64,000 nucleotides of DNA from an uncultured bacterium (GCA_905480105.1 CAJQPC010000145.1:7234-71233); one strand, 5' to 3'. Positions 1 to 64,000 are shown, numbered from the stretch's first letter. Notes: generated by a model from the letters alone, not told the origin. Made by a program: numbers and translations.

Positions 1-1
1 A

Positions 2-277
2 GAACAAGCGGCCGAAGACGCCGACTACGACACCGACGACATCCTCGGTGAGATCGAGGAAGAAGCTGAACTCGAGGAGCCCCTCCAGGATACCCTGGAG
101 TACGAGTTCACCAAGAACGACGAGATCGAGCTCACGGGCGAGGACGTCGTGGCCGTGGTGGAGCGCTTGATCGGCATCTTGTGGCACCGCGACGGCATGG
201 ACGAGGACTCCCTCGATTCCTATGGCGATGACGATGTTGACGATGATGACGTCGAAGACGATGGGACCGGCTTCTGA
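2..277 (+). CDS. C-terminal fragment of an acidic hypothetical protein (5' end outside window)
   Basis: Frame is open from the window edge to TGA at 275-277. Translation: ...ELTGEDVVAVVERLIGILWHRDGMDEDSLDSYGDDDVDDDDVEDDGTGF. Coding-like GC3. Absent from the ORF track because there is no start codon in the window. Confidence 0.5.
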   Translation, partial: EQAAEDADYDTDDILGEIEEEAELEEPLQDTLEYEFTKNDEIELTGEDVVAVVERLIGILWHRDGMDEDSLDSYGDDDVDDDDVEDDGTGF

Positions 278-383
278 GAAGCGACTTCGCACGGCATTGA
301 CCCGTGGGGGATTGGAACCGACGCACGGCCTCCGGGGTCGTTAGCTTCTGGGAGAGCTCGCTTTGCTTCCCCGGAGGGTGTTG

Positions 384-2144
384 ATGCTTCCCCAGATGTT
401 GTTTTTGCTGCTTCCTGGACTCTCAGCGCAGCAGGCGCCGCAAGCCCCTGGGCCCCTTGCTCGTCCAGTAGGGGCTCTTGAGCCGGCGCCGATGCTTCAG
501 GTGGCCCGAGACGCGGTAGAACACACCATGGCGGCCTTGGGGGACCAGGACGAGCCGCCCTATCACTTGGCCATTGGGGTGACCCAGTCTCACAGCCTGC
601 ACCTGAGCGCCACGAATGGCGCCATGATGGTCCAGAGAGAGGACTGGAACCGCTATGCCGACCTGGATCTGCGTGTGGGCTCTTATGCGCTGGACAACAC
701 CCACAAGCTGCTCGACGCTGGCTGGTTCTCTGAAGAGGGTCGAAGTGTGGTGCGCCTGCCCATAGGAGACGGGGCCAGCGACATGCAGGCCGCCGAGCTG
801 ACCCTTTGGCGAGAGCTGGACGATTCGTATCAACAGGCCGTCCGTCGCATGACCAAGGTACGGGCCAACCAAGCCGTCAAAGTCGCGCGAGACGACCCAT
901 CTGACGACTTCTCGTCAGCCCCCAAGGTGGTGGACATCCGTCCGGTTCAGGATGTGGAGCTGAGTGCGGCGTGGGAGGACTCTTTGCGCCAGATATCCAC
1001 GGTCTTTCTTGAATACCCCGAGGTACTCGAGTCCGGGGTCGAGGTCACAGCAGAGGCTGAGACTTTCTTGCTGGCCAACTCCGAAGGCACCCAACTTCAG
1101 CACACACGCGTGCGCTATCGAGCGAGTGTTCACGCGGTCTCTTTGGCTGAAGATGGGGCCCGGTTGGCGGTCTACGATTACCTGGACGCCTCGACGGAAG
1201 ACGGGCTGCCCAGCCCGGAGGTCCTTAGCGAGATGGCCCGCATCGCAGCCCAGCGCGTCACGGATCTCAAGAACGCTCCCCTGTTGGAGCCGTACACCGG
1301 GCCTGCTATTTTGCGCGGACGTGCTGCCGGCGTGTTTTTCCACGAGATCTTCGGCCACCGCGTCGAGGGCCATCGCCAGAAGGACGAAGACGAGGGGCAG
1401 ACCTTTACTGACATGGTGGGAGAGCAGGTTCTGCCTGATTTCCTCTCGGTGGTCGACGACCCCACCATCCGCAGTTTGGCCGGTTTGGACCTAAACGGCA
1501 CGTACCCTTACGATGATGAGGGGGTGCTGGCTCAGCGGGTCGCCCTAGTGGACCACGGGGAGTTGCTGGGCTTCCTGATGTCTCGGGCCCCCATCGAGGG
1601 CATCGACTCCAGCAACGGCCACGGCCGCCGTCAACCGGGCAATGCCATCGTCGCGCGCCAGGGCAATTTGATCGTACAGGCCCACGAGAGCGTCTCTTTC
1701 GAGGAGCTGCGGGCCGGGCTCATCCAACAGGTAGAGGAACAAGACAAGCCCTTCGGCTTGATCGTCGATGACATCACCGGCGGATTCACCCTGACCGGCC
1801 GGGTCACCCCGAACTCCTTCAACGTCCGCCCGGTCAGTGTCTGGCGGGTGTACGCCGACGGTCGCCCGGACGAGTTGGTGCGTGGCGGGGACTTTATCGG
1901 AACTCCCCTGACCACCTTCTCCCGCATCTTGGCCGCGGGTGATGACCCCGAAGTCTTCAACGGCGTCTGCGGGGCTGAGTCCGGCTGGGTACCGGTCAGC
2001 GCAGTCTCGCCTTCGCTGCTGCTCGAAGAGATCGAGGTGCAGAGGAAAGAGAAGGAGAACGACCGCCCACCTTTGTTGCCCGCGCCTCCCAGTCCCCAAG
2101 GTGACACCAAGTCCGTGGCCCAGGCCACCCAGGAGCCCGCATGA
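384..2144 (+). CDS. TldD-family zinc metallopeptidase, probably exported
   Basis: ORF 363..2144. ATG at 384 is preceded by GGAGGG (373-378). Signal-like N-terminus MLPQMLFLLLPGLSAQ. HExxxH motif FFHEIFGHRVEGH (from nt 1341). TldD/PmbA-type C-terminal region (SSNGHGRRQ...). Confidence 0.85.
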   Translation: MLPQMLFLLLPGLSAQQAPQAPGPLARPVGALEPAPMLQVARDAVEHTMAALGDQDEPPYHLAIGVTQSHSLHLSATNGAMMVQREDWNRYADLDLRVGSYALDNTHKLLDAGWFSEEGRSVVRLPIGDGASDMQAAELTLWRELDDSYQQAVRRMTKVRANQAVKVARDDPSDDFSSAPKVVDIRPVQDVELSAAWEDSLRQISTVFLEYPEVLESGVEVTAEAETFLLANSEGTQLQHTRVRYRASVHAVSLAEDGARLAVYDYLDASTEDGLPSPEVLSEMARIAAQRVTDLKNAPLLEPYTGPAILRGRAAGVFFHEIFGHRVEGHRQKDEDEGQTFTDMVGEQVLPDFLSVVDDPTIRSLAGLDLNGTYPYDDEGVLAQRVALVDHGELLGFLMSRAPIEGIDSSNGHGRRQPGNAIVARQGNLIVQAHESVSFEELRAGLIQQVEEQDKPFGLIVDDITGGFTLTGRVTPNSFNVRPVSVWRVYADGRPDELVRGGDFIGTPLTTFSRILAAGDDPEVFNGVCGAESGWVPVSAVSPSLLLEEIEVQRKEKENDRPPLLPAPPSPQGDTKSVAQATQEPA

Positions 2145-3814
2145 TCCTCCTCCTGTTGAGCGCTGCTTTCGCGGCGCCGCCCCCCGGTCTAATTCCAGCC
2201 TTGGAGTCCGAGCTTGAGCGCGCCACCACCGAGCTCAAGCTGCAAGATGAGGCGCCGCCCTATTGGGTCTCATACGACGTTGTAGATGGCCAGTTCGCCA
2301 CTTTCTTTGCAGAGATGGGTGCAGTTCTATCCGCGGATGTCGTGCCTTACCGGGTCATGCGCGTTGAGACGCGCGCCGGTGATTCCACCTACGACTCTGG
2401 CAACTTCGATGCTTTCGGCGAGGCCAACGGGGCGTTCTCGATACGTCTGCCTCTGGACAACGACGAGACTGCCTTTCGCCGCAGCATCTGGCTGGCCACA
2501 GACGCCTCCTACAAGCAGGCCGTCGAGCAGCTCTCTCGCAAGCGTGCGGAGCTGCCCCCGGGTGACCCGGCCTTCAGCGAGCTGCCGGCCATGTTGGCTG
2601 CTGAGCCCGTGGTAGATCTGAGTGGGGGACCGTTGGCCCTGGACGCCGAAGGTGTGCAGTCCACAGTCGTTCAGCTCTCCCGTGTGCTCGCCGAGTATCC
2701 CCAGCTGGAGCAGGGCCAAGCAGCCGGCCGCGACTGGCAAGGTCAGCGCATCACTGTGAGCAGCGAGGGCACACGCCTCATCACGGACACCGGCTACACG
2801 GTGGTCCGCGTTGAAGCAGTGCTCAAGCACTCCGACGGTAGCCGCCTGCGTAACGGACGTTGGTGGGTGGCTCGCACCGCTGCAGAGCTGCCTCCGATGG
2901 CCGAGATGGAGGCCGAGGTCCGCGAGATGGCCGAGTGGCTTGTGGCCCTGGAAGACGCCCAGGTGCTCAAGGAATACTTGGGTCCGGTGCTCTTTGAGGA
3001 GGCTGCGAGCGTAGAGCTCTATCGCCAGCTGGCAGCCGGTGAGTTTGTGGGCTCGCCACCCGAGGCTCAGGGCCGAGGCATGTTCGGTGAGGCCCCCATT
3101 TCCAGACCCACTGCTCGGGTGGGCCGCCGGCTCATGCCAGCCGGTTGGACCGTCGTGGACGACCCCAACGCCCAGCAAGCCGGGCGGTATGCCCGGGATC
3201 AGGAGGGTGTTTCCGGTGAGCAGGTTGTACTCGTCGAAGACGGTGTTGTACGACGGGTCTTGAACAGTCGGATTCCCGCCAAGGGCGCTGAGAAGTCCAC
3301 TGGTCACGGCCGCAGCATGGGCGCTGAGCGCCGCGAGGCCATGCCGAGCAACGTGCACGTCTCCCCCAAGCGCGCGCGCGCGGAACGGGCGCTGCGTCGC
3401 AAGGGACTGCGCATGGCTGCCCAGACCGAGAACGAAGGTCTGCTGATCATTCGTCGGATCGAGCCCCCTGCCATGTCCGAGGACATGGACATTACCTTTA
3501 TGGGAGAGGGCCCTGGAGCGGGTCTGACCCGGCCCTATGAGGCCTACCTGCTCATGCCCGATGGCAGCGAGCAGCCCGTGCGCGGGCTGCAGTTCTCCGG
3601 TGTGGATCGGCGGGCACTGCGCGATGTTGTTCTGGCTGGTGAGACCGCAGCACCCGTGGGCGTGATGGACGGTCCTCCGGGGCCGGAGCGCTTTTACATT
3701 GGTGCTGTGGGCGGCTTGCCTGGGAGCTGGGCTGTGCCAGCTGTGCTGGTATCCGAGCTGGAGCTGGATGGGAGTGGCGGTGGAGACAAGCGAGTGTTGG
3801 CGCGGCCGGAGTGA
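2141..3814 (+). CDS. PmbA/TldE-like protein (TldD partner, no HExxxH)
   Basis: ATGA overlap with the upstream TldD-like gene. Hydrophobic N-terminus MILLLLSAAFAAPPPG. The region aligned to the TldD active site reads SVELYRQLAAGEF (no His pair). TldD/PmbA-like STGHGRSMG segment. Confidence 0.7.
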   Translation: MILLLLSAAFAAPPPGLIPALESELERATTELKLQDEAPPYWVSYDVVDGQFATFFAEMGAVLSADVVPYRVMRVETRAGDSTYDSGNFDAFGEANGAFSIRLPLDNDETAFRRSIWLATDASYKQAVEQLSRKRAELPPGDPAFSELPAMLAAEPVVDLSGGPLALDAEGVQSTVVQLSRVLAEYPQLEQGQAAGRDWQGQRITVSSEGTRLITDTGYTVVRVEAVLKHSDGSRLRNGRWWVARTAAELPPMAEMEAEVREMAEWLVALEDAQVLKEYLGPVLFEEAASVELYRQLAAGEFVGSPPEAQGRGMFGEAPISRPTARVGRRLMPAGWTVVDDPNAQQAGRYARDQEGVSGEQVVLVEDGVVRRVLNSRIPAKGAEKSTGHGRSMGAERREAMPSNVHVSPKRARAERALRRKGLRMAAQTENEGLLIIRRIEPPAMSEDMDITFMGEGPGAGLTRPYEAYLLMPDGSEQPVRGLQFSGVDRRALRDVVLAGETAAPVGVMDGPPGPERFYIGAVGGLPGSWAVPAVLVSELELDGSGGGDKRVLARPE

Positions 3815-3874
3815 TCTGTCTGCTGCTGGAAGCGCTCCGAACCCTGGGCCTTGGGGCGCATCCCAGCGGGTGAA

Positions 3875-4201
3875 CTAATCCAGAGCTTCCCCGTCCAGCT
3901 CCTTGGCCATGCGCTCGATTAGCTCGCAGGCGTCATCCCAGGCCTCGTTGTTGTCCCCATCGCCGGCCTCCATGTTCAACAGGATGCCGTCCCGGCTCAT
4001 GTCGTAGGCGGAGATCTCCACCTCGAAGTTCCCGCTGCCCTCTTCTTGGGGCACGGAAAAGAAGCAAGTCACCGTATCCGGTGCTTCCTTCTCTACTTCG
4101 ACAGTCACCCCTTCAAACATTGCAGCCACGCTCTGGGCGGCGAGCTTGAGCTCCCCGAGGTCCAGGTGGCCCATCTCCAACTGGTAGCTCAGCTCACTCA
4201 C
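3875..4201 (-). CDS. small acidic hypothetical protein
   Basis: 108-aa ORF with coding-like composition. No family recognised. Confidence 0.5.
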   Translation of the reverse strand: MSELSYQLEMGHLDLGELKLAAQSVAAMFEGVTVEVEKEAPDTVTCFFSVPQEEGSGNFEVEISAYDMSRDGILLNMEAGDGDNNEAWDDACELIERMAKELDGEALD

Positions 4202-4422
4202 AATGCTTACTCACGATGCGCACCCATGGGCAAAAAGGCTCTGGCTCACAACATGTGCCGCGAGCGGGAGCGTTTTAGCCGACCGCCAAGTCTCAGTCGA
4301 ATGCGAGGGCCACACCGTCGCTCAAGATGTCGCCGCAGCGCTCGGTGCTGTCGGCGATGGTGTTGCTGCCCATCGCGGTAATGCTGCCCATCGCACGAAT
4401 GCAGCTCAGTGCAGGCCTGCCA

Positions 4423-5364
4423 CTAAATCTGCTCGATACGCAGCCAGATCTGGCCATTGACCACATGATCTTCCAGGGCCCGCACGCGCAGTCCACGCTG
4501 CTTACAGGCGGCTTGTACCCACTCGGTCTTGTGCGCGACGAGCCCACCGACTGGCGAATCTGCGCTGCGTCCGACCCACTGCTCACCCAGGTAGTCCGGG
4601 CGTCCGGCGCTCACGGGCAGATAGCTGGTCAGCAACACCGCGCCGGGCGCACTGTGGGCCGCGAAAGCGTCCAGCATCGCGCTGATCTGCAACTTGCTGG
4701 TGTGGGTCCACACGGAGCGGGCCACCACAAAGTCAAAGCGCTCCCCAAACACGGAGAAGTCGAAGGCTGCGTTCCCGTCGAAGCGCGGTTGCTTCCGGTC
4801 CATAAGAGCGGGGCCAGCCACGTGTTCCTTGCCGAACTCCAGGCGCGCCTGATGTGGCTCAATTCCGAAATAGTTCCCTTTTTCCAGCACTTTCATGAGC
4901 CATATGCCAGCGCGCAGGGTCCCGCAGCCCACATCCAGGACCCGGTGATGGCTCTCCATACCCTGCTCCAGCATGACCAGGAGCTGCATCTGGCCAAGAG
5001 CGACAAAGGTCGCTGGCGGGCCGCCCAGGAACAGGACATCCGAGAAGGCCAGCATGCGCTCGCCCAAGCTCAGCACTCGGCCCCGCTTTGCCTGCTTTTC
5101 GAGTCGCTTGGCCACAATGGCCACGGCACGAGTCTCGGCGGCGTCGGCGTCAGAGCTCTTGCCTTGGGCGCGCAGCACCTGGCCCTGTAGGGCTCGAAAC
5201 GCCGCTTCATCGGGGTTCACGTGGACCAACATGCCGCAGATCTCGGCAGCCCCATCCAGGTCGCCGCGGGCAAAGGCAGAGCGGACCCCCTCTACAGCCT
5301 CTCTGAGGATGGCGGAACGCTCTGGGTTCGGGCTGACATTGGTACTAGCTTGGGTCTCGGGCAC
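4423..5364 (-). CDS. class I SAM-dependent methyltransferase
   Basis: Motif I-like VLDVGCGTLRAGIWL followed by a FDFVVARSVWTH segment. N-terminal helical extension. Confidence 0.7.
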   Translation of the reverse strand: MPETQASTNVSPNPERSAILREAVEGVRSAFARGDLDGAAEICGMLVHVNPDEAAFRALQGQVLRAQGKSSDADAAETRAVAIVAKRLEKQAKRGRVLSLGERMLAFSDVLFLGGPPATFVALGQMQLLVMLEQGMESHHRVLDVGCGTLRAGIWLMKVLEKGNYFGIEPHQARLEFGKEHVAGPALMDRKQPRFDGNAAFDFSVFGERFDFVVARSVWTHTSKLQISAMLDAFAAHSAPGAVLLTSYLPVSAGRPDYLGEQWVGRSADSPVGGLVAHKTEWVQAACKQRGLRVRALEDHVVNGQIWLRIEQI

Positions 5365-5487
5365 GATTCACCTCGGGTAGGTCATCGGTCGCTTGCATGA
5401 CAAGTTGAGCTTAAGTCCAGGAGGAGCAGCGCCACCCGCGCTTGGCACACCAAATGCGTATGGCCCCACTCCGTCTCTTCACGAACG

Positions 5488-6324
5488 CTAAGCCTTGGCG
5501 GAGGGAGGCGAGTAGTTCAGGAGATCCGTAAGCGACGCGCAATTGGCTGCGATCAGCGCAGTCTCTTTGGCGTCTAAGGTGCTCGGCTCCTTGCGCATCC
5601 CGCGAATCTTTACGGACAGCGGTCCAGGGTCCAGGTCCTTTAGGCCGCAGTGAGAGCTTATCTGACCCAAGTCAAAGCCTGGCTGAATCAGGTCTTCGTA
5701 GCGCACCAACATTCCGGAATCGCTGGGCCACTGTAGAAAGCTACGTGTGAGTTTGGCCCAATGCTTAGAGAACTGTTCGGCGGTCTCTATGGACCGGTTT
5801 GGCCACTGCTCGTAGAACTGCAGGCCCTTGGCGCTGGCCCAGGCATCCCAGGGATTGCGGACCAGGAATATGAAGCGGGCCTGGGGATACACCCAGCTCA
5901 AGAAGCGGGCGTCCATGGCTTGCAGGCGCACTTCTTTCAGACCCCAGCGTCCAAAGCCGCGGCCTTGAGCCGGTAGGGCGAACAAGGTGTCTAACTGCGC
6001 CCGGAAACTGTCGCGCAGTGCTTGTGGGGGGGGGTACATGTTTGCGATCCACCCGCCAACGAGGTCGTTGTGGTTGGGCTTGGCAAAGTGCATTTCATTT
6101 GGCCAGTCCGGCCGCAGCGCCATGCTGGCTCGGGTCAGGGAGGGGATGAGTCCGGACCGCCCGTATGGCTCGCCCCAGATCAAAGCTTCGCCTGTGGAGC
6201 AGAGCAGCCGCTGGAGTAGGGTACTTCCGCTGCGCCAGCCTGCCGAGAGCAGGAAAATGGGGGCCGAGTCGTCGCTCGGCTCAAGCTCGAAGCGTTTGTC
6301 AAAGCGGGTGAGGTGGTTGTCCAT
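5488..6324 (-). CDS. sulfotransferase family protein
   Basis: PAPS 5'-phosphosulfate-binding loop-like SAGWRSGSTLLQRLL. 3'-phosphate motif-like FLVRNPWDAWAS. Confidence 0.7.
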   Translation of the reverse strand: MDNHLTRFDKRFELEPSDDSAPIFLLSAGWRSGSTLLQRLLCSTGEALIWGEPYGRSGLIPSLTRASMALRPDWPNEMHFAKPNHNDLVGGWIANMYPPPQALRDSFRAQLDTLFALPAQGRGFGRWGLKEVRLQAMDARFLSWVYPQARFIFLVRNPWDAWASAKGLQFYEQWPNRSIETAEQFSKHWAKLTRSFLQWPSDSGMLVRYEDLIQPGFDLGQISSHCGLKDLDPGPLSVKIRGMRKEPSTLDAKETALIAANCASLTDLLNYSPPSAKA

Positions 6325-6378
6325 AAAATCCGGCTCCAGGGTGTGGCCGGATCGGACCGAAGAGGTGCGGCTTAAGCC

Positions 6379-7170
6379 CTAATCGTAGACAAATGCCTGA
6401 AAGCTGAACGCACCGGTCTCCGCATCTAAGGTTCCTTCGCCCACATGACGCCAAGAGCCATCCGATGCCCGCAGGAAGATCACGTCTTGGAGGGTGAAGC
6501 CGTCGAGATCCGCTTGGGCGGCGTAGCCCACCCCAAAGCCTTCGATGGTCTCGGTGGCCTTGGTGTCGTCGCTGCAGTCGCCCTCGAAGGTTGCGCCACT
6601 GGCGCCCGCGAGCTCCAGGGTCACATCACAGGCTGGGCATCCCTCTGCGGGCGTGCTGGCGACCTGGGGCCAAGCCCAGACACATCCGCTCAAGGCGTTG
6701 CCCCAGGCCAACAGGCCTGTGTAGGTGCCGTCGGTGATCACCCCCTCGCCGAACCAGGCGCCACCGTCGAAGGAAAAATCGCCGCTGTCCACCAGGGCAC
6801 CTTCGACAGCGAAGGGCACAAAGAGCACATCGGCTGCGCCTCGGTCGTCGACAGCGAGCACTTGGATCTGGGTGAAGGGCTGCCAGTAGTCCTCGGGCAC
6901 ATTCCAGGTGCCGCTCAGGGAGTCTGCTTCCCAGTCCATCCCCGGGGGGGCCAGGGGAAAGAGCATCTGCAGCTCGTCCCCGTTGGGATCTCGGATCTCC
7001 ACCTCCATATCCACCGAGGCTCCGACTTTGGTCTGAAGGACCAACTCCAGGTCTCTGAAGGTGGCAAAACCTAAAATGTAGCGGATGTCTTGGCCGTTGA
7101 AGCTCTGAAATCGTGGTGGGTCGTTAGGCCGCACATCGCAGGATAAAAGGGTGAGCGCGAGTAGCATCAT
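6379..7170 (-). CDS. hypothetical lipoprotein
   Basis: Internal ATGATG at 7170 gives MMLLALTLLSCD (lipobox). ATGA overlap with the stop of the upstream gene (7167-7169). The longer 329-aa ORF would overlap the upstream gene. Confidence 0.6.
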   Translation of the reverse strand: MMLLALTLLSCDVRPNDPPRFQSFNGQDIRYILGFATFRDLELVLQTKVGASVDMEVEIRDPNGDELQMLFPLAPPGMDWEADSLSGTWNVPEDYWQPFTQIQVLAVDDRGAADVLFVPFAVEGALVDSGDFSFDGGAWFGEGVITDGTYTGLLAWGNALSGCVWAWPQVASTPAEGCPACDVTLELAGASGATFEGDCSDDTKATETIEGFGVGYAAQADLDGFTLQDVIFLRASDGSWRHVGEGTLDAETGAFSFQAFVYD

Positions 7171-8108
7171 CTCACCTCCACATTGCTCTGGATCCACACC
7201 ATATTGGCTGCCTCCAAGTCGCTGCCTCCAGATCCCCCAAAGAAGAACCCGCCGCCTTCCTGCATCACGCCATAGATTCGCAAGGTACCGCTGTAGTCTT
7301 GGGGCACGACCAAGCGGTTTGTGCTCAGGGTAGCGCCCGTCGCGTTGTCCTGGCTCTCGGGGATCCACTGATGGGCGCCGGTAACGCCAGTGTCCTTGAG
7401 CACTCCAGCGTCGACGTACCAGTGGAAAGTCGCGTCTCGATAGTCCCCGTAGGCGATCACGGAGAGGTCCAGTTCATCGCCCGGCGCTGCGCTCTCAGGA
7501 GCGTTGATGGCGAATTGGATTTCTGCCAGGGACTCGAGCTGTTCGGGGGCCCCGGAAGGAAACCAGAGGGCGTAGTCGCTGGCGTAGGCGATTCGGTCTC
7601 CGACGGTGGCCGTGACCAACATGGGAAGGAAGTGTGCGCAGGCCTCGGTCGGCTCTGCCGAGGTGTCTTTTCCCCAGGCGGTGTCAGCGGTATCAGGGGT
7701 GTCGTAGTCGACGTAGAAGGGGTCGTTACAGTCCTGGAGTGTGGGGGTCTCCGGAAATTCGAAGACCAGGGGGAGTGAGCTATCTTGGGCCAAGGGGGTG
7801 TACTCGTCCGAGTCCTCGAAGCAGTTCAGATCAAAGATGGCGGTTTGTACGTCTCGACCCGTACCGCAGGTGGCAACCGTGACCTGAGTGAGCTGCTCTC
7901 CCTGAGGGGCCAAGATCAATGCCTCCAGCTGCAGCGGGGTGTCCGGAGAGAGTACCGGTGGCGTGACGCGCATGGCCACTATCTTTGGCGTATCGGTGAC
8001 CAGGTAGGAGGTCGCCTGGTAGGAGGGGGCCTGTGCGAGGAGTCCGGTGAAGCAACCGGTGAGGGCACCAGCCAGGGGCAACACGGAAAAGAGAAAGTGG
8101 GTGCGCAT
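7167..8108 (-). CDS. hypothetical lipoprotein
   Basis: Signal plus lipobox MRTHFLFSVLPLAGALTGC. Start overlaps the stop of the upstream receptor gene by 1 nt. Confidence 0.6.
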   Translation of the reverse strand: MRTHFLFSVLPLAGALTGCFTGLLAQAPSYQATSYLVTDTPKIVAMRVTPPVLSPDTPLQLEALILAPQGEQLTQVTVATCGTGRDVQTAIFDLNCFEDSDEYTPLAQDSSLPLVFEFPETPTLQDCNDPFYVDYDTPDTADTAWGKDTSAEPTEACAHFLPMLVTATVGDRIAYASDYALWFPSGAPEQLESLAEIQFAINAPESAAPGDELDLSVIAYGDYRDATFHWYVDAGVLKDTGVTGAHQWIPESQDNATGATLSTNRLVVPQDYSGTLRIYGVMQEGGGFFFGGSGGSDLEAANMVWIQSNVEVR

Positions 8109-10426
8109 TAGTAGCTGACCTCGATCCCGAGGGTGGGTAGCAGGGGGAGATGGGCCAAGGTCTGCAGCTCGCTGTAGTCGTAGTTGTAGGTCGCCAAGAT
8201 CGGGTTTTGCCGCCAGGTGGTGTTGTACACATCCAGATAGGCCGTCCAGTCGGTGTGGCGGCGCTGCCAGGTTTTCTGGGCCCGAATATCTAAGCGGAAG
8301 TAGGCCGGATAGCGGTCCGAGTTGAGCTCGCCGCGCAGCTCGGCGAAGTACTGATCCTGGGGTACGTAAACGCCGAAGATGGGGGTGAAGGGTTGCCCGG
8401 AGGTGGCGGACATGCGGCCGGAGATCTCCCAGTTTCGGGGCAGGTCGTATGCACCGACCACCGACAAGGACAGGGGCTGGTCGTAGTCGCCAGGGAAGCG
8501 CCGCCCGGAGTCATCGATGCGCCAAGCACGGGCGTAGGTGAAGGAGACCCAGCCCCACCAGTTGGACTGCAGGGGTTTCATGCGAAGCAGCACTTCGGCG
8601 CCGTAGGAGCGGCCAGTCACGTCTAAAAACTCGGGGTTCAGCTCGGAGACTGCGGTGCCGCCGTCGTTGTACACGTCGATGACCAGGTCGCGAACGACCA
8701 GATTGTCCATCAAGCCCAGGAAGATCGCGCTGTCCAATGAGAAACCGTAAGGCAGGTCACCCTCGGCACCGATGCTGGCCTGCCACGCGGTCATGATGGG
8801 CAGGTCGGGGTTGCCGATTCCTTGAGCGTAGCGCTCGATGGGAGGCATTTGGGAGTAGCGGCCCAAGGCACCCTTCACGTACCAGTTGTCAGCGACCGAG
8901 CGGCGAATGGTAAAGCGAGGTTCAGGTTGCAAACTTGTTTTGCCGTTGTAGGCATATGCGGCACCGCGCATGCCTGGGGCCACATACCAGTCGCCAAATT
9001 TGAACTGGCCCTCTACCCAAGTGGAGAAGGTGGCTTGGTCGTCGGTGGTCGTGGCGACATTGGCTGTGGGGTCGTCAAAGACATCCTGAAAGTCCATTGC
9101 CGTGACCGGGCGCAGGGTCAGCTGAAAGCCATGAACAATCGCAGATCCCTTCTCCAAGACAGGCCCCTCCAGTGCCCAACGGTCGTCCCGCCGTACGATA
9201 GTGCTCACCCCGGTTACCCGGCCTCGGTAGGGGCCTTGACGGGAGAGCCACCACGCTCCCAAGAGGTTCTGCTGCTGCTCGGGTCCGGAGCTGATCCAGG
9301 TGCTGTGGTCGTGCACGGGGCCGTCGTGATCCCAGCGCACGCGTGCCCTTAGGTAGTAGTTGTCGATCCAGTCCGGTGGGTTGTAGGGCAGGTCCTGATC
9401 CTCCCAGGCGTAGGGATCCGGCTCGCCATCGCCATCGGCGTCGAACTTCGCCTCTCGGTAGACCAGTTTGTCCCTGGAGTACATGGCCATGACGCTGACC
9501 ATGTCGGTGGGGGTGGCCTTCCAGCGCACATCGGCAAATGCGTCGGAGTACTTGGGCGCGATGTAGGTGGCTTGGTAGGGCTCACCGCCGTTGCGCTTTA
9601 CCGCGATGGCCGAACCGGCCCAGATAAAGGCGCTCGCCCAGCTTTTTCGGCCGGCCACGCGTACCGTTAGATCCGGCGTGATGCGGTGTTCAAAGCTCAG
9701 AGAGCCGTCCAAGAAGTCCATGGTCAGGCTGGCGTGGGTGGCGCCCACAGGCTCGGTGTCCGTGCGAACGTTGACCGCCGCCTGGGTGACCTCGCCGTAT
9801 CGGGAAGGCATGCCGCCTGGAAAGAACTCGATGTCGTCGATGAACCCGGGGATCACGACGCTCCTGCCCACCAAGGTGTGGAACATGTAGGGAACGGGCA
9901 TGCCGTCGACGTAGTAGCCGGTGTTGATTCCCTCTGCCCCGCGGACCACAATGCTGCCCTCCGCGATGTTGGGGCGGGCCACGCCTGGCAGGGTCTGGAT
10001 GGCCTTGACCGGGTCTCCAAAGGTGCCTGGAACAGACTTAAGCTCATCGATGCTCACGACGGTACGGCTGACCTCGTCCCCGATAGTTTCGCTCACGATG
10101 GTCATGCTGGCCGATGCCGGGGGACGGAGACGAACCCGGATGCGGTTGGCTCCCGATTCGAGCTGTTCCTGGATGGAGAGCAGTTCGTAGTCCGGGTGTA
10201 TGGCCCGGATGGTCACGTTCCCCGGCACGCAGGTCAGCTGCAAGCGGCCGGTGACATCCGAGGTGCTCGAGTTGACTACTTTGTCTCCTCGCAGACAGGT
10301 GATCTCGGCGCCCGAGATTGGGGCTCCGGTCTCATAGTCGCTCACGTCGATCTGGAGTTCGGCCCGATAGGGGTCGTTCTGGGCAGCTACTGGAGCTGTC
10401 AGCAAAGCGAAGAGGATGGGGGACAT
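8108..10426 (-). CDS. TonB-dependent receptor-like outer-membrane protein with carboxypeptidase-regulatory-like N-domain (Oar-like)
   Basis: Signal MSPILFALLTAPVAAQ. Plug-like segment SIDELKSVPGTFGDPVKAIQTLPGVAR...VVRGAEGINTGYYVDGMPVP. Long beta-rich region. Aromatic C-terminus ...LGIEVSY. Confidence 0.8.
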   Translation of the reverse strand: MSPILFALLTAPVAAQNDPYRAELQIDVSDYETGAPISGAEITCLRGDKVVNSSTSDVTGRLQLTCVPGNVTIRAIHPDYELLSIQEQLESGANRIRVRLRPPASASMTIVSETIGDEVSRTVVSIDELKSVPGTFGDPVKAIQTLPGVARPNIAEGSIVVRGAEGINTGYYVDGMPVPYMFHTLVGRSVVIPGFIDDIEFFPGGMPSRYGEVTQAAVNVRTDTEPVGATHASLTMDFLDGSLSFEHRITPDLTVRVAGRKSWASAFIWAGSAIAVKRNGGEPYQATYIAPKYSDAFADVRWKATPTDMVSVMAMYSRDKLVYREAKFDADGDGEPDPYAWEDQDLPYNPPDWIDNYYLRARVRWDHDGPVHDHSTWISSGPEQQQNLLGAWWLSRQGPYRGRVTGVSTIVRRDDRWALEGPVLEKGSAIVHGFQLTLRPVTAMDFQDVFDDPTANVATTTDDQATFSTWVEGQFKFGDWYVAPGMRGAAYAYNGKTSLQPEPRFTIRRSVADNWYVKGALGRYSQMPPIERYAQGIGNPDLPIMTAWQASIGAEGDLPYGFSLDSAIFLGLMDNLVVRDLVIDVYNDGGTAVSELNPEFLDVTGRSYGAEVLLRMKPLQSNWWGWVSFTYARAWRIDDSGRRFPGDYDQPLSLSVVGAYDLPRNWEISGRMSATSGQPFTPIFGVYVPQDQYFAELRGELNSDRYPAYFRLDIRAQKTWQRRHTDWTAYLDVYNTTWRQNPILATYNYDYSELQTLAHLPLLPTLGIEVSY

Positions 10427-10552
10427 GGTCCTGTTGTATCGAGAACAGGCCCGGGGTCGGCGTTAAAAAGTCACCCGTGTGGGCACGTCGGTCTGAACCA
10501 CCTGACTGGAAGGCGATGTTGGGATATCGGTCGGCAGAGTCGGAGCGTGTTT

Positions 10553-11284
10553 ATGGACATCAAGCCCAAAGTGACCGTTGGCCCCAGCCCCAAGTCGGCC
10601 CCAATCGGCGCGAGCGTCGACATCGGCCAGGCCTTTTCCTATCTGACTGCAGATCCGCAGTGGATGAGCAAAGTGGTGGTCATCGGTTTGGTCAGCTTGG
10701 TGCCCGTCGTTGGCTACGTGGTGCTGTTGGGCTGGATGCGCGAGGTATTTGAGCGCGCCAAAAAAGGGCAGAGGGAGCTACCGGGGCTGGATTTTGGGAG
10801 CCAACTGAGCAAGGGCTTCGCGCCCTTGGTGGCACTGGCTGGCCCGATGCTCATCATCGTGTTTGTCATGTTTATTTTGCAGCTGCTCCTCCTTGCTTTC
10901 GGGATTTTCGCAGGGGCCCTTGCGGACACGAACATAGCGGCCATCGTGAACATTTTTGGGGGGGTGCTGGCCATGCTGGGCATGTTGGGTGCGGCTGTTA
11001 TGATGTTCGTCCTGACCCTGGTCATGCCAGAGTTGCTGCGGCGCGGGATGCGGGGCGAGATGATGCCTATCCTGAGCCCCAGGGCATCCATCGTGGCCGT
11101 CAAGAACAATGCATCGGGCTACATGATGTTGTTCGTGGGCGGCTTTGTCTTTAATATGATCAGCCAGCTGGGCGTGTTCTTGTGCTTTCTGGGAGTATTT
11201 CTGACCATGCCCCTGGCCTTGGTGGGTATGAGCCACCTCTTGGCCCAGTGGGACCGCTTGGTCGGTGATCCTCAGGCTGCCTGA
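10553..11284 (+). CDS. multi-pass membrane protein (DUF4013-like)
   Basis: In-frame ATG at 10553 (MDIKPKV...) within ORF 9686..11284; the upstream part is antisense to the receptor gene. Motif VVIGLVSLVPVVGYVVLLGW plus several hydrophobic helices. Confidence 0.5.
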   Translation: MDIKPKVTVGPSPKSAPIGASVDIGQAFSYLTADPQWMSKVVVIGLVSLVPVVGYVVLLGWMREVFERAKKGQRELPGLDFGSQLSKGFAPLVALAGPMLIIVFVMFILQLLLLAFGIFAGALADTNIAAIVNIFGGVLAMLGMLGAAVMMFVLTLVMPELLRRGMRGEMMPILSPRASIVAVKNNASGYMMLFVGGFVFNMISQLGVFLCFLGVFLTMPLALVGMSHLLAQWDRLVGDPQAA

Positions 11285-11397
11285 CCGAGGGTGTAAGAAC
11301 CACGGTGGGCAAAGCACAGTCTGACTCTGGGAGGCACTGCATTGAATGTTCCTGGAGGCGATTACGTCTCTGTCGTAGAGTCAGCTTGGAGGTTCCG

Positions 11398-11913
11398 ATG
11401 TTGTCACTTGTCGCCCTGCTGGCCACGCCCCTGTTGCCGCTGAATTGGACCGCCACGGAGACGGCTAAGATCTACACAGGGACCTATGTGGTCGCCCTGA
11501 GTCGATCGGTCGTTCGCAGCTCCCTGGACAAGAAGGCGGCCGAGGCTGCAGAGAGCTTCCCCTTCTACGCCAAGGGCCTGGCCGAGGGTCGTTTGGTACA
11601 GGCGATGACCTTTTGCGAGACCTACCAGGTCGACCTGCAGGCCGACTCTTGGTCCAACAAGTGCGACGCACTTCCCGTTCTTGAACGACCCATCGACCGC
11701 TCAGTGACCAGCTGGCAAGGCAAGGGCGACCCGGTCAAGACCCGCATCTCTCGCAGGGGCGACACGGTGACCTTGGTCTTGGCTACCGAGAGCGGCAATC
11801 GGGTGAACACCTTTGCGTTCAAGCCCGACGGCACGATGCTGCTGACCGTCTCTCTGACCAGCGATAGCCTGGAAGAGCCGGTGGTCTGGACCGTGCCCTA
11901 CAAGTTGCAGTAG
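11398..11913 (+). CDS. hypothetical secreted protein
   Basis: In-frame ATG at 11398 gives the signal-like MLSLVALLATPLLPL. No family recognised. Confidence 0.5.
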   Translation: MLSLVALLATPLLPLNWTATETAKIYTGTYVVALSRSVVRSSLDKKAAEAAESFPFYAKGLAEGRLVQAMTFCETYQVDLQADSWSNKCDALPVLERPIDRSVTSWQGKGDPVKTRISRRGDTVTLVLATESGNRVNTFAFKPDGTMLLTVSLTSDSLEEPVVWTVPYKLQ

Positions 11914-11916
11914 GCG

Positions 11917-13014
11917 CTACTCCGCCAGCTCTAACTGCAGCACCCGCATAAAGTCTTGGGCGTTGGTGACCACGCCAAAGGCTTGGTGGGTGCCGCGGTC
12001 CTTGAGCTTGGAGACCAGAAACTCGGTCTGGTCGACCACGATGGTGGCCAGCTCGTCAATCTCCCCGTTTGGGCGGGTGCAGAAGGTGGCCAGCATGTTG
12101 CCCACCGCGATGGCATGCAGGGCCGTGGCGACCATCACGACCATCGTCGCTTGCACGGTCTGCTCGCGCATCGCGCTCTGGGAGGCGCCCGCATCGGTGA
12201 TGGTCTCGGGCAGTGGGCCGTCGTCCCGGATGCTGCCACAGATCACATAGGGCACGCCGCTGTCCACGCAGGCCTTCATGATGCCGCTTTCGACCTGACC
12301 GCTCTTGCAGATCGCGTCGATGCCACCTGCATGTTTGACGGCGTTGATGGCTTTCATGTGCAAGTTGTGGCCGCCCGCGGCGGGACTGCCGTCGCTGTAC
12401 ATGCCCAGGGTGCTGCCGAAGAGTGCCATCTCGATATCGTGCACGGGCACCGCATTGCCTGTGAGCAGGGCGTGGCAATAGCCGTTGCGGATCAGCCAAT
12501 CCATGGCAGTGCGGCCTCGGGAGTGGACCAATGCAGGACCAATAACCCAGATAATATGACCTTTATCTCCTCGGTTATTCCTGAAAGCGGCCAAGAGCCC
12601 TTCGTAGTCCACCGGTTTTTCTCGACTCACGTCCGAAGACATGAAGGAGAAGGCCTCTTCGTGGTGCGTTCCATCACTCGGGGCATGGAATCCTTTGTCC
12701 CAGACATAAACGCCCTCGCTGCCATCTTCGGCCGCTGCGATGGCCACCAGATCGCCCTTAGAGATGTTCCGGAACTCCCGAACCATCAGCCGATCCGTTG
12801 CTTTGTCCCAGACAATATGGGAGTCCATGCGCGGGTCCTCGGGCATTCTCCAGGCACCGCCAGCCCGCACATAGGTCGGGAAGTTGGTTGTGCATAAAAA
12901 GCCCTTGGGCAGCAGAGCATCGGCTGGTGCAGCCTCGAAGTGGCAGTCGGGTGCGTCGGTGAGGCCCAGAGTGGCAAAATCAGGGGGGCTGTAGGTGGCC
13001 AATTTTCGCTCCAA
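11917..13014 (-). CDS. LOR/SDH-conserved-region (TIGR00300 / archaeal-type ornithine cyclodeaminase-like) protein
   Basis: 365-aa ORF with TTG start. Segment HIIWVIGPALVHSRGR...LLTGNAVPVHDIEMALFGSTLGM resembles this family from memory. Not verified. Confidence 0.4.
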   Translation of the reverse strand: MERKLATYSPPDFATLGLTDAPDCHFEAAPADALLPKGFLCTTNFPTYVRAGGAWRMPEDPRMDSHIVWDKATDRLMVREFRNISKGDLVAIAAAEDGSEGVYVWDKGFHAPSDGTHHEEAFSFMSSDVSREKPVDYEGLLAAFRNNRGDKGHIIWVIGPALVHSRGRTAMDWLIRNGYCHALLTGNAVPVHDIEMALFGSTLGMYSDGSPAAGGHNLHMKAINAVKHAGGIDAICKSGQVESGIMKACVDSGVPYVICGSIRDDGPLPETITDAGASQSAMREQTVQATMVVMVATALHAIAVGNMLATFCTRPNGEIDELATIVVDQTEFLVSKLKDRGTHQAFGVVTNAQDFMRVLQLELAE

Positions 13015-13441
13015 GGTGCGCCCCGAAGTGTACTGGAAGATTGAGCGCGGGCTGTGGGAAAGACCGTCAGGGAGCGTCTGTGTCCGAGTCCTCTTTTCGG
13101 ACAGAATAGGCGGACGGGACTTGGGTCAGAAACAGTCTGGGGTCAGCATTCCTGGCTACAGCCCCGGTCGGAGCGAAGGACAGGGTCAAGCGCAGTCGCT
13201 CACGGTTCAACGCACCGCCTTGGACTGCGGCCGAAGGCGTGCTGCTGAGCTGCGCTGCGCGCCAGAGTGGCTTGGTACGCAGCGGCGAGTTCTTTGCATA
13301 CCAGCACGAACACCGGGTTCCGGACGTTGTGGTTCGGGGCGCCAGGTTCGGTGTGGTCCGTGCTGGTGTGATCTTGTGGCGGCGTGGCTACCCCAAGGTC
13401 CCGGTGTGGGATCCCTGGCCGGGGTGTGCGTCACCTGCTCC

Positions 13442-13684
13442 ATGGCGCTGAGCAAGTTGCCCGGAACGGTCGTACACGAGCTGGACGCTCTGGGGCTGTT
13501 GGCCGCTGTTTGCCTAACCCCCGTTTTGGGTGACAGCCCCCTGGCGGCCAAAAAGCTTCGCAAAGGGCGCCTGATGGCGTACCCCTGCGGCGCAAATGAG
13601 CTACGGATCTACGCAACCTTATCCATCTCCACCGATGGGCCCGATTGGGCCATCGGACATCTGAACCTGGTGATCTGGACATGA
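13442..13684 (+). CDS. small hypothetical protein (80 aa), translationally coupled to the downstream gene
   Basis: ATG at 13442. C-terminal ...ELRIYATLSISTDGPDWAIGHLNLVIWT. Stop overlaps the downstream ATG (ATGA at 13681-13684). The upstream part of ORF 12995..13684 looks non-coding. Confidence 0.3.
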   Translation: MALSKLPGTVVHELDALGLLAAVCLTPVLGDSPLAAKKLRKGRLMAYPCGANELRIYATLSISTDGPDWAIGHLNLVIWT

Positions 13685-14454
13685 CGACCACACCCTCTGG
13701 CAAGTCCTTCCCTTGGCGCCTGCGTCTCTTTCACGAGGGCTTTGCCAGTATCCGTGCAGAGTGGGCCGGGCGTACTTTTCGCTTTGATCCTGTCGAGCCG
13801 GTGGAAGAAGAGGATCAGGTCGTCCTGACTTGGCACCAGCCCGAGCATACCGGTGTCCTGATGGCGGCCCTCAAGAGCGGCAGCCGGGTCCGGGTTTTGG
13901 CCGACGCCGCGCTGCACCCTTGGCTGCAGGAAGCTGGCAGCCCACAGCTGAGCGCCCCCGGCGGGTATGTGGACAAAGAGATTCTGGTCGAGGCCATGGC
14001 CTATGCTCCTCGCCAGATCAATGAGAACCTGGCCAAAGCAAGTGCCGCTCTCATGAATCCCAGCCAGGCCGCCCGCCACTTCCTAAACCGGACACGGCAG
14101 CCCGAATCGGAGCCACAGGTCATCCAGATCACCTTCCCCGATGGTGGCCGACTCTTGCACTTGGGCTGCTCTCTGCACCGAGGAACCGACGCGGAGTGGC
14201 TGCGTCGGGCTCAAGAGCACTTTGGTGCGGCCGACTGGATCATCGTGGGCATGGAGCCAGGAGAAGAGGCGGCCGTCTCCGAGATGATCACCGCGTTCGA
14301 GGGCAAGTTCGTGCACATCACCGACTTGGTCAACGAGAAACGGTCCGAGCTGGGCTTGCCGGTGAACATCCTGACCTTGCCTGTGGATGCGCTCCGGGAT
14401 GCCGGCGTGGAGGCATTCCCCTTCGTGTCGGGTGCGGGCTACCGCTACGAGTAG
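13681..14454 (+). CDS. hypothetical protein, possibly degenerate metallo-beta-lactamase fold
   Basis: MTTTPSGKSF... start at 13681. FDPVEPVEEEDQVVLTWHQPEHTG resembles the MBL ...THxHxDH region, but with HQPEH. Confidence 0.4.
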   Translation: MTTTPSGKSFPWRLRLFHEGFASIRAEWAGRTFRFDPVEPVEEEDQVVLTWHQPEHTGVLMAALKSGSRVRVLADAALHPWLQEAGSPQLSAPGGYVDKEILVEAMAYAPRQINENLAKASAALMNPSQAARHFLNRTRQPESEPQVIQITFPDGGRLLHLGCSLHRGTDAEWLRRAQEHFGAADWIIVGMEPGEEAAVSEMITAFEGKFVHITDLVNEKRSELGLPVNILTLPVDALRDAGVEAFPFVSGAGYRYE

Positions 14455-14876
14455 CGGGCGCTGGGTTCTCCAGCACCCACGGCATGTCCGGCGCCCCAAA
14501 GATCAGGTTCACCGAATCGGTTCCGTGGTCGATGAGCGTGTTTGCTTTCGTAGGCTGGCGTAGCGGTGAGCAGCGCGTCGCTGCCATTGGCGTGGATGTG
14601 CACCAAAAAGACCAGGTCTTGGCCCAGCCAGGAGCCATTTTGGGCGCCCTTTACTGGAGATGGGGTGCATGTGCGCTCGTACACCCTCGATCAGGCAGAC
14701 TGACCACAGGTGAGGCGTGCGCTCGAAGGCCTCTGGCCGTGTTCAAGACGAGGGACGCATCTGGCCATTCGAGTTGGAAGCACTTGGGGGGGCCCCTGTC
14801 ATCGAGAGAGTCTGGGGCCGCTGGAGATTGGCGTCCCCCACAGGCAAGCCCAATGAGCAGCACGCATGGAGCATGC

Positions 14877-16145
14877 TTAGATTCCGGTGCTCGGTCCTGG
14901 GTTCGGAGTGCAGTCCATCCCTCCCACCGGCAACACCTTTGTCACGCGCTCAGGCGGTCCACTGGCCTCGAAGACCCAGACCATGCTGATGTACGTGGGT
15001 GGGTCGTCTGGCAGGACCTGGGACCAGTGTTGGCAAGCCCAGACCACCATCGGCTCCCTGTAGCGGTTGGTGGGGTCGATCATCTGGGCTCGAATGGCTT
15101 TTCGCCAGCGCATACCGCCGTAGTGTTGGCTGAGGTCTTGTGGCTTGTCCAAGCTCCAGAGCTGACCGCTGAATAGCTCCGTGAGGGGTCGGTTTTCGAA
15201 GCGGCCTTGGAGGAGTAGCCAGCCCTCCAAGCCCATCGGCTGGGGCGCGTACATGTTCCAGTGCTGGGCCAAGTGCACGCGTTGAAGGGCGGCTTCGATC
15301 TTTGGGGTGTGGCTCCAACCCAGGCTGTGCAGGTTGGTCAACGCCAAAATGGCCAGCAGGACCCCGCTGGCGCACCGGTTCAACGGGCCGGGCCGAAGGG
15401 CGGGAAGTCGCTCACCAAAGAGCTGCGCAGGCAGGAGAAGAAACCAGGCGCTCCAAGCCACCAGGGGAAAGATGCCCACGCTTAGGCCCATTGAAAAGCC
15501 GGCGTGGGTCAGGAGCCAAAAAGCGACCAGACCTGCGCGAACGCGCCAGCGAGGGACCAGCAGGAGCAGAGGCGTGGCCAACTCGGCGGCCAGGGTGAAC
15601 CAAGTCAGACCCTGGCAGAGCTGGGGACGCTCCAAGAGCCAGCCGGCCAGGGGACCGGCGTAGTGTTGGATGCGCAGGGCCATGGCCACCGCCTCGCCCG
15701 AGTACCAAGCCCCGGACTTGAGCAGCCCACCTACGCCGTAGAGCGCCATCATTAGGCCCAAGGGAATGGCCGCGGGAAGCCCTTGAAGGCTTTGGGCAGG
15801 CTTGCCCTGGAGGTTCCAGGCCCCGTTCAGTGGAATCAGTGTCGCCAGCAACATCAGCCAGCGCAGCAGAGTGTCGGCCGAGAACAGAACTTGGGGATTC
15901 CTGGCATGCAGGCTCCACAAGAGCAGCGCGAGTAGGCCGGCCATCCAACGGCTCTTCCAGCCCAAGATCAGGGTGATCGACGCCCCCGCTGCCAGGCCAA
16001 AGAGCAGTGCCTGCCAGGCGATTCCTCCGGACCAGAAGTGCGGCCAGAAGGAGGAAGCCAGCATGGCCCGCGGCAAGATCCCCACGTCCGTGTAGTGGGC
16101 TTGGAGATCGACTGCTCGGGACCCCAGGTCCGCCAGCGAGGTCAC
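14877..16145 (-). CDS. HTTM-domain (vitamin K-dependent gamma-carboxylase-like / SdpB-like) membrane protein; true start probably upstream of 16145
   Basis: Multi-TM protein with an HWNMYAPQP motif. The conserved HTTM N-terminal motif LDARAIALFRIGLG is encoded in frame at 16146-16190, upstream of the first canonical start (GTG at 16145). Confidence 0.7.
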   Translation of the reverse strand: MTSLADLGSRAVDLQAHYTDVGILPRAMLASSFWPHFWSGGIAWQALLFGLAAGASITLILGWKSRWMAGLLALLLWSLHARNPQVLFSADTLLRWLMLLATLIPLNGAWNLQGKPAQSLQGLPAAIPLGLMMALYGVGGLLKSGAWYSGEAVAMALRIQHYAGPLAGWLLERPQLCQGLTWFTLAAELATPLLLLVPRWRVRAGLVAFWLLTHAGFSMGLSVGIFPLVAWSAWFLLLPAQLFGERLPALRPGPLNRCASGVLLAILALTNLHSLGWSHTPKIEAALQRVHLAQHWNMYAPQPMGLEGWLLLQGRFENRPLTELFSGQLWSLDKPQDLSQHYGGMRWRKAIRAQMIDPTNRYREPMVVWACQHWSQVLPDDPPTYISMVWVFEASGPPERVTKVLPVGGMDCTPNPGPSTGI

Positions 16146-16636
16146 CCCAAGCCCAATCCGAAACAGGGCTATCGCGCGTGCGTCCAGGTGGAGCAGACGC
16201 GCCAGCCCCTTGGTGCTCAGGAGTCACCCCGGGCGGAGAAGGGGGTTGAGCTGCCCAGGGGGCTTAGGATGGGGTCCATTGGCCTAAGATTAGCGAGGCG
16301 ATGGACCTTCTACAAGCCAAGCTGCCGTGCTGCGCTGCCCGCCGGGCACTCAGGTCGGGTGTTTCATCTGGCCCAGTACGGGGCACACAGGCCCTTGGCA
16401 GCTCGGTCAGGGGGCGGCCCAGGCGGAATTGGCTTGGGCGATCGCTTGAGTCGCGCTGCCCGGCAGAGCTCCGCTGAACTGACTCCCGTTGTTTAGGGTG
16501 GAACGGGTCTTGAGAGGACCGATGTCTTCGCGCAACACGCTTGCTACTGGCCTTTTTCCAAGTTGCTTTGGTTTTGCTTTTGTGTCGTCCGTTCCACTCT
16601 TGCCCGTGCAGGCTGGCCTTGGGTTAGCCTTGCCAC

Positions 16637-17164
16637 ATGCTTTCTATTGGTGATTCTGCGCCCAGCTTCGAGCGCCAGCCCGTCTTTGGTCTCCCCGTAC
16701 AGGTGCCCAGCAGCACGCCCTTGCTGTTGTGCTTTGTGCGTTCCCTGTCCTCACCCCTGACACGTGAGCGATTGGCACAGCTCCAGCATCGGCATGCGGA
16801 CTTTGACGTGGAGGGCATTCGGGTGGCCGTCATCACGGACTCTACCGCGGAGCTGGCCCAGGACTTTGTGCCTCGCTACCACGTGCTCTCACCGGTGATC
16901 TGCGATCCTGAACAGGCCCTCTTTGCGCAGTGGGGCGTAGGTGGCCACAGCCCGGTGCTGGGACGCCTGCGCGGCTTGGGGCTGTCCAGTATGCGCGGCG
17001 CGCTTCGGTCGCTGAAACATGGTGTGGGCCCCATTGAGATGCGCCAGCTGCGCCTGCCCGCTCAGTTCCTGATCCGGGACGGCAAGATCCTTTCGGCTCA
17101 CTATGCCCAGTCGCTCGGAGAGGACTTGGGCCTAAACGCGATGCTTACTGCGTTTAAAGCGTGA
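16637..17164 (+). CDS. peroxiredoxin-like (AhpC/TSA-type) protein lacking both redox cysteines
   Basis: IGDSAPSFE...PLLLCFVRSLSSPLTRERL...GIRVAVIT has a thioredoxin-fold layout. The position of the CxxC-type motif reads S-S-P-L-T (16748-16762). Confidence 0.55.
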   Translation: MLSIGDSAPSFERQPVFGLPVQVPSSTPLLLCFVRSLSSPLTRERLAQLQHRHADFDVEGIRVAVITDSTAELAQDFVPRYHVLSPVICDPEQALFAQWGVGGHSPVLGRLRGLGLSSMRGALRSLKHGVGPIEMRQLRLPAQFLIRDGKILSAHYAQSLGEDLGLNAMLTAFKA

Positions 17165-18075
17165 GCTTGTTGCTCCTTTTTGGGTGCACACCGATTCCCG
17201 ACCGTGCAGATCTCTTGCCAGCCGCCGTAGCGGTCTCCGCCGCGGGCGAGGACGGCCACCCCTTTAGTGTCGTGGTTCAGCTGGATGATCCCGATCACCC
17301 TCCACGTCTCCGCTACGCGGCTGGTTTACGCCGCGTAGACGGTCAGGATCCAGGTCCCGCGCTTCCGGAAGGAAAAGTTCAAGCCCAAGGCCCGGGTCAG
17401 GGCTTTGGCGTTCAGCTGGACAGCGGTCAGGTCCAGCTAAACCTCCCCTTGCGCGAGCAGCCCTTGGTTCTGGCGACCGGTGTGGCCAGCCTGCATTCTG
17501 TGGAGATGCTGCCGATATCTCAGACCACCGATGCGGCCTTGGCGCCCTACGGCGTGGTCTCAGTGGTCCTACTCGGAGAGGGCGACGCGGTAGCCGACGG
17601 CAGCTTTCAAGAGTGGCGGGGAGCCAAGGCCTTGCCTGTGGACAGCGCCGGCTATGTTTCCTCGGGTCTTGAACACTGGGAGGGGCCACGCGATGCCTCT
17701 CTTGCGGTGGTGGGCCGAGTTCGCGGCGATCGCATCGTGTTGGGCGTGCGCGTACGGGACTCGGATCTGGTCTTGGGCCAAGACAGAATTGAGCTGGAGA
17801 CGGTGGACGGTGTCGTTGTGTTGCCCATTCAGGAGAGCGGACCTTGCCCCGCTTTAGATCTCTGGTCTTGTGCGTTCACTGAGCGGGTGGACTTTGGGAC
17901 GGGACTGGAGCTTGGGGCCGACTTAGCCCTGGTCGCGGAGACAGGATTGATCCTGCGCTACATTGATGTCGATGGCGAGGACCAAGCCACAGTGCTCCAG
18001 ACGGCACCCTCCCTTCAAGCCTTGGTGGACGTTCCCGCTGCAGGCCCGCCCCCAAGAATCGCACAGGAATTTTAG
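17161..18075 (+). CDS. hypothetical lipoprotein
   Basis: GTGA overlap with the upstream gene. MSLLLLFGCTP lipobox. Confidence 0.55.
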   Translation: MSLLLLFGCTPIPDRADLLPAAVAVSAAGEDGHPFSVVVQLDDPDHPPRLRYAAGLRRVDGQDPGPALPEGKVQAQGPGQGFGVQLDSGQVQLNLPLREQPLVLATGVASLHSVEMLPISQTTDAALAPYGVVSVVLLGEGDAVADGSFQEWRGAKALPVDSAGYVSSGLEHWEGPRDASLAVVGRVRGDRIVLGVRVRDSDLVLGQDRIELETVDGVVVLPIQESGPCPALDLWSCAFTERVDFGTGLELGADLALVAETGLILRYIDVDGEDQATVLQTAPSLQALVDVPAAGPPPRIAQEF

Positions 18076-18492
18076 ATGCAGCCCTCTTATATTACCTTGT
18101 CCTGCCCAAATCTAAAAGTTGTACGCGCATTCTACGAGGCGATGGGGCTGGTTGCATCGGACAAGAGCAACGACAAGGTGGTCTTCTTTGGGCTGGATGG
18201 GCTGATCCTCTCACTCTACGGGGTTCATGCCCTGGCGAAGGATGCGGGAGTGCCTGTCTCTGCGGACTTGGGAACGGCACGAATGACGCTGGCCCACAAC
18301 GTGCGGCACAAGGAGGACGTGCAGCTCCTCTTAGACAAGGCCCATGCGGCGGGCGGCCGCGTCAGTGTGCCGGCCAGCGATGTGGGTTGGGGCGGTCAAC
18401 GCGGGTACTTTGTGGACCCGGCTGGGCACGCGTGGGAGGTGGTTTGGAATCCCTTCCTGGAGTGGGACTCGGATGGGCGCCCGGTGCTTTAG
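18076..18492 (+). CDS. VOC (glyoxalase/bleomycin-resistance) family protein
   Basis: ATG immediately follows the upstream TAG. Typical ...RGYFVDPAGHAWEVVWNP C-terminal motif. Confidence 0.8.
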   Translation: MQPSYITLSCPNLKVVRAFYEAMGLVASDKSNDKVVFFGLDGLILSLYGVHALAKDAGVPVSADLGTARMTLAHNVRHKEDVQLLLDKAHAAGGRVSVPASDVGWGGQRGYFVDPAGHAWEVVWNPFLEWDSDGRPVL

Positions 18493-18624
18493 CGACTCGC
18501 TTTCGGGAGTTTTGCCCAAGAAAAAACGATGGACAGGCCCGAGGTTTTGGCGATGCCAATTACAGGTAGGTCGGGCCAGGCGAAGGGCCGAAAACTGAGT
18601 TGATTCGTCCCGTCTATCCGTTTC

Positions 18625-19539
18625 TCAAAGCGGCCCAAACAGCTTGCCACCACCCGCTGGGGCAAACAACAATAGCCCCATCGCCAACAGTGCATACACA
18701 ACACAGATCACCAAGATCGGCTTGTCGGTGAGGAGCACCTTGGAGGGGTCGCCAGTCTTGCCCTGTTGCACCAGGTACATGTAGCGAAAGACTGCGTACA
18801 AAGGCAGGGGGAAGGTGAGCAGCAACCACGGCGTAGGGGAGCCCAGCACAGTGTACAGGGCGTAGGATATGATGGTGCCCGAAGAGGTGACCCCTTGGAT
18901 CTCCTCGAGCAGGTTTGTACTGTAGTGCTGTAGGCTCTTTCTCTGGCCGCCGTCTCCGACGGAGAGCAGTTCGCCTCGGCGCTTATTAAAACCAAGGAAC
19001 AAGGCCAAAAATCCAGCACACAGAAGCAGCCATGGAGAGATGGGCACATCGATGGCGACGGCCCCGGCGACTGCGCGCAGCAAGAACCCAGCGGCAATCA
19101 TCATGATGTCCAGGATGACCTGGTGCTTGCCCCACACACTGTAGGACATGGTGTTGAGCCAGTACACACCTGCGATGAGCGCGAACCAGGGGTTTAGGAA
19201 GAACCCGGCGCCTAAGCCGATCAATAAAGACAACCCACCCAGGACCCAGGCAGCCTTTACCGGCAAGGCGCCGGAGGCAATGGCCCGGAATTTCTTCTCC
19301 GGGTGCAGGGCGTCCGCATCCCTGTCCATCAGATCGTTGAAGATGTATCCGCTGGAGCTGGTCAGGCAAAAGGCACCAAAGCCCCACATGGCGAGCAGTA
19401 CACTGTCGACATTGACAAACTCTACGGAGAAGATCAGCGCGGCCATGAGCAAGACGTTCTTGGTCCACTGCTTGGGACGAAGGGCCTGTAGGGCGGCTAT
19501 TGGCAAGCGAACGATAGGGGAAGCAGGGGTCTCGGTCAC
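18625..19539 (-). CDS. UbiA-family prenyltransferase, decaprenyl-phosphate phosphoribosyltransferase-like
   Basis: RPKQWTKNVLLMAALIF and NDLMDRDADALHPEKKFRAIASG motifs. About 8 TM segments. GTGA overlap with the upstream kinase gene. Confidence 0.8.
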   Translation of the reverse strand: MTETPASPIVRLPIAALQALRPKQWTKNVLLMAALIFSVEFVNVDSVLLAMWGFGAFCLTSSSGYIFNDLMDRDADALHPEKKFRAIASGALPVKAAWVLGGLSLLIGLGAGFFLNPWFALIAGVYWLNTMSYSVWGKHQVILDIMMIAAGFLLRAVAGAVAIDVPISPWLLLCAGFLALFLGFNKRRGELLSVGDGGQRKSLQHYSTNLLEEIQGVTSSGTIISYALYTVLGSPTPWLLLTFPLPLYAVFRYMYLVQQGKTGDPSKVLLTDKPILVICVVYALLAMGLLLFAPAGGGKLFGPL

Positions 19540-21554
19540 TTGTTCTTCTTGATCTGTATCAGCTGAAAGTCCAGAACGCGCTCCTCGTTGTGGTCGAGGC
19601 TGACGGTCTGTTCGACGGGTGTGTGGTCGGGCAAACTAACCCGGAGCTGCACTGGCTCGCCTGCACGAAGAGTCAAGGGTGTGGAGCCCTTGTCTGCCAG
19701 GGGTACTGGCCGACCGTCCTTTTGTAGGGTGGCGCCCTGGGGCACCGTGACCAAGAGACGGGGCTCCATTTTTAAAGGCGCGGTGCTGGCTAGGGGCTCA
19801 TAGTTGTAGGCGTCGATGAGCACGCCGGTGAGCACGCCGCCCAAAAAGCCGATCGCTACACCTGCAACTCCGAAGATGGCGACTAGGGCTTGGGTGCGCC
19901 TCCCCATGCGCGGTGCGGGTGCTGCAGGGGCGCTCGCTCTTGGCTTGGAGGGCCGGGACTGTGGGGGCTCCTGCTGGGGGGGGGCTGCCTGGGGTCGGGC
20001 GGGTGCCTGTTGTGTCGGCTGGGGGGGCCTGGGCGGCCGGGGCCTGGGCTCGTTGCGTGTTGGCTCGTCCAGCTCAAGCTCTAGTAGCTCTTCGGTGTCC
20101 TGGCGGCTGATCGGGGCTGGGACGCTGGGTCGGATGACAGTGGGGTTGTCGTCGGCCCAAGCGGGGGAGGCTCGGCGGATCTCCGTACGGCTCGAGGCGT
20201 TCATCAGAGCATTGCCCTTGGACGGGAGCATGGTGCTCTCGTCTAAGGGGTCAGCCATTGGGCCGAAGTTCCGGCTCGGGTCCGGATCCCGATCCATGGG
20301 ATCGGGCAGGATGATCTCGGCAGCGGTCTCTGTGGCTTCTTCTAATTCTGAGGTCAGGCTGGCCAGGCTGACGGAGTTCAGGCTGATGTAGCTGTCCTCG
20401 TCGTCTGGCTGGGGACCAAAGCTGACCCGGGCAGCATTCTCCTTGGCGCCTGGAATTGGCTCTGGCATGGCCTTGGGTCTTTTCTTGGTGATCTGAGTCG
20501 ACTGTTCATCTGGTGAGTCTGCCAGCGCCAGAGAGTCCATCGGCTGGGGGATGGGCATGGGCAGGGTGTGTTGGTCCTTGAGCTCCAAAGCCTTGGCACG
20601 GCGCCGAGCGCTGGATTCTGGAAACAGGCCCTTCAGGAAAGCGGCCAGCGTGCTGTGGCTGAAGATAAAGCCAGCGTCGTGGAAGAACTTGGTCAGCGCC
20701 TCTTTGAACTCGGTGGCCGTCTGGTAGCGCTCGTTGGGGTCCAGGGCCAAGGCCCGATTTAGCACGAGCTCCAGGCTGTAAGGTACGTCTTGATTGGCGA
20801 TTGTGGGCGCGGTGTATTCGCCGGTCTTGATGGTGGCGAGAGTCTTTAGATCGCCTCCCTGCCGGAAGGGATGCACCCCACAGAGCATCTCGTAGAGCAG
20901 CACGCCTGCGGTGAAGAGATCGGTGCGCGGGTCCAGCTGCTGGCCAATGGCTTGTTCGGGGCTCAGGTAGTCGAACTGGCCCTTGATCTTGCCAGATCCG
21001 GTCTCCAGAGCCTTGACCCGTGCCTTGGCGATGCCAAAGTCAGTGAGCTTTACTTCCCCTTGGAAGGACAGCAGCACGTTGGAGGGCGAGACGTCCCGGT
21101 GCACGATGTCCAGGGGCATGGGTGTCTTACCGCGCATGATTTGGCGGTTGTGGGCGTACTCCAGACCTTTGAGAACCTCGATGAGGATGAACACGCTGTG
21201 GGGAACTGGCAGGGTGATGCCGCGCTTGTTGCAGCGTGCGATCACTCGGCCCAGGTCGCGGCCGTTCACGTACTCCATGGCCACGTAGTACTGGCCGGAT
21301 ACCTCTCCCAGGTCCAGGATCTGCACGATGTTCGCGTGGCTGAGCAGGCCGGCTACCTTGGCCTCGTCTACAAGGAGGTCAATGTATTCCTTGTTCTGGG
21401 ACAGAGAGGGGAGGATTCGCTTGATTGCGAAGAGTCGATTGAACCCCCCAATCCCCTCCATGCGAGCTTTGTAGATCTCGGCCATGCCGCCTTGGGCGAC
21501 GCGCTCCAAGATCTGGTACTTGCCGAAGTGCTCGATGGGTTGGGGCTGGGCCAC
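19536..21554 (-). CDS. Ser/Thr protein kinase with Pro-rich linker, TM segment and PEGA-like C-terminal domain
   Basis: Gly-loop region ILERVAQGGMAEIYKA, catalytic loop HRDVSPSNVLL, DFGIAKA. Pro/Gln-rich low-complexity stretch. TM helix ALVAIFGVAGVAIGFLGGVLTGVLI. Confidence 0.9.
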   Translation of the reverse strand: MAQPQPIEHFGKYQILERVAQGGMAEIYKARMEGIGGFNRLFAIKRILPSLSQNKEYIDLLVDEAKVAGLLSHANIVQILDLGEVSGQYYVAMEYVNGRDLGRVIARCNKRGITLPVPHSVFILIEVLKGLEYAHNRQIMRGKTPMPLDIVHRDVSPSNVLLSFQGEVKLTDFGIAKARVKALETGSGKIKGQFDYLSPEQAIGQQLDPRTDLFTAGVLLYEMLCGVHPFRQGGDLKTLATIKTGEYTAPTIANQDVPYSLELVLNRALALDPNERYQTATEFKEALTKFFHDAGFIFSHSTLAAFLKGLFPESSARRRAKALELKDQHTLPMPIPQPMDSLALADSPDEQSTQITKKRPKAMPEPIPGAKENAARVSFGPQPDDEDSYISLNSVSLASLTSELEEATETAAEIILPDPMDRDPDPSRNFGPMADPLDESTMLPSKGNALMNASSRTEIRRASPAWADDNPTVIRPSVPAPISRQDTEELLELELDEPTRNEPRPRPPRPPQPTQQAPARPQAAPPQQEPPQSRPSKPRASAPAAPAPRMGRRTQALVAIFGVAGVAIGFLGGVLTGVLIDAYNYEPLASTAPLKMEPRLLVTVPQGATLQKDGRPVPLADKGSTPLTLRAGEPVQLRVSLPDHTPVEQTVSLDHNEERVLDFQLIQIKKNK

Positions 21555-21584
21555 TTCAGGTTCCGCGTGGTGGGGGCGTTCAGT

Positions 21585-21914
21585 CTACTCTCCGCAGACG
21601 AACTCGCAGGTGTTGGGCCAGCGGCCGGCGTAGAAGTCTTGGCAACTCAGGGCCTCTGTGTCCTGGACGCATGCCTGGGCAGAGGTGCTATCAAAGCTGC
21701 ACTCCTCGGATGTCTCCTGCTCGTCGCGCTCGTCGATGCAGGTGCCCTCGTCCTCCCAGAGAAGATTCTCCTGCTGTGCTGCGTCGTAGCACTCAAAGGT
21801 CTTGGCGCACATCGCTTGGGTATAGTCGGCCTCGTAGTCCGCCTCGTTGTAGCAGGCGGTCAGTGCGAGCAGCGCCAAGGCAACCAGAGGGCGGCTGTAA
21901 GAGCTTTCGGACAT
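21585..21914 (-). CDS. small Cys-rich lipoprotein
   Basis: LVALALLALTAC lipobox. Nine further Cys in about 85 mature residues. Acidic. Confidence 0.55.
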   Translation of the reverse strand: MSESSYSRPLVALALLALTACYNEADYEADYTQAMCAKTFECYDAAQQENLLWEDEGTCIDERDEQETSEECSFDSTSAQACVQDTEALSCQDFYAGRWPNTCEFVCGE

Positions 21915-21965
21915 GGTGCTCCTCCGAGCATCGTGGACTTGGCACAGGCCACGTGGCGCAGGGTA

Positions 21966-22373
21966 TCAGGCTTGCCAGCTTCGTCGCTCGGACTGTTCTG
22001 CAGAAGTCTTGCAGTCGATGCACTGGCTGGCGACGGGGCGCGCGAGCTGTCGTTTGTACCCGATGGGCTCTCCACACTCTTCGCAGCTGCCGTATTCGCC
22101 TTCAAACATGCGGGATTGGGCCGTCTGGATCTTCTTGAGCATCAGGCGGTCTCGGTCAGCCAATCGCAGGGAGAATCCACGGTCTGACTCGTTAGAGGCC
22201 TGGTCTACCGCGTCGGCGTCTACCTCGCGCTGGTCGGTGAGGTGGGAGATGTTCTGGCGGTTGGCGTTTAGAAGCAGCTCGGCCTGAGCTTGGAGCACAC
22301 CGTGGAGGTGCATCAGCTCCTCTCGGCTCAGGTACTCGTCGTCGGGCAGCGGGATTTTTTCGTCGGCAGACAT
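21966..22373 (-). CDS. dksA: DksA/TraR-family RNA polymerase-binding zinc-finger protein (paralog A)
   Basis: ATG at 22373 (MSADEKIPLPDDEYL...), 135 aa. DxxDxA tip motif (DAVDQA). CxxC-x17-CxxC (CEEC...CIDC). The rest of the 455-aa ORF is a GC-driven extension. Confidence 0.85.
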   Translation of the reverse strand: MSADEKIPLPDDEYLSREELMHLHGVLQAQAELLLNANRQNISHLTDQREVDADAVDQASNESDRGFSLRLADRDRLMLKKIQTAQSRMFEGEYGSCEECGEPIGYKRQLARPVASQCIDCKTSAEQSERRSWQA

Positions 22374-22523
22374 AACTTGCTCCAAGTCGGGGCGGGGAGC
22401 CCCGGCGCCGCGGACAATGCCCACCTGAAACCTTCCCGTCAAGGACGAATTTTTTTCAGTTTCGGGATATGTGCTAACTGTCTGGTACGTACCTATGTCC
22501 GACACCTTGTAGAAGGAGGCGCC

Positions 22524-22931
22524 ATGAGTTCTGATATTAGTGACCTTCCGCCCGCCGATGAGTACCTGAGCGAAGAGGAGGTTGTGCATCTGCGCAGCGT
22601 TCTTCGTGAACAGATTAAGCTGCTGATCGACCGCTCCCGCAACAACCTCGGTGATCTCACGGAGGAGCAGAGTGCCGACGGCGATCAGGTCGATGTGGCG
22701 GCCAGTGAATCTGAGCGCGGACACCGACTGCGGTTTGCTGAACGTGAGCGCAAGATGGTCGGTAAGATCCAGTCCGCTTTGGAGCGCGTCGCGGAGGGTG
22801 AGTACGGCATGTGCAGTGAGTGCGGTGGCCCTATTGGCCACAAGCGTCTGATGGCACGTCCTGTCGCGACCCAGTGCATCGACTGCAAGACCATGGCTGA
22901 GCGTCACGAAACACGCAGTTGGGGAAGTTGA
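22524..22931 (+). CDS. dksA: DksA/TraR-family RNA polymerase-binding zinc-finger protein (paralog B)
   Basis: ATG at 22524 preceded by AGGAGG (22514-22519). 135 aa. DQVDVA tip motif. CSEC...CIDC zinc finger. Confidence 0.85.
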   Translation: MSSDISDLPPADEYLSEEEVVHLRSVLREQIKLLIDRSRNNLGDLTEEQSADGDQVDVAASESERGHRLRFAERERKMVGKIQSALERVAEGEYGMCSECGGPIGHKRLMARPVATQCIDCKTMAERHETRSWGS

Positions 22932-23302
22932 GGGAGGAACCCTTGTAGAGGCTCGTCGCCCCATCTTCTGACCCCCAGGATCAGCCCGACAACACCTGGG
23001 GTGCCCTTGCCTTCCGCCCTGGTTTGCGTCGTACGGTCGCAGCCCGATGGAGGCAGCGGATCCCCGCCACCCAAAGGCGCAAAGTCGTCGTAGAGCCTGG
23101 AATTGGCGGTGTCGGGTTCCAGGGGGCCTACGTGCGGCTTGGTTCTTGGGCACGACGAAAGGCGGACTGCTCCTGTGCGCCGCATGCACGCTGCGGAGCG
23201 GAGGCACGTCAGTCTGGGGCGTTCCGGCGAAACAGGGGCAGGTAGAGCAGGAAGACCATCGCTCTGAGTGTACTCTCGCCCGCGATCCGCTATGGTAGTT
23301 CC

Positions 23303-23485
23303 ATGCTCCGCTCTTCGAGACAGCACCTGACACGAGAGCGCCGCGGCGGTCAGTCCGTGGTCGAGTATCTGCTCGGCATCAGCGTGATAGTCGTCGGCTT
23401 GGCCACTGGCTTTCTGATTCTGACCGACAGTGTGTCCTTGACCTTCCAGAACGCCAGCGACGTGGTCGTACGGCCCTTTCCTTGA
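23303..23485 (+). CDS. Flp-family type IVb prepilin
   Basis: 60 aa. Leader ...RERRGG followed by QSVVEYLLGISVIVVGLATGFLIL (G/xxxxEY Flp motif plus hydrophobic helix). Confidence 0.8.
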   Translation: MLRSSRQHLTRERRGGQSVVEYLLGISVIVVGLATGFLILTDSVSLTFQNASDVVVRPFP

Positions 23486-23494
23486 GCGCTCGCT

Positions 23495-24022
23495 TTGACT
23501 GAGTTGCTGGCCCAGGTCCAGTTCCAAGAAGCGCTCGTGTCCCTGACCCTGATCGCGGCCATCGCTACCGATTTGAAATATCAAAAGATATTTAACAAGC
23601 TGACTTTTCCGATCATGGCTATCGGCAGTTCTTGGTGGATCATACAGGGCCAGCCTTGGTTTGGGCTCCAGGGCTTGGCTGTTGGGTTTGGCATGACGTT
23701 TCCGGCCTTCGCCTTGGGCCGAACGCTGCGCGCTGGCGACGCCAAGCTAATGATGGCTGTCGGCGCGTTGTTAGGACCCGGCATCAACTTTCGGGCTTGC
23801 TTGATGATGTACCTGATCAGTATTCCCTTCGGCCTGACGGTTTTGGCCTACAAGGGCCGCCTGGGCAACCTGCTGCCGGCCCTTCGCGCCGGGATCGGCC
23901 GGGCCACCGGTCAGCAGGTCAAGGACGTTCCAACAACGGTAGTGGCTTACGCCCCTGTCATTGGGGTGGCTGTTGGCTTGGTCTACTTCACCGATTGGCT
24001 CACCTTCTGGGGGCCCCTGTGA
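23495..24022 (+). CDS. A24-family prepilin peptidase (CpaA/TadV-like)
   Basis: TTG start. Two conserved Asp contexts (IATDLKYQKI and RAGDAKLMMAVGALLG). Multi-TM. Confidence 0.8.
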   Translation: MTELLAQVQFQEALVSLTLIAAIATDLKYQKIFNKLTFPIMAIGSSWWIIQGQPWFGLQGLAVGFGMTFPAFALGRTLRAGDAKLMMAVGALLGPGINFRACLMMYLISIPFGLTVLAYKGRLGNLLPALRAGIGRATGQQVKDVPTTVVAYAPVIGVAVGLVYFTDWLTFWGPL

Positions 24023-24210
24023 ATCGCCTACAGCGAAGCGCTCAGTCCACTGTAGAGGCCATGCTTGCCATGTCCGTTCTGACCGTTGCCATCGCGGCTG
24101 CTGCCTATGTGCTTATTGGCCCCTTGGACGTGGGTGTGACGGCCATGGATCAAGACATGCGCATCGTGTTGGATGACGCCCGCCCAGCCTCTACTTCCGG
24201 CAGGCGTTAG
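24019..24210 (+). CDS. second Flp-like / TadE-like minor pilin candidate
   Basis: GTG at 24019 overlaps the CpaA stop (GTGA). N-terminus RSAQSTVEAMLAMSVLTVAIAAAAYVL parallels the Flp motif, but with Ala in place of the cleavage-site Gly and of Tyr. Confidence 0.45.
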   Translation: MNRLQRSAQSTVEAMLAMSVLTVAIAAAAYVLIGPLDVGVTAMDQDMRIVLDDARPASTSGRR

Positions 24211-24276
24211 GGGTCCGCAAGTGCACCCCAAACCCCGCGCGTGCTTCTCGGCTGCTATTCTGGACACATCTAAGAG

Positions 24277-25089
24277 GTGGGCGTGAAGAACCCCAAATCC
24301 TTTATCGCTGCGTTGATCACTGCGTTGCTCTTTACCCTGGTCCAGTGCCGCTACGTGCACCACCGGGAACAGGGGCTTCTCTTTGACGGCGAACTAATGG
24401 TTACGCTGGTTGCGAATCGAGACATCCCGGCCAACTACAAGTTGGACGAGACCATGTTTGACTTGGTTGAGGTGCCCCGCAAGTGGCGACAGCCTCAGGC
24501 GGTCGCCGACGTGGACGAGGTGCTTGGTCAGATCAGCTCCAACCCCATTTTGGATGGGGAACAGGTGCTCGCCACCAAGCTGGTCAAGCCGGACGAGGCT
24601 GGATTGGCCTTTTACGTGCCCCCGCGAATGCGCGGTGTGAGCATAGCGGTCGACGAGTTCAATGCGGTGGGCGGACACGTCAAACCGGGTACCTACGTGG
24701 ACATCGTGGGCACTTTTGACTTTGGCGACGGCGACAAGGCCGACGTACGCACCGTGACGCTCTTCCAGAACGTGTATGTGCTGGCGGTTGGAGACGATAT
24801 TGGTCAACCCCAAGCGGTGACCACTGTGGATGGCGAGGAAGAAGTGTACGAGCCGGGTGGCTTGGGCGAGGGGCGCACGGTCACTTTGGCGGTCTACCCC
24901 GACGAAGCTCAAAAGCTGGTGATGGCACAAGATTTGGGCGCCCTGACCCTGACCTTGCGCTCCCTTTGGGAGAAGGAAAAGGCTCTGGATCTCGAGCACG
25001 CCACTATCCACAACACCCTTGGCATTCCCCAACGCGTGCGCACCCGCACTCGGGCCCGCTGGGAAGTCATCCGTACGGGAGGATTTTGA
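24277..25089 (+). CDS. CpaB/RcpC-family Flp pilus assembly protein
   Basis: N-terminal TM followed by SAF-like and RcpC-like regions (VPPRMRGVSIAVDEFNAVGGHVKPGTYVDIVGTF). Start may be the GTG at 24283. Confidence 0.8.
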   Translation: MGVKNPKSFIAALITALLFTLVQCRYVHHREQGLLFDGELMVTLVANRDIPANYKLDETMFDLVEVPRKWRQPQAVADVDEVLGQISSNPILDGEQVLATKLVKPDEAGLAFYVPPRMRGVSIAVDEFNAVGGHVKPGTYVDIVGTFDFGDGDKADVRTVTLFQNVYVLAVGDDIGQPQAVTTVDGEEEVYEPGGLGEGRTVTLAVYPDEAQKLVMAQDLGALTLTLRSLWEKEKALDLEHATIHNTLGIPQRVRTRTRARWEVIRTGGF

Positions 25090-26522
25090 TGTCCAAGCGA
25101 CTCATCGCGCCGCTGCTGGCCTTGTCTCTGAGTATTGGGGCTGTGAGTATCCTGACTTTCTCTGAGCCAGGCTTTGCAGACGAGGACAACCTGCGCGATG
25201 TCTTAGTTGTGGTGCAGACCCAGTCTGCTATCGACGTTCCTTACCGCTACGGAAACATCGCCACGGGCTCGGACATCATCAAGGTGGTGCCCCTGCGTGA
25301 CTCCAACCAGCTTCTCATTGCAGGTAGGCGCTCGGGCACGACCAACATCTTGGTCTATGACATCGATGGCGTTCTGCGTGACGAGTTCGAGGTCACGGTT
25401 ATCCCCAGCAACCTCTCCCGGGTGATGAAGAACGTGGAGAATATTCTCGATGATATCGAGGGTATCTCAATCAAAATCATCAACGACCGCGTCTATATCC
25501 AGGGCGAAGTTTCCCTGGATGAAGAGAAGGAACGGATCGAGGACTTGGCGGCCCGCGAGGCGATGGTCGAGTCCATGGTCACCCTGTCTCCCGTCGCTCA
25601 GAAGTTGCTGGCTGGCATTATTGAGCAGGAGATCGAGCGTCCGGGTGTGAAGGTTCGCGTGGTGAACAACCAGATTCTGCTGGAGGGCGTTGTCTTCTCC
25701 CAGGCGGAGTTGGCTCGCGCCCAGGCCATCGCCACGGCCTATAGCCCTGATGTGGTCAGCGTTCTGGATATGCGGGAGGTGGAGCGCATCCCCGGTCGCA
25801 ACCAGACCTTGGTCATCACCGTACACTTCGTGGAGTTGGCCAAGAGTCTGACCCAGTCTTGGGGTGTGGAATGGACTCCGCTCACGGTTGCCGGTCCTGA
25901 CCTTTTCTTCCAGCGGGACTACGCCAATGGCGCCTGGGGTCAGACCAGTGGCTACGCGACGGCCACGGTGGGCTCGCTCTTGCCCCGCATCGAGCAAGCC
26001 CGCAGTGCGGGCTATGCCCGTGTGCTGGAGAACCCCACCATCTCGGTGAAGAGTGGCGATAGCGCGAGTATCTTCGCGGGGGCTGAGTACCCCTACCTGA
26101 TCTCTCAAGGGCTGTTCAACAGTGTGGAGTTTCGGGACATAGGCATCCGCGTGGACGTGACGCCCTATGCCCAGGGCAACGAGGTGGACATGGACATTGG
26201 AGTCGAGGTCACCGCGCTCGGTGAGATCGCTCCCAATGGATACCAGGCGGTCAACAAGTCCAGCCTGAGTACCTCGGAGTTCTGCCGCAGTGGCGAGAGC
26301 ATCGTGATCGGGGGTCTCCAGCGGGTCAATGACTCCGTGGACTACAATCGCGTGCCCACCCAGGGGGTGGAAGGTGCCGTGTACAGCCTGTACCGGAACA
26401 AGGAATTCAAAAAGTCCAAGAGCCAGTTCCTGGTGTTCCTGACCCCGCAGATTCACGAGACCAGCAGCTCGGCCAATCAGGAGATCAAGGACCAGTTCAA
26501 CTTGGACGAGGTCCGGCAATAG
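25089..26522 (+). CDS. CpaC/RcpA-family secretin
   Basis: ATG at 25089 overlaps the CpaB stop (TGATG). Signal MSKRLIAPLLALSLSIGAVS. Secretin C-domain (...IVIGGLQRVNDSVDYNRVP...SQFLVFLTPQI). Confidence 0.85.
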   Translation: MSKRLIAPLLALSLSIGAVSILTFSEPGFADEDNLRDVLVVVQTQSAIDVPYRYGNIATGSDIIKVVPLRDSNQLLIAGRRSGTTNILVYDIDGVLRDEFEVTVIPSNLSRVMKNVENILDDIEGISIKIINDRVYIQGEVSLDEEKERIEDLAAREAMVESMVTLSPVAQKLLAGIIEQEIERPGVKVRVVNNQILLEGVVFSQAELARAQAIATAYSPDVVSVLDMREVERIPGRNQTLVITVHFVELAKSLTQSWGVEWTPLTVAGPDLFFQRDYANGAWGQTSGYATATVGSLLPRIEQARSAGYARVLENPTISVKSGDSASIFAGAEYPYLISQGLFNSVEFRDIGIRVDVTPYAQGNEVDMDIGVEVTALGEIAPNGYQAVNKSSLSTSEFCRSGESIVIGGLQRVNDSVDYNRVPTQGVEGAVYSLYRNKEFKKSKSQFLVFLTPQIHETSSSANQEIKDQFNLDEVRQ

Positions 26523-26532
26523 GAGGCCCATC

Positions 26533-28767
26533 GTGTCTACGCGCATTGTCGCGGTCACGGGCGCCAGAGATGGCGTTGGACGGACCACTTTTGCAGTGAA
26601 TATGGCCCTGTCCTTGATCAAGGAGACGCGCTCTCGGGTGCTCTTGTTGGATCTGGACGGGGAGTCGGTGGGTGACTGTCAGGCGCTCTTGGGGTTGCCG
26701 CTTCAGGGGGACCAAGTTGCGCGCTCTGCCGTAGACTTTGCGCCGTATACCGACCAGCTTAGCTCCGATCAATTCCGCCAGTACATCTCGGCACACCCGG
26801 CCGGCATGGGGGTGATTCCCTTGGCACCCAGTCCCGAGCGAAGCGCGGAGCTATCCCTGGACAAGCTCCAGGAGCTCTTGGGCTTGGCATTGCCCCTGTG
26901 CGACTTCATGGTCGTGGACTGCGGTGTGGGGCTGAACGACCGCTCCTTGAAGATCTTCGAGCAGGCCGCCGGCATTTTTGTGCTCGCCACGCCAGATCTC
27001 TCAGTTCTGCGCCACACCAGGCGTCTCGTAGAGTCCCTGCAGCGTCTGCAGTTTCCAGCGGAGCTGCTCAAAGTGGTGGCCAACAAGATGCCCGCCAAGG
27101 GGGCGCTTGGTCCCGACAAGATGCTCCAGGTGCTGGGCCGCAAGGTCATGGTCACGCTGCCCAATGAACCCACCGTCGCCAACAAGGCTGAGATGGAGGC
27201 GAACCCTTTCGTGCTCGGTCAGCCCAGAGAGCGGCTGAGTCGGGTGTACGACGAGTTCGTGCGGAAGCTTGTGGAGATGGGCGCCCTGGACCGCATGGCC
27301 CTGCTTGCCAGGCCGCAAGGGGCCAGTATTGGTGGAGGACGGGGGGCCTCGCTCTCGGGAGATGCCCAGCAGGAGCTGGCGGCCTACCAGAAGAAGCGCG
27401 GCGGAAAGGCCGCAAGCGTTCAGGACATCGATCCCCGCACTCAAATCAAGATGCTGCTGCACATGCGCATGGTGGAGACGGTGGACCTAAAGAGCTTGGA
27501 GCGGGATCTGGCCGCCGATGGCGGAGATCGAGACGAGGCCCTGCGCGAGCGCATCACCCAAGCGGTTGTGGGGCTGATGGACCAGGTGGGTGCGCACATT
27601 AGCGACCGCATGGAGCGCAAGCGTATCGTCAAAGAGGTGGTTGATGAGGCTGTAGGTCTGGGACCTTTGGAAGACTTTCTCGAAGACGACCGGGTCACGG
27701 AGATCATGGTCAACGGCCGCAACGATGTGTTCGTGGAGATGAACGGTAAGCTGACCAAGACACAGGCTACCTTTACCGACGATGCCCAGCTCTTGGGGGT
27801 AATCGAGCGCATTGTTCAGCCAATTGGCCGTCGCATCGACGAAAAATCGCCGATGGTGGACGCCCGACTGAAAGACGGCTCTCGTGTCAATGCAATCATC
27901 CCACCCTTGGCCATCGACGGCCCCAGCATCACCATCCGAAAATTCAGCAGGGACCCCTTTAAGGTCAAGGACCTGGTCAAGTTCGGCTCCCTGACCGCCG
28001 AGATGGCCGACTTCTTGCGGGCCTGTGTCGAAGCCCACATGAACATCCTGATCAGTGGTGGAACCGGCTCCGGAAAGACAACTCTTCTCAACGTGATGAG
28101 CAGCTTCATCCCAAGTACTGAGCGGATCGTAACGGTCGAGGATTCCGCCGAGTTGCAGCTCAAACAGCCCCATGTGGTTCGCTTAGAGACCCGCCCAGCC
28201 AATGTAGAAGGAGAAGGGGAAGTTGGCATTCGTGAGTTGGTACGCAACACCCTGCGAATGCGCCCCGACCGCATCGTGGTTGGAGAGTGCCGCGGCGCCG
28301 AGGCCATCGATATGCTCCAGGCGATGAACACCGGTCACGATGGCTCGCTGACCACAATCCACTCCAACAGTCCGAGAGATTGTCTTTCGCGTCTGGAGAC
28401 ATTGGTGATGTTTGCCGGTTTGGATCTGCCCAGCCGGGCCATTCGTGAGCAGATGGCCAGCGCCATCCACATCATCGTGCAGCAGTCACGTCTGAGCGAC
28501 GGTTCCCGAAAGATCACTCAGGTTTCAGAGGTGACCGGCATGGAAGGCAACGTCATCACGCTGCAAGACATCTTCATCTACAAGCAGGAGGGCTTTGCTG
28601 ACGGCAAGGTCCAGGGGCGCTACATGGCCACCGGCTTTGTCCCGCGCTTTGTACAGACCCTCCAGGCCCGAGGGATTGCACTGCCTAGGGGGCTCTTTGC
28701 CCGTCCTCAAAGCGACAATACCGGCAGCAAACCCCCTGTTGGTAGACCTCCCCGGGGGCGCCGCTGA
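26533..28767 (+). CDS. fused TadZ/CpaE-like ParA/MinD-type domain + TadA/CpaF secretion ATPase
   Basis: GTG at 26533 after AGGAGG (26521-26526). N-terminal IVAVTGARDGVGRTTFAVNMA (deviant P-loop). C-terminal half has GLGPLEDFLEDDRVTEIMVNG, Walker A GGTGSGKTT (28057-28083) and the CpaF-type sequence ECRGAEAIDMLQAMNTGHDGSLTTIH. Confidence 0.85.
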   Translation: MSTRIVAVTGARDGVGRTTFAVNMALSLIKETRSRVLLLDLDGESVGDCQALLGLPLQGDQVARSAVDFAPYTDQLSSDQFRQYISAHPAGMGVIPLAPSPERSAELSLDKLQELLGLALPLCDFMVVDCGVGLNDRSLKIFEQAAGIFVLATPDLSVLRHTRRLVESLQRLQFPAELLKVVANKMPAKGALGPDKMLQVLGRKVMVTLPNEPTVANKAEMEANPFVLGQPRERLSRVYDEFVRKLVEMGALDRMALLARPQGASIGGGRGASLSGDAQQELAAYQKKRGGKAASVQDIDPRTQIKMLLHMRMVETVDLKSLERDLAADGGDRDEALRERITQAVVGLMDQVGAHISDRMERKRIVKEVVDEAVGLGPLEDFLEDDRVTEIMVNGRNDVFVEMNGKLTKTQATFTDDAQLLGVIERIVQPIGRRIDEKSPMVDARLKDGSRVNAIIPPLAIDGPSITIRKFSRDPFKVKDLVKFGSLTAEMADFLRACVEAHMNILISGGTGSGKTTLLNVMSSFIPSTERIVTVEDSAELQLKQPHVVRLETRPANVEGEGEVGIRELVRNTLRMRPDRIVVGECRGAEAIDMLQAMNTGHDGSLTTIHSNSPRDCLSRLETLVMFAGLDLPSRAIREQMASAIHIIVQQSRLSDGSRKITQVSEVTGMEGNVITLQDIFIYKQEGFADGKVQGRYMATGFVPRFVQTLQARGIALPRGLFARPQSDNTGSKPPVGRPPRGRR

Positions 28768-29693
28768 TGTCCGAGTGGCTGCTGCTGCCAGGCTGGTACG
28801 ACTTGCTCACGGGCCTGCGCCTGTTGGCTCTTCTGCCCTTTCTTATTGCTTGGGGTGCCGTTGGCTGGATGGCCGGTCCTTGGCTCGAAGCTCGCTTTTT
28901 GGATACCACCTCCGGCTACGTGAGTTGGATGGTGCAAACCGCCGACAAGATGTTCATGGAGATCTCCGGCAGGCAGGTCGTGTTCGGTATGTTTGTGGGG
29001 ATGGTACTGGGGGTCGTTGCTGCCTTTTTGTTGACTGCAGGGCTGGCGTGGACCACGCCGTACCACCTGTTGCGTGCCTTGCTCGTCATGATCTTCGTCT
29101 TGGTGGGCTACCGGGTGCCACGCTGGATCATGAAATGGGTCTGGAATCGCCGGGTCAATACCTTCAGTGAGCAGATGCTGGACGCCCTGACCTTTATGTC
29201 CAACGGACTCAAGTCCGGACTGAGCTTGGTGCAGTGCATGGACATGGTGCGCGAGGAGCTCCCGAACCCTGTCTCCCAGGAGTTTGGGCTGGTCATGTCC
29301 GAACAACGCTTGGGTGTGCCATTAGAGGACGCCTTGATCAATCTCGAGGACCGCATCGGGACCGAGGACCTTCAGATCATGGTGACCTCCATCAACATCC
29401 TGCGGCAGTCCGGTGGCAACCTGAGCGAGACCTTCGACACCATCTCCTTCACCATTCAGGAGCGCCGCAAGGTGCAGGGCCGCATCAAGACCCTGACAGC
29501 CCAGGGCATCTCCCAGGGTGTGATCATCGTCATCCTGCCTTTTGTGCTGGGCGCGGTGCTCTATGTGATGGACGGGGAGCTCATCGAGCGGCTCTGGACC
29601 ACCGGTCTGGGCTGGGCCATGCTCGCTGTGATGCTGTTCTTGCAGATTCTGGGTGCCTTTCTGATCAAGCGCATCGTGACCATCGAGGTCTGA
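28767..29693 (+). CDS. TadB/TadC-type (T2SS F-family) inner-membrane platform protein
   Basis: Start overlaps the ATPase stop. T2SSF-like cytoplasmic region (LDALTFMSNGLKSGLSLVQCM...) flanked by TM segments. It is the only such gene in the locus. Confidence 0.75.
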   Translation: MSEWLLLPGWYDLLTGLRLLALLPFLIAWGAVGWMAGPWLEARFLDTTSGYVSWMVQTADKMFMEISGRQVVFGMFVGMVLGVVAAFLLTAGLAWTTPYHLLRALLVMIFVLVGYRVPRWIMKWVWNRRVNTFSEQMLDALTFMSNGLKSGLSLVQCMDMVREELPNPVSQEFGLVMSEQRLGVPLEDALINLEDRIGTEDLQIMVTSINILRQSGGNLSETFDTISFTIQERRKVQGRIKTLTAQGISQGVIIVILPFVLGAVLYVMDGELIERLWTTGLGWAMLAVMLFLQILGAFLIKRIVTIEV

Positions 29694-29819
29694 GCTGGGG
29701 GCTTGGAGATGCATGCATCGTCCAGCTGCATTGCAGCGGACCCCAGCCGGCCAATCAGCGCACCCTGATCCAGCCCGCGGGGGAGCCGTCGGGCAGCTCA
29801 AACTGTACAGAGGCGTGCG

Positions 29820-30803
29820 TCAAAACCCGCGGGTGAAGGCGTGTTCGTAGTCGATGGAAGCCTCCTGATCGTAGAAAACCCCACGCAAGGTATTCCCGTC
29901 AATCTCCACCCATAAAAAGCCGGCCTTCCGGTCGTCTTCGAACTGACTAGGGGTTCCCCGACCCACCAGACCGCTGGTCTTGGCCGCCGCCCCGGACACG
30001 ATAAAGGCGGTCCCACACTGATCTTCCAGCCACTGGCGATTGTGGTCGTGGCCGCTCAAGTACAGGTGCATCTGCCCGCACACGGAGCTGTCCATGAAGT
30101 CCTTGACATTCCCGCCGCTGGCGATGGGGATGTAGGCGCTTCCCTCGTAGCTACCGGCGTTTCCGTGTTGGCCGTTGGACAGGTAAGGGTGGTGACCAAA
30201 GGCGATGTGCCATTTGGCGGTTGATTTGGAACGTTGGTCGGCTAACCAGGATTTCTGCTCGGGGCGGTCCCAGATCATGACCTGGTTGGTGTCCAAAGCG
30301 TAAAACTGCACGTGCTCCTGCACGAAGGTGTAGTGACGCGCGGGCATGCTCCATTTGGTGGAGCGTTGGCTGTAGTCCACCTGGTACTGGGCTTTGGTCT
30401 CGGAAAAGGAGAGCTCGCCGTAGTCGTGATTGCCCAGAACCACGTGGAAAATCAGATCCAGCTCGGCGTAGGGCTGCTCGAACTTGGTCTGGAACTGCGC
30501 ATCGTCCAGGTTGGCGATGCCGTCGTTGTAGAAGTTGTCGCCCAAGTACAGCACAAAGTCGCAGCCGAGCTCAGCGCAGACTTTCTGGACGGCCCTGGCC
30601 ACTGCGTACTGGGTGTCGTTGCCCTGGCCGCCATCTCCCATGGCCACAAAACGCACGATGGGGCTGGGCTCGCCCGGTGCGGCGGGGGGGGAAGTGCGGT
30701 CTAAGTCTTCCCGTCGCTTGATTTCGACTGGGGCTGGCAGCGGCTCTGGCAGTGGATCTGCGGCGCGCTCGCCACAGGCCAGGGCGAGGAGAAGAGTGCT
30801 CAT
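29820..30803 (-). CDS. calcineurin-like metallophosphoesterase lipoprotein
   Basis: MSTLLLALACGE lipobox. Motifs MGDGGQG, LGDNFY, GNHDY, GHHPY, GHDHN. Confidence 0.85.
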   Translation of the reverse strand: MSTLLLALACGERAADPLPEPLPAPVEIKRREDLDRTSPPAAPGEPSPIVRFVAMGDGGQGNDTQYAVARAVQKVCAELGCDFVLYLGDNFYNDGIANLDDAQFQTKFEQPYAELDLIFHVVLGNHDYGELSFSETKAQYQVDYSQRSTKWSMPARHYTFVQEHVQFYALDTNQVMIWDRPEQKSWLADQRSKSTAKWHIAFGHHPYLSNGQHGNAGSYEGSAYIPIASGGNVKDFMDSSVCGQMHLYLSGHDHNRQWLEDQCGTAFIVSGAAAKTSGLVGRGTPSQFEDDRKAGFLWVEIDGNTLRGVFYDQEASIDYEHAFTRGF

Positions 30804-30899
30804 GACAGGCCGTTCTCAGTCTTAGGCACTCGTTATCTCGGTGTGATGAGGGTCGTAGCCGTCGCTCCTGCCCGCGTGTTCGCTGCTCCGGCGGAAGCT

Positions 30900-31880
30900 T
30901 CAGCCCAGCTCGTCGATCAACTCGTCTTCTATGGACGAGTCTGGTGCGTACGCTTTTTCAGGCTTGATGCCTTTGTTTACGAAAGCGGAGACGACCATGT
31001 AGAGGATGCCTGCACCCACAAAAACGAGGGAGGTCACCTGGGAGGTGCTCAAACCGCCGTCGATATACTCGGTCAGGTAGGCGGTCCCGCGCACGGCATC
31101 GCCTCGAAACATCTCCACCATGTAGCGCAGTCCGGCGTAGCAGATCAGGTACATGCCCATGATCTGGCCGTCGAACTTACGTCCATAGCGCCAGGCCAAG
31201 CTGAGCAGTCCAAAGCCGATCAGCGCGCCTATGGCCTCGTAGGTTTGCACTGGGTACAGCGGTACATCGAAGAGCGCTCCCATGCCTTGCTGAGCGTCAG
31301 GGAACGCGCCGAAGTCCTGTGGACCGCTCGTGCGGTGGTACTCGTAAGCCACGTAGGGCTTGTCCTGCAGGGAGACGACGTCGCCGCCAGGAAAGCTGAG
31401 CAGGGTGCTGGCCACGATGGAATCGGGGACGTGCTGGCCGTGGCAGCAGCCTGCAAAGAAGCAACCCATCCGCCCGATTGCTTGGCCCAGGAGAGTGCTG
31501 GGTCCTGCGATATCGGCGACCTTCCAGGGGTTCACTCCCTTGAAGTATAGGTAGCTCCATCCGAAGATGATTGCGCCGCTCACGCCGCCCATCACAGCCA
31601 TTCCACCTTGGGTCAAGTCCAGAAGAATCAGCGGGTTCTCCAGGAAGCGCTCGCGGTCTCCAGGGCTGCCCAAGAAGTGAAGCAGTCGTGCACCGAAGAT
31701 GGAGCTCACGATAGTCACGACGATCAAGGGCACGACGACGTCGGGGTTGATGCCGACCTTGCCCATGCGGGAACCCGATATCAGAGCAGCCAGTAGGAAA
31801 GCGGTGACCAGCATCAATCCGTAGGTTCCAAATAGGAGCGGATCGCCGTCGGTCTCTTGTGCGTATAGGTAGGGAAACAT
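30900..31880 (-). CDS. lgt: prolipoprotein diacylglyceryl transferase
   Basis: Start at internal ATG 31880 (MFPYLY...). Signature GRMGCFFAGCCHG. Multi-TM. Acidic C-terminal tail. Confidence 0.9.
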   Translation of the reverse strand: MFPYLYAQETDGDPLLFGTYGLMLVTAFLLAALISGSRMGKVGINPDVVVPLIVVTIVSSIFGARLLHFLGSPGDRERFLENPLILLDLTQGGMAVMGGVSGAIIFGWSYLYFKGVNPWKVADIAGPSTLLGQAIGRMGCFFAGCCHGQHVPDSIVASTLLSFPGGDVVSLQDKPYVAYEYHRTSGPQDFGAFPDAQQGMGALFDVPLYPVQTYEAIGALIGFGLLSLAWRYGRKFDGQIMGMYLICYAGLRYMVEMFRGDAVRGTAYLTEYIDGGLSTSQVTSLVFVGAGILYMVVSAFVNKGIKPEKAYAPDSSIEDELIDELG

Positions 31881-31911
31881 CAGGCCTCTTCTAACCACGG
31901 AAGTGCAGGTC

Positions 31912-32634
31912 TCACAACCCAAGATGCCCCGCATTGTCGGTAGGTGCGTCTGGTTCTCCGGTCAGGGCGCTTTTATTGCCCGTCCAGGCGGGCAGTAAAC
32001 CCATCTCGGCAAGAGAACAGAAACTCCTGCTGCCCAGGATGAGATGGTCCGCCAGCTGCACGCCCAGTCTACGGCCCAACTCGCCCACTCGGCGGGTGAC
32101 CGCTCTGTCCTCGGGCGAGGGACGGGGGTCCCCAGATGGGTGGTTGTGGGCCAGAACCAGGGAGCGCGCGCCGAGCATTAGGGCGGGTCTAAAAACCTCT
32201 CTTGGGTCCACTAAGGTGCGGTCTACCGAGCCGGTACTCAGGGCCTCCAGGGCCAAGGGACGACCGCTCGTAGAGAGGTACAGGCCATAGAGATGCTCCT
32301 GCCGCCGGGCGTTCAATGCCGGTCGAATCCAGCGCTCCGCGTCTTGGGGACACGTGATCTGCTCCGGGCCGGGGTCACGAGGAGGGACGAGGGTAAGTGC
32401 GCATGCGGCGTGCACTCGGACTGCGCGGGCGGGGCCCAAGCCGGGCACTTGGGTCAATGCACGCACGGGCACTTGAGCGATTTGCCGAGCGCCGCCAAAG
32501 CGTTGGAGAAGCTCCAGGGCAATGCGCCGGGTGCCATAGGGTCCAGAAGCTGTGCCGATGATGAGAGAGAGTAGCTCCAGCTCGCTGCTGGTGCGGGGTC
32601 CGTTCAGAGTGTAGTGCTCGCGCTGTCCATGCAT
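31912..32634 (-). CDS. radC: RadC-family JAMM/MPN protein
   Basis: HhH-like N-terminal region. JAMM motif LVLAHNHPSGDPRPSPEDRAVT. Start is either ATG 32634 or the ORF start at 32679. Confidence 0.85.
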   Translation of the reverse strand: MHGQREHYTLNGPRTSSELELLSLIIGTASGPYGTRRIALELLQRFGGARQIAQVPVRALTQVPGLGPARAVRVHAACALTLVPPRDPGPEQITCPQDAERWIRPALNARRQEHLYGLYLSTSGRPLALEALSTGSVDRTLVDPREVFRPALMLGARSLVLAHNHPSGDPRPSPEDRAVTRRVGELGRRLGVQLADHLILGSRSFCSLAEMGLLPAWTGNKSALTGEPDAPTDNAGHLGL

Positions 32635-32775
32635 CGTGTCCCCAGGCGTTTGGGGAGTCAGAAGCAAGGCCCGTGCCACGCTCTGTGCCGCACAGAGTCA
32701 GCCGCCAGGGGTGCCGGGTGTCCACTTTTAGACAGGCCCTGTCGGGTCTCTGACACCCTTCAGTCTGGGTGTCGT

Positions 32776-33798
32776 CTACTGTAAGCGGACGTCCAGGTTC
32801 AGGCTGATGGTGTCCGGTCCGTACAGGTTCGCGTCGTTCATGCTGGTGCGCTGTGCCGCGCCCACGCTGTTCAAGGCGGAGTGAAAGGACGCCAGCTGCG
32901 CGGGAGGAATCCGGACTTGCACCTGCACACGCCCGCCGTCCAGATCAGCTTCGCTCAGTGTTGCGCCGGTCTTGCCGTGGACCGCCCGTCCACCGTGGCG
33001 TTCCGCCAAAGCGGCGATCTGACGGAGGCTGCTGCTGTCCTTGACCACCACGCTGTAGGCCACCGCCGCGTTGAGTTGGGTTTCTAAGTCGACGGACTGC
33101 GCTTCTGGTGTTTCGAAGGCTGGCTCGGCACCTGAGGTGCTGCCGATGGGCGCTTCGCCCTGGGTACCCAAGTCCAGCATGCCCACCACGTCAGAGCCCT
33201 TGGGCCCTTTCATATCGGCCTTGTCCATAGAGCCGCTCTTGGCGGGCTTGTCGGAGGTGCTGTTATCCACCGGTCCGCTAATCAATCCGTTGGCGACCTC
33301 GCGGATTGGGTCGATCTCATCTTCTGCTTGGATTGACGGCGCTGCCCCTGGGGTCTTCTGGGCCGCTTCTTTTGTTTCTTGTGCGCCGGCCGTGGCGCGA
33401 CGCTCGGGCTCGGCCGGCTGCAATGCGGCGGGCTCGGTCTCAGGCTCTCCGGAGTCTGGCAAGAAGTTGCCGACCAGGACCAGCACGATGGTGGCGGCCA
33501 CGGCCATGGCCAGGGTCTCCATTGGAAGGTCGCGGAAGAAGCGACGCAGGCGGTCCATCCATCCAATCTGGGGCATTGGCTCTACCGCTGCCTGGGCCAT
33601 CACGCGCTCGTGAAAGCCGGTGGGGGCTTGGAGAGGGCCCTCGGTGCGGAGAAGCTCCATTGCCGCCTGGATACTCTCCAGCTCAGCTCGTAGAGCCGGG
33701 TCCTTGGAGAGCGCGTCTTCGAACGCGGCTACCTGTGCCGGGCCTAATTCCCCATCCAGGTAGTCGTTCAAGCGGGTTGTGGTCTCTTGCTTAGTCAT
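32776..33798 (-). CDS. anti-sigma factor (zf-HC2-like N-terminus, single TM, periplasmic C-domain)
   Basis: Lies directly downstream of the ECF sigma gene. N-terminus LNDYLDGELGPAQVAAFEDALSKDPALRAELE. TM helix LAMAVAATIVLVLVG. Confidence 0.75.
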   Translation of the reverse strand: MTKQETTTRLNDYLDGELGPAQVAAFEDALSKDPALRAELESIQAAMELLRTEGPLQAPTGFHERVMAQAAVEPMPQIGWMDRLRRFFRDLPMETLAMAVAATIVLVLVGNFLPDSGEPETEPAALQPAEPERRATAGAQETKEAAQKTPGAAPSIQAEDEIDPIREVANGLISGPVDNSTSDKPAKSGSMDKADMKGPKGSDVVGMLDLGTQGEAPIGSTSGAEPAFETPEAQSVDLETQLNAAVAYSVVVKDSSSLRQIAALAERHGGRAVHGKTGATLSEADLDGGRVQVQVRIPPAQLASFHSALNSVGAAQRTSMNDANLYGPDTISLNLDVRLQ

Positions 33799-33807
33799 TG
33801 GCTCATC

Positions 33808-34434
33808 TCACACCACGTCGGCTAAATTCAGGCGTCGACCCAGCTTTTTTGCAAGCTCATGTCGGGCCCGGTGCAGCCGGGACTTTACGGTTCCACGAGG
33901 AAGATCCAGCAGCTTGCTTATCTCCTCGTAAGATAAATCCTCGATGTCCCGCAGCACGATCATCTGACGCTGTTCGTCGTCCAGCTGGTCCAGGGCCTCC
34001 TGGAGCAAGGTGCGAGCCTCGAGCTGGTGCACCAATGCGTCGGTGCCAGGTGCGTTGTCGTCTGCAAGCTGTCGTTTGGGTGCGTCGTCCTCCTGTTGAA
34101 TGCCGTCGATGGAATCGTGGCGACCGTGGGCACGTCGGTGTCGGTAGGTCTGGCGGTTTTTGCAGTGGTTGATGGCAACTCGGTAGACCCAAGTGCTCAA
34201 CTTCGCATCTCCGCGGAACCCAGGTAGCGCTCGGAACAGAGCCAGAAATACGTCCTGGGACACCTCTTCAGCGATCTCTCGGTCGCCCTTGAGCCACCGC
34301 ATGCACACGCTGAAGATGCGGTTCTGATACCGCCGAACCAACTCCGAGTATGCGTTTCGGTCACCTCCCTTGAAGCGCTGGACCAACTCCTCATCCGTCG
34401 GCCGATGGACCATGGCAAAGAGAAGGGCAAACAT
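33808..34434 (-). CDS. ECF-type RNA polymerase sigma-70 family factor
   Basis: Region 2 (EEVSQDVFLALFRALPGFRGDAKLSTWVYRVAINHC) and region 4 (EDLSYEEISKLLDLPRGTVKSRLHRAR). Confidence 0.9.
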   Translation of the reverse strand: MFALLFAMVHRPTDEELVQRFKGGDRNAYSELVRRYQNRIFSVCMRWLKGDREIAEEVSQDVFLALFRALPGFRGDAKLSTWVYRVAINHCKNRQTYRHRRAHGRHDSIDGIQQEDDAPKRQLADDNAPGTDALVHQLEARTLLQEALDQLDDEQRQMIVLRDIEDLSYEEISKLLDLPRGTVKSRLHRARHELAKKLGRRLNLADVV

Positions 34435-34571
34435 GGGTGGGCTCTAAGCCTCCGATCAAGACAGACCACAGCGTGGGTCTGGGGGTTCCGAGAACTTAGA
34501 GGGTAACACCCCTCACAACGCAACAAGGGCCTGCCGGTGGGCAGACCCTTGTTGATCTTCGAGCGCTTGCG

Positions 34572-35075
34572 CTACTCGAAGTCTTGGTCGTCCCGTGCCA
34601 TGCGGATGGCTTGACCGGTGCGGATGCTGGACTCAATCTGGTCCAGGGACTCCCGAGGGTTCGGAAAGATGGTCTTCTTGATCCGGGCGCCGCGGAAGCG
34701 GCATCCGTCGATGTTGGCGCAGTCCAAGTCGGCGAAGTCCAGTACGGCTTCGTCCAAGATGGCGCCTTGGAGGTTGGCGTGCCACATCGAAGCGCCTTCC
34801 AGGCGCGCACCCTTGAAGGTGCAGCCACTCAAGTCGGCGTCGGCCAGCTTGGTAAAGCTCAGGTCGCGTCCATCGAAGTTCAGGCCGGTCAGATCGGCGC
34901 CCCGAAGGTCTGCCTCTACCAGGGAGCGGCCCTTGCGCAGGGCGTCCATGACTTGCTTGCGGGTCATGCTGGTGGGCGCGAGATCGTCTTCTCGGCGTCG
35001 GGCGCGGGCACTTCTCATTGTCGGCTCCGGGGAATCAGCGTTCAGCGTGCTGCAGCTCAGCTCAAACAAATCCAA
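34572..35075 (-). CDS. pentapeptide-repeat protein
   Basis: Consecutive A(D/N)LxG-type pentapeptides (ADLRGADLTGLNFDGRDLSFTKLADADLSGCTFKGARLEG...). Confidence 0.85.
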   Translation of the reverse strand: MDLFELSCSTLNADSPEPTMRSARARRREDDLAPTSMTRKQVMDALRKGRSLVEADLRGADLTGLNFDGRDLSFTKLADADLSGCTFKGARLEGASMWHANLQGAILDEAVLDFADLDCANIDGCRFRGARIKKTIFPNPRESLDQIESSIRTGQAIRMARDDQDFE

Positions 35076-35091
35076 GGGTACAGGTGCCAGT

Positions 35092-36072
35092 TCAGGCAGG
35101 GCCCGAGATCGGTCCGATCCGCCTTAACAGGGATTGTACCAACGGTGCCACAAGGTCTCTGTCTGGGGAGAAGCTTTGGGCCAGATGAAGTCCTCCTGGA
35201 TTCAGGGTGTTCACCTCGACCACTTTTTCTCCGATTACGTCGATTCCGGCCAACCAAACCCCTGCATCGATCAGGTGGGGATTGAGGGCTTCGCAGATCG
35301 CATTGTCCGCATCGCTTAGCTCGATTGGGTGGGGTTTTGCTCCCTGTTTTAGGTTGTGGCGAAACTCCCCAGGAGCTCGCTCTCGCAGGTAGCCACCGAG
35401 TAGCTTGCCATCCAGCCAGAGTAGGCGCTTCTCCCCTTGATCTGCCTGGGGCAGGTAGGCCTGAACCACTGCATATCGATCGCCAACTTTTTGCACCTCG
35501 TCCAGTGCGCGATCCATGTCTTGATGATGCTTATGTGCCACCCGGTAGATGTTTTTGCCGCCGCTTGCACGGGCCGGCTTGACCACGACCCCTTGGGGAT
35601 AGTCTGAGAAGAAAGCGTGCGCGGTGCCCCTGGCACGGGTGACCAGCGTGGGTGGCTTGGGCACGTCCGGAAGGCTGGCCAGCCAGCCTTTGTGGGAGGT
35701 CATCAGCAGTGCCCGAGGCGAGTTGAGAACCGGCACGCCTTGAGACTCGGCACGCAGGCACCACGTCAACACTGCGGTGTCCATGGGATTGATGCGGACC
35801 AGCATCAGATCCATGGATTTCAAGGCCACAAAGCAGCGGCGGGCGCGGCGCGTATGAAGCACCGTGCACACCTGGTTTCGGGACCAGCCTTTGTCCCTGG
35901 GGTCTAGGGCGTAGGCGCGCGCGACCAGTTGTCCTTTGGCGTCTACCTCAAAGTCCCAAGGCTCGATTAGACGGACGCCCACGCCGGAGGCCAGCAGGCC
36001 CACGATGATGTGGGTCGTCGTCCAGGTGACCTCGATGTTCGAGGCTCGGGTGATCGCAATGCCAATTCGCAC
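35092..36072 (-). CDS. ATP-grasp enzyme, glutathione synthetase (GshB)/RimK-like
   Basis: VVKPARASGGKNIYRV, GEKRLLWLDGKLLGGYLRERAPGEFRHNLKQGAKP and GIDVIGEKVVEVNTLNPGG follow the prokaryotic GSH-synthetase ATP-grasp layout. Confidence 0.7.
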   Translation of the reverse strand: MRIGIAITRASNIEVTWTTTHIIVGLLASGVGVRLIEPWDFEVDAKGQLVARAYALDPRDKGWSRNQVCTVLHTRRARRCFVALKSMDLMLVRINPMDTAVLTWCLRAESQGVPVLNSPRALLMTSHKGWLASLPDVPKPPTLVTRARGTAHAFFSDYPQGVVVKPARASGGKNIYRVAHKHHQDMDRALDEVQKVGDRYAVVQAYLPQADQGEKRLLWLDGKLLGGYLRERAPGEFRHNLKQGAKPHPIELSDADNAICEALNPHLIDAGVWLAGIDVIGEKVVEVNTLNPGGLHLAQSFSPDRDLVAPLVQSLLRRIGPISGPA

Positions 36073-36092
36073 GGCTTTTTGCCTAACCCCTG

Positions 36093-37595
36093 GTGCTACC
36101 CTTGAGCCCTATGAAGTCACTACTGGACCGCATTCGTCTGCTGATTCGCACCCGAAGCCCTCTTATCGCGCTGATCACCTGGGAAGAGGAGCGCTTGGAG
36201 CGTCACGTGGGCCGCATGGTCCGAGACGAGGAGATGGCGGTCTATTGCTGGCGACAAACCACAGGTCTCACCCAAAATGGGGTCGCCGTTTCCGACTCCC
36301 AAGGCCTGTTTGAGGCCCTGCAGTACCTGAGCGGGGCCGTCTCAGAGCCATCGATCTTTTTGTTCTTTGATGCCCACGAGAGCCTTGCAGACTCCAAGAT
36401 TGTGCGCGCCCTTCGTGATCTGGAGCCGCTGTTGGGCACGCGCTCGCAGGGCCTGATCTTTATCTGCCCCACTCTGCAGGTGCCCCGTGAGCTGGAGAAG
36501 GACCTGCTGGTCATGGACGTGCCGCTACCGGATCGCAGCGAGGTTTCCCGACTGCTGCGGGTCATGCTGCGCCAGCAGAGCTTAGAGCTGAGCCCCGAGC
36601 GTTTTGAGCGCTTTGTACAGTCCAGCCTGGGTCTGACGGAGAAAGATGTCAAACGCAGCTACGCGCGCATTTTGGTGGCTGGACAGGGCTTTGACGACAC
36701 CGCACTCTTGGAGTTGGGCCGCGCCAAGCGCCAGGCCATCCGCCGCTCCCGTTACCTAGAGTTCTACGAGCAAGTCGAGGACATGAGTGGGGTGGGCGGT
36801 CTGACTCAGCTGAAAGAGTGGCTGGACCGGCGCGGAAAGGCCTTTGGCCAAGAGGCTCGTGACTTTGGTTTGCCGTCGCCAAAAGGTGTTTTTCTGCTCG
36901 GGGTGCAGGGGTGCGGAAAGTCCCTGACCGCCAAGGCGGTTGCCGGGAGCTTTCAGATCCCATTGCTGCGCCTGGATGTGGGGGCGGTGTTTCAGGGGGG
37001 GGGCCGTGTCGAGGAGTCACTGCGCGATACCATCCGAATCGCCGAGTCCATCGCTCCAGCGGTGCTCTGGATTGACGAGCTGGAGAAGGGATTTTCAGGA
37101 GGGACGGGGGGTGCGGCCTTTGGTGCATTCCTGACCTGGCTGCAGGAAAAGACCGCCCCCGTCTTTGTAGTGGCCACCGCCAACGAGGTCAGGGGGTTGC
37201 CGCCAGAACTCCTTCGGAAAGGACGCTTTGACGAGATTTTCTTTGTGGACTTGCCTAGCGTTCATGAGCGCCTGAGCATCCTAGAGATCCACCTGCGCCG
37301 CCGCAAGCGAAACCCAGAAGACTTTGACTTGTTCCAGGCGGCCGAGGAGACGGAGAAGTACTCCGGGGCTGAGCTGGAGCAGGTGATCATCGAGGCGCTC
37401 TTCAACGCCTTTGCCGAGGGGCGAGAGTTGAGCACTCGGGACTTGACTCGGGTGATCCGAGACACGGTGCCCTTGGCCGTGACCATGGACGACCGCCTCA
37501 AGGAACTTCGCGAGTGGGCGGGTCCCCGCACCCGCCCTGCCTCCCAGGATCGGCGGCGCATGGATTACTTTGCGGACTTTCGGGAGGTTGAATGA
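36093..37595 (+). CDS. AAA+ ATPase, Ycf46-like
   Basis: About 500 aa with an N-terminal non-ATPase domain. Walker [14 protein letters not shown], Walker [10 protein letters not shown], and [14 protein letters not shown]. Confidence 0.8.
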
Positions 37596-38587
37596 ACACA
37601 GCTGTTTTGGGCGCAGGCTCCTTTGGAACAGCTTTGGCCATGCAGCTGGCACGCTGTGGGCATTCTGTGCGGCTCTGGGAGAGAAGCCCTGCACGGGCTC
37701 GGCTCATTGAAAAGACGCGAATGAACGAACGCTACCTACCCGGGTACCGCTTGGATTCGGCCGTCTCTGTGGGCAGCGATGTGGACTGGGTGCTGGCGAA
37801 CGCCGAGTTGGCAGTGCTGGCCATTCCCAGTCAAGCCTTGCGTGAGGCGCTCACGAATCTGAGGCCCCACCTGCCCCAGGACACCATCCTGTGCTGCGCC
37901 GCCAAAGGTGTGGAACAGGGCAGCTTGCTGACCATGGAAGAGGTCATGTCCCAGGTCTTGGAGACCGACCGGCGCATCTGCGTGATCAGCGGACCCAGTT
38001 TTGCTGCCGAGGTGGCTCGTGGCGAGCCCACCGCCGTGGTGGTTGCGGGCAAAGACCCCTCGGCCACCAAGCGTGTGGCCGAGGCCTTTCACGGCAGCTC
38101 CTTTCGGGTGTACCACTCCGACGATGTGGTGGGTGTTGAGATCGGCGGCGCCATAAAGAACGTGATGGCCATCGCCTGCGGCATGGCCGATGGCATGGGC
38201 TTGGGCTTGAATGCGCGGGCGGCGATTATCACGCGAGGCTTGGCGGAGATCACCCGTCTGGGGGTGGCCAAGGGCGCCAATCCCCTAACCTTCTCGGGCT
38301 TGGCCGGGATGGGAGACTTGGTGCTGACTTGCACGGGGGACCTCTCGAGGAACCGCCGTGTTGGCCTGGCTTTGGGCCAGGGCCAGACCTTGGAGCAGGT
38401 CTTGGAGGAGTTGGGCCAGGTGGCGGAGGGGGTCGTCACCACGCGCTCTGCTCGTAGTTTAGGCCACAAGCTGGGCGTGGAACTGCCCATCACCGAACAG
38501 GTCTACGGCATCCTGTACGAGGGCCAGGATCCCAAACAGGCCATGGCGGCCCTGATGGGACGGGCTCAGAAGCACGAGAGAGGCTGA
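37592..38587 (+). CDS. gpsA: NAD(P)H-dependent glycerol-3-phosphate dehydrogenase
   Basis: ATGA overlap with the upstream gene. Motifs GAGSFGTALA, ISGPSFAAEV, GGAIKNVMAIACG, NRRVGLALGQG. Confidence 0.95.
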   Translation: MNTAVLGAGSFGTALAMQLARCGHSVRLWERSPARARLIEKTRMNERYLPGYRLDSAVSVGSDVDWVLANAELAVLAIPSQALREALTNLRPHLPQDTILCCAAKGVEQGSLLTMEEVMSQVLETDRRICVISGPSFAAEVARGEPTAVVVAGKDPSATKRVAEAFHGSSFRVYHSDDVVGVEIGGAIKNVMAIACGMADGMGLGLNARAAIITRGLAEITRLGVAKGANPLTFSGLAGMGDLVLTCTGDLSRNRRVGLALGQGQTLEQVLEELGQVAEGVVTTRSARSLGHKLGVELPITEQVYGILYEGQDPKQAMAALMGRAQKHERG

Positions 38588-38717
38588 ACAGAGCCCTCCA
38601 GCGCCGGGCACTCTTTCTCGTTTGTTTTTCGGAGAGCCCCTCGGTGCTTTGGGTCCCACCGGGCACAATGGCCTTGGTTGCGGTACAGAGTGTCACCAGC
38701 GAAAAGAGGAAGACCCC

Positions 38718-39566
38718 GTGAAGAGTGAGCGCACCCTGCGTGAGGAGATGATCCGCTTCTCCCACCTCTGCTATGAGCGGCACCTGTTGGTGGCTATGGA
38801 CGGCAACCTGTCTTGCGTCCTGCCCAATGGCGACATCCTCTGTACTCAGGCGGGCTGCCACAAGGGACTGCTCACGGACGAACACCTGGTGGTCATCGAC
38901 CGTCGGGGCAAGAAGGTGCGCGGTCGGGGCAGCCCAACCTCTGAAATGGCCATGCACTTGGCTTGCTACGAGGAAAGGCCAGACTGCAAGGCCGTGGTGC
39001 ATGCCCACCCGCCCCTGGCCATCGCCTTTACCATTGCTGACCAGTCGCTGGCTCAGTGTGTGTTGCCCGAGGTGGTGCTGACCTTGGGGACTGTGCCGAC
39101 GGTGGACTACGCGACCACGGGCACCAAGGGGCTGGCAGACTCCCTGCGGCCCTATGTGCGCAACCACGACGCTGTGCTCATGGACCGGCACGGTGCGGTG
39201 ACCCTGGGTACCTCGCTCCTGGACGCCTTCTGCAAGCTGGAGACCTTGGAGCACACAGCCAAGATTACGGCCACTGCGCGCTCATTGGGTGGGATCAAGA
39301 CCCTCCCTCCCGCTGAAGCTGTGGCACTGCGCTCCATGGGCCTGAAGCGCTACGGTGGCCCCCCGAATGCGGTCGAACTCGCCGACTCGCCGGGCGCCGA
39401 CCTGCCCCAAGCCTGCTTGGTGTGCGATGGCTGTAGCGATCCCAGCCACGCGGGACTGGCCGCCGCCTCCGGAGTCAGTGCGGTGCGCGTGAAGGGGCCC
39501 GGCATGGACCAAGTGCGCCAGGTGGTGATGGAAGAGGTGCTCGCTGCTCTGAAGGGAGGAGCATGA
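38718..39566 (+). CDS. class II aldolase/adducin-family protein with C-terminal extension
   Basis: GTG at 38718 (start uncertain). Motifs DGNLSCVL, SEMAMHLACYEERPDCKAVVHAHPP, HGAVTLGTSLLDAF. Confidence 0.75.
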   Translation: MKSERTLREEMIRFSHLCYERHLLVAMDGNLSCVLPNGDILCTQAGCHKGLLTDEHLVVIDRRGKKVRGRGSPTSEMAMHLACYEERPDCKAVVHAHPPLAIAFTIADQSLAQCVLPEVVLTLGTVPTVDYATTGTKGLADSLRPYVRNHDAVLMDRHGAVTLGTSLLDAFCKLETLEHTAKITATARSLGGIKTLPPAEAVALRSMGLKRYGGPPNAVELADSPGADLPQACLVCDGCSDPSHAGLAAASGVSAVRVKGPGMDQVRQVVMEEVLAALKGGA

Positions 39567-39979
39567 TCCTGGCGCTGCTGACCGCCTGTGCGGGTCTGAC
39601 CATAAACGACGTGACCACTGGGGAGAGCCAGGCCTATCCAGAGCTTAGGTCTCTGCGCTTTCACGAGCCTCCCCAGGCCGTTTTCGCCCGCGCGGAGGCG
39701 GTGGCATTGACCATGCCGGGGTGGCAGAGCTGCGCCACGCCAGAACCCTTCTTTTTATCTTGCGAGGCGGTGACGCCCAAGATGGGTTTCATCGACGATG
39801 TGAGCATCTGGGTTGTGCCGGAAGGGCCCGGTATCAGCGTGCTCAGGATGCGCAGCGCCAGCCGCAAGGGCAAGGGCGACTTGGGGGCCAACGCCAAACG
39901 CATACGGGCCTATCAGGAGGCCTTTGCCGCCTACAGGCCGGATGCTCCCCCGGACGTGGTCCCGGAAGGGGCCCAGTAG
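39563..39979 (+). CDS. DUF1499-like lipoprotein
   Basis: ATGA overlap with the upstream gene. MILALLTACAG lipobox. FIDDVSIWV...RSASRKGKGDLGANAKRIRAY resembles DUF1499. Confidence 0.55.
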   Translation: MILALLTACAGLTINDVTTGESQAYPELRSLRFHEPPQAVFARAEAVALTMPGWQSCATPEPFFLSCEAVTPKMGFIDDVSIWVVPEGPGISVLRMRSASRKGKGDLGANAKRIRAYQEAFAAYRPDAPPDVVPEGAQ

Positions 39980-39995
39980 GCCGTCCCAGCGGCTC

Positions 39996-40742
39996 TTAGA
40001 GGGGGGCTTCCCGGCTGATGCGGGTCAAGGTGAGCTCACCTTCGATTTCGGCAAAGCCAGCCAGATCACCGCTAAAGCCAGCGTTGAGTTCGCCCTCCTC
40101 GGAGACCTGGCCCTCCAGGTCGAGTGGCACCTCAAAGCCGAAGAGGTCCAGTGCGATGGCCCCTTGCAGGTCGCCGCGATTGTTCTCGGCGCCGATCAGG
40201 TACTCACCGTCAATGTCGATGCCTTGGATGCTCAGGAAGCAGTTGGCAGAGCCGTCGACCACCTCGCCCTCCGAGTCGATGGTCAGGGTGGCCGCACCGG
40301 AGCATGCGGTGGAGAGCTGGTCGGTGATCAGGTCGACCACAACGTTGCCCGTGTAGGTACCGGCGTAGACGCTCTGCACCAGAACACCACCGACGGTGGA
40401 GGAGACGCGGTCCCCATTGGGTAGAATGGCCTTTGCCTGTAGGTCGTGAACTCCGATGGGCAGGGTGTCGTCGAACTCTGATCCAGTGGGGTTCCAGTCG
40501 CTCGCCACGCTGCTTTTCCAGGTAATCTCGTCGAAGTCGATGATCTCCCCTTCTGCGGATTCTAGGTGGGCGCTGAAGGTGGTTCCCTCTTCGAGAGGCA
40601 CGAAGCTGGCGGAGAGCGGCGAGGTCACGATGAGCTCAGCTTGGCTCCAGTCAATCTCTTCAAGCTCCTCGAGAACGGAGGTCTCTTCTCCCTCCAGCAC
40701 CAAGTAGTCGTTGGTGCAAGAGAGCAGGGCGAGGATCAGCAT
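39996..40742 (-). CDS. hypothetical lipoprotein
   Basis: Internal ATG at 40742 gives MLILALLSCTN (lipobox). Acidic, beta-rich. Confidence 0.55.
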   Translation of the reverse strand: MLILALLSCTNDYLVLEGEETSVLEELEEIDWSQAELIVTSPLSASFVPLEEGTTFSAHLESAEGEIIDFDEITWKSSVASDWNPTGSEFDDTLPIGVHDLQAKAILPNGDRVSSTVGGVLVQSVYAGTYTGNVVVDLITDQLSTACSGAATLTIDSEGEVVDGSANCFLSIQGIDIDGEYLIGAENNRGDLQGAIALDLFGFEVPLDLEGQVSEEGELNAGFSGDLAGFAEIEGELTLTRISREAPL

Positions 40743-40782
40743 TGGGTCTCCGTGGCGCTTCAAAGGGCTGGGGCCAGTGTAG

Positions 40783-42144
40783 TCAGTCTTGGTGGCGCTT
40801 GGCCAGGGCTGCTGCCATCTGTTGGAAAGGAATGTTGCCATGGGAGAGGAAAAGGGTGAGTAGCCCCGGAATCGGCTCTGCCTTGTGGGGAATCAACGCC
40901 ACGTCGACTGCTGCCCAGCTGGGCGAAGGCCACTGTTCGACGATGTGTAGGGTTTTGCTGCGCAGCACGTCGGCAGCATTGGATCGGACCTCTGCCTCGG
41001 GGCTGTGCACCAGGACCCGGGCATCGTTCAGCAGCTCGCCGGAGCGAAGCATGGGTCCCGGTAGCACTGCTGGCAGGCGCAGGCGCACGTGTAGTCCTTT
41101 GGGGCCGCCTTGGATGCTGAGTTCGCCCCGTAGGCGGGCGACCAGCTCACGGCCAAAGGCCAAGCCGATCTGCGTGCGGGCAAGCTCCACGCTGTCCTCG
41201 TCTGCGCCGAGGGGGGCAGAGTCGTGAAGGTGCAACTCCACCCAGGGGGTGTGCAAGGCTGAGCGGATGGCCAGCGAGCGATCCAAGGACGAGACCGGTC
41301 TCTTGAGCAAGGCGGCCACCAAGCTGGAGAGTAGGCTGGCCAGCCGAGCTGGGCTGGCATGGACTGGCGGAGCGCGATCGATCTCGACGCTGACTCGAAT
41401 GGCTTGCAGGTCGGTTCGGGCCAAGCCCAACACCCGCTGGAGCACGCGTCGCAAGTCCAGGTCGCGCTCGGCCTGATCGATAGGGCCGTAGGACTTGATG
41501 TCGTTGACCAGGTTGTTGATGCGCGCCATGCCATTTTGGCACTCGTCGATCAGCCCCTCAAGTTCGGCCAATCCTTCGGGCCAGTTTGCTTGGCGCTTGT
41601 AGGCCTGGAGCTGGGCGGGGTTGCCATGCAAAAGGGCCAGGTCCACGCCGTAGGAGAGCAGAGGCTGAAGGTCTTGGATGCAAGCGCGGGTCTCCTCTAA
41701 GTTGGCCATCACAAACGTGGCCGGATTCAAGATTTCGTGGGCCAGTCCCCACGACAGGCGTCCGATCAGCTCCAGACGCTCTTGCTCTAGAGCTTGGGTG
41801 TGGCTCAGGGTGAGCAGACCGAGGGCTTTTGGCTCGCTCATGGACACGGATAGAGCGGCCTGACAGGCGTTCCATGCCAGTGCTTTGGGCACGACATCGA
41901 CGGCCCCGGCACGCATGCAGGCTACTGCTTGGGCGACGCTGGAGTGATCTGCGCAGACCACGACCGGTAGCGTGCTGGTCGATAGAAGCTCGGAAAGATC
42001 CTGGGCATTTTGGTGGACGAGTATGCAGTCGGCGTGGGGCAGGGCCAATGCCAGGTCCGCCAGAGAATAGCTTCTGCTGAGTGAGCCCACCCCGGGCCAA
42101 GGGATTGGAGCGACGTTGGGCGCGCAGAGCTCTATCAGGTGCAT
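40783..42144 (-). CDS. sensor histidine kinase with receiver-like flanking regions
   Basis: H-box RLSWGLAHEILNPATFVMANLEE. Degenerate HATPase_c-like region. The N- and C-terminal about 110 aa look receiver-like, but this is uncertain. Confidence 0.65.
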   Translation of the reverse strand: MHLIELCAPNVAPIPWPGVGSLSRSYSLADLALALPHADCILVHQNAQDLSELLSTSTLPVVVCADHSSVAQAVACMRAGAVDVVPKALAWNACQAALSVSMSEPKALGLLTLSHTQALEQERLELIGRLSWGLAHEILNPATFVMANLEETRACIQDLQPLLSYGVDLALLHGNPAQLQAYKRQANWPEGLAELEGLIDECQNGMARINNLVNDIKSYGPIDQAERDLDLRRVLQRVLGLARTDLQAIRVSVEIDRAPPVHASPARLASLLSSLVAALLKRPVSSLDRSLAIRSALHTPWVELHLHDSAPLGADEDSVELARTQIGLAFGRELVARLRGELSIQGGPKGLHVRLRLPAVLPGPMLRSGELLNDARVLVHSPEAEVRSNAADVLRSKTLHIVEQWPSPSWAAVDVALIPHKAEPIPGLLTLFLSHGNIPFQQMAAALAKRHQD

Positions 42145-42200
42145 CGTCTGCCTCCGTCTGTGGCGATGTTATGAGGGGAGTAGAGCATCTGGAGCGTGAG

Positions 42201-43151
42201 ATGGCGGTCGTTGAGGTTCAGGGCCTGGAAAAGCGCTACGGCGACCATGCTGCCCTGGGCGGTGTGAACTTTCAGATCCACGCGGGTGAGGTTGTTGGAT
42301 TCTTGGGGCCGAACGGTGCCGGCAAGTCTACGACGATGAAGATTCTCACCGGATTCATCACCGCTAGCGCTGGGTCTGCAATGGTTGCTGGTGTGGACGT
42401 GCTGGAGGACCCCGTCCGCGCCCGAAGCCACTTGGGCTATTTGCCCGAGGCCAGCCCGGTCTACCCGGACATGCGCGTGATGGAGTACTTGGAGTTTGTG
42501 TCCAACGTGCGCGGCTTGGCTGTTGCAGAGGGGGCTGCCGCCGTAGAGCGCGCGATCCAGCGCTGCGGCTTGGACGAGCGGCGTCAGCAGGTCATTGGCA
42601 CCCTGTCCAAGGGGTTCAAGCAGCGCGTGGGTATTGCTCAGGCCATCTTGCACGACCCGGACATTCTGATCTTGGATGAGCCGACCTCGGGCTTGGATCC
42701 CAACCAAATCATGGATATCCGGGCCCTGATTCGCGAGATCGGTGCCAAGAAAACGGTCATCTTGAGCACCCACATTCTGGGAGAGGTGCAGGCTACCTGC
42801 GATCGGGTGTTGATCATCAATGAGGGGCTCATCGTCGCCGATGGACCCACGGAAGAAGTCACTCGGGCTGCCTCGGGAGACCTGGTTCATCTGAGTCTGG
42901 CCCCCGGCAAGGTGGTGCAAGAGACCGCCCGCATCATCCAGGCGATGTCGAAAATTACGGGTGTGGAGAGCGTTCGTCATGTGACCGGTCATGCAGTGGT
43001 CGAGGGACAGATCGATCTGCAAATCCACGGCCAAGGGGAACTGCGTCCTGAGCTTTTCCACACCGCCGTGCGCTTGGGATGCGTGATCTTGGAGCTGCGC
43101 CAAGAGCGCCGGAACCTGGAAGAGGTCTTTAGGCAGCTGACCCGGGCGTAG
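42201..43151 (+). CDS. ABC transporter ATP-binding protein (ABC-2/GldA-type), no adjacent permease
   Basis: ATG at 42201. Walker A GPNGAGKST, signature LSKGFKQRV, Walker B ILILDEP. Confidence 0.85.
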   Translation: MAVVEVQGLEKRYGDHAALGGVNFQIHAGEVVGFLGPNGAGKSTTMKILTGFITASAGSAMVAGVDVLEDPVRARSHLGYLPEASPVYPDMRVMEYLEFVSNVRGLAVAEGAAAVERAIQRCGLDERRQQVIGTLSKGFKQRVGIAQAILHDPDILILDEPTSGLDPNQIMDIRALIREIGAKKTVILSTHILGEVQATCDRVLIINEGLIVADGPTEEVTRAASGDLVHLSLAPGKVVQETARIIQAMSKITGVESVRHVTGHAVVEGQIDLQIHGQGELRPELFHTAVRLGCVILELRQERRNLEEVFRQLTRA

Positions 43152-43153
43152 GA

Positions 43154-44044
43154 TCAGGTGACCTTGTCCAGCTGCATGGTTCTGGCCTGGGCGACGATGC
43201 GCTTCATCTTGTCGGTGTTCAGGCCGAGCAGGCGGCGGGCGCCGTTGACTTCTGCTCTCTCTTCGCGGAGCTGCATGCCGTCCGGCCCGCGCAGAGCAAG
43301 GGTGAGGTGCTCGGCCACTGCACTGGCCACCAAGAGGGTCGCGGTGATGGGGTTGGGCACTTCGGCGACGTAGACGTGATGGTGGTGTCGAAATACCGAG
43401 AGAACGCCCTCGGGCAGGTCCCAAGTCTTGCTGACCTGGGCAGCGATAAGCGGATGGGACTCCTGGGCTGCTTGCCAGGCTATGGCGAGCGGTGGTGCGG
43501 ATTCTCCACGAGGGACCTGCCCTAAGCTCATCAGTGCGGTGGCCATGCCAAGGTCGGCCAGCAGCGCGCACATGCTGGCCAGGGGTTGAGGAATGCGACT
43601 GTGGTGGTTGATGGCTTTGCACAGTCTGGATCGAACCTGTGCAAAGCGCATGAGCTCCCTGACTTTGGGCTCGTATTCTGGGGCCCGAAACACCTGGGTG
43701 CGCTTGCTGGTCTGCATGACCAGTTCCCGCATTCCGTCGACTCCAATGCGAAGGCAGGCCTGTTCGAGACTCTCCAACGGGCGGGTGCCGTGGACTGGGC
43801 GGCGTGCCTGAGTCAGGAGTGCAGCAGCCAGGGTGGCGTCTGTCCTGATCACAGCCAGGACCTGCTCGGCTTTGAGCTGAGGATTGTGGGTAAGGCGCCG
43901 GACTTCCCAGGCGGTCTTGGGAAGCATCGGGAGCTGAAAGCCTGGGGCGGCGAAGTTCTGCTCCAGGCGTTGCACGCAGTCCCCGACAGGATCGCTAAGC
44001 TCCGCCAAGCCCAAGCCGTAGTTGGCGAACGTATTGGTGACCAC
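43154..44044 (-). CDS. HDOD-domain protein
   Basis: LPMLPKTAWEVRRLTHNPQLKAEQVLAVIRTDATLAAALL and downstream HD-like helices are typical of HDOD. Confidence 0.7.
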   Translation of the reverse strand: MVTNTFANYGLGLAELSDPVGDCVQRLEQNFAAPGFQLPMLPKTAWEVRRLTHNPQLKAEQVLAVIRTDATLAAALLTQARRPVHGTRPLESLEQACLRIGVDGMRELVMQTSKRTQVFRAPEYEPKVRELMRFAQVRSRLCKAINHHSRIPQPLASMCALLADLGMATALMSLGQVPRGESAPPLAIAWQAAQESHPLIAAQVSKTWDLPEGVLSVFRHHHHVYVAEVPNPITATLLVASAVAEHLTLALRGPDGMQLREERAEVNGARRLLGLNTDKMKRIVAQARTMQLDKVT

Positions 44045-44200
44045 GAAACCTCCTGAACAGGGTTTCGGATCAGGGGGCGAGGTGCTTGAGCCCGCGAATG
44101 AGTAGGAGGGTGGTCGGATTCCAAAGAAACAGCATCCCAGGGGTCTCTGGGGCGGGGATCGGTTTCACCAGAATGGACAGGCCCAAGACGTTGATGCCAG

Positions 44201-44725
44201 CTACTCCTCGGAGTCCAGGGTCAGCAGAGCGTCCCGTAGCTCCTCGTAGTCACCGTTCTTTCCCAGGTCGTACAGGGTCAGGTTGAACACGCCGGCGATC
44301 TTGCCGCTGGGGTCCACCAAGACCACATCCCGGTAAGAGACACTCCACTGTGCCCACACCGTCTGCTCTTCGGTGTCTTGAAGCCAGGGCAGTTCTCGCC
44401 CTTGGGTGAAGCCCTCGTTTCCGCTGTCAAAGCCCACCTCGTTCACACCGATGATGGCGATGGAGTCGGGAAGCTCGGCTTGCATCTGATCCAGGTAGCC
44501 AAACTGGCTACTGCAGTAGGGTCACGTCGCGTGTCCGAAGTACCAAGCGGAGACCCGGTCCAAATACTGGGAGGGGCCCACCAAGCTCTCGAAGCTCTCG
44601 CTGGTGGTGTTGACGTCCTCCAGCTCAAAGTCTGGCGCCTCTGCGCGGTCTCCCAGGGGCGACGTCAGCAGGGACGCCAGGGGATCGGAGCTGGGGGAAC
44701 TACAGGCCAAAGTCAGCAAAAGCAT
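44201..44725 (-). CDS. TlpA/redoxin-like thiol:disulfide oxidoreductase lipoprotein, candidate selenoprotein (in-frame UGA at 44522-44524, U-P-Y-C motif)
   Basis: ORFs 44522..44725 and 44201..44485 are in the same frame, separated only by TGA. Read-through gives MLLLTLACSS...APDFELEDVN...VSAWYFGHAT-U-PYCSSQFGYLDQMQAEL..IAIIGVN..., a complete thioredoxin fold with U at the first Cys of CxxC. Confidence 0.7.
44492..44513 (-). promoter_or_regulatory. candidate bacterial SECIS hairpin
   Basis: mRNA CAGUAGCC-AGUUU-GGCUAC(C)UG starts 9 nt after the UGA. 8 bp with one bulged C. 5-nt loop containing GU. Loop G lies about 18 nt from the UGA. Confidence 0.55.
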
Positions 44726-44734
44726 GGGGGTCCT

Positions 44735-45493
44735 TTAATCTAAACGGTCAAAGAAGTCTCTGAGCAGGGAGCCGTCCCAGCTCTCGTCCGGGCCGTGGCC
44801 CATGCCCTCGACCACGTTCAGAGTGCTCTCTAAGCCCAGGCCTTCCATTCGGGTCTGGGCATCGCGTGCAGCGTCTACCCATCCGGCGTCCTCCGAGCCG
44901 GCCACGTGATGGACCGGGACGCACTCCAGCGATGCGAGTAGGGCTTCATCCGTCTCCTCTCCGAAGGTACCCGGTAGGCCGGTCAGGCTGCGGAAAGGCG
45001 CTGGGGTGTCCACGGCCAGGGGATAAGCAATGCGGCCGCCGGATGAGTGACCAACCAGGTGTACCTGCGTGCTGTCGTGATCGAAGCACCCCTGGAAGGC
45101 GGCCAAGCTGTCCAGGGCCACTTGGGCTCGGTCGCTGCCCGCGCCGCTGGTGTGAGGGACGATGACCCAGGTGTTTTCTACCTCGGGCATTTTGGCCAGC
45201 CACTGAAAGTAGTTGTTCGTTGCGCTGCCGATGTCGGCAGGTCCTCCGGGCAGGAAGACGATCACGGGCAGAATCTGGGTGGGTTCTACGGGGACGCTGA
45301 GCAAGTAGCTTCCCTGGGTTCCGTCGATCTCCAGCAGACCCTCCTCTAACTCGGGGCAGGTGTCTAAGGGTTCAGTGGCCAGTGGAAGCGGCTCAGGGCA
45401 GCCCTCATCGATCACGCTGGTGTCATTTGTGGCGTCTGGGGTGTCGTTGGGCTCGGCGGGGCCTGCGGTACAGGCCAGGAGTAGAAGCAGCAT
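44735..45493 (-). CDS. alpha/beta-hydrolase (esterase) lipoprotein
   Basis: Internal ATG at 45493 gives MLLLLLACTAG. Nucleophile elbow VHLVGHSSGG. Its stop lies 9 nt upstream of the redoxin gene start. Confidence 0.7.
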   Translation of the reverse strand: MLLLLLACTAGPAEPNDTPDATNDTSVIDEGCPEPLPLATEPLDTCPELEEGLLEIDGTQGSYLLSVPVEPTQILPVIVFLPGGPADIGSATNNYFQWLAKMPEVENTWVIVPHTSGAGSDRAQVALDSLAAFQGCFDHDSTQVHLVGHSSGGRIAYPLAVDTPAPFRSLTGLPGTFGEETDEALLASLECVPVHHVAGSEDAGWVDAARDAQTRMEGLGLESTLNVVEGMGHGPDESWDGSLLRDFFDRLD

Positions 45494-45522
45494 GTCCAAG
45501 GAGTAGCACCGGGGGTTAGCCT

Positions 45523-47172
45523 TTGCAGGTGAAACGCCTGCTCCCCTTGCTTCCTTGGCTGCTCGCACCCCTGGTGCAGCTCCCCTTTGCGTATGGGGCG
45601 GTGGTGCCGCCCGAAGGGTGGCGGGTGCTGGTGGAGTGCGTGGCATTCTGGGGACTGGGGCTCATTCAGCTGCGTTTTGCTCCGGAAGGGGTCGCCCGTT
45701 CGCCTCTGGTGCCAGCGGCCCTGCTGCTGCTGGGCGCGGCATGGCTGCACTTGCCTGCTGGCCTGGTGATGACCTTTGCTGCGGTGGTGGGCTTGGTGCT
45801 CCTGGGCGTGGTGGCGCTGCGTGTCTTGGAGCCGGTCTCCAGCTGGTGGGCGGGCCTACTGGTCCTGCTGCCTGCGGTCTTAGGTCAGCGCTTGGTGGTG
45901 CTCTCCGGCAGCCATGTGGGCGACCCAGTTGGGGAGCTGCGCAAAGAGTTGGTCGGGGCTGTGAGCCCCCGGATTCCTGCGACCAGCCAGGGACCCTTGA
46001 TTCTCTTGGTCACCGTGGACACGCTTCGTTGGGACAAGGCCCAGGACATGGAGAGCGTTCAGCGCATCGCAGCCGGAGGCGGGTATTGGCCGCGTGCGAT
46101 GGCGACCTCGAGCTGGACCTTGCCTAGTTTGGCTTCGCTGATGACAGGCGTGTCACCGGACGAGCATGGGGCCGGGGCTTCGGGCTTGGGGTACCGGTCG
46201 GTCAACGCCAATATTCCGCTATTGGCAGAGGAGCTGCGGGCTCAGGGCTACGCAACGGCAGCCTTTGGGGCGAACCCATTTGCCTCCAGTTCGACGGGTT
46301 TGGAGCGGGGGTTTGAGCTTTTCTTTCATGTGAATGAACGGGCTGCTCATCGCCTGACCTTTGCTGGGCGACCGGTGCACGCCGACAATTACTGGGCAGG
46401 AGAGGGGTTGGTGGATCGGGCGGTGGACTACCTGGTCGATGCCCCAGAGCAGGGTGCTTTTGTTTGGGTGCATCTGCTGGATGTGCACCTGCCGCACCGC
46501 CACGCCTCGAAACAGAGCTCGGTCTTGGGTTGGCGCCGCTCGGACTACCTGAACGCGGGCATCGTCAGTCCTCAGCAGCGCCAGGATACCCGCGTTGGCT
46601 ATGCCTCCGAGGTGGCCTACATCGACCATCAGGTTCTGCGCTTGTTGGATGCCTTGGCGGAGCGGGGATTGGAGGAGGATGCGGTGATCCTGTTCACTGC
46701 AGATCACGGCGAGGAGCTCTGGGACCACGGCGACTTTGAACATGGGCATTCTCACGCCGGCCAGGTCATTGATGTGCCCTTGGCCCTTCGGCACCCTGGC
46801 TTTGTGGGCACTGGGGAGGGAGTGGCCAGCTTGGTCGATGTGGCACCGACACTGCTGACGGCAGCAGGTTTGTCGCCTGTCGGGATTGACTTGGCGCAAG
46901 GTGTTCCCGCCGAGCGCATCGCAGTGGCTGTGGGCAACAAATACGTGGCCCATGCAGCCAGCGCGCGCCAAGGCACGCGCCGGGTGGTTCAGCCAGCCCA
47001 AGGGCAAGCGTGGTGGGTTGATCTGGCGGTGGACCCCCAAGGGCTGGACCGACAGGCGCCTCTGGCTTCGGACCCTTTGCTGAGAGCGCTGGGTCAGGTT
47101 CGTCTTGACCAAAGCGGAAAGGCAGCCAAGGTGGAGCTAGAGGCGCTTCGAGCGCTCGGATACGTAGAATAG
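45523..47172 (+). CDS. membrane-anchored sulfatase/alkaline-phosphatase-superfamily protein
   Basis: N-terminal TM helices. LILLVTVDTLRWDK metal-site motif. SSWTLPSLASLMTG (Thr/Ser nucleophile context). TADHGEELWDHG. Confidence 0.75.
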   Translation: MQVKRLLPLLPWLLAPLVQLPFAYGAVVPPEGWRVLVECVAFWGLGLIQLRFAPEGVARSPLVPAALLLLGAAWLHLPAGLVMTFAAVVGLVLLGVVALRVLEPVSSWWAGLLVLLPAVLGQRLVVLSGSHVGDPVGELRKELVGAVSPRIPATSQGPLILLVTVDTLRWDKAQDMESVQRIAAGGGYWPRAMATSSWTLPSLASLMTGVSPDEHGAGASGLGYRSVNANIPLLAEELRAQGYATAAFGANPFASSSTGLERGFELFFHVNERAAHRLTFAGRPVHADNYWAGEGLVDRAVDYLVDAPEQGAFVWVHLLDVHLPHRHASKQSSVLGWRRSDYLNAGIVSPQQRQDTRVGYASEVAYIDHQVLRLLDALAERGLEEDAVILFTADHGEELWDHGDFEHGHSHAGQVIDVPLALRHPGFVGTGEGVASLVDVAPTLLTAAGLSPVGIDLAQGVPAERIAVAVGNKYVAHAASARQGTRRVVQPAQGQAWWVDLAVDPQGLDRQAPLASDPLLRALGQVRLDQSGKAAKVELEALRALGYVE

Positions 47173-47182
47173 TAAGCGGCTT

Positions 47183-48154
47183 TCAGCCGCGCTGATGAGT
47201 CGGTCGCTGGTGGCTCCTTTCGACCTTGGAGTTCTCTTCTCGGCGGGTCAGGTAGGCGGTCTGTAGACAGCGGACCACATCCAGCTCGCCGTAGTAGGCC
47301 GCATCGCAGGACTGCACCATTGGGCCGGCGCTCCAGACACCCACCGCGTGCTCAACGCATGAGAGCTGGTGGATGCTGCTGTACAAGGCATCGTCACAAG
47401 CCTGGATGGTGGCCTGCATGTGTGCGATGGGAGGGGCTGCGTGACGGGTGCTGGCCTGGGCCGAGGCTTGGATGCAGCGCTGGGTGTTGGTGTCGTCGTA
47501 GAAGGCATCATCGCAGGCTTGGATCAGTGGAGAGATGTCCTGGGACAGGGGGGCGGCCTGTAGGCAAGCCAACTGCTGGGACTCTCCAAAAAAGGCGTCA
47601 TCGCAGGCATAGATCATGGGAGCCGGATTCACTCGAAAGTCCTGGCCCGCGACCACACACGCCAGGTCCATGCCGGCGCTGTAGAACGTATCGTCGCAGG
47701 CGCTGATAACGCTGGCCAAGTAGCTGACTGGCTGTTGCCCAGGTTCGCTTTGCCTGTGTCCGCTCTGACCCTGTTGGCCGTGGCCGCTGGCATGGCCCTT
47801 GCCGCGCTGGGTGGCTGCTTGCCGAATGACCATGCGATCAGCACCGTTTGTGGAGCGGACCATCCACGCCCCACGTAGCGCGAAGAGCTGCACGGAGATG
47901 GCTTGTTTGCCTTGCGGTTCTTCGGGCAGTTGGATGGTCCCACTGGCGTTGTTTAGCGGCGCGCTCCAGAGCAATTCTTGGCCCTGGAATACCGCAAGGG
48001 TGGCAGGGGCATCGCGCACCACAAGTCCCTGCCAGCTGGTGCTGTCCATTGCGTAGCGCAGCTTGGTTCCTTCGAGGTTGGCGTGGGTCAGGGTCAGGTC
48101 GCCTTGGGGAACGCCGGCCAGGGAAACTGCGGTGAGTGCTGCGATGTACATCAT
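47183..48154 (-). CDS. secreted protein with five tandem CDDAFY...C repeats
   Basis: ATGATG at 48154 after AGGAGG. Signal-like MMYIAALTAVSLAG. C-terminal half has five repeats of 30-39 aa with consensus (I/V)xxCDDAFYx6-7(L/Q)xC. Confidence 0.65.
   Translation of the reverse strand: MMYIAALTAVSLAGVPQGDLTLTHANLEGTKLRYAMDSTSWQGLVVRDAPATLAVFQGQELLWSAPLNNASGTIQLPEEPQGKQAISVQLFALRGAWMVRSTNGADRMVIRQAATQRGKGHASGHGQQGQSGHRQSEPGQQPVSYLASVISACDDTFYSAGMDLACVVAGQDFRVNPAPMIYACDDAFFGESQQLACLQAAPLSQDISPLIQACDDAFYDDTNTQRCIQASAQASTRHAAPPIAHMQATIQACDDALYSSIHQLSCVEHAVGVWSAGPMVQSCDAAYYGELDVVRCLQTAYLTRREENSKVERSHQRPTHQRG
47255..47710 (-). repeat. five tandem protein-level repeats (CDDAFY-type) inside the CDS
   Basis: The five repeats are VISACDDTFYSAGMDLACV, IYACDDAFFGESQQLACLQ, IQACDDAFYDDTNTQRCIQ, IQACDDALYSSIHQLSCVE and VQSCDAAYYGELDVVRCLQ. 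Confidence 0.7.
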
Positions 48155-48309
48155 GTCTTTCCTCCTTCTGTTCCGTGGACGGACTGGGCTCCTCGCTCTT
48201 CGTTTGGGTGACAAGTCTCGACGAAACGGGACAGTTTTCTGGACCCATTACGCGAAGGCCGACGTGACCAGCGAGCCCCTACCGGGCCTGCTCGCGTTAC
48301 ATCGCCCCC

Positions 48310-49146
48310 ATGACCGCACTGCCCAATCTGCACCCGAACGCCCGGGTGGATCTCCACATGCACAGCGACCGGTCCGACGGTCGATTTTCCCCCGAGCATG
48401 TGCTCAAGCTGGCCGGCGAATCGGGCTTGGATGTGATCGCGTTGACGGATCATGACCTGCCAGCACAGCTCCCAGAGGGCCCACAGCAGGTGGCTGGGAA
48501 CAGGGTCCACGTCCTGCACGCGGTCGAGGTCAGTGGGTGGCACGGCGACCAAGAGCTGCACTTGCTGGTCTACTTTCCTGGCGCCATGCCTGAAGATTTT
48601 CGGCTCTTCTGCACCGAGTTGGCCAAGCATCGGGCGGATCGCTACGAGCGCGCCCTTGAGAACTTGGCCCTGGAAGGGGTGACGCCGCCGGACCAAGCCA
48701 GCCGCGACGGAGAGCGTGCGATCACGCGCCTGCACCTGGCTCAAGCCCTTGTCGACGCAGGCCACGCCGATAACCTGCGCCAAGCCTTTGGAAAGTGGGT
48801 GGGCAACCACACCGCCAAGGTGCCCCACGTGACCCTGTCCATGGCCGATGCCATCGCACGCGCGCGGGAGGCGGGCGGCCTGACCTCGTGGGCCCATCCT
48901 TCTCTGGATCAGGCGCGGGCCTATCTACCAGAGCTTGTGGAGCTGGGCGTGCAGGGGGTCGAGGTCTTCCGTCCGCGAGTGGGCTCCAAGACCCGACGCG
49001 AGTTGGGGCGTTTCTCCCGGAAGAACAGCATTGTCGCCACCGGTGGATCGGACTGGCATGGCTGGTACCGCCACGAGTTGGGGGAGTTCAGCGTTCAGGC
49101 GCAGCAGCTGGGCGGTTTCTTCCAGGCGCTGAAAGCTTTGGCTTAG
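48310..49146 (+). CDS. PHP-domain metal-dependent phosphoesterase (TrpH/YciV-like)
   Basis: VDLHMHSDRSDGRFSPEHVLKLAGESGLDVIALTDHD, plus C-terminal GGSDWHG. Confidence 0.85.
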   Translation: MTALPNLHPNARVDLHMHSDRSDGRFSPEHVLKLAGESGLDVIALTDHDLPAQLPEGPQQVAGNRVHVLHAVEVSGWHGDQELHLLVYFPGAMPEDFRLFCTELAKHRADRYERALENLALEGVTPPDQASRDGERAITRLHLAQALVDAGHADNLRQAFGKWVGNHTAKVPHVTLSMADAIARAREAGGLTSWAHPSLDQARAYLPELVELGVQGVEVFRPRVGSKTRRELGRFSRKNSIVATGGSDWHGWYRHELGEFSVQAQQLGGFFQALKALA

Positions 49147-49224
49147 GGGCGGACTCCTTGGGCGGGACGCTTCTATTTCCCAGCTCTTGAGCTGGCGGAG
49201 CTGTTGAGCAACAGCCCATAGGAA

Positions 49225-49254
49225 ACGGCGCTGAGGATTGCTCCTGAGCGCCGT
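49225..49254. terminator. candidate bidirectional intrinsic terminator hairpin
   Basis: ACGGCGCTGAGGA-TTGC-TCCTGAGCGCCGT (12 of 13 bp paired) between convergent genes. A short U-run follows on the minus-strand transcript (UUUCCUAU). Confidence 0.4.
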
Positions 49255-49284
49255 CCGTATTCTCAAGCCGTGGGGCCTGTAGAA

Positions 49285-49593
49285 TTATCCCAGCAGGGTC
49301 TGCAGCTGCGTGGCCAAGCCCAAGTTGTCGGCGGTCAGCTTGCCGGTCATGAAGAGCTGCATGGCCATGGAGGGGTTGTCGAGGAGTGCCTCGAAGTCGT
49401 CCTTGTTCACGTTGATGGTGCAGTCTGCGCCATCGGCTGCGCCCTCGGCCACTGCGCCTGCCGCAAGGTCGATGGTGTAGCTGGTGCCGCCGTCGATGTT
49501 GAACGCGAAGCTCGCGCCGATGTCCTTGACTGCGGGCTCGTTCTCGATCTTGGCGGGGATGGTCTTGGTGAAGAATTCAACGTGGTCAGCCAT
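49285..49593 (-). CDS. SCP2 sterol-binding-domain protein
   Basis: 102 aa. ...FAFNIDGGTSYTIDL...MQLFMTGKLTADNLGLATQL matches the SCP2 C-terminal signature. Confidence 0.75.
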   Translation of the reverse strand: MADHVEFFTKTIPAKIENEPAVKDIGASFAFNIDGGTSYTIDLAAGAVAEGAADGADCTINVNKDDFEALLDNPSMAMQLFMTGKLTADNLGLATQLQTLLG

Positions 49594-49678
49594 GGGTCAC
49601 TCCGAAGGAAGGGGTCAAGGGGGAGTCTGAATACTCATTCAGTTGCCCCTAGGGCCTAACGCCCAGGGGGATGGGTTG

Positions 49679-51301
49679 CTACAGCTTGCGGCGCATCAGC
49701 CAGGTGGTGAGCGCGCCGGCGACGGCCAGACCAGGGAAGAGCAGCATCGCCAGCAGGACCGAGAGCACCAACTGGGCAACACTGGCGTTGAGTTGGCCTC
49801 CCTTGGCCTGGTTCGCGCGGATGGCGATCTGGTCTTCTTCGCCGACCAACCAAGCCACAGCGTTCATGAACAGGTCCAAGTTCTGACCATTGATCAAGAG
49901 CTTGTTGCTGGCAAAGTCCGAGTCCCCAAAGACGATGACTCGGCCGCCAGCGGCGGGGGTGGGCTGGTTGCTCAGTCCGTCTCCGATTGCGATGACGCTG
50001 GGGTCGGTGATCTCCGCCAGCGCGATGACACCGATGGACCCGATGCGATCGGATTCGTCGGCGGCCAGCTCGCTGCTCAAGGCCAGCATGGGGTCGCTCT
50101 CAGCCCAGGACTCCGGTGTGGTGCGGGCCAAGACTTGGGCGTTGATGCCCTGGGGAGCGTTGGGGTCAACCTCCACCGACCGGGCCAGCTCCATGAGCAC
50201 AAAGCCGTTGAGCTCGTTGACCACCGGGTGGTAGTCAAAGGACTCCGGCAGCAGCATGACCATCGAGGCGTCCAGCCCGGCTTGAAGGAACTGAGGGTCC
50301 GCCTCGATCACCAGGTCTTCGCCGACGGTAATGCCGTATCTGGCCATGTCCCTGGCGAGCATTGGGGTCGCTGCACCCACTGCGCCGTCTACCAGTCCAA
50401 AGGGCTCCAGCAGCACCATCAGGGCACCACCTTCGGCCACATACGCCGCCAGAACCTCGAGCTCGATGGGCAAGAAGTCCTGGGAAGGACCGGCCACCAA
50501 GACGACCTCGCAGTCAGGGGGCACGGCGCGTTGTTGGAAGGGGGAGAAGTTCCGGGCCGTGTAGTTTCCACCTTCGGCCTTGATGATCACGCCACCAAAA
50601 CCCATTTCATCCATGTCGTTGTCCAGCTCGCGCTCGCCGTGGCCGTTGGTAAAGCAGAGAATGTGCTCCTGGCCAGCGGTGAGGTTGATCAGAGCGTTGG
50701 TGAGGGCCTCCTCGCCAAAGTCGGTCTCTAGGCGGCGGCTCTTGTCGCCCATCTCCAGAATCACGGTGCCGTAGCGGGAGGTGATGCCGTTGGATTGAGC
50801 GAGCATGGGCTCCGCGTCGGGATCGATCATCTCTAGCTCCAGCATCGGACTGTGCTGGGCATAGCTATTGAATCGCTCCTCAAACGAGGCCCCGACGTCA
50901 TCGGCTTCCAAAGCAAAAAAACCGCTGACCTTGATGGGCTGGGTCAGGCCTTGGGCCACCTTGATGGACTGTTCGCTCAGGGTGAAAGTGCCTGAAGAGG
51001 TCACATCCCAGCGCTGGTCGTAGCGCTTGGCCAGCACATTGGCGGCGATGGCGATGCCCAGGGCGATGATGACGAGCAGGACTGCACCGCCGGCCAGGGA
51101 GGTGTTCTTAGCCTTGGCCACGGTGGATAGGTCGTCGCGGTCCAGCCAGAGGTACGCGATGAGCAGGGCGGCGCCGATGCCGCCCACCACGCCAAAGGCG
51201 GTCTGGATCTCTTGCAGGGCTGCGTAGGAACCCAGGAAGGTGAGCACCAAGGCGCCACCCAAAAGACCCAGGATCCAAGCGTATTTTTGAAGCTTGTTCA
51301 T
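49679..51301 (-). CDS. GldG-like ABC-transport auxiliary protein
   Basis: N-terminal TM helices, then RWDVTSSGTFTLSEQSIKVAQGLTQPIKVSGFF. C-terminal TM anchor. Downstream of the ABC-2 permease. Confidence 0.7.
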   Translation of the reverse strand: MNKLQKYAWILGLLGGALVLTFLGSYAALQEIQTAFGVVGGIGAALLIAYLWLDRDDLSTVAKAKNTSLAGGAVLLVIIALGIAIAANVLAKRYDQRWDVTSSGTFTLSEQSIKVAQGLTQPIKVSGFFALEADDVGASFEERFNSYAQHSPMLELEMIDPDAEPMLAQSNGITSRYGTVILEMGDKSRRLETDFGEEALTNALINLTAGQEHILCFTNGHGERELDNDMDEMGFGGVIIKAEGGNYTARNFSPFQQRAVPPDCEVVLVAGPSQDFLPIELEVLAAYVAEGGALMVLLEPFGLVDGAVGAATPMLARDMARYGITVGEDLVIEADPQFLQAGLDASMVMLLPESFDYHPVVNELNGFVLMELARSVEVDPNAPQGINAQVLARTTPESWAESDPMLALSSELAADESDRIGSIGVIALAEITDPSVIAIGDGLSNQPTPAAGGRVIVFGDSDFASNKLLINGQNLDLFMNAVAWLVGEEDQIAIRANQAKGGQLNASVAQLVLSVLLAMLLFPGLAVAGALTTWLMRRKL

Positions 51302-51307
51302 GCTGAA

Positions 51308-52093
51308 CTATCTCCACCGGTAGGCTTCGACACGCTGGTGCGTGACGAAGAGGAAGAAAGCGACGAAGCTGCCGAAGTAGACCAGATCCTTGGTGTGGAT
51401 CAGGCCCTTCTGCATGTCTTCCGTCCGGTTGACCAGGGAGACAAAGGACAGGACATCCTTGAGGCTCCCTTGGAATCCGGTGGAGCCCAAGCTGCCCTCG
51501 GCCCAGCCCAAGAGCCAGAACATGAGCAGGATCCCAAAGGCCAGGATCATGGCCACCATCTGGTTCTCGGTGAAGCTGCTCGCCATCAGACCGACCGCCA
51601 TGAAACAGGCGGTCATCATGGTCCAGCTCAGGTAGCAGCTGGCCATGATTCCAGGGTCGGGGTCGCCCATCCAGAAGAGCAGAGTGGGGTAATGCAGAGT
51701 GCCCAAGAAGAGCACCAGCACAAAACTTAGAGCGCCCAGGTACTTGCCGAGCACGATCTCCGCGGTGGAGATGGGGCTGGTCAGGAGCAGCTCCAGGGAT
51801 TTGGCTTTGCGGTCCTCTGAGAACAGCCGCATGGTCAGTGCGGGGCACAAGAAGAGCAGGATGATGTTTGCATTTCCAAAGAAAGGCGACACCAGGTACT
51901 CGTCGACGTTCATCTCTGCTGGGCCGTATGGGTCAAAGCCCATGGTGGCGGCCTGTTCGGAGTAAAAACCAAGGAATATCGTGAAGAAAAAGCCGGTGAG
52001 CAAGATGTACCCGCACAAACTCAGCCAGCCCACAGGGGTGGCGAAGTAGTTGCGCAGCTCTCGCTTGGCGATGGCCAGTATGTTGCCCATCAC
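51308..52093 (-). CDS. ABC-2 family permease (GldF-like)
   Basis: Six hydrophobic segments. ATGA overlap with the upstream ATPase gene. Confidence 0.75.
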   Translation of the reverse strand: MMGNILAIAKRELRNYFATPVGWLSLCGYILLTGFFFTIFLGFYSEQAATMGFDPYGPAEMNVDEYLVSPFFGNANIILLFLCPALTMRLFSEDRKAKSLELLLTSPISTAEIVLGKYLGALSFVLVLFLGTLHYPTLLFWMGDPDPGIMASCYLSWTMMTACFMAVGLMASSFTENQMVAMILAFGILLMFWLLGWAEGSLGSTGFQGSLKDVLSFVSLVNRTEDMQKGLIHTKDLVYFGSFVAFFLFVTHQRVEAYRWR

Positions 52094-52995
52094 GCCTCCG
52101 CTTGTTGGGTCAGGTGGAGGAAAATGTCTTCCAGGCTCTGGCGGCCGGAGAACTCCAGCAGGCCATAGGGCACGGCGGCGGCTGCCACTTGTTCACGGAT
52201 GTCACCGGGTTCGGTGAACAGGGAGATGGTGCCGGCCTCGCCAGGGGTGACCTTGAGAACTCCAGGGATGGCGCTCAGGGTGTCCAACAGCCCCTCGGGG
52301 CGGACAACGCTCAGGTTGATGGTGCGACCCCCCAAGACTTTGGTCAGCTCGCTGATCGGCCCTTGGCCCACCATCTTTCCGTTGTTGAGGATGACCACCC
52401 GTTCGCACATCGCCTCGATGTCGCCCAGCACGTGAGTGCTCAGGATTACTGTACGGTCTTCCTGAGCGAGTTCCTTGAGCAGGTCCCGGATCTCTACGCG
52501 CTGTGCGGGGTCGAGCCCCGAGTAGGGCTCGTCAAGGATCAGGACTTCGGGGTTGTGGACCAAGGCTTGGGCCACGCCGCATCTCTGACGAAAGCCCTTG
52601 GAGAGGTGGTCGATGATGCGGTGGGCCACTGGGGCCAAGCCGACCCGGTCGATGGTGGCCTCGGCTGCGCCGTTGATGTCGTCGACTCCCTTGAGACGTG
52701 CGGCGAAGCGCACGTAGTCCCGCACCTTCATGTCGGTGTATAGCGGAGGAACTTCGGGTAGATAGCCGATCCTCCTCTTCACCTCACGGGGGTTCTCGAA
52801 GACGTCCTGGCCGTCCAAAGTAACCCGGCCCTCGGTCGCCCCCAGGCTGCCTGCGATGATGCGCATTGTGGTGGTCTTACCGGCGCCGTTGGGGCCCAAA
52901 AAGCCAACGACTTCTCCCTTGGGCACCTGGAAGCTGAGCTCCTGTACCGCAGTTGTGGCGCCGTAGCGCTTGCTCAGTTTCTCGACCTTGATCAT
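52090..52995 (-). CDS. ABC transporter ATP-binding protein (GldA-like)
   Basis: Internal ATG at 52995 (MIKVEKLSKRYG). Walker A GPNGAGKTT, signature LSKGFRQRC, Walker B VLILDEP. Confidence 0.85.
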   Translation of the reverse strand: MIKVEKLSKRYGATTAVQELSFQVPKGEVVGFLGPNGAGKTTTMRIIAGSLGATEGRVTLDGQDVFENPREVKRRIGYLPEVPPLYTDMKVRDYVRFAARLKGVDDINGAAEATIDRVGLAPVAHRIIDHLSKGFRQRCGVAQALVHNPEVLILDEPYSGLDPAQRVEIRDLLKELAQEDRTVILSTHVLGDIEAMCERVVILNNGKMVGQGPISELTKVLGGRTINLSVVRPEGLLDTLSAIPGVLKVTPGEAGTISLFTEPGDIREQVAAAAVPYGLLEFSGRQSLEDIFLHLTQQAEA

Positions 52996-53161
52996 CGAAT
53001 CACCTTCGTGTCGCTGCATCTTCGGCAGCGAGGGCCCAGGTATTGCCCGAGGGGTACACGTCAAGTGGAAGATTCGCGGTATTGAACAGAAGAGAGGGGC
53101 CTGCTTGTGTATACAAGGGTTGCAGCGCTATCCTGTGGTCCTTGTAACTCCGGGACCTCCC

Positions 53162-56100
53162 ATGATGAACCGCTTTGCTCTGCCCCTTTTTTTGGGTCTA
53201 CTGACTGCCTGTAGCGCTGATTGGGCTGCTGTGGACGCGGATGGTGACGGAGTGCCCTTTGGCCTGGATTGTGATGATCTGAACGGGAACGTGGGAGACC
53301 AGATCGAGATTTGGTACGACGGAATCGATCAGGATTGCGACGGAAACGATGCGGACATGGACGGCGATGGCTTTGTGCCCAGCTTCTACGCGGCGGATTT
53401 TCCGAATGCGTGGCAAAACTTTCCGGCCCACATCGCTTCGGGCGACTGCTGGGACAGCACGCTGGAGATCCCCGAGAACCAAGTGGTTGTGGCTGGCGCG
53501 ATCCAGCCCAGCGCCGACCTGGTCTTTCCTGGGGCAGAAGACCTCTGGTACGACGGAGGGGATCAGGACTGCGCGGAGAACTCGGACTTTGACCAGGACG
53601 GGGATGGTCAGGACAGCCAGTGGATTGAGAACGTCTCTGGAGACGTCGGGACAGACTGCGCGGACGCCATCGAGGATCTTTCCGTTGTGCAGGACGACGA
53701 CTGTGGTGTTCCTGCAGACATTCAGCCCGTGGACATCTTCCTGGGCGCCACCGACACCCCCTACGATGGCGTAAACCAAGACTGTGGCGTTGATGAGGTT
53801 GGAGGGTTCGAGAACGACCACGACGCGGATGGCGACGGTTTTGTCTACTGCGAGGAGTGCGACGACTCGGACGCAAACATCTTCCCGAACGAGGGCATCG
53901 AGGAGCTCTGGTACAACGGCGTAGACGAGAACTGCGACGGAAACGATGGGGACCGGGACGGCGACGGCTATGTCGACGCCGCCTACATTGCTGCATTCCC
54001 GAGCACTTGGGACTCTGAGGCCTTTACGGGCCACGCAAGGGTTGTCTTGGACAGCTTCGGAGACGAGGTCGTAGGCTTGGCTGCAGTGGACTGCTGGGAT
54101 GACCCAACCACTACCCCGACGGACTTCCAGCCCCTGGGCGGCCTGGCTCCCCTGGATCCCGACCAGGTTTACCCCCGCTCCAAGAGCGACGCCCCTCTGG
54201 ATGTTGTCTACGACGGCATAGACGCGGACTGCTGGGGCGACTCGGACTTTGACTCGGACCAAGACGGTCACGACGCCGGGGATGTGTCTCAGCGCGGCGG
54301 CGGTGTCGGGGATGACTGCGACGATGCCGACCCCTCGATCTTCCCGGGTGTAGACCTGAGCGGAATAGAGGCAGTAGAGAGCTGTGACGACGTGGACTCG
54401 AACTGCGATGGCAGCACCAACGATGTCGATTCTCTGGGCTGCGCCAACTACTACATCGATGCAGACTCAGACAGCTATGGCGTCTCGGGCGGCTTTGTCT
54501 GCCAGTGCGAGTCCGAGGGCAGCTACACGTCGCTGCTGAACACGGACTGCAACGACTCCGACTCCGACGAGTACCCAGGCGCTCCAGACTTGTGCGACGG
54601 CCAGGACAACGACTGCGACGGCAGCCTGGAGAGCGACGAGCAGGACGACGATTCCGACGGATACGTTGAGTGTACGTGGCCGGCTTCGGGTTGGGACAGC
54701 GACTCGGCGTCCATGACGGGCGATGACGACTGTGACGATACCGACCGCAGCATCTACCCCAGCGCGACTGAGCTCTGCGATGGCCAGGACAACGACTGTG
54801 ACTTTAGCCTTGCCAGTACCGAGAGCGACTTAGACAGCGATGGTTATGTGGCCTGCTCCATCGACAGCGGCGGCTGGAACGGGAGCTCCGTGCCCACGGG
54901 TTACGATGACTGTGACGACGCCGAGGCGAGCACCTACCCAGGTGCCACCGAGCAAGTCGCCGACGGCGTAGACAACGACTGCGACTTGGTTGAGACCTGC
55001 TACGCGGACGTAGACGAGGATGGCTTTGGGGACCCCGATGCCACGGCGGAGACCGGCGCCTCCAACTTCAACTGCGACCGGGACTTTAAGGGCCTGGCAG
55101 ACGACGCGGATGACTGCGACGACACGGACGATACCGTCTATCTCGGCGCCGACGAGCTCTGTGACGGTCAGGACAACGCCTGCTCGGGCAGCATCGACAC
55201 GGACGAGGTTGACAACGACTCCGATGGCTATGTGGAGTGCGCCGACGACGGCAGCGCCTGGGCTGGCTCCAGCATCACTGGCTACGAGGACTGCGACGAC
55301 ACTGTGAGCACGGTCTACCCCACCGCCACGGAGACCGCGGCGGACGGTGTGGACCAGGACTGCGATGACGTGGACACCTGCTACCGAGATGCGGACAAGG
55401 ACGGCTACGGTTCCACCACGGAAGTGGACGGTATTGATCTGAACTGCGATCGTCCTGGGGCCAAGCTGGCCGACGACAGCTCGGACTGCGACGACACGGA
55501 CGATGTGGTCTATCCCTCGGCCACAGAGCTCTGCGACGGTCAGGACAACGCTTGTGCGGGCTCAGTGCCCACCGACGAGACCGACGACGATGGCGACAAA
55601 TACGTGGAGTGCTCCGACGACGGCAGCACCTGGGTAGGCGATTCTATCTTAGGCTACGAGGACTGCGATGACACCGATGCCGACAGCAACCCCGGCGAGA
55701 GTGAAATCTGCGATTCATCCAACACCGACGAGGACTGCAACGGGGTCGCTGACGACTTGGACGCCGGAACCCTGACCGGGTCCAAGACCACTTGGTACGT
55801 GGACGGCGACTCGGACAACTACGGAGACGAGAACGACGGCGGCACAGCTCTCTGCGAACAACCCAGCGGCTACGTCAGCGACAACAGCGACTGCAACGAT
55901 GCCAACGGCAGCGTGAGTCCAGGCGAGACCAGCGACGCGGTGGGCGACGAGGTGGACCAAGACTGTGACGGTACCGAGCTCTGCTACCTGGACAGCGACG
56001 AAGACGGCTTTGGGAGCACCAGCACGGTGGCGTCGACCGCGGATGAACTCTGTGAGACGGCCGACGGGGAGTCCACAGTCAGCACCGACTGTGATGACGG

Positions 56101-57283
56101 CGACAGCTCGATCAACCCCGATGGGACCGAGGTCTGTGACGACGATGACGACGACGAGGACTGCAGTGGCACCGCGGACGACCTGGACAGCGGCGTGGAC
56201 GTGAGCACCATGACCGCCTTTTACGTCGATGCGGACACCGACTTGTACGGCGATGAGACCGACACCGGCACCGACTATTGCGATGCGCCCTCCGGCTATG
56301 TCTCGGACAACACGGACTGCTTGGACTCGGACTCTGGCGTAAATCCAGGCGTGACGGAAGTGCGCGGCGATGCCGTGGACGATGACTGCGATGGCACGGC
56401 GGACCCCTACCTGCTCTCCGACATGGGCACGGGAGACTTGGTCATTACCGAGATCATGATCAACCCCGCTGCGGTGGCCGACAGTCAAGGCGAGTACATC
56501 GAGGTCTTCAACAACTCCGGTGGCGAGGTCGATTTCGAAGGCTTGTACTTCACCAATGACAGCAACCGGGCGGCCGAGGTGACCTCGGGCGTGGTGGTGA
56601 CCAGCAGCGTGGTGGCCGACGGCGACTATTTCCTGATCGGTCCAAGCAGTGATTCAGGCACCAACGGTGGCTACTCCCCAGATGCGACCTACACTTGGGG
56701 GTCCGGTGCTTCGGCTTTCTCTGTGGGCAACGCTGGCGAGATTATTGGAATGTACACGGACAGCGGGGAGACGGTGCTGCTGGACGAGGTGGATTTCACC
56801 GACTCGAGCTACTTTGGCAGTCCTGTGGGCCCGTCAATGAGCCTGGACGACACCTACCTGGACGCCGACGCCAACGACCATGGCGGACACTGGTGTGAGT
56901 CGTCGACGGCCTTGAGCGGTGGTGACGATGGGACACCTGGCGCAGCCAACGACAGCTGCGGCTTTGTCTACGGCTTTTCTACGGACATTGAGCCGGTTCT
57001 GACCACCACCTGTGGTGGCTGTCATGGCGGTTCGGGTGGCTCGGGCAGCCTAAGCTTCATCGAGGACTGGGACTCCTTGGTGTACGTGAACTCCAATGAC
57101 GTGGGCACAATGTTCTTGATCGATCCCTTCGACTCGACCCTCAGCTATCTTCAGCACAAAATCGATGGGACCCAGGCCACTGTGGGAGGGTCTGGCCAAC
57201 AAATGCCTCGCGGCTCAGGCAGCCTGACCGCGGGTGAGATCACCATGATCGAGGATTGGATCAACGAAGGAGCACCCCAATAG
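53162..57283 (+). CDS. giant Asp/Cys-rich lipoprotein: MopE-like putative metal-binding repeats + lamin-tail domain + C-terminal CxxCH planctomycete-cytochrome-like domain
   Basis: ATG at 53162 gives MMNRFALPLFLGLLTACS (lipobox). More than 15 copies of DCDDxDxxxxPGAxExCDGxDNDCDG-type motifs. LTD-like LVITEIMINPAAVADSQGEYIEVFNNSG (from about 56437). C-terminal IEPVLTTTCGGCHGG...MPRGSGSLTAGEITMIEDWINEGAP, with CGGCH at 57011-57025. Confidence 0.75.
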   Translation: MMNRFALPLFLGLLTACSADWAAVDADGDGVPFGLDCDDLNGNVGDQIEIWYDGIDQDCDGNDADMDGDGFVPSFYAADFPNAWQNFPAHIASGDCWDSTLEIPENQVVVAGAIQPSADLVFPGAEDLWYDGGDQDCAENSDFDQDGDGQDSQWIENVSGDVGTDCADAIEDLSVVQDDDCGVPADIQPVDIFLGATDTPYDGVNQDCGVDEVGGFENDHDADGDGFVYCEECDDSDANIFPNEGIEELWYNGVDENCDGNDGDRDGDGYVDAAYIAAFPSTWDSEAFTGHARVVLDSFGDEVVGLAAVDCWDDPTTTPTDFQPLGGLAPLDPDQVYPRSKSDAPLDVVYDGIDADCWGDSDFDSDQDGHDAGDVSQRGGGVGDDCDDADPSIFPGVDLSGIEAVESCDDVDSNCDGSTNDVDSLGCANYYIDADSDSYGVSGGFVCQCESEGSYTSLLNTDCNDSDSDEYPGAPDLCDGQDNDCDGSLESDEQDDDSDGYVECTWPASGWDSDSASMTGDDDCDDTDRSIYPSATELCDGQDNDCDFSLASTESDLDSDGYVACSIDSGGWNGSSVPTGYDDCDDAEASTYPGATEQVADGVDNDCDLVETCYADVDEDGFGDPDATAETGASNFNCDRDFKGLADDADDCDDTDDTVYLGADELCDGQDNACSGSIDTDEVDNDSDGYVECADDGSAWAGSSITGYEDCDDTVSTVYPTATETAADGVDQDCDDVDTCYRDADKDGYGSTTEVDGIDLNCDRPGAKLADDSSDCDDTDDVVYPSATELCDGQDNACAGSVPTDETDDDGDKYVECSDDGSTWVGDSILGYEDCDDTDADSNPGESEICDSSNTDEDCNGVADDLDAGTLTGSKTTWYVDGDSDNYGDENDGGTALCEQPSGYVSDNSDCNDANGSVSPGETSDAVGDEVDQDCDGTELCYLDSDEDGFGSTSTVASTADELCETADGESTVSTDCDDGDSSINPDGTEVCDDDDDDEDCSGTADDLDSGVDVSTMTAFYVDADTDLYGDETDTGTDYCDAPSGYVSDNTDCLDSDSGVNPGVTEVRGDAVDDDCDGTADPYLLSDMGTGDLVITEIMINPAAVADSQGEYIEVFNNSGGEVDFEGLYFTNDSNRAAEVTSGVVVTSSVVADGDYFLIGPSSDSGTNGGYSPDATYTWGSGASAFSVGNAGEIIGMYTDSGETVLLDEVDFTDSSYFGSPVGPSMSLDDTYLDADANDHGGHWCESSTALSGGDDGTPGAANDSCGFVYGFSTDIEPVLTTTCGGCHGGSGGSGSLSFIEDWDSLVYVNSNDVGTMFLIDPFDSTLSYLQHKIDGTQATVGGSGQQMPRGSGSLTAGEITMIEDWINEGAPQ
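54902..55654 (+). repeat. two tandem intragenic modules of about 125 aa (381 + 372 nt)
   Basis: Module A starts YDDCDDAEASTYPGATEQVADGVDNDCD... (54902). Module B starts YEDCDDTVSTVYPTATETAADGVDQDCD... (55283). They are colinear at protein level, with long DNA-identical runs such as gactgcgacgacacggacgat. Confidence 0.7.
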
Positions 57284-58464
57284 TGAGCTTGCTTCTTCTG
57301 TTGGGTGCAGGGGCAGCCTTGGCGCAGGAGTGTCCTGTCCCTTTGGAGCCCGAGGCCATGGCCTTGCGCTTGGAGGCCGTAAAAGATGACGTGCTCTTTG
57401 GTGAGCCGTCCGCAAAGCAGGAACTCTCCGCCATCGAGGACAGCCTTCCTTGCTTGAATGGGCCCTTGGATCGAAGGGAGCTTGGCAAGCTGATGTTGGG
57501 TCAGGCGGCCTTCGGCACCTTTATGAGTCTGGACAGCAGCGTCTATTACGAGAGGGCTGCTGCACTGGGCGCTGGTGATCTGGACTACGGGCCCGAAGTC
57601 CAAGCCAAGCTGGATGGGGTGCAGCCAGCCCCCCCGGCGCTGCTCATTTTGGACTTTGAGCCTGACCCAGCTGTGCTCCTGGTGGACGGCGTGGTCACCT
57701 ACACCACAGGCCCCAGGGAGATCGCCAGCGGTTGGCACATTGTGCAGTGGCTCCAGGACGACGGCTGGCAAGTTCGCGTGCTGGAGCTGGGTCCCAACGA
57801 AGAATTTGAGATCTCCGTGCGCGCTGTGGCAACTCCCCTACCTGAGCAGCCGCCCACCGAACAGGTCCCCAAAGAGCGCAGAGAGCCGCTTACAGTTGGT
57901 CGCGGCGGCGTAGCCAGCGCAGCGATGGGCTACCAGCTCGCCTTAACCAAGATTCAGCACCAAGATCAGACCTATGAGGGGCTACAAGGCGGCCCTGCCC
58001 TCATCTTGAGGGCCCGTAGCCACGGAGCGTGGCACCTTCGCCTGGGCGCGGAGCTGAGTCCAGGTGCCAGCGGCGCGCGATCAGGGTCGTCCACACGAGC
58101 ACATCTGGCGGCCGGCTGGCAGCAGGATCAGGGCCTTGGCTTGGGACTTGCGTTGGGCCCTGTGTTGGGTGGTGCCTCTACCTTGGTGGCCCAGGCGGCC
58201 GGCGAGGACCCTCGTTTTGAGCCTGGTCGTGCTTGGGGAACCGCATTGATCGTCCAGCTCAAACCAATTGATCCGCTTTATCTGGAACTCCAAGGGCACT
58301 GGCTAGACGCCGGCGTTGGGGGAGCGCTCTTGGCCCAGCTTCAGGTTGGCGAACTGGGTCCTGTACCGCTGCTAATGAGCATCGGAGGCCAACACTGGCA
58401 GAGTGCCGAGGGTGGACGATTGTCCTGGGTTCAGGTGGGCGTGGGCAGCGCGTTCACGTTCTGA
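57283..58464 (+). CDS. hypothetical exported protein, possible outer-membrane beta-barrel
   Basis: GTG at 57283 overlaps the upstream TAG by 1 nt. Signal VSLLLLLGAGAALAQ. C-terminal half has alternating Gly/Ala/Leu-rich strands and ends ...GVGSAFTF (aromatic terminus). Confidence 0.5.
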   Translation: MSLLLLLGAGAALAQECPVPLEPEAMALRLEAVKDDVLFGEPSAKQELSAIEDSLPCLNGPLDRRELGKLMLGQAAFGTFMSLDSSVYYERAAALGAGDLDYGPEVQAKLDGVQPAPPALLILDFEPDPAVLLVDGVVTYTTGPREIASGWHIVQWLQDDGWQVRVLELGPNEEFEISVRAVATPLPEQPPTEQVPKERREPLTVGRGGVASAAMGYQLALTKIQHQDQTYEGLQGGPALILRARSHGAWHLRLGAELSPGASGARSGSSTRAHLAAGWQQDQGLGLGLALGPVLGGASTLVAQAAGEDPRFEPGRAWGTALIVQLKPIDPLYLELQGHWLDAGVGGALLAQLQVGELGPVPLLMSIGGQHWQSAEGGRLSWVQVGVGSAFTF

Positions 58465-58532
58465 GCACAGGGCCCCGGTCCCCCAGCTTTGGGGACGCGT
58501 GGTACGCTGGTGGACGCTAGTCTGGCAGAACG

Positions 58533-60182
58533 GTGGCCCTTCCACTCAACACTGAAATTCTCGAGACGTTGGGCGAGGGCAGCTTCGGGGCGGTCTACGT
58601 CGCGTTGTTGTGCGAGGGCGCGATCCGTCGAACGGTCGTGCTCAAGGTGCTCAAGCCGGAATGGTCGGACCATCCTGAGATATTGGTGCGTTCTCGGGAC
58701 GAGGCCACGCTGCTGGCACTGCTCAACCACGACAACATCGTGCGCGTCGAGCAGCTCATTGAGATCGAAGGCCGCCCGGCGTTGGTCATGGAGCACGTAC
58801 AGGGCTTGACCTTGGAGCGGATTTTGAAGGGCAACGGCCCCTTGCCTGTGGGGATCGCAGTGGGGATCGCTGCCAAGGTAGCTTCGGCACTGGATGCCGC
58901 CTACAATCAGCGCCCTGCCGGGGCCAAAGAGCCCCTGCGAGTGGTGCACCGGGACATCAAGCCGTCCAACATCATCATCTCGGTGGCTGGTTCGGTGAAA
59001 GTGCTGGACTTTGGCACCGCTCGGGCTGAGTTCGGAGAGCGCGGGGCCCACACCTCAGCGCTCACTTTGGGCTCGCCCCTCTATATGGCGCCCGAGTGCT
59101 TCGACGGTGCCGAAGCGGACCCCACGGTCGACATCTACGCCTTGGGTTCCACCCTCTTCGAGCTGCTCGCTGGAGTGCCATTGGGGCGGCTTAGCGTTCA
59201 CCCCGAGAAGCATGGCGTGAAGCTGCAGGAGCGCTTGGCACAGCTCAGCTCCCCAGAGCTGGTCGAAGGCGGACCGATTTTAAAGGCCGTGCGCAACCTC
59301 ATCGGACGCTGCATGCGCTACGAGCCTCAGAGGCGTCCGACCGCCTCCGACATGCGGCGCCTCTGCAATGAGTTCCTTAAGCGACTGCCCCGTGGCACCT
59401 TGAGCATGGACCAGTTCGCTCAGGTCACCGTTGAGCCACTCTACATTGCCCGCGAGACGCACGACCCCATCCCACTCGACTCGACCTTGGGCCGCAGCGG
59501 TCTGCGAGATCTGGAGAAAGATGAGCCCAAGCCTTTGGGGAGCACCAAGCCTGAGTTGTCCAGTCCGGCCCCTGCGCCAGTCAAGCTGGAGCCGCCTCCG
59601 GCCGCCAGGGCCAAGCGGGTAGTCCTTCCGCCGCCGCCCCAAGACGAGGAAGAGGACCAGACCGGCATGGGTCGCCTGTTGCTCTTTGGGGCTCTTGGGA
59701 TTCTTCTGGGATTGGCTGTTGTCGCCGGCATTCTGGCGTTGGTGCTCCAACAGCCTAAACCCACCGAGCCTGTGATCAGCCCTGAAGTTCAGCAGCCGGT
59801 GGTGGTCCCTGTGTTGGAAGCCCTCCCGGTGGAGCAGGTGGTCCCCGAGGCAGTGGAGCTTGCCAAAGAGGTAGAGAAGGCTCCGTTGGCCCCAGCTCCC
59901 CGCCCCGTCGCCAATGTCGGTCGTGGTTCAGGGGGCCAAGAAGCTGAAAGCGCGGGGCCTACTGCCCGGGTCGAGGTTCGCGTTGCTTCGGTGCCCGCGG
60001 GTGCGCGGGTGCGGGTTGGTGGTGAGAGTGTCCAGGCGCCAGGTTTGCTGAGCTTGCCGGGGGGCACCGTGACTGCACGGGTCAGCTTTCCGGACAGCAG
60101 CGGTGGTAGCTGCGTATTGACCGCCGTAGAAGGCGCCAAGTGGAAGTTCCGAGCCGATGCTGGTTCGGTGGTCTGCCCCTAA
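58533..60182 (+). CDS. Ser/Thr protein kinase with Pro-rich linker, TM segment and PEGA-like C-terminal domain
   Basis: LGEGSFGAVYVA, HRDIKPSNIII, DFGTARA. TM helix LLLFGALGILLGLAVVAGILALV. C-terminal VRVASVPAGARVRVGG. Confidence 0.9.
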   Translation: MALPLNTEILETLGEGSFGAVYVALLCEGAIRRTVVLKVLKPEWSDHPEILVRSRDEATLLALLNHDNIVRVEQLIEIEGRPALVMEHVQGLTLERILKGNGPLPVGIAVGIAAKVASALDAAYNQRPAGAKEPLRVVHRDIKPSNIIISVAGSVKVLDFGTARAEFGERGAHTSALTLGSPLYMAPECFDGAEADPTVDIYALGSTLFELLAGVPLGRLSVHPEKHGVKLQERLAQLSSPELVEGGPILKAVRNLIGRCMRYEPQRRPTASDMRRLCNEFLKRLPRGTLSMDQFAQVTVEPLYIARETHDPIPLDSTLGRSGLRDLEKDEPKPLGSTKPELSSPAPAPVKLEPPPAARAKRVVLPPPPQDEEEDQTGMGRLLLFGALGILLGLAVVAGILALVLQQPKPTEPVISPEVQQPVVVPVLEALPVEQVVPEAVELAKEVEKAPLAPAPRPVANVGRGSGGQEAESAGPTARVEVRVASVPAGARVRVGGESVQAPGLLSLPGGTVTARVSFPDSSGGSCVLTAVEGAKWKFRADAGSVVCP

Positions 60183-60207
60183 AGAGACCCGTTGCTAAGC
60201 AGCTCTT

Positions 60208-60648
60208 TTACAGGCTGCGCCGGCGTCTGGAGAGCACCAGGCTCAGGGCCAATGCGCCCAGTCCCCACAGTGGCGTGCTGCCCGTGTTGGAGCAGCTACT
60301 TTCCATCTTGGGGGTCTCGGTGGCGACGATGATCACGGTGACGGTGTCAGGCAAGCTGGTCTGGGCGCCGGAAGACACGGTGAGATCCCAACGGTAGGAA
60401 CCGGGCTGCTCGACTGAGAACCGGGGGGTTGCCGAGGAGGGGTCGTCGAGCTCTGCCGGAGGTCCTCCGCTCCGAACCCAGGCGTAGCTCAGCTCTTCCT
60501 CGCCGCTTCCGGCGCCAGCCAGTTCGACTGTCTGTCCGGCGTAGGCCAGGAAATCCGCTCCGGCCTGCGCCTGCAGGACGGGCAGGGGAGGGGTGGTCTG
60601 GGCGTTGGCCTGGGAGGCCAACGACAGGGGGAGTAGGATGCTTAGCAT
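60208..60648 (-). CDS. secreted protein with MYXO-CTERM-like sorting tail
   Basis: Signal MLSILLPLSLASQANAQ. PKD/Ig-like middle. The tail ...SSCSNTGSTPLWGLGALALSLVLSRRRRSL has a Cys, a hydrophobic helix and an Arg cluster. Confidence 0.65.
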   Translation of the reverse strand: MLSILLPLSLASQANAQTTPPLPVLQAQAGADFLAYAGQTVELAGAGSGEEELSYAWVRSGGPPAELDDPSSATPRFSVEQPGSYRWDLTVSSGAQTSLPDTVTVIIVATETPKMESSCSNTGSTPLWGLGALALSLVLSRRRRSL

Positions 60649-60692
60649 TCAGGCAGGCTAACCCCTGCTCTTGTCCCCTGCTCGGGAGTGGT

Positions 60693-61034
60693 GTGCAGAA
60701 CCTGGTCTTGGTCTTTGTGGGCGGCGGTCTGGGAGCCACCCTGCGCTATGGCGTCAGCTTGGCGGTGCCCGGGCACTGGGGGACTTGGATGGTCAATGTG
60801 TTGGGCAGCTTTTGTCTGGGCTTGATCTTGAGTCATCCTGGCTTTGGCGATCCCCGGCTGCGCTTGCTCTTGGGGACTGGCTTGATGGGCGGATTCACCA
60901 CCTACTCCACCTTCAACACCGATACTTTGCGTCTGGTTCAGGAGGGGCAGGCGGGTCTGGCGGCCATCCATGTGGTCGCCACCCTGACGGTCTGCCTGGG
61001 CGCCGGGGCTCTGGGGCTTTGGTTGGGCCGCTGA
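60693..61034 (+). CDS. crcB: fluoride ion channel CrcB
   Basis: GTG at 60693. GGGLGATLRY and GGFTTYSTF motifs. 113 aa with four TM segments. Confidence 0.85.
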   Translation: MQNLVLVFVGGGLGATLRYGVSLAVPGHWGTWMVNVLGSFCLGLILSHPGFGDPRLRLLLGTGLMGGFTTYSTFNTDTLRLVQEGQAGLAAIHVVATLTVCLGAGALGLWLGR

Positions 61035-61171
61035 TCTGCAATAGTCGCGGGGCTTGCATCGTAGATATGGTGCCTTGCGGCACCTGCTCAAACCCAGTAA
61101 TCTCCGACAATAGAAAGCGCCGAGGCGACTGGGTACAAGGTCGACGGTGCACAATTTAGAAAAGGGATCCC

Positions 61172-61891
61172 ATGGGCCTGTTTGATCGAATGGCGAACGT
61201 CTGGAAGGGGTTCATCTCCCTTTGGGTCTCCGAAGTTGAGCAGAAGAACCCCGAGGCTGTCTACGAGGCCGCCATCGAGGAGCGTCTCAAAAAGCACAGC
61301 CAGCTAAAGAAAGCGGTCTCCGGGATCGTGTATCTGCGAAACAAGCTGACCTCGGAGCTGGAGCAGGCAGAGAAGCAGCTGGCGGAGATTCAGCTCCAAA
61401 TCCCTGTGGCCGTAGAGGAAGGGGAAGATGACGTCGCTTTGGTGCTCCTCCAAAAAAAGGATGAGCTGACCGTCAAGATCATTCAGGTCTCCTCCGAGCT
61501 GGAGAAGATCAAGGTTCAGGCGGAAGAGGCCAAGAGCGGTCTTATTGCCTTCCAAGGGGAGATCGAGAAGCTCAAGCGCGAGAAGAACGAGGTGCTGGCC
61601 AAAAAGGCAAACGCCGAGGCGCGCATCTCCATCCAGGAGACCCTGGACGGCATGAGCACCGATGCGGACATCAAGGCTTTGGAGAACGTGCGCGAGCACG
61701 TGGAGAAGCTTCAGGCCGAGGCCGACGTTGGGGCCGAGATCAAGGGCGAGTCTCTGGACGACAAGCTCTCCAAGATCAAAGCCAAGACTGCCAATGCTGC
61801 TGCGCAGGGTCAGCTCGCTGAACTCAAGAAGCAGATGGCCGCGCGAAAGAGCGCTCAAGGCCAAGCCGCCGGCGTCAAGAAGACCATGTAG
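61172..61891 (+). CDS. pspA: PspA/IM30 family protein
   Basis: MGLFDRMANVWKGFIS... N-terminus and a long coiled coil rich in E/K/Q/A. Confidence 0.85.
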   Translation: MGLFDRMANVWKGFISLWVSEVEQKNPEAVYEAAIEERLKKHSQLKKAVSGIVYLRNKLTSELEQAEKQLAEIQLQIPVAVEEGEDDVALVLLQKKDELTVKIIQVSSELEKIKVQAEEAKSGLIAFQGEIEKLKREKNEVLAKKANAEARISIQETLDGMSTDADIKALENVREHVEKLQAEADVGAEIKGESLDDKLSKIKAKTANAAAQGQLAELKKQMAARKSAQGQAAGVKKTM

Positions 61892-64000
61892 GTGAGCGGG
61901 CTCCCCGCCCCAACACCCCAGGCCGAAGACGCCTACGTCTCCTTCTTTGCCAATGAGAGCGAGGAGGCGCTGGTTCAAGCCATCCAGGCCAGCATGCGTG
62001 CTGGCCGTCCTGCTCTGGCTGGACGTCTTGTGGGGATGCTCGCCAGCGAGAGCGAGGACCCGGATGTGCTCAAGGCACGCCGGGCTGCGCGCATGCTCTG
62101 TCTGAGTGCCCCGACCCACTGGGAGGAGGAACTCCAGGACTTGCTCGAGAGGGTACGGGAGCGTCACCTACAACGGGCCACCAGCCGTTCTCGCCGCCGA
62201 CTCAAGCACCCCGGCCGAGTGGGCATCCACCCCAAGGACCGTGCCCGTTCTCGGATTCAGAGGGGTGATGCGGGCTCTGCACCGCCGGACAAGCCTTCCA
62301 CGGATTATGCAGTCATGGCCATGCCTAGTCCCCGCGAGCGCCTGCATGCCCTTGGGCGTGCCCTGATTCTACCCTTCGCCCGGCGTTGGTCCGCGATGGA
62401 CGAGCGCCAGCGCCGTCACGCCTACGCCTTGGGCCTGATGGGCATGTTGGCTCTGGCCAACTTCCTGGTCTACACCACCTGGTTTGTAGAGGATGCGGGC
62501 ATCTCCATGGCCTACGCCCGCAATGCTGCGGCCGGAGAGGGCTGGGTCACCTACGCTGGCGGCGAGCGGGTCGAGGGCTTCTCCAATCCCCTCTGGACCT
62601 TCCTGATGGGTCTGGGCTACCTGGTCGGCATCAACGGCTTTGTCAGCTCCAAGCTGATGGGCGCAGTCTTTGGCTTGGCCTGTCTGCCTCTCTCTTATGC
62701 CTTGGCTCAGGAAGCCCGATTTGAACGGAGTACCCGTAGTGGAGGGGACAACTTCCCACTGCTGGCACCCCTGCTGGTCTGCTTGTCCACCACGGTGGCT
62801 GTTTGGCACGGCTCCGGCCTTGAGAACAGCCTGTTCAACGTGTTGTTGCTCACCGGTATGTGGCGCACCCTGGTCGAGGGCCGGGATGGAGAGCACCGCT
62901 TTCCTCTGAGCGCTTTGGCTTTTGTGGGCTTGGCTGCGACCCGTCCGGAAGGCATCGCATACGGGGCTGTGGGTGGCTTTTTTTCCCTGGTGTTGGCCCT
63001 TCGCAACGGCAAGGGTTGGGTCCGTAAGGTGGGCCTGTGGCTGGGGGTCTTCTTTGTGCCCTATGGCCTGTTCCAGACCTGGCGTGTGTCCTACTTCGCG
63101 TGGCCCTTTCCCAACACCTACTATGCCAAGGTGGACGGCGAGAATCGCTTCCAGCCCTGGCGCTGGACCTCTCGTGGCTGGGACTACCTGCGCAACTACC
63201 TGCGGGCCTACCACTTGGGGATGTTTGCTCCGCTCATCGGCCTGGGATTGGTCACGCTCAAGGACTGGCGAAAGTGGGTGTTCACCTTCGGCGCGCTCCT
63301 CGCGGGCATTCTGATCGTCTGGGACGGCCGCGCAGGCCTGCCCGATGACTTTGATCCCGAGTGGCTGAACTGGCTGCAGCGCCATTGGGACCGCACCCGC
63401 ATCACCACCGTATTGGTTGTGGCCGCAAGCACCCTGCTCCTCTCTTCCAAGGAGGCTTTCCAGACCCGCTTGGGTGTCTGCCTGATGGGCTTGGGCGCGC
63501 TCTTGCTGGGTGCGTACGGTCTGCCAGAGACCGTGCCCGATAGCTTGGTCACTGGCTTGAGCTACGGAGGGGCAGCGGTCATGGTGCTCAGCTTGATGGT
63601 GCACCTGGATCGCGGCGGCGCGGCTCGGGGCTTGATGGGCAGCATCTGCGCGGTGGGTGGCTTTTTCGTGCTGTATAGCGGCGGCGACTGGATGGCCCAG
63701 TGGCGTTTCGTCTCCTACATCATCATCCCCTTGCTGACCCTGGTCGCGGTGGGGCTCGCTGAGCTCTTGGAGTCTCTGCCTTTTGGGCACACGAAGGTGG
63801 TTCGCTGGGCCCTGGGCGTCCCGCTTGTTTTACTCTTCGCCGCGCCCAACCTCTGGCAAGCCCTCCACGCCGGAGGCCAGCCGGTCACCAGTGTCAACGA
63901 CGTGCACCAGCGCGTTCGCTACATGCAGACCGTCCAGGACCGTATGCACATCGATCGGGTCAGCCTCTTCGATGTGGACATGGGCGCCCACATGTATTTT
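61892..64000 (+). CDS. large polytopic membrane protein, GT-C-type glycosyltransferase-like, 3' end outside window
   Basis: Uninterrupted frame from GTG 61892 to the window end (703 codons, hand-translated). It is absent from the ORF track because there is no stop codon. Motifs FVEDAGISMAYARNAAAGEGWVTYAGGERVEGFSNPLW, ATRPEG and FPNTYYAK, plus more than 10 TM helices. Start is uncertain (alternative ATGs near 62307 and 62396). Confidence 0.6.
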   Translation, partial: MSGLPAPTPQAEDAYVSFFANESEEALVQAIQASMRAGRPALAGRLVGMLASESEDPDVLKARRAARMLCLSAPTHWEEELQDLLERVRERHLQRATSRSRRRLKHPGRVGIHPKDRARSRIQRGDAGSAPPDKPSTDYAVMAMPSPRERLHALGRALILPFARRWSAMDERQRRHAYALGLMGMLALANFLVYTTWFVEDAGISMAYARNAAAGEGWVTYAGGERVEGFSNPLWTFLMGLGYLVGINGFVSSKLMGAVFGLACLPLSYALAQEARFERSTRSGGDNFPLLAPLLVCLSTTVAVWHGSGLENSLFNVLLLTGMWRTLVEGRDGEHRFPLSALAFVGLAATRPEGIAYGAVGGFFSLVLALRNGKGWVRKVGLWLGVFFVPYGLFQTWRVSYFAWPFPNTYYAKVDGENRFQPWRWTSRGWDYLRNYLRAYHLGMFAPLIGLGLVTLKDWRKWVFTFGALLAGILIVWDGRAGLPDDFDPEWLNWLQRHWDRTRITTVLVVAASTLLLSSKEAFQTRLGVCLMGLGALLLGAYGLPETVPDSLVTGLSYGGAAVMVLSLMVHLDRGGAARGLMGSICAVGGFFVLYSGGDWMAQWRFVSYIIIPLLTLVAVGLAELLESLPFGHTKVVRWALGVPLVLLFAAPNLWQALHAGGQPVTSVNDVHQRVRYMQTVQDRMHIDRVSLFDVDMGAHMYF

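Follow-up and report, generated by a model that had tools for sequence, protein, structure and literature searches.

A UGA-containing gene of the NF053656 thioredoxin-fold family in an uncultured bacterium: a probable exported selenoprotein with a covarying hairpin after the recoded codon

The window analyzed here, a stretch of 64,000 nucleotides (64 kb) from an uncultured bacterium, very probably encodes on its minus strand a selenoprotein of 174 residues belonging to the NCBIfam family NF053656. This protein would be exported, is probably lipid-anchored, and is predicted to have a thioredoxin fold; an in-frame UGA together with a hairpin downstream of it would direct the insertion of selenocysteine (Sec). 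The original prediction that this UGA marks a selenoprotein is borne out by the conservation of TGA in homologous loci, by homologues having Cys at the same position, by compensatory changes in the hairpin, by purifying selection on both sides of the codon, and by the match to NF053656.

The segment 44725..44201 of the minus strand was translated as a single frame of 174 codons, in which the sole internal stop is a TGA at 44524..44522. In the ORF list, this locus is split into two minus-strand entries, 44522..44725 (67 aa) and 44201..44485 (94 aa). Retranslation agrees with the earlier statement that both fragments share one frame and that only the TGA interrupts it. Around the TGA, the read-through product consists of RVSAWYFGHAT, the stop, and PYCSSQFGYLDQMQAEL; a longer stretch of the same frame consists of DRVSAWYFGHAT, the stop, and PYCSSQFGYLDQMQAELPDSIAIIGVNE. 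The active-site stretch is thus read as WYFGHAT-U-PYC. The complete gene (44201..44725, minus strand) comprises 174 sense codons, including the one for Sec68, and a TAG stop at 44203..44201. The UGA proposed to be read as Sec (U68; 44522..44524, minus strand) takes the first position of a U-P-Y-C redox motif. The partner, or resolving, Cys of this UxxC motif is Cys71, encoded by UGC at 44513..44515 (minus strand); it is invariant in alignment A4 (C46 in domain numbering) and aligns with the second Cys of CxxC motifs. A Shine-Dalgarno-like AAGGA, read from the sequence at 44731..44735 (minus strand), precedes the ATG (44725..44723) by 5 nt and overlaps the TAA (44737..44735) of an upstream hydrolase-like gene. 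Since this TAA is in the same frame as the selenoprotein gene, a start earlier than ATG 44725 is impossible. Further coding frames interrupted by TGA were sought in the window by GC3; the signal was too noisy to be of use, and no other candidate carrying a redox motif came up.

The window protein matches the model NF053656.1 (redoxin_TUGYCR, "TUGYCR motif thioredoxin fold (seleno)protein") over positions 2-145 of the 146 in the model, with E = 5.8e-57 and a score of 191.7 bits, above the cutoff of 100. All of the 23 homologues tested match NF053656 too. Judged by this profile, the window protein is a further member of a family already curated by NCBI as a selenoprotein. Compared with the family motif T-U-G-Y-C-R, the window has T-U-P-Y-C-S: the T, U, Y, and C are kept, whereas G is replaced by P and R by S. 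The form T-U-P-Y-C-S is common to the window protein and its nearest relatives, L002, L014, and L015; these two positions are variable among the remaining members, too (G/S/A/V/P and R/S/H/V/Q). The family also includes multi-module lipoproteins with two Sec residues, for example L235. Scores for the Pfam families AhpC-TSA (PF00578; 22.6-23.3 bits against a gathering threshold of 26) and Redoxin (PF08534; 17.1-17.4 bits against 26.6) were both below threshold.

To collect homologous loci, a single genome of each bacterial species was scanned for the degenerate DNA pattern YRDVV-N30-VFNLT. This pattern was made from C-terminal motifs and is blind to the active site. In total, 31 loci were found with this pattern, belonging to Myxococcota, Planctomycetota, Verrucomicrobiales, Eisenbacteria, Spirochaetota, Thermodesulfobacteriota, and gammaproteobacterial MAGs. 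The carriers in Myxococcota include Nannocystis exedens DSM 71, N. punicea FL3, and Nannocystis sp. RBIL2, and these three assemblies are not labelled as MAGs; the accessions are NZ_NETK01000001 for N. exedens DSM 71 and NZ_CP114040 for N. punicea FL3. Thirty scan loci with enough upstream DNA, together with L001, L002, and the window, make up a set of 33 readable loci from at least six phyla. In every one of these 33 loci, including the closest relative, L002, TGA is found at exactly the UGA column, and the common reading in one frame is WYFxHxT-TGA-xYCxxQFGxL. Thus, no homologues ending at the TGA were found; all 33 continue in frame, and the full-length homologues described below align Cys at this column. 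Literature searches found no paper using the family name TUGYCR, no experimental characterization of NF053656, and no paper joining Nannocystis with selenocysteine. NF053656 is also missing from the table of prokaryotic selenoprotein families in a May 2026 review.

When the read-through product, with U replaced by C, was searched against proteins, 29 matches were obtained, nearly all of them 95-103 residues long. The short matches (MQAEL..., MQQDV...) start at the first Met past the UGA column. In P0002, a full-length entry, this column is occupied by W; the underlying DNA has TGA, and the W appears because the gene caller translated TGA with another code. A profile of the C-terminal half was also searched against 1.84 billion representative proteins and matched 957 representative clusters up to E = 1e-3 and 733 when the limit was lowered to E = 1e-10. 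Among the best 150 of the 957 clusters, about 140 begin the match at residue 1-4 and are fragments called just after the UGA, which is what had been predicted of standard gene callers, namely that they would miss or split such genes. Nine of the best 150 extend further at the N-terminus; the column holds Cys in seven of these and W in one, and the ninth has an unrelated N-terminus. The full-length homologues with Cys are P0078, P0093, P0106, P0123, P0159, P0161, and P0166, and the motifs found in the Cys forms are HADCQIC, AATCTYC, KATCSYC, HANCNYC, ASTCTYC, YATCGYC, and HADCSYC. With the best 150 of 957 inspected, about 95% of the representative clusters have UGA and about 5% have Cys. As read from these alignments, the alternation of Cys and UGA at one column is the classical Sec/Cys signature.

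Selection was estimated separately for the two sides of the codon. Between the window and L002, L014, and L015, the half before the TGA has a dN/dS of 0.15-0.21 and the half after it one of 0.21-0.22; comparisons of the three relatives with each other give 0.14-0.30. Purifying selection acts on both halves, which indicates that they are maintained and translated in the one frame. These values bear directly on the reading that the locus is a pseudogene or an assembly error, in which the TGA arose from a TGC or TGT Cys codon by mutation or miscalling, in a broken or decaying gene. A one-base change does turn TGC or TGT into TGA, and Cys forms of the family exist; however, the downstream half is under the same selection as the upstream half (dN/dS about 0.2), the same TGA is present in all 33 independently assembled loci from several phyla, and a covarying hairpin follows the codon. 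By TGA conservation, covariation, and dN/dS, this reading is effectively refuted, and we consider it extremely improbable. The stops of 41 confident ORFs in the window are TGA in 19 cases, TAG in 17, and TAA in 5. TGA is therefore the commonest ordinary stop of the window, which indicates the standard code; in combination, selection on both halves and the normal use of TGA as a stop rule out a decaying pseudogene as well as a reassigned code.

The hairpin following the UGA was examined in a gapless alignment of 32 sequences, extending from the UGA to +48. The core of this candidate SECIS (44495..44511, minus strand) starts 10 nt past the UGA and consists of a 6-bp stem, 44511..44506 with 44500..44495, and a loop AGUUU at 44505..44501. 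In the alignment, the helix is formed by columns 14-19 with 25-30, and the same 6-bp helix was found independently by RNAalifold. The apical loop is A-G-U-U-Y, in which A and G are invariant; AGGCU is found in four sequences. Four of the pairs were counted in the alignment: 15-29 (UA 13, GC 5, AU 3, GU 3, CG 2), 16-28 (AU 16, GC 8, GU 3, UA 1), 17-27 (GC 24, CG 3, AU 2, UG 1), and 18-26 (CG 28, plus AU, GC, and UA). Compensated stems are represented by GUAGCC/GGCUAC in the window, GGAGCC/GGCUCC in L009, GUGGCC/GGCCAC in L012, ACGCAC/GUGCGU in L011, GAGGUC/GACCUC in L008, and GCGACC/GGUCGC in L032. The covariation of the core helix is 0.378, compared with 0.124 +/- 0.019 for shuffled alignments, and 0 of 500 shuffles reach 0.378; in a control with the 3' partners slid by 1-3 columns, covariation is at most 0.13. 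Like the presence of TGA in 33 of 33 loci, this covariation lies well outside chance expectation. Many of the stem changes recode residues (S-S...G-Y, R-S...G-S, R-G...G-H, H-A...V-R, R-G...D-L, R-D...G-R), which indicates that the protein sequence follows the RNA here.

The compensatory substitutions across homologues bear out the original prediction of a SECIS-like hairpin after the UGA, although not in all its details. The hairpin given there, CAGUAGCC-AGUUU-GGCUAC(C)UG, does sit at 44513..44492, whereas its two outer pairs, C44513-G44492 and A44512-U44493 (across a bulged C), fail to form in 20-23 of the 31 homologues. The loop G had been placed about 18 nt from the UGA, and G44504 indeed lies 18 nt past the A of this codon. 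The stability of the window hairpin is not unusual: the 51-nt fold has -11.6 kcal/mol compared with -11.09 +/- 2.59 for shuffles (z = -0.20). The support for the hairpin is thus comparative, not thermodynamic. No Rfam SECIS family was found either in the whole window at gathering thresholds or in 44100-44800 at E <= 10; these searches gave just two chance miRNA-like matches. The SECIS models of Rfam are generally lineage-specific. The spacing in fdhF is reportedly 11 nt, and the bSECISearch literature is said to use a window of 16-37 nt from the UGA to the loop. Like the bacterial SECIS of the E. coli fdhF type and the bSECIS consensus, the window core has a small, G-containing apical loop downstream of the UGA; in contrast to the fdhF type, it has just 6 bp and no conserved bulged U. 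A small apical loop with G is the common feature of bacterial SECIS elements (PMC1088965). Together with the conservation of TGA, the Cys homologues, and purifying selection on both halves, the covarying hairpin gives the selenoprotein reading strong support.

A possible lower stem of this element (44480..44516, minus strand) was predicted by RNAalifold on the 32 sequences. It would pair 44516..44513 with 44483..44480, that is, YUGC with GCAG, which involves the codons of Cys71 and of Met-Gln; the prediction is weak, and three of the four pairs form in the window. These pairs are conserved with almost no covariation, and conservation of the protein explains this equally well. The Met-Gln codons are also relevant for an explanation with two products, in which a lipopeptide of 67 residues ends at the UGA and the 94-residue ORF starting with ATG 44485 is translated separately or never. 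Nearly every homologue is annotated in this way by gene callers, and Met-Gln after the hairpin is conserved, although the conserved AUG-CAG may instead form the 3' side of the lower SECIS stem. As had been noted for the second fragment, no Shine-Dalgarno sequence precedes ATG 44485. Frame and spacing are conserved across phyla, and the Cys homologues are single polypeptides. Moreover, the profile alignments and the model of a homologue indicate, in keeping with the original prediction, that neither fragment makes sense alone: β1/α1 and the redox motif lie upstream of the TGA and the remaining thioredoxin fold downstream, so neither part forms a complete domain. We therefore regard two separate products as highly unlikely and prefer the single read-through selenoprotein.

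The UGA could also be decoded as another residue, either by a reassigned code (Trp or Gly) or by near-cognate read-through (Trp, Cys, or Arg). This reading has a very small probability in our estimation, if perhaps a shade more than the pseudogene and two-product readings. The W in P0002 would agree with it but is explained, as described above, by the gene caller, and TGA as the most frequent ordinary stop (19 of 41) argues against a reassigned code in the window. In a CxxC-type center, this site is that of the nucleophile, and homologues have Cys there; a conserved structured element with an invariant loop G lies at SECIS distance; and the family model curated at NCBI is that of a selenoprotein. 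The remaining point in favor of decoding without Sec is that no Sec machinery was seen within the 64-kb window: ARAGORN found no tRNAs there, hence no tRNA-Sec, and no selA, selB, or selD was found among the 20 window ORFs scanned with Pfam. Likewise, no tRNA-Sec was found by ARAGORN in 32 homologous loci. SelA is present in related lineages, with Kofleriaceae, Haliangiales, Polyangiales, and Phycisphaerales MAGs among the matches listed. A GC-rich SelA motif scan listed at least 120 matches, and a query with SelA from Kofleriaceae gave at least 80 loci; among the matches listed for this query, none comes from genomes carrying NF053656. In L155, selB is not adjacent to selA. These SelA searches bear neither for nor against the Sec trait in the carrier genomes, and Sec remains the preferred reading of the UGA.

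The fold was analyzed with profiles and with a structural model. The family profile gave weak matches (E 0.01-0.02) to PDB sequences of thioredoxin/nucleoredoxin-like, TlpA/DsbE-like, and GPx7 chains. In these alignments, U-P-Y-C corresponds to the CPPC, CPYC, or CSWC of the PDB chains, which is the CxxC at the start of helix 1, and U falls on its first Cys (YFSAHWCPPCRQ and FWASWCPYCRD vs YFghatCgYCrsQ). Thus, the profile alignments to thioredoxin/TlpA-type chains agree with the predicted layout of TlpA/AhpC-TSA/redoxin proteins, with the UGA at the N-terminal redox Cys and the resolving Cys kept. An AF2 model was built for the full-length homologue P0002; it has pLDDT 66 and pTM 0.66 with a well-predicted core, a low-confidence N-terminal part of 43 residues, and Trp at the Sec position. 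By Foldseek, this model has TM 0.5-0.67 to structures of TlpA/ResA/DsbE/CcmG/Etrx, Bcp, and GPx proteins (including 3GL3, 4NMU, and ResA). The predicted fold of the family is thus thioredoxin, TlpA/ResA-like.

The N-terminus has a short lipobox-like signal, M-L-L-L-T-L-A-C (44702..44725, minus strand), read from the sequence, from which export is inferred. The window protein and L002, L014, and L015 begin with M-L-L-L-(T/A)-L-A-C, which is very short and, in the window, uncharged. In most homologues, the signal is a canonical lipoprotein or secretory one, as in L006 (...LLLLTFGGC), L012 (...LLLPAC), and L013 (...AILTGC). The lipoprotein signal of the earlier claim thus takes its canonical form in most homologues, whereas the one found here (MLLLTLAC) is unusually short. 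Similar short lipoboxes open four other ORFs of the window, and lgt is present in the window; on these grounds, the short signal is probably the way in which this lineage makes lipoproteins. The gene upstream (44735..45493, minus strand) encodes an α/β-hydrolase-like lipoprotein with a weak Pfam match to Abhydrolase_1; its likely start is MLLLLLAC at 45493, and the ORF list extends it to 45646. Its stop lies 9 nt before the selenoprotein ATG, and the two genes are probably co-transcribed. Other neighbors are genes for a sulfatase, an HDOD protein, and an ABC transporter. The order sulfatase-hydrolase-selenoprotein is common to the window, L002, L014, and L015. A conserved operon partner was also sought by all-against-all BLAST of the ORFs from 32 loci; no neighbor is common across phyla, and the gene order is lineage-specific.

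Following the standard bacterial mechanism, expression of this gene may be described as follows. When the ribosome reaches the UGA at 44524..44522, the 6-bp hairpin with the A-G-U-U-U loop, which lies inside the coding sequence 10 nt downstream, would act as a bacterial SECIS. It would recruit SelB-GTP-Sec-tRNA(Sec), so that selenocysteine is inserted and termination does not occur. The product would have its U-P-Y-C redox center at the N-terminus of helix 1 in a TlpA/ResA-like fold. Such a protein may function as an extracytoplasmic selenol/thiol oxidoreductase, cycling between selenolate/thiol and selenenylsulfide.

A candidate catalytic residue is Arg132, encoded by CGG at 44330..44332 (minus strand) within Y-R-D-V-V, which is invariant in alignments A1, A4, and A5. 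In the profile alignment with the TlpA-like 2LRN (E = 0.02), the Y-R of the family lies on F-P of the cis-Pro loop, and Pro is absent from the cis-Pro position in every aligned member. Arg instead of cis-Pro at this position is a hallmark of peroxiredoxins. In an hhalign alignment with E. coli BCP, which has a probability of only 27%, YRDVVILD aligns with HRISFLID, which contains the peroxiredoxin Arg; in the same low-confidence alignment, U falls on the peroxiredoxin Thr and Cys71 on the peroxidatic Cys. Because an invariant Arg replaces cis-Pro as in peroxiredoxins, the reduction of a peroxide, a sulfenate, or a similar oxidized substrate is somewhat favored here over simple disulfide exchange. 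The peroxidase-like idea is weakened by the five-module relative L235, in whose second Sec-containing module His takes the place of Arg132. A tentative and, in our view, rather doubtful generalization would describe NF053656 as a nearly Sec-obligate, extracytoplasmic, selenoperoxidase-like family, and not as one more group of TlpA-like disulfide reductases; its hybrid active site would combine a thioredoxin-type U-x-x-C with a peroxiredoxin-type Arg at the place of cis-Pro, and its name-giving motif, around C-R-S-Q-F-G, may in part be set by the needs of the SECIS hairpin and not by those of the protein. In any case, the replacement of cis-Pro by Arg frames peroxidase-like versus disulfide-reductase chemistry as a testable hypothesis.

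For annotation, both fragments in the window should be joined as a single selenoprotein gene. With 957 representative clusters, the family is large; it is found in many phyla and appears to be exported and almost always Sec-containing. UxxC proteins with a thioredoxin fold are the commonest kind of bacterial selenoprotein, so a specialist would be unsurprised by this one: the gene is a correct call within a catalogued family of a very common kind, not a new family. It also illustrates that a reading of the sequence alone can pick out a genuine recoding event mishandled by standard gene callers.

Several known systems resemble the window protein in part. Its stretch FGHATUP is similar to FGSATUP of deiodinases, whose motif is FGSxTUPxF, which gives a motif-level lead only; membership among the iodothyronine deiodinase-like proteins (PF00837) was rejected, because Pfam gave no such match to the window protein up to E = 1 and none to 23 members up to E = 0.1. 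For peroxiredoxins of the BCP/PrxQ type, AhpC-TSA is the best, if sub-threshold, Pfam match and covers the whole model, whereas the family has the motif HxT-U-x-Y-C and not the peroxidatic PxxxTxxC. Published UxxC families include the "Prx-like thiol:disulfide oxidoreductase", the "Redoxin family protein (PF08534)", and the "Prx-like 2/3" of GOS; these are described as mainly metagenomic, abundant in marine samples, and functionally uncharacterized (PMC13188914; PMC2398784). So far as these descriptions go, the window family resembles them in having UxxC in a distant Prx/Trx-like fold, a likeness drawn from description and not from sequence. The closest comparison is with the extracytoplasmic TlpA/ResA/CcmG (DsbE)/Etrx oxidoreductases (cd02966), among which the best structural and profile matches were found (3GL3, 4NMU, ResA, Etrx1/2, 2LRN, and 3HDC). 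The window family is similar to these proteins in fold, size, place of the motif, and secreted or lipoprotein location. In contrast to them, NF053656 loci are without a conserved cytochrome-maturation or Msr neighbor, and the family has Arg for their cis-Pro and, by the reading preferred here, Sec for their first Cys.

A relative in the NF053656 family of thioredoxin-fold (seleno)proteins was found at locus L235 (ENA ERZ25039480 contig_45769, 336 kb), where positions 1225-3915 (+) form a single frame of ~890 codons. Its product begins with a lipoprotein signal, after which the family's module occurs five times in tandem. In-frame TGA codons, marked here by asterisks, were found in module 1 (WFFGFAT*PTCRSQFG) and module 5 (WFFGLSS*GECRGQFG), and the corresponding sites in modules 2-4 are degenerate (ATQTRDR, ATDTAC, and ATDPAC). 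Gene callers divide this frame into pieces of 79, 612, and 178 aa. The product is probably a multi-module protein with two Sec residues.

Long C-terminal extensions with Asp-rich repeats, such as DSDGDRLPDDWE and DVNDDGHVSPIDALLIINELN, were found in many family members (homologous proteins P0024, P0027, P0123, P0161, and P0166), together with another C-terminal domain. By eye, these repeats look dockerin- or thrombospondin-type-3-like, which suggests surface or extracellular attachment of these proteins.

The selenoprotein gene in the window is overlapped by an antisense ORF of 121 aa (44378-44743, +), which was found again in 19 homologous loci. Most simply, this ORF is a by-product of sense-strand conservation in GC-rich DNA and not a gene.

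Among the homologous loci, L015 (JBLHMA010000034.1) is labeled Cognaticolwellia sp., and L005 and L034 carry the label Enterobacterales. Both the window and locus L014, labeled 'uncultured proteobacterium', share synteny with L015 and are its close relatives. Because the gene content of the window seemed unlike that of a gammaproteobacterium, L015 may be a mis-binned contig.

Other ORFs in the window include one of 744 aa (26533-28767, +), in which a ParA/MinD-like P-loop domain is fused to a T2SSE secretion ATPase, and one of 455 aa (21966-23333, -) with DksA domains. The latter domains are confined to the C-terminus (residues 340-447); therefore, either this ORF is extended considerably at its N-terminus or its start was called too far upstream.

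The N-termini of at least five ORFs in the window resemble lipoboxes and are both very short and uncharged: MLLLTLAC (44725, -; the selenoprotein gene), MLLLLLAC (45493, -), MILALLTAC (39563, +), MMLLALTLLSC (7167, -), and MLILALLSC (40742, -). An lgt gene is located at 30900-31934. Typical lipoprotein signal peptides are much longer than these N-termini, which may represent a lineage-specific style of signal peptide.
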